Shown in pieces: positions 1 to 21,720 of a stretch of DNA of 21,720 bases; position 1 is the stretch's first letter; each line of letters starts with the position of its first letter. The stretch comes from Octopus sinensis (taxonomy: Eukaryota): positions 1-21,720 of the forward strand of contig NW_021823690.1 of the NCBI RefSeq assembly GCF_006345805.1, written 5' to 3'. The notes beneath the pieces were generated by a model. That model did not search any database and was not told the DNA's origin. It saw only the letters and a program-made list of their open reading frames with translations. A program made the position numbers and the translations under genes.

Positions 1-487
1 CAAAGGGCACTAAAATAAGAAAAGGAATAAAGCTGAAGTGAAGACCAAGTCCATAGTGCCTGTGACTATTTGTCAAAATAGAAGACCATCCCCAAAGATA
101 ACCATGTCAATTTCAAAACACGAATTCATATCAAGAAATTTGCAAAACAAATAGATAAGCGTGTGTGTGTATGTATTTGTGTATGTTTGTGTGTGTTTGT
201 GTATGTGTGCCTATGTAAGTAATGTTTAGGTTATTTAAAATATGTTTGTGACATATTTCAACTGCTAAAAGTCTAATTCCCTGCACGTACCGTGATTAAA
301 AGGTGCAAAAACACCATATCTGTCCAGTGCCGTCATATATCAGAATCCTCAGACATAGATGCTTCTAGCTCCTTAGCCGTTATCTATGGGAAATACCTGA
401 GAGAGGCAACTCTGGACAGACTTTATCAAAGCTATAACTTAAAATAAAATACAGTCAACAACATTGATATATATATATATATATATA

Positions 488-617
488 CAAGGTGATTCAA
501 GAGTCACCATACATAGGGAAAAATTTATTTTTTTATAAGAAACAGTTAAATAAAAAAATTTTTTCTTCTAAAAAAAAATAAATAGTTCTTATGTATGGCG
601 ACTTTTGAATCACCCTG
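488..617. mobile_element. Tc1/mariner-type MITE (130 bp) with TA target-site duplication
   Basis: Left end CAAGGTGATTCAAGAGTCACCATACATA matches the reverse complement of the right end, CAGGGTGATTCAAAAGTCGCCATACATA, at 25/28. TA flanks both sides (486-487, 618-619). The interior is AT-rich and non-coding. Confidence 0.85.
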
Positions 618-624
618 TATATAT

Positions 625-801
625 TTCAATACATATATAGATAGGTAGATAAACAAACATACAGTATATACACATATATAAATTTATATTACACACGCAT
701 ACACACACACATATATACATACAAACATACATACACACAGAGATATATACATAAATACACACACACACATATATATACATACAAACATACACACACACAT
801 A

Positions 802-851
<50 letters not shown>

Positions 852-862
852 CATACAAACAT

Positions 863-893
<31 letters not shown>

Positions 894-917
894 AACATAC
901 ACACATACACACATATA
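625..917. repeat. Compound (CA)n/(TA)n/(CATA)n microsatellite
   Basis: Directly visible; explains the ORFs at 610-996. Confidence 0.95.
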
Positions 918-918
918 T

Positions 919-1183
919 TAGGGTGGCCCAAAAAGGCAAATTTGAGAAATGTTGAACTCTGACCCCATCAATTTGTGAGGCTTGACATGTAAACACTCTC
1001 TCTGAAATTTAAAGAAAATTTCATGGTATTTCTTCTTATCAGTCAGCAATTCAATATTTTATTTTCAGCATGAAATAAAACTTCAGGTAATAAATAACTT
1101 GTAATCGAGATATAACAAAAGTATTCCATTTATCAAAACATAAAATAGCGTAGTGACAAAATCATCTGAACAATGCGACACAC

Positions 1184-1255
<72 letters not shown>

Positions 1256-1692
1256 ACATATCCGTATTTCGGCCACAAATCCCTTCCTCTCCCTGCTTGC
1301 GTGAGGCTATGCTTCACTCCACGCCGTAGGCAACCTGTAGCCTCTATTCAGTATTGTTATAGCTTTTGTCGTGCGTAAATATGTCAGCGCTCTATTGCGT
1401 AGTGTTTTAATTAAACATGTCTATTTTAATGAAAAGAAGTGAGAAACAGACCATGGCCTATTGGATATATTGTTGAAAATATTAGTAATAAAAACAAAAC
1501 TCTCATCATTTTGAGGTGTATTACGACACCTTTTTTTTATCTCACCCGTGATAAAAAATTTAAAAAACAGTGAAAGAAGCATCAGATATTGTGTATTCAG
1601 AAATAAATGAGATCCAGAATAATGCTAAGGAACCAATCAAGGACAAACAACATGTGCTTACCAAGATTCGAAAAACGTATGAACAATATAAG
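919..1692 (+). mobile_element. Left end and N-terminal transposase relic of a DNA transposon (hAT/hATm-like), piece 1
   Basis: Begins TAGGGTGGCCCAAAAA right after the microsatellite. From ~1450 frameshifted translation gives WPIGYIVENISN..KLSS..VLRHLF..YLTRDKK..TVKEASDIVYSEINEIQNNAKEPIKDKQHVLTKIRKTYEQYKF, which resembles the N-terminus of invertebrate hATm-type transposases (from recall). No right TIR was found in the window. Confidence 0.6.
1179..1253. repeat. (CA)n microsatellite
   Basis: Directly visible. Confidence 0.95.
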
Positions 1693-1975
1693 TTTATTTA
1701 TTGGCCACACAGGGCTGCACACAGATGGGACAAGTTACAAGGTAGAGCTTTTCTTTTGGGGGATGAAAAAAACAAAAAAAAAGGGGTGGCGTAGGTTTTC
1801 GATCAAGAGGGATCGTAAAAGGGAAGAAAAGAACAAAAAAAATAAATAAATAAAATAAAAAAGAAAAAAAAAGAAAAAGAAAAAAAAGAAAAGGAACAAA
1901 AGAAAAGAGAAATGAAAAAAGAAGAAAAAAAGGGGAAGAGGGAAAAAAAACGATCAATAGGGATCGTGTATCGAT
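1693..1975 (-). mobile_element. 3' UTR end of a non-LTR retrotransposon (L1/Tx1-like), 5'-truncated
   Basis: The minus strand ends ...TTGTCCCATCTGTGTGCAGCCCTGTGTGGCCAATAAATAAA, the same terminal motif as the LINE end at 12290-12311. The body is pyrimidine-rich. It interrupts the transposase reading frame. Confidence 0.6.
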
Positions 1976-1981
1976 CGCTTC

Positions 1982-2059
1982 AAAAAACAAAGGAGGAACC
2001 AAAATCAAATTGAAAATGAAACCAAATTTAAGGATTGCTTCGGTGAATTATTTGACATT
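1982..2059 (+). pseudogene. Transposase relic, piece 2
   Basis: Translates KKQRRNQNQIENETKFKDCFGELFDI, a plausible continuation of piece 1 once the 1693-1975 insertion is removed. Confidence 0.6.
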
Positions 2060-2279
2060 ACTCTTTTACTCTTTTACTCTTTTACTTGTTTCAGTCATTT
2101 GACTGCGACCATGCTGGAGCACCGCCTTTAATCGAGCAACTCGACCCCGGGACTTATTCTTTTGTAAGCCCAGTACTTATTCTATCGGTCTCTTTTGCCG
2201 AACCGCTAAGTAACGGGGGACATAAACGCACCAGCATCGGTTGTCAAGCAATGCTAGGGGGACAAGCACAGACACACAA

Positions 2280-2372
<93 letters not shown>

Positions 2373-2540
2373 CATATATAACATATATATATATATATAT
2401 ATATATAAGAAAATAGTAAAGTGTGAAAAAACGACAGAAGGCTTAAATGTTAAAAAATATATATATTTGTGTCAAAATGTCTGGAGAATATTGGAAAAAT
2501 TTTTTCCTTTCCTTAAAATGACATAATTTTAAAATTTTTA

Positions 2541-2580
2541 AAGAAATTACCGGTTTCGCGTGTAGCTTTTCAAATTTCTT
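2541..2580 (-). ncRNA. Minimal type I hammerhead ribozyme (U3:A8 variant), inverted pLTR copy
   Basis: Minus strand: AAGAAAU-UUGAAAA-GC UACAC GC-GAAA-C CG G-UA-AUUUCUU. This gives a 7-bp stem I, a 2-bp stem II, a palindromic mini stem III and a GUA cleavage triplet. Confidence 0.72.
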
Positions 2581-2639
2581 GTGACGTTATGTTTATATTG
2601 CATGGAGTTATCGTTGTGTTTATTTTCAGGAGATTTCTA

Positions 2640-2910
2640 CCAAGACTACGTGGGTTCCACGGGACTATCACTCAGGCGTAGATGCACACTGCATCGACAA
2701 CAGATTGCATTCCCAGAATATAGAATGATACCTTTAAGTGAGCACATTGAGAAATGCGCAAAGCAACTACTGCCACAATTTTTAATCTTCCCATTTTACC
2801 AATGTGCTTTCGGATCATCAACACAAATGAGACTGAACAAGGAAACATTCTTCATTGAAAAGTACAAACCCAGACTCAACCATCCGAACATACTGACACA
2901 GAGAAATTAA
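2640..2910 (+). pseudogene. C-terminal half of PLE GIY-YIG endonuclease
   Basis: QDYVGSTGLSLRRRCTLHRQQI...LSEHIEKC...FLIFPFYQ...RLNKETFFIEKYKPRLN shows the YIG-type motif (YVG), the conserved Arg, the catalytic Glu and the terminal P-x-LN. The GIY strand is replaced by the inverted pLTR. Confidence 0.85.
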
Positions 2911-3046
2911 CAAGGGAAAGGGAAGAAAAATTTTTAAGCGATTATCTCCCTTACACCGGAAGAAATCACTCACTACCTCCCCTTATTTAGAAATCTCCTG
3001 AAAATAAACACAACGATAACTCCATGCAATATAAACATAACGTCAC

Positions 3047-3086
3047 AAGAAATTTGAAAAGTTACACGCGAAACCGGTAATTTCTT
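3047..3086 (+). ncRNA. Minimal type I hammerhead ribozyme (U3:A8 variant), sense pLTR copy
   Basis: AAGAAAU-UUGAAAA-GU UACAC GC-GAAA-C CG G-UA-AUUUCUU. Stem II has a U.G wobble here. Predicted cleavage is after A3079. Confidence 0.7.
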
Positions 3087-3260
3087 TAAAAATTTTAAAA
3101 TTATGTCATTTTAAGGAAAGGAAAAAAATTTTTCCAATATTCTCCAGACATTTTGACACAAATATATATATTTTTTAACATTTAAGCCTTCTGTCGTTTT
3201 TTCACACTTTACTATTTTCTTATATATTCACCCACGTGCTTTACCAAACAAACTTTCTTA

Positions 3261-3297
<37 letters not shown>

Positions 3298-3463
3298 GAC
3301 GACGAGCTTCTTTCAGTTTCCGTCTACCAAATCCACTCACAAGGCTTTGGTCGGCCCGAGGCTATAGTAGAAGACACTTGCCCAAGGTGCCACGCAGTGG
3401 GACTGAACAAGGAACCATGTGGTTGGTAAACAAGCTACTTACCACACAGCCACTCCTGCGCCT

Positions 3464-3848
3464 ATTGTTCTTATTGATGCGATGAAAATGATGTCAAAAC
3501 GAAGATGATCGTTTATTTCTAAATGCTCAGAGGGGGAAACGGAAGGAGAAGTTATGTGAGTGCTATTGACAGGAATTATGTTGCAAAGCAACAGAGCAAA
3601 CGTAAACGGGTAGAAGAAAAGAAGCAGAGATTATTCGCAAGAAAGAGCAATCAAGTGTTACTTTGGAAAGTAGCATGGATAAAAGTAGTGGTGAGTCTAA
3701 TAAGGCACCACAACCAGCATCATCCAAAACTCATCTCAGTAAAAGATCAAAACCTCAGGAGCAAATAATATCAGCTGATTTGGATAGAACTAAAATAAGT
3801 GACCGCAGTGCAATGTTAGTCGTATCTGCTCCTGCTTCAGCCTGAGGA
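3464..3848 (+). pseudogene. Transposase relic, piece 3
   Basis: Frameshifted translation: IVLIDAMKMM..NEDDRLFLNAQR..GNGRRSYVSAIDRNYVAKQQSKRKRVEEKKQR...IISADLDRTKISDRSAMLVVSAPASA*G. It follows LFDI of piece 2 directly. Confidence 0.62.
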
Positions 3849-3963
3849 AAACATATTTCACCTTTTTACGTACATAACAAGCAATCTACACATATATATG
3901 TTTACTGATACAAATATGCATGTGTGTGTAAGTACACACACACACACACATATATATATATTA

Positions 3964-4215
3964 TAGGTAGAGGTTATGAAAAAAACAAAAGACGAAGACA
4001 GGTGGTGTATAAAACAAACAGATATATTAGTATAACGCTCAGGAATAGAAAAAGGTTTTTACGTTTCGAGCCTACGCTCTTCTACAGAAGGGGACACAGA
4101 AAAAAAACAAGGAGAGAAACAAGGAGAGAAAAAAGGGGAGAAAAAAGGAGAGAAAAAAGGATGGAAAAAAAGGAGAGAAACAAGGAGAGAAAAAAATTGT
4201 GTGTAGTGGCTAACG
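3964..4215 (-). mobile_element. (TA)n-embedded repeat with hammerhead-like motif (probable PLE-derived pLTR), copy 1
   Basis: Homologous to 5075-5270. The minus strand has CTGTAGA-A-GAGC GTAG GCTC-GAAA-CG-TA at ~4057-4089. It carries internal (AAGGAGAGAAAC)-like repeats and is flanked by (TA)n. Confidence 0.55.
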
Positions 4216-4535
4216 ATTTATCATATATATATATATATATTACCATAATATATCAGATTTGCGGCACTACCAAATATTCAGGGGCGTATATTTGGGGTTG
4301 CGTTCTATTAATTACAACTCAAAGCGTTTAGATCCGTCTGAACTCTAGGCATCATCACATGCTTTATTCCTAGGTGTACTGACAGTATTAGACTTAATTT
4401 GAACTACGGATCTTTATCGTTAACGTGACAAAATAGAGCTCATCCATGGACCATTATTATAGGTCCCTAGTTTGGTTCTATGTTGGTACTGTCTCCAAAT
4501 ATAACACCCGATGATGATAAGAGAAACCCCATCGA

Positions 4536-4814
4536 AAAGAAAGCATGGATATAAATATTTCTGAAAATTTCCTCTACAAAGATGAGGTTAATGGACAGAA
4601 AATGGCAAATGCATTGTAAATATTAAACTTACCCGTTAATTTAATCACAAATCTTAATGGAAAACTTGCAGGGATATAACAAAAGTTTTCCATTAAGATT
4701 TGTGATTAAATTAACGGGTAAGTTTAATATTTACAATGCATTTGCCATTTTCTGTCCATTAACCTCATCTTTGTAGAGGAAATTTTCAGGAATATTTATA
4801 TCCATGCTTTCTTT
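4536..4814. repeat. Near-perfect palindrome: 132-bp arms, 15-nt spacer
   Basis: 4536-4667 is the reverse complement of 4683-4814, with one mismatch seen (TTTCTGAAAA vs TTCCTGAAAA). Confidence 0.95.
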
Positions 4815-4845
4815 AAGTACACACACACACACACATATATATATA

Positions 4846-5033
4846 TCACCGTGACTGACCAGGCTATCAGATGTTGCTACACATCGCTGGTCACAATGCG
4901 CTTCGCATTGTTTTAGTCTTCAAATGACGCTACCCCGCTGGCTAAGCGAGCAGGCCAACAGAAGAAAGAGTGAGAAAAATTTGCGGCGAAAGAGTACTGC
5001 AAGGATCGCCACCACCCCCACCCCTGCCGGAGC
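4846..5033 (-). mobile_element. 3' half of a SINE related to family C with a different tail
   Basis: 4967-5033 (GAGTGAGAAAAATTTGCGGCGAAAGAGTACTGCAAGGATCGCCACCACC...CCTGCCGGAGC) aligns with 18309-18369. The remainder is unrelated to the family C tail. Confidence 0.65.
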
Positions 5034-5074
5034 ATATATATATATATATATATATAATATATATATATATATAT

Positions 5075-5270
5075 AAAGGGAAAGTTTACGAAAATAAACA
5101 AAAGACGAAGGCTAGTGGAGTACAAACAAACAAATGTATTAGTATACAGCTCAGGAATAGAAAAAGTTTTTTACGTTTCGAGCCTACGATCTTCTACAGA
5201 AAGGGACACAGAAAAAGACAAGGAGAGAAACAAGGAGAGAAAACAAAAAAGGAGAGAAAAAAATGAGTGG
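5075..5270 (-). mobile_element. (TA)n-embedded repeat with hammerhead-like motif, copy 2
   Basis: Homologous to 3964-4215 (shared CAAAAGACGAAG, GCTCAGGAATAGAAAAA, ACGTTTCGAGCCTACG, CTTCTACAGAA). Confidence 0.55.
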
Positions 5271-5282
5271 TGATGTAAAACA

Positions 5283-5361
5283 CACCAGACTGAAGAAGTC
5301 AGCAAGATCACGGTGGTGATCCAGTATGACCGCAGTCGCATGGCTGAAACGTGTAAAAGAT
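5283..5361 (+). mobile_element. Very short LINE 3' end sharing the SINE A tail
   Basis: TRLKKSARSRW* is followed immediately by TCCAGTATGACCGCAGTCGCATGGCTGAAACGTGTAAAAGA, similar to the SINE A terminus. Confidence 0.5.
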
Positions 5362-5365
5362 TTGT

Positions 5366-5432
<67 letters not shown>

Positions 5433-5530
5433 TACGTGTATATGTGCGCGTGTGTATGTATGTGTGTATGTGTGGCAGTATTGTATGCTCTGTGCGTGTG
5501 TATGTGTGTGTGAGTGCACGCGTACGTGTG
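5366..5530. repeat. (GATA)n followed by (TG)n-like microsatellite
   Basis: Directly visible. Confidence 0.95.
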
Positions 5531-5893
5531 TTTTGTTTGCTATGTCTTCAAAAAATCTGTTGTTAATCCATATATAGATATTCGGTTCCTATCAGTTGAA
5601 AACGTTTTCCTATGTCTTTGTGTGAAATTATTTAATCTTGGGTTGCTTTAAATTGTCGGCAATAGTCAGACATTTAGATTATCCGCATCCTATCCAGCTG
5701 GGTTTTTATCTTTCATAATACCTTTCACCTCATTTAATCTTAATCCAAAACAACGAACTACACTTAAGGCAGTAAGCCCGAATTTTCTTCAAGGAATGCT
5801 TTATCAGATTTTTATGTCCTGTTTTATGATACATACATACATACATACATAGATGCACACACACACATACATATATACATATATAATATATAC

Positions 5894-5924
<31 letters not shown>

Positions 5925-5930
5925 ATATAT

Positions 5931-6095
5931 AGGCGGAGGCGTGGCTATATGGTATGTAGCATGCTTACCAACCACATGGTTCCGGATTCAGTCCCACCAC
6001 GTGGCACCTTGGGCAAGTGTCTTCTACTATAGCCTCGGGCAACCAAAGCATTGTGAGTGGATTTGGCAGATGGAGACTGGAAGAAGGTTGTCGTG

Positions 6096-6162
<67 letters not shown>

Positions 6163-6305
6163 GTGTGTGTGTATAAGTTTGTGTTTGTGTCTTTCCCCTC
6201 CACCACAACCACCACCACCTTGACAACCGATGTTAGTGTGCTTATGTTCCCGTTACTTCCCGGTTCGGCAAAAGGATCCGATAGAAAAAGTACTAGGCTT
6301 ACAAA
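5931..6305 (+). mobile_element. SINE family A, 3'-truncated
   Basis: AGGCGGAGGCGTGGCTATATGGTA head, GGATTCAGTCCC B box, internal (TA)n, and body up to GTACTAGGCTTACAA. Confidence 0.9.
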
Positions 6306-6601
6306 ATCGACCCCAGGACTTATTCTTCGTTAGCCTAGTACTTATTCGATCGGTCTCTTTGCCGAACGGCTAAGTTACGGGGACGTAAACACACCAGCAT
6401 TGGTTGTCAAGCGATGTTCCCTGTACAAACACAGACACACAAACACACACATAAATATACATATACACGACGGGCTTCTTTCAGTTTCCGTCTACCAAAT
6501 CCACTCACAAGACACTTGTCCAAGGTGCCACGCAGTGGGACTGAACCCGGAACCATGTGGTTGGTAAGCAAGCTACTTACCACACAGCCACTCCTACACC
6601 T
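6306..6601 (-). mobile_element. SINE family A, 3'-truncated, with ~30-bp internal deletion
   Basis: Reverse-complement homology to 5931-6305 and 2060-3463. It lacks the block between CACAAG and ACACTTG. Confidence 0.9.
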
Positions 6602-6797
6602 ATGTGTATACATTTTGTATTCCATCTGTTGTGTATCTTGGTGTGTATATGACGGTCGATATATGTACATACTCTATCATCTTCTTATGTAAAAGCATAT
6701 GCTTTCATATATATTTGAATAACGTGGTTTGGTTTGGTTTGGTTCGGTCAGCGCATAGCCTTGCGTATGTATCTATAATGAGCAACGAGCCTATATG

Positions 6798-7044
6798 AGT
6801 ATATGTTTATGTATATGCTTGTGTGTAATGTGAGTGACCAGTATATATACGTATGTATGCATGTGTATCGTTAGGGGGTGAGTGGAGTGTGTGTGTGTGT
6901 GGTGTGTGTGTGTGTGCGCGTGCATCTGGGTGTGTGTACACGTGTGTGTGTCAGTGCGTTTGTATATACATGAAATAAGAAATCGTTATATACCAACATA
7001 GTTTTGTGCGTAAATGTGTAACAGTATGTATGGTATTTTAGATT

Positions 7045-7116
<72 letters not shown>

Positions 7117-7172
7117 TGTGTGTATGTATATATATATAAATGCATTTATATACATATGTGTGTATATGTGTG

Positions 7173-7224
<52 letters not shown>

Positions 7225-7318
7225 TACGTGTATATATACACATATACACATATATATACATCTATATATATGTACATACATATATGTGTGTATGTATGTA
7301 GGTATGCGTCTGTGAGTA

Positions 7319-7350
<32 letters not shown>
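6798..7350. repeat. Compound (TG)n/(GATA)n/(TA)n microsatellite region
   Basis: Directly visible; pure (GATA)n at ~7044-7115. Confidence 0.9.
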
Positions 7351-7353
<3 letters not shown>

Positions 7354-8041
7354 TTTTATGTCATGATGTACAGATCATGTTCTTATTTTGACATTAAGAC
7401 ACTCAGCTCTTCAACAAAACAGACAATATGGCCGGCCGCTTATCATTTCCTGCCACTTTTAGTGTGTCGTCTGCATTCTTTCCTTTCTTTATCTTTTATT
7501 TATTTTATATTTTTCCTTTCCTTTCATTTCTATCTTCTTTCTTTTTTTTTCTGTTGTTGTTCCTCTGCTATATTTTCTAATATTTCTTTCTTTTATTTAA
7601 ATTTTTCAATAGTTTTACTATTTTTTATTTTTGTTTACGATTATCGATTTTTTAGTAATCTTTATCAATATAAACAGAAGAAAATAATGTAGGATTAATA
7701 ATAAAAAAAAAGCATTTCATTGGTGAAAAAAATACATTGCAGTGTCTATATATCTGTTCTTATACTCATGTAGATGACCGTCGAAGAATATCTGCATCAG
7801 CTTAACAGACAAACTGTCGACCGTACAAGTCAATCAAGATAAGTATTTGTCTATAAATATGTATGGTGTGCTAACCAGTTGTGCCACTAGAGGGCAGAGT
7901 CTCTATAGTAGGTGTTTGAACCCCTTTTTTAAATATCAAAGATGATTTGCATGTGGGAATAAACGTGTGCTTGTAAAATACGAATATTTTGCATGAATTT
8001 ATATGCATAAATCTTTTATAAATTCATACAACAAATATTGG

Positions 8042-8236
8042 TTTCAAATTTTGGCACAAGACAAGCAATTCGAGTAGGTAAGTCGATTACATCGACCCCA
8101 GTGCTTGACTGGTACTTTATCGATCTCGATTGATGAGAGGTTAAGTCGACCTCGGTGGAATTTTAACGTTAAACACGGACGAAATACCGCTAAGCATTTT
8201 GCCCGGCGCAGTAACGATCCTGCCAGCTCGTCGCCC
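8042..8236 (-). mobile_element. tRNA-derived SINE family B (diverged)
   Basis: The minus strand starts GGGCGACGAGCTGGCAGGATCGTT and aligns with 10079-10255. Confidence 0.85.
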
Positions 8237-9244
8237 TCATACAAGCCGTTTTGTGTTGTTTTGATAAACGGTTTTTAAAACTTCGCCAGGAGTTGGTTTC
8301 ATATTTAGAATATCATTTTTATTTCGCCAGTGGGTGAGGAGTGATCAACAGCTAAGCTACACGGTAATTTGACATATTGGATGTAATTGCCTCCTGCGAA
8401 TATTGAATGAAACTCTGCCCATTATCAAATGGAGGCTACCTGAAAAGTGTAGACCTTATATTACAGCACTGTAAGATGCAGACTCTGATTAGCAGAAAAA
8501 AAAATCACACCGGGATTTACTTGAATTTTAAAAGTGAAGCGTTTTCCCTTTGCCCTCGTGTGCACGGGTATATATATATATTAGCCAGCAGGTCGGGTAT
8601 ACCATAAGCATAAGCATTGGCGCATCCTTCACTATAAATGAGAGGTTACTATTTTCCTTCTAAATCCAGTATTTATATATACAAACGTTTGTGCATTTCT
8701 GTATATTCACAACCACACATTATTAGATATAACCCTTTATTGCATCCTTCCCATTCTGCTTCCCGTCTCTTCCCTGTACCTCTGTTCCACTCCACCCTTA
8801 CTCTCTCTCTTCATCCTACTTTTTGCCACCTGAATCCTTCCACGTATGTCACTGGCTAAAACGGACCAACGCAAGGGGCATAATTCTGATACGACACACG
8901 ACACGCACACACACAAATACACAGTTCCACACACATAGTCTTTCACACGCACAAACACACACACATACGCATACACACACACACATATAATCATGTAAAG
9001 GATAGCAGATTAAAGATTATAGAGTTCGGAATTGTACTGGATTATCTCGATCCATATTACTTTATCTGCTAAGGCCAAACTAGAGCGTTGGGATTTAAAT
9101 TCAAGTGATATAACAAATCCTCCACCTTTAGTCTTTTCTCGTGCCATTAGCCAATGTTGAGCGTTTGTATCTGTCCTGTCCTAGTGGCGAGTTAGATACT
9201 CACATACACAAACAGGCATGGTATCCTTTGAACGGATTTATAGC

Positions 9245-9521
9245 AACGGGTAGAAGAAGAGGAGAGAAAAGAAGCAGAGATTCTTCGCAAGAAAGAGCAA
9301 TCAAGTAGCACGGATAAAAGTAGTGGTGAGTCTAATAAGGTACCACAACCAGCATCATCCAAAACTCTTCTGAGTAAAAGATCAAAAACTCATGCTGGAT
9401 AGGATGCGGATAATCTAAATGTCTGACTATTGCCGACATTTTAAAGCAACCCAAGATTAAATAATTTCACACAAAGACATAGGAAAACGTTTTCAACTGA
9501 TAGGAACCGAATATCTCTATA
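9245..9521. repeat. Chimeric local duplication (direct copy of ~3606-3757 joined to inverted copy of ~5573-5698)
   Basis: 9245-9392 aligns with the transposase relic. 9394-9521 is the reverse complement of 5573-5698 with few mismatches. Confidence 0.9.
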
Positions 9522-9538
9522 TTGAACCAATCTCCCAC

Positions 9539-10000
9539 ACACCATGACGAACGTACCAGTAATTTCAAAGGGTAAACCTTGCCACATCCTGTGTTACGCT
9601 GAACCTCTCTGGGAACTACGTTATCATCATCATCATCATTGTTCGACCGTGGTCGAGACTTTCATAGTCTTTTCAAATGGCTAATAATGTGTGGGCGCGC
9701 CACTACTACACACATTGGAAAGTATTGTACAACCAAGTACTAAAGATCTTTCCTCCTCCATGAAACAAAGCTGTTCCCGCTGGACGTCAACCCAGTATTT
9801 CTAAGCTACGGACCGAGTGATTTATCGTAAGGTTATCTCCCTAGATAGATTGCCTTCACTACAGGTAAGGAGCCCTTTCTACCCCATATGGGCAAGCGTG
9901 TCGGTGGAGTGCTCAGCCACATACACGTTAATTTCATGAGCAGGCTGTTCCGTTGATCGCATCAGCTGGAATCCACGTCTTTGTAACTGACGGAGTACCA
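9539..10000 (+). mobile_element. 3' part of SINE family C, interrupted at 9624-9887
   Basis: 9565-9623 and 9888-10000 align contiguously with the reverse complement of 18110-18290. Confidence 0.8.
9624..9887 (-). mobile_element. Short non-autonomous retroelement (RTE-like) nested in SINE C
   Basis: It splits SINE C. The minus strand ends in the palindrome TCGACCACGGTCGA plus a (TGA)n tail. The 5' part GGCAATCTATCTAGGGAGATAACC resembles RTE 5' UTR motifs (from recall). Confidence 0.5.
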
Positions 10001-10078
10001 GATTTTGTTTTCGGCTTTTTTTAAATAAATTTCAGTAAATTAAGACTGTATTGAACAAGATATATGAGAGGATGAAAA

Positions 10079-10497
10079 AGGCGGCGAGCTGGCAGAAACG
10101 TTAGCACGCCGGGCGAAATGCTTAGCGCGGTATTTCGTCTGTCGTTACGTTCTGAGTTCAAATTCCGCCAAGGTCGACTTTGCCTTTCATCCTTTCGGGG
10201 GTCGATAAATAAAGTACCAGTTACGCACTGGGGTCGATGTAATCGGCTTAATCCCGTTGTCTGTCCTTGTTTGTCCCCTCTGTGTTTAGCCCCTTGTGGG
10301 CAATAAAGAAATAGGTATTTCGTTTGCCGTTAGGTTCTGAGTTCAAATTCAACCGAGGTAGACTTTGCCTTTCATCCTTTCGGGGTCGATAAATAAAGTA
10401 CCAGTTACGCACTGGGGTCGATGTAATCGGCTTAATCCCGTTGTCTGTCCTTGTTTGTCCCCTCTGTGTTTAGCCCCTTGTGGATAGTAAAGAAATA
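10079..10497 (+). mobile_element. SINE family B head-to-tail dimer (full 10079-10313; 5'-truncated 10314-10497)
   Basis: GGCGGCGAGCTGGCAGAA head, GAGTTCAAATTCC B box, central GTCGACTTTGCCTTTCATCCTTTCGGGGTCGATAAA domain, and tail GCCCCTTGTGGGCAATAAAGAAATA. The two units are nearly identical. Confidence 0.92.
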
Positions 10498-10921
10498 TAT
10501 GAGGGGATGAGAAAGAGCATACGTGTTTGTGTATAGTCGACACGTTGGTTTTTTTATTAAGATATCGAATGATGAACTTGAAACCTTAACAGTGAGTATT
10601 GAACAACGTGTTGGTAGGACGCATCGGGACTTTTATCTCCCTTTGTTTTACCTGTTGATTGAAGGGTATGAATCATAAAGAGGATGTGACGGTGCAGCAG
10701 GAGGAGGACGAGGAGGCGGAAGATGATGGCGACGAGGAGAGACGGTGAGATGTAAAAAAGTCTTTGTTGAAAAGCAGAATATAATGGGGGAGTAAAACAA
10801 GTGGAGAGCAAGAAGGGTGGATGAGAAGCGGGGTGGAGGAGAGGAGGAGAAGAAAGAGGTGGAGAGGGTGAGAAGAGACTCTGGCGACGGCGACGGCGGC
10901 GGAGGCGACGGTGACGACGGG

Positions 10922-11521
10922 GACGGTGGAGGCAATGACGGTGGAGGCGCTGACGGTGGCGGCAATGACGGTGGCGGCGCTGACGGTAGCGGCGCTAACG
11001 GTAGCGGCGCTGACGGTGGCGGCAATGACGGTGGCGGCGCTGACGGTGGCGGCGCTGACGGTGGCGTCGCTGACGGTGGCGGCGCTGACGGTGGCGGTGC
11101 TGACGGTGGCGGCGCTGACGGTGGCGGCGCTGACGGTGGCGGCACTAACGGTGGGGGTGCTGACGGTGGTGGCAATGACGGTGGCGGCAATGACGGTGGC
11201 GACGCTGACGGTGGCGGTGCTGACGCTGGCGGCGCTGACGGTGACGGCACTAACGGTGGCGGTGCTGACGGTGGCGGCAATGACGGTGGCAGTGCTGACG
11301 GTGGCGGTGCTGATGGTGGCGGCAATGACGGTGGCGGCAATGACGGTGGCGGTGCTGACGGTGGCGGCGCTGACGGTGGCGGCACTAACGGTGGCGGTGC
11401 TGACGGTGGCGGCAATGACGGTGGCGACGCTGACGGTGACGGTGCTGACGGTGGCGGCGCTGACGGTGGCGGCGCTGACGGTGGCGGCGCTGACGGTGGC
11501 GGCGCTGACGGCGGCGGCATC
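10922..11521. repeat. GC-rich minisatellite, 40 x 15 bp, consensus GACGGTGGCGGCGCT
   Basis: Exact 15-bp phase from 10922 to the last unit at 11507 (585 = 39 x 15) with no indels. It is preceded by irregular GGC/GAC triplets (10883-10921). Confidence 0.97.
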
Positions 11522-11673
11522 CTCTAGATTCCATATTGCCATACTTCATGAATATTCCGTCGTTATTTCCTCCTCCATAATTTCAGAATTAAGTACACTT
11601 AATAATTTCTCCCTTGCACTTAATGAACCGATCTTTTAATCATGCTGTTCTCTTTAATGTCTGCCGAACACAA

Positions 11674-11709
11674 TCATCATCATCATCATCACTATTATTA
11701 TTATTATTA

Positions 11710-11742
<33 letters not shown>

Positions 11743-11770
11743 CATCATTATTATTATCATTATTATTATT
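11674..11770. repeat. (ATC)n/(ATT)n microsatellite
   Basis: Directly visible. Confidence 0.95.
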
Positions 11771-11984
11771 AAGGCGGCGAGTTAGCAGAAACGTTAGCAC
11801 GCCGGGCGAAATGCTTTGCGGTATTTCGTCTGCCGCTACGTTCTGAGTTCAAATTCCGCCGAGATCGACTTTGTCTTTCATCCTTTCGGGGTCGATAAAT
11901 TAAGTACCTGTTGAGTCCAGGATTCGATGTAATCGACTTAACCCATACCCTCAAATGTCAGGCCTTATACCTATAATAGAAAGG
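11771..11984 (+). mobile_element. SINE family B, alternative tail (…CAGGCCTTATACCTATAATAGAAAGG)
   Basis: Head and body align with 10079-10255. The tail aligns with the minus-strand copies at 12981 and 13200. Confidence 0.9.
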
Positions 11985-12311
11985 TTTGAGAGTAGAAAGG
12001 GAAGTGCTGTCACGTAGCAAATTTATTGAAAGGTGGGTGAATATCCGAAGAATGGCCAGTATGAACAGACCAATTCTGAGGATACACCAGTTAAAAAGAA
12101 CGGCCCCCGTGGCTTTTATGAGTTTTTCCACGAGTAACCTTTCGAAGCACCTCACCCTATTGGGAGTTTTTACTTGTTATATTTTCGTTGTTATCTTGCA
12201 TTTTTACACGGACTTTTCAAACGGACAAAACCCTTTTTGTAACTTTCGTCCTGTATTTTGTCCTTACATGTTTTATTTGATTTTTGTTAGCCCTTGTGGC
12301 CAATAAACAAA
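11985..12311 (+). mobile_element. 3' end of L1/Tx1-like LINE (ORF2 C-terminus plus 3' UTR)
   Basis: LRVEREVLSRSKFIERWVNIRRM resembles the F-x-x-R-W C-terminus of L1/Tx1 ORF2. A T-rich UTR follows and ends GCCCTTGTGGCCAATAAACAAA. Confidence 0.65.
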
Positions 12312-12314
12312 TTA

Positions 12315-12346
<32 letters not shown>

Positions 12347-12707
12347 GATGATGATTAGAAAGAGTTGTTGTTATTTGTGTTATTGTATTTACCACAAAAA
12401 AAAACATGTCTCGAAGTAGCTTCTACTTCGCTTGAACAATACTGTCTATTCTCTAACCCAATCTTGGATTGATTTTAATTAATATTGATGTTGTAACTGT
12501 TGTTGTTACTGTTTTACCAGGGAAGAGAAGAATAGCTTCATTGTGATGCAGTCCGCCTCCACCACCCGAACACCGAACACCGCCGGTGTAAGGATTTCAA
12601 GACCCTGTTTCAAGTTACATTCCGATAATCTGAAATCGGTTTCATATTACCCAATAAAGTCTTAAACCCGAGCTTGAGATCTGGACCTGGTGACGTATGC
12701 TTTTGCC

Positions 12708-12930
12708 GTACTACTGCCGCTGCTGCTACTACTATTACTACTACTACTACTACTACTATACTGCTGCTGCTGCTGCTGCTGCTACAACTACCACTACCTA
12801 TACTACTGCTGCTGTTACTTCTACCATCATCATCACCGTCGCCATCACCTCAGCTACCTGTCGTTACTACTGCTACTACTACAATTACCATTGCTGCTTC
12901 TACTACTACTAATAATAATAATGATAATAA
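12708..12930. repeat. Compound (CTA)n/(CTG)n/(CAT)n/(AAT)n trinucleotide repeat
   Basis: Directly visible; explains the three overlapping ORFs at 12674-12944. Confidence 0.95.
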
Positions 12931-12931
12931 T

Positions 12932-12975
12932 TAGCCGCTGTTAAATGACTGCAACAAGTAAAAGAATAAAAGAAA
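12932..12975 (+). mobile_element. Extreme 3' tail fragment of SINE A or its partner LINE
   Basis: TAGCCGCTGTTAAATGACTGCAACAAGTAAAAGAATAAAAG resembles the SINE A terminus. Confidence 0.6.
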
Positions 12976-12980
12976 TAAAA

Positions 12981-13843
12981 CCCTTTCTACTATAGGCACA
13001 AGGCCTGAAATTTGAGGGGAGGGGGCTAGTCTATCACATCGACCCCAGTACTTAACTGGTACTTATTTCATTGACTCCGAAAGGATGAAAAAGCAAAGTC
13101 GACCTCGGCGGAATTTGAACTCGGAACGTACAGAAGAACGAAATGCCGCTATTTAGCTCGGCGTGCTAACGATTCTGCCAGCTCACCACCTTCATAATAA
13201 TCCTTTCTATTGAAGGCGCAGGCCCTTGAAATTTTGAGGGAGGGCACTAGTGGATTACATCCACCCCCAATGTTTCACTGGTACTTTAATTCATCGACCC
13301 TAATGAATGAAAGGCAAAAGTCGACCTCAACGGAATTTGAACTCAGAATGTAAGAATGGACGAAATGCCGGAAAGCATTTTGCCCGGCCTGCTAACGATT
13401 CTTATTTCTTTATTGCCCACAAGGGGCTAAAACATAGAGGGGATAAACAAGGACAGAGAAAGGGATTAAGTCGATTAAATCGACTCCAGTGCGTAACTGG
13501 TACTTAATTTATCGACCCCGAAAAGATGAAAGGCTAAGTCGACCTCGGTGAAATTTGAACTGAGAACGTAGAGACAAACGAAATACCGCAAAGCTTTTCG
13601 CCCGGCGAGCTAACGTTTCTTCTTTCTTTATTGCCCACAGGGGGCTAAACATATAGGGGACAGACAAAGGGATTAAGTCGATTACATCGCCTCCAGTGCG
13701 TAACTGGTATTTAATTTATCGACCCCGAAAGGATAAAAAGCATAGTCGACCTCGGCGGAATTTGAACTCAGAACGTAACGGCAGACGAAATACGGGTAAG
13801 CATTTTGCCCCGCGTGCTGACGTTTCTACCAGCTCGCCGCCTT
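12981..13843 (-). mobile_element. Array of four SINE B copies (12981-13192, 13200-13401, 13402-13620, 13621-13843)
   Basis: Each aligns with 10079-10313 in reverse complement. The two middle copies lack the first ~16 nt of the head. Two tail types are present. Confidence 0.92.
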
Positions 13844-14391
13844 CAGAATAATAATAATAATACTTCTGCTACTGGTACAACCACTACCACTGCTGCTGGT
13901 ACATGCTTTGAGAGAGAGAGAGTGATTTGAAAACGTATGTCGTAAGATCAAATTACCTTCCACCCAGCTACCATCCCTTCTACGCCGAGGTAACATAAAA
14001 TCGATTTCATCCAACCCCTTCCGGTCATCTGAGCACAGTTTCAAGGTGAAGCGAGGGTAATCTTAAATTGCAACACCGGTTTGAGAAAAGAAATGTTAAT
14101 TGTTCTTTTGTTTCAGCCTTTACTGTGAGATATTCATTTCAAAATGGCTGTCGTAGTCATGGTGTCGTAGAAGGTTTCACAAAATGACGGTGGCCAACTT
14201 CCTTCTACGGAAGACCTGAAAGGAAATACGTATAATATATGGACTGGGAACTCTGCTATTAATTGCAACAATTCTTTCTATTACATTTTTTTTATTCCTA
14301 CATATTTATTTATTTATTTATTTATTTATGCACGTCCATCATTGGACAGTTCTCTTGTAGCATCATTCATCTTTATCTTATATATTTTCGC

Positions 14392-14610
14392 TTTCGCTTG
14401 CTTCAGTCATTGGACTGCGGCCATGCTAGACCGCCACCTTGAAGGGTTTAAATCGATCAAATCGACCCAAGAGCTTATTTTTTTTTAAAGTCTGGTTATC
14501 GCTCTGTTGCACTCTTTTGCTGATCCACTAAGTTACACGAACATAAACAAACAAACTCTGGTTGTCAAGTAGTGGATGGACAAACAGCATCACAAAGACA
14601 GCCACGCTCA

Positions 14611-14642
<32 letters not shown>

Positions 14643-14866
14643 TCACAACACAATACACATATATCACACACGTGCGCGCACACAGACATACATATAGACA
14701 GGCAGATAGATAGATGATGGACTTCCACACAGTTTTCGTTTACTAAATTCACTTACAAGACATTGATCAGCCTAGGGTTATAGTAAGAGATACTCACCCA
14801 AGACGCAGCGCTGTGGGACTGAACTTGAAATCGAGTGGTTCCAAAGCGAGTTTGTTAACCGCCAGG
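14392..14866 (-). mobile_element. Old, diverged SINE family A copy
   Basis: TTCAGTCATTGGACTGCGGCCATGCT tail, central microsatellite, and CCCAAG...GTGGGACTGAAC head region. Confidence 0.8.
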
Positions 14867-15159
14867 TTTTCTTCCTCCCTATGAGATATTGCATAGTTCC
14901 TCGTTCGACTTTTCTTCGTTTCTGGAAAAGGGCCTCTGTCAGTAGCCCCCATGACCTTATCTCGTTGCATTTTGAGAATGTCAGAAACGAGATAGAGATA
15001 AGGAGACAAAGAAAGAGAGAGAGGGGTGTATACAACAGAGAAAGAAGGAAAGCGATTCGAAATCAGAGTAAAGGGAATTGCAACGAATACTGCCGAGTAA
15101 TTCTATTTTGCGTTTTAACGATTCCTCCAATCTGTTATTTTTTTAAGACCTTAATACAT

Positions 15160-15266
15160 AATTGATATTTTATTTACCTACCACCAGGAAATTAACTCAG
15201 GGACCAAGTACAGTTAGCCCAATGTATTTTATCCAATGCTCTTACGACTGCGCTAATTCGCTGCCT
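15160..15266 (-). mobile_element. Highly decayed SINE B-like remnant
   Basis: GGAAATTAACTCAG and CTAATTCGCTGCCT resemble the B box and head in reverse complement. Confidence 0.4.
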
Positions 15267-15453
15267 GTGAGCTTTAAGGATTTCTTATAGAACTCGACGT
15301 TTAGATACACAATATATACAGGAAGGAAAACAAAAATCGTGCAAGCAGCGACTAACGAGATCATCAGATGCATTTCGGTTTCGGTGGGCTGTGCTAATGG
15401 CGTGCAATCCTAGTCGAGCACGTGATTTAACGAGATTCTACGCTTCCGATATA

Positions 15454-15851
15454 TCTTTATATATAAAAGTAAGGTTGTGTGTCTGTCTCCTACGATTTAG
15501 GTTCCTAACTACTCCCACATTTTGCGGTGCAGTTTAACCAAAACCGGGTATCTTATAGTCGTGATTTATATCGAGCCCTTCTGGGTATTAGCGCGCGTCT
15601 ACGATGAGTCTACGATTTAAAAAAAAATTTACCATCATTTTTTCCATTTTAATGCATTTTTTTCGCTATTATATAAGGGAAGTAACTCTCTAAAAATGTC
15701 TACGATGAGTCAACGATTTAAAAAAAAATTTACTATCATTTTTTTTTCCATTTTTAATGCATTTTTTGCTATTTTTTGGCTATAACTCTCTAAAAATGCT
15801 TATATAGTTATTTCCCTTCCAAACCCGAGCAACGCCGGGCGATACTGCTAG
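15454..15851 (+). mobile_element. Non-autonomous Helitron (398 bp)
   Basis: It has a 5' TC (TCTTTATATATAAAA), a subterminal hairpin CCCGAGCAACGCCGGG (15824-15839) and a 3' CTAG. It is inserted between A15453 and T15852 with no TSD. There is an internal ~100-bp tandem duplication (15597-15697 / 15698-15797). Confidence 0.88.
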
Positions 15852-16106
15852 TATATATATAAAAAAACAGTGAAAAACACTTGCTGGTATTGCGAATAGC
15901 CGCTCAACTGAATAAAAATATCTTATATGCAATAAAATCATTCCCTTGCATATATATATTGTGTTTCTGATGACAGTACGTCCTTAGATGTTACCTCTGT
16001 ATGAATACCACAGTAACTTTGCCTGTCACGATGCATACATGGTCATATTTTTTATTTTATATTGTTCCTATTTAATATAACTGAATTATATATTTCCATA
16101 AACACT

Positions 16107-16793
<687 letters not shown>

Positions 16794-17199
16794 CTGTTAC
16801 CAGCATACGACTTCGCAATAAAAATATATTGAATATAATAACATTTCATCGCATTTATCGAAACCTTAGACCAAAAACAATCAGACTACTGAATATCACA
16901 GACAAAAACCTATATACGTATTCTCCTATGTAACACAATCTGATTTTATGTATTCATTCACTTATTTATATATTGCTAACGGACAAAAAAAAAGAATTGC
17001 AGATGAAATCTTCTGCAACTCTAAGAAAAAAAAAATTGGAAGAAATTGCAACATATTCAACAAAAAATATGCAAGAATTAAATAAAATTAACGCCGGATT
17101 ACAAAAACCATTATGAATCGCTTTACTGGTATCCATTATATTATATCTCTACATTCTATCTTAATTCTTTTGGTTCGATATCACATTACTAGTGATTCG

Positions 17200-17380
17200 A
17201 ATGTTGTTGTTGACGTTGTTGTTGTTGATACTGTTGTTGTTTAAATTTCGTTGTTGTGTTCTTGTGGTTGTTCTTACTGTTACTGCTACTCCTGTGATTT
17301 TGGCTTCTGTTGTTGTTTCATTATTTATTATTTATTATTATTATTATTACTATTATTATTATTATTATTAGCAGTAGTAT

Positions 17381-17418
<38 letters not shown>

Positions 17419-17579
17419 TAGTAGTAGTAGTAGTATCCGATTTGATTTGAATTTTATTTCATCTTCCGACCTAAGGCACGTATATATTAGATGGAAAGAA
17501 ACTTTCTATTATTATTATTATTATTATTATTATTATCATTATTATTATTATTATTATTACTATTATTATTATCATTATT
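17200..17579. repeat. (GTT)n, (ATT)n, (AGT)n trinucleotide tracts
   Basis: Directly visible. Confidence 0.9.
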
Positions 17580-17594
17580 GTGATAACAGGTTTA

Positions 17595-17806
17595 TGGCGG
17601 CGAACTGGCAGAATCGTTACCGCACCGGAAAAAATGGCTCTCGGCATTTTTTCCATTTCAACATTCTGAGTTCAATTTCCGCTGTGGTTGACTATACCTT
17701 TCATCCTTTCGTGATCTATAAAAAAAGTACCAGTTGAGCAATGGAATCAATGTAATCGACTTACCTCTCCCCAACAATTCCTGGCATTGTACCAACATTT
17801 AAAATC
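17595..17806 (+). mobile_element. SINE family B (diverged)
   Basis: GGCGGCGAACTGGCAGAATCGTTA head, TCTGAGTTCAATTTCC B box, and central domain. Confidence 0.85.
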
Positions 17807-17828
17807 GTTATTATTACGATAGAGATAA

Positions 17829-17947
17829 AGGCAGCGAGCTGGGAAAATCGTTAGCACGCCAGGCGAAATGCTTAGCAGTATTTCGTCTCTTGCTACGTTC
17901 TGAGTTCAAATTCCTTCGAGGTCGATTTTGCCTTTCATTCTATCGGA
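17829..17947 (+). mobile_element. SINE family B, 3'-truncated
   Basis: Aligns with 10079-10198. Confidence 0.88.
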
Positions 17948-18109
17948 TATATACGAGTTAGCCTTCTCCCAGAGGGATGCCTTGAAAAAGGCCAGAGGTC
18001 TCTCATTTCCAGTGAGCTTACTGCATCCTCAGACACCAACTCGAGTATTTCTACATCCTGATGCAAACATACATAAATAAATATTCCTTCTCGAACCCAG
18101 ATTATGGAA

Positions 18110-18487
18110 GCACTCCGTCGGTTACGACGATGAGGGTTCCGGTTGATCCGAATCAACGGAACAGCCTGCTCGTGAAATTAACGTGCAAGTGGCCGAGCAC
18201 TCAACAGACACGTGCACCCCTAACGCAGTTCTCGGGGATATTCAGCGTGACACAGAGAGTGACAAGGCCGGCCCCTTGAAATACAGGTACAACAGAAACA
18301 GGAAGTAAGAGTGAGAGAAAGTTGTGGTGAAAGAGTACAGCAGGGATCACCACCATCCCCTGCCGGAGCCTCGTGGAGCTTTTTATGTGTTTTCGCTCAA
18401 TAAACACTCACAACGCCCGGTCTGGGAATCGAAACCGCGATCCTATCTATGACCGCGAGTCCGCTGCCCTAACCACTGGGTCATTGC
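18110..18487 (-). mobile_element. tRNA-derived SINE family C, near full length
   Basis: Minus strand: GCAATGACCCAGTGGTTAGGGCAGCGGACTCGCGGTC (A box, tRNA-like) ... GGTTTCGATTCCC (B box). The tail matches 9888-10000. Confidence 0.88.
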
Positions 18488-18545
18488 AACCCAGAACCAT
18501 GTGGTTCGTAAACAAGCTACTTACCACACAGCCACTCCTACGCCT
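18488..18545 (-). mobile_element. SINE family A head fragment abutting SINE C
   Basis: Aligns with 3409-3463. Confidence 0.85.
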
Positions 18546-19131
18546 GCTGTGAATTATTTTCTCAGGAGGTGAAATTGGATGACCAAGCATAATCTTATAT
18601 AATGCAGCTTCATTACGTGAATGTCCTCGGTTATATTTCGTGAGAGCTAATCTAGGACATCCTTATACAATGCGGTGTATTGTTACACCATACAAGCGAC
18701 ATTTATCATCAATACTGTAAGAGATCTTAGACGCTCTCTCTCTTTCTCTCTCTGTCTCTGTCTCTGTCTGTGTCTCTCTCTCCCTTCCTCTCTGCCTCTC
18801 TTTCTCTCTCTCTCAGTAATTGTTGTAATGATGATGATGGTGACTGTTCCTATATGTCAAATGTGGTTGATTCTGTTGACCAATTCGAGCTGGAATTGTT
18901 CACCAAGGCTAGAGCCTGCATGTACAGGCTCACACATATATGTGTATATATATGTACATATGTATGTCATATATATATACAACCTTATATATATACGTTT
19001 GTGTGTATATATATATATATATATAACTATGCTGGAGGAGTGTGTCCTCCTGGGGCTAAAAACTACAGTAGCATCCACCCTTAGGGGTTAGCCATATTGA
19101 AATGGCAAAAATACGTCACGGTATATATATA

Positions 19132-19231
<100 letters not shown>

Positions 19232-19361
19232 AATTAATTAGAGATAAAACCACTATTAGGCAAATCAGTGAAAAACATAAACCAAAACATAAAAATAAAT
19301 ATAATTAATAAATATACAAAATATATAAAATAAAAATTCAAAATTTTTATCTTTTATATAC

Positions 19362-19406
<45 letters not shown>

Positions 19407-19422
19407 TATATAGCGATATATT

Positions 19423-19515
19423 GAATGTTGAAATGGAAAAAAATGCCGCGAACCATTTTTCCGGTGCGGTAACGATTCTGCCAGTTCGCCGCCATAAACC
19501 TGTTATCACAATAAT
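19423..19515 (-). repeat. Inverted local duplication of 17574-17666
   Basis: Includes the non-SINE flank TTGTGATAACAGGTTTAT and copy-specific SINE variants. Confidence 0.9.
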
Positions 19516-19518
19516 AAT

Positions 19519-19567
<49 letters not shown>

Positions 19568-19673
19568 GACCAATAAATTTGCACTCTATAAAAGTATAGA
19601 GTAACCCACCAGATTTATATGAAATTGTTTTTATTATAACCGAACCTAAAAATAGATATTAATATATATATGT

Positions 19674-20001
19674 ACCCCAGAACATACTCTTTGTAAGCCT
19701 AGTATTTATTCTATCGTTCTCTTTTTACCGAACCACTAAGTGACGGGGGCGTAAACACACCAACATCGATGATGGGGAGACAAACACAGACACAAATAAC
19801 AAATACATACACATATACATATATATAAATATATACATATATATACGACGGGTTTCTTTCAGTTTCCATCTACCAAATCCACTCACAAGGCTTTGCTCGG
19901 TCCGCGGCTATAACAGAAGACACTTGTTCAAGGTACCACGTAATGGGACTGAACCCGGAACCATGTGGTTTGTAAGCAAGCTTCTTTCCACACAGTTGCT
20001 C
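19674..20001 (-). mobile_element. SINE family A, 3'-truncated
   Basis: Aligns with 6306-6601 and 3297-3463. Confidence 0.9.
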
Positions 20002-20115
20002 ATATATTTATACTATTTAAAACCGAAGGAAATCTTCACAAACTGATCCTCAGAGTTTCACGTGGTTGCTCGTCAGACAATTGTGATGATACTGAATAAA
20101 AAATTCTGTGAGTAC

Positions 20116-20192
20116 ATATAATATAATATAATATAATATAATATAATATGATATAATATAAAATAATATAACATAATATAATATAATATAAT
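20116..20192. repeat. (ATAAT)n pentanucleotide repeat
   Basis: Directly visible. Confidence 0.9.
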
Positions 20193-20520
20193 GAAGTCAC
20201 TTCAGTTCAATGAATAAAGAATTGAATTTGATTGGGTGACTGATTTCAAAAAATAACGGAGTAGATAGGCTGCTAGAGGAGGTTAAGAGAGACATGAACA
20301 ATAATTAATAATTAAATCGAAAAAAGATTTTGTGTAAAAATGAGTAAAAACTGAACTGAATATATCCAGAAATAGGAACTGCAGATAATTAAAAGGAATA
20401 ACAAGATTGCAAAATTAGGTATTTAAAAGTTGAAGTAATGAAAAAAAAATTAAAATGAAAGCTATAGATGCGAAAGTAAGTAAACATATACAAGGTGACA
20501 AATAAATATGAAGAAATGTT

Positions 20521-20557
20521 AATAATAATAATGATAATAATAATAATAATAATAATG

Positions 20558-20623
<66 letters not shown>

Positions 20624-20803
20624 TAATAATGATAATAGTCGGTTGGTCGGTATGTGTGTATGTAGGTAGGTAGGTAGGTAGGTTGGTAGGTAGGTAGGTA
20701 GGTAGGTAGGTAGGTAGGTAGGTAGGTAGGTAGGTAGTTAGGTAGGTATGCATGCATGTATCAATGTAAGTACGAACATACATACATATGTACAAAAGTA
20801 TAC

Positions 20804-20835
<32 letters not shown>

Positions 20836-20942
20836 CATACGTTCACACACACATACACAGATATATACACTCGCACATATATACACAAGTACGCACAAAC
20901 GTGCATGCATGCATTCCTGTACGTACACATACATACACTCAC
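20521..20942. repeat. (AAT)n, (TAGG)n and (CA/TA)n microsatellites
   Basis: Directly visible: (AAT)n 20521-20637, (TAGG)n ~20662-20748. Confidence 0.95.
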
Positions 20943-21720
20943 GAATCTATTGTTGTGTCGTTAAAAGTCACCTTGTGATCACAAGGACTGTAACACAAGA
21001 TAACAAGCGAATTCCAAGACATAGTTTTCAGCGAAGCAACAACGTTCACAATGGTCCTATGCCTTGCATTGTTTATTTCTAACCCTGCTTGAAATTAAAT
21101 TAGGCGTTAACTGTGAAGAACCAAAACGAAACAAAACCCATTTCGCATCTCACCGCTTCGTTCCCTTTTTTAGTATCACCCACCGCCCTTACCCCACACC
21201 GAACCCAACAGAAAGAGAACATGAAAGTACCTGTCTCATTTGTGTCTTCAGATTACCCATTGACCCCAGCCTGAAGTTTCGATTACCCCAAAATAATTTG
21301 AAGCAAAGCGCTACAAACCTAGTAGGGTAGGGTACCAATTTAGAAAAGAAACCCCCACCGCCGATTTTCGTGCCTAAATTTAGTAGATCACGGCACAAGA
21401 TACACACAAATACACACGCTCAAACACGCATACATAGACAAACACACACTTGCACACATACACTCATTTACCCATGCGCACACATACACGAAATTACTTC
21501 CAAGAGATCACGTGTCTTTTGTCTTTCTCTGTCCCCTTTTTCTTCATATTTTTGTCTTTTTCAATTCTTTTTTCTATTTTTTGCACGCTTTATTTCCTAT
21601 ACATGAGTGAACACACACACACGTGCACACAAACATTTATATATATAACACCAATATACCAATATATATATGTATGTATATACATATATATAATTATATA
21701 AACAAATATATATACATATT

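Follow-up and report, generated by a model that had tools for sequence, protein, structure and literature searches.

U3:A8 hammerhead motifs in the terminal repeats of an octopus Penelope-like element family with U3·G8 sister subfamilies

The window, a 21,720-nucleotide stretch of Octopus sinensis DNA (contig NW_021823690.1), contains two copies of a hammerhead motif, one on each strand. The motif is a real hammerhead motif of the terminal repeat (pLTR) of a Penelope-like element (PLE), and its core variant, U3:A8, has already been published. We consider it probable that the two motifs represent a hammerhead-type RNA that belongs to the pLTR of a young PLE and was duplicated in one truncated insertion. 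In tandem elements of full length, this RNA likely cleaves itself slowly, with the assistance of a dimer partner or a protein, whereas the pair in the window is likely passive.

The plus-strand motif (3047-3086) differs from the reverse complement of the minus-strand motif (2541-2580) at a single position, 3062, which is T in the plus arm and C in the minus arm. Both arms satisfy a type-I hammerhead descriptor with the core U3 U4 G5 A6 A7 A8 A9 (3054-3060 in the plus arm; U3 at 3054 and A8 at 3059). With positions 3 and 8 left unconstrained, the descriptor has two matches in total across both strands of the window, and these are the two arms, as described in a previous sequence-only reading that had identified hammerheads with U3 and A8. 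In the plus arm, stem I consists of 7 bp (3047-3053 with 3080-3086), and stem II consists of 2 bp (3061-3062 with 3068-3069) with G10.1-C11.1 and a 5-nt loop. The G12 A13 A14 A15.1 segment (3070-3073) is followed by CCGG, U16.1 (3078) and A17 (3079), with the cut predicted 3' of A17. The motif thereby contains the complete type-I core (N3 U4 G5 A6 N7 N8 A9, G12 A13 A14, A15.1-U16.1, H17 and a 3:8 pair), with U3:A8 and A17 at the free positions. Stems I, II and III surround the core, although in the model stem III requires the pairing of two copies. The palindromic ACCGGU of stem III and the pLTR location agree with the previous assignment to PLE pLTR hammerheads.

The two descriptor matches represent one duplicated event, and the window alone thus provides weak to modest evidence of hammerhead identity. 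Of 100 block-shuffled windows searched with a similar loose descriptor, 15 contain at least one match (mean 0.17, maximum 2), and an Rfam scan of the window (E≤10) lists no hammerhead family among the best 150 of 152 matches. Both results would be expected of a chance resemblance in A/T-rich DNA, but this explanation is scarcely credible and is largely refuted by the family comparison. The motif is placed in the pLTR, a known site of PLE hammerheads; an identical UUGAAAA core has been published for a Schistosoma PLE; and the core frame, with G8, is retained in older relatives that share 66-72% DNA identity, some of which have C3. The support for hammerhead identity comes from the family, as judged by sequence comparison of the PLE pLTR position, copy number and cross-subfamily conservation.

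Both motifs are located in a ∼237-bp inverted repeat (arms 2403-2639 and 2988-3225) between two (TA)n tracts. The arms share 99% identity; apart from the substitution at 3062, their sole difference is a 1-nt indel in a run of A residues beyond the motif. The left arm (2403..2639, minus strand) is an inverted, 5'-truncated pLTR copy without a tail and harbours the family-typical motif (2541..2580, minus strand; U3:A8, C-G in stem II and A17), which was assigned by descriptor match and family comparison. The adjacent plus-strand segment (2640..2910) encodes the 3' end of a reverse transcriptase-endonuclease (RT-EN) frame, with ∼90 codons that correspond to the C-terminal part of GIY-YIG. By tblastn, this segment aligns with residues 700-798 of an open frame at another locus, L040 (E 2.5e-52), and the remainder of the RT-EN frame at the window locus has been lost through 5' truncation. 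A Pfam search with the window endonuclease fragment alone returned no family. The 3' untranslated part of the element (pLTR; 2911..3227, plus strand), delimited by comparison with other copies, is without a ∼47-nt repeat present in many other copies and contains the second motif (3047..3086, plus strand) with its private C-to-T change at 3062. An optional 35-nt PLE tail, recognized by sequence comparison, occurs at the right end only (3228..3262, plus strand); the tail is found at 23 of the 40 distinct element ends among loci L001-L050. The (TA)n microsatellites detected by a repeat scan to the left (2290..2407) and right (3259..3296) of the insertion constitute its target.

As the two ends of one 5'-truncated, inactive PLE insertion, with one motif on each strand, the motifs are not independent of each other and cannot dimerize in cis, contrary to the cooperation that the previous reading implied, and no single RNA carries both in the sense orientation. 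A read-through transcript of the locus would, from its geometry, fold into a ∼237-bp hairpin that sequesters the sense motif, and both copies in the window are likely to be passive. The minus arm retains the family-type motif intact, as expected if both window motifs were themselves active and cooperating; the opposite-strand arrangement in a truncated copy makes such cooperation very improbable.

Near-identical copies of the element are present elsewhere in the 2.72-Gb genome. The open frame at L040:3835-6228 encodes 798 amino acids with an RVT_1 match (E 4.4e-7, above the cut-off) and a weak C-terminal GIY-YIG match at residues 699-746 (E 0.065, below the cut-off). Many homologues of the L040 protein carry PF01541, and a C-X4-C-X2-C linker in the L040 frame fits the CX2-5CxxC linker expected before GIY-YIG. 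The RT and C-terminal GIY-YIG are thus combined in one frame, the defining feature of an EN+ PLE. At L031, tandem pLTRs with direct-repeat motifs 4,035 nt apart are accompanied by an inverted copy. The family displays the arrangement described for PLEs (PMC8557442), with partial tandems that form the pLTRs, an inverted 5'-truncated copy and an optional 30-40 bp tail. The window-type pattern has 650 exact matches in the genome (reversed control, 0), and the sister-subfamily pattern has 1,195 further matches. This large family joins the PLE hammerheads that CUGANGA searches miss, and Rfam also misses its hammerhead in this window. Assembled contigs that cover the motif occur in three public runs presumed to be RNA; such contigs reveal neither transcript ends nor strand and carry no weight for or against expression.

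An ORF1 of ∼450 amino acids precedes and overlaps the RT-EN frame on the minus strand at two loci (L127:6069-4723 and L128:6224-4872). A slippery-like heptamer, U-UUU-UUA, is observed in the overlap with a weak hairpin predicted behind it, and the sequence suggests a programmed frameshift between ORF1 and RT-EN. Five protein relatives (P0034, P0049, P0061, P0102 and P0108) were deposited as Ca. Thiodiazotropha and Solemya velum gill symbiont; PLE-like proteins under bacterial symbiont names likely represent host DNA in symbiont assemblies.

U3 and A8 are characteristic of the window-type subfamily. Position 3 is other than U in 1 of the 650 motif matches, and U3 is never combined with a non-A residue at position 8 (0 matches) within the subfamily pattern. 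The double change relative to the canonical core keeps the Watson-Crick 3:8 pair and escapes a CUGANGA-based search, as had been proposed. The G8 pattern has 180 matches, and by hand count 83 of the 100 matches listed belong to two young subfamilies that have U3 in every motif across the 30 loci examined. A pattern anchored in the flanks only has 1,536 matches in the genome. A hand tally of the 100 matches listed, in which both arms of one insertion are counted separately, gives 88 U3:A8, 9 U3·G8, 1 G3:A8, no C3 and 2 with the A-run one nucleotide short. The amplification of sister subfamilies with U3·G8 indicates that a strict Watson-Crick 3:8 pair is not needed for spread. Relative to earlier literature, the U3·G8 sister subfamilies in the same genome and the contrast between motif and flank variation are new; U3:A8 itself, whose novelty the sequence-only reading had implied, was already described in PMC3088659 (2011) and PMC4209133 (2014).

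The stem II difference between the arms had been interpreted as a C-G to U·G change that preserves pairing. Position 3062 is indeed the only difference within the motif, but the change is private to the plus arm and not a covariation: T occurs in the window plus arm alone among 30 loci, and C dominates in other public runs. The C3062U substitution is predicted to favour a competing hairpin.

Conservation of the motif was compared across seven subfamilies, which comprise 87 of the 91 distinct copies. Seven of the 40 motif columns are variable, compared with about one-third of the flanking columns (34 of 87 upstream and 46 of 139 downstream), a count that is partly circular because the core columns are fixed by the search pattern. 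The variable motif columns are position 8, loop II, N17 and 1.1, and all nine stem-I columns outside the search pattern are invariant. Two observations speak against an active ribozyme: subfamilies with U3·G8 were amplified, and five of the seven subfamilies can form stem I only with U2.1 bulged out or with N17 no longer free. One U3·G8 subfamily with the loop UAACU (e.g. L084, L127 and L130) has a single A between U16.1 and stem I. This A can be N17 or can pair with U2.1, the latter leaving no cleavage-site nucleotide, and the subfamily is multi-copy.

These patterns bear on whether the motif is a hammerhead descendant that is catalytically dead, or nearly so, across the clade and is kept for protein binding, priming or pLTR promoter function while positions 3, 8, 17 and 1.1 drift. 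Such an account fits the presence of U at position 3 in nearly all copies with either A or G at position 8, and it fits the UAACU-loop subfamily if its A pairs with U2.1. In the older relatives, position 8 is mostly G, position 3 is occupied by U, C or A, and stem I is ill defined, as loss of catalysis would allow. Naiad PLEs are reported to spread without canonical hammerheads (PMC8557442), and the ribozyme of an Anolis PLE was reported as dispensable for insertion in vitro, with mutants leaving insertion unaffected and no RNA ends mapped to the site (PMC11167929). The differences between the subfamilies, however, fall where a working hammerhead tolerates change (loop II, A or C at N17 and a purine at position 8), and the catalytic G5, A9, G12, A13 and A14 residues stay the common state among the flank-anchored matches listed. 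We therefore regard a clade-wide loss of activity as unlikely, though it deserves serious consideration, and favour a slow, assisted ribozyme in the full-length tandem elements.

To order the core variants, trees were built from coding DNA only, in which the outgroup lies on a long branch. The EN-only tree contains 32 of 43 rows, with rows shorter than 500 nt dropped and the window-type subfamily thinned to 8; the outgroup is placed among the U:A rows, and U:A monophyly is not rejected (p-AU 0.55). The longer tree contains 29 of 37 rows, with rows shorter than 850 nt dropped and the window-type subfamily thinned to 6. In this tree, the U:A subfamilies form one side of a branch supported at 98/96, apart from U3·G8, and a constraint that unites the young U·G rows is not rejected, with an lnL 3.4 higher (p-AU 0.66). 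Given G8 in the outgroup, parsimony favours the order C:G to U·G to U:A. From these sequences, U3·G8 is possibly a stepping stone from C:G to U:A; in the alternative direction, U:A would have reverted to U·G. We tentatively raise the rather doubtful further proposal that one genome preserves the core stepping stones from C3:G8 through U3·G8 to U3:A8, with the wobble intermediate fixed in two still-multiplying subfamilies and still able to cleave. If this were true, the clade would supply a natural series in which the minimum hammerhead activity required by a PLE could be measured. The young elements offer U3:A8/C17, U3:A8/A17 and U3·G8 forms for direct comparison.

In the proposed mechanism, a transcript that starts in the upstream pLTR and runs through the next unit would carry two motifs, whose palindromic ACCGGU strands would pair into a 6-bp stem III. 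Cleavage 3' of N17 would then trim the tandem precursor, slowly, with the help of the second copy or an element protein. U3:A8 would stand in for C3:G8, probably with slower cleavage, and in the window-type subfamily competition from a U3-A17 pair would damp it further. Two family-type motifs co-fold at minimum energy (-15.5 kcal/mol) into a double hammerhead whose stem III consists of 6 bp between the ACCGGU strands, which fits the dimer model of PMC4209133, where PLE hammerheads are reported to cleave weakly as dimers, and the review PMC6765202. Several points argue against strong activity. The full double hammerhead is the minimum-energy dimer for only three of the seven subfamily representatives. 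The U3-A17 pair is predicted with a probability of 0.73 in the monomer and 0.71 in the dimer and is the counterpart of the C3-G17 pair that is presumed inhibitory in hammerheads (PMC3884650). Relative to the best fold, the cleavage-type state is less stable by 1.4 kcal/mol in the family-type dimer and by 4.4 kcal/mol in the plus-arm (C3062U) dimer, and the plus-arm monomer is predicted to fold into another hairpin; these energies are indicative only because nearest-neighbour models ignore the tertiary core. The plus-arm predictions likewise argue against activity of the window pair. In pairwise mutagenesis of one type-III hammerhead, rescue was reported for the G3:C8 swap only (PMC9901934). 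Together with the predicted U3-A17 pair and the C3062U misfold, that report makes the earlier description of the motifs as probably functional an overstatement. Strong activity is also made less likely by Xenopus retrozymes, of which eight of nine dimers were reported without cleavage (bioRxiv 10.64898/2026.07.22.740005). Protein assistance has a precedent in the Anolis PLE hammerhead, which is reported to cleave only with the element's protein (PMC11167929).

The window contains further structured repeats. A hammerhead-like motif also occurs in a second repeat family, on the minus strand at ∼4063-4090 and 5172-5200 and at loci L151-L160. Its core reads C3 U4 G5 U6 N7 G8 A9 with an extra A, U replacing the conserved A6, and is combined with a 4-bp stem II, a CG stem III and a weak stem I. 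The pattern has 269 exact matches in the genome (control, 0), and among the 100 matches listed N7 takes all four letters and position 6 is nearly always U. A tblastn search with the RT-EN of the U3:A8 PLE family gave no match in 10 of 10 second-family loci. An A6C hammerhead variant has been described (PMC7151607), and a literature search on hammerhead A6U returned a twister paper only; the A6U variant of the second family is possibly less well known than U3:A8. Adjoining a second-family copy, a hammerhead-like CUGAAGA...GAAA-CG-UG with a long stem II occurs at 5283-5355 on the plus strand; position 17 would be G in this copy. A long near-perfect inverted repeat at 4560-4812, centred at ∼4675, has an Rfam mir-4477 match below the gathering score and is possibly another fold-back transposon end. 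A G+C-rich 15-bp tandem array of ∼42 copies (10892-11518) is open in several frames on both strands.

A literature search for octopus or cephalopod PLE hammerheads and for U3-A8 spellings retrieved no paper on this family; its coverage was incomplete, and absence from print is not established. One earlier paper may already include such variants, and two others probably contain rates for U3:A8 and U3·G8. Natural U3-A8 covariation in hammerheads was reported in 2011, together with earlier in-vitro activity of 3:8 swaps (Perreault et al., PMC3088659). The variants in that report share the 3:8 covariation and commonly have a stem II of 2 bp and a weak stem III; the U3:A8 described here differs in its fixation within a clade of animal retrotransposons that has reached high copy number. 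Halophiles are cited in PMC7151607 for a natural U3...G8 core in which insertions precede position 3.

The closest published counterpart in core and location is found in Schistosoma mansoni, where a U3-A8 descriptor gave ∼1,300 matches (Cervera & De la Pena 2014, PMC4209133) and the UUGAAAA core appears in the supplementary alignment row S. mansoni(4) of the same report. The Cercyon PLE hammerheads described there are likewise type-I pLTR motifs with U3-A8, G10.1-C11.1 and a palindromic stem III, and motif pairs 100-700 bp apart on opposite strands are also described. The octopus motif differs from Cercyon in the lengths of helix II (2 bp versus 7-8 bp) and helix I (7 bp versus 4-5 bp), in having no extra nucleotide between A9 and G10.1, in the four-base CCGG insert in stem III, in A17 and in the amplified U3·G8 sister subfamilies. 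The metazoan PLE min-HHR consensus of PMC4209133 shares with it a palindromic 15.2-16.2 and loop 3 (ACCGGU), whereas its common extra nucleotide at 9/10.1 and long helix II, neither of which is required for a hammerhead, are missing here. With A9 directly before G10.1 and a 2-bp helix II, the motif is classed as a PLE pLTR hammerhead and not as the consensus subtype of that report. The Anolis Poseidon PLE (PAc, PMC11167929) likewise combines a pLTR hammerhead with a tail and AT-rich targets. The PAc motif has C3:G8, overlaps the start codon and has been shown to cleave with protein help, whereas the octopus motif is known from sequence and precedes the first ATG of the following unit by ∼230 nt. 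In its structural features, the octopus element resembles the Neptune/Nematis-type EN+ PLEs (PMC8557442), with RT followed by GIY-YIG, a CX2-5CxxC linker, (TA)n targets, a 30-40 bp tail and a 5'-truncated copy in inverted orientation, and is distinguished from them by the upstream ORF1 that overlaps the RT-EN frame.
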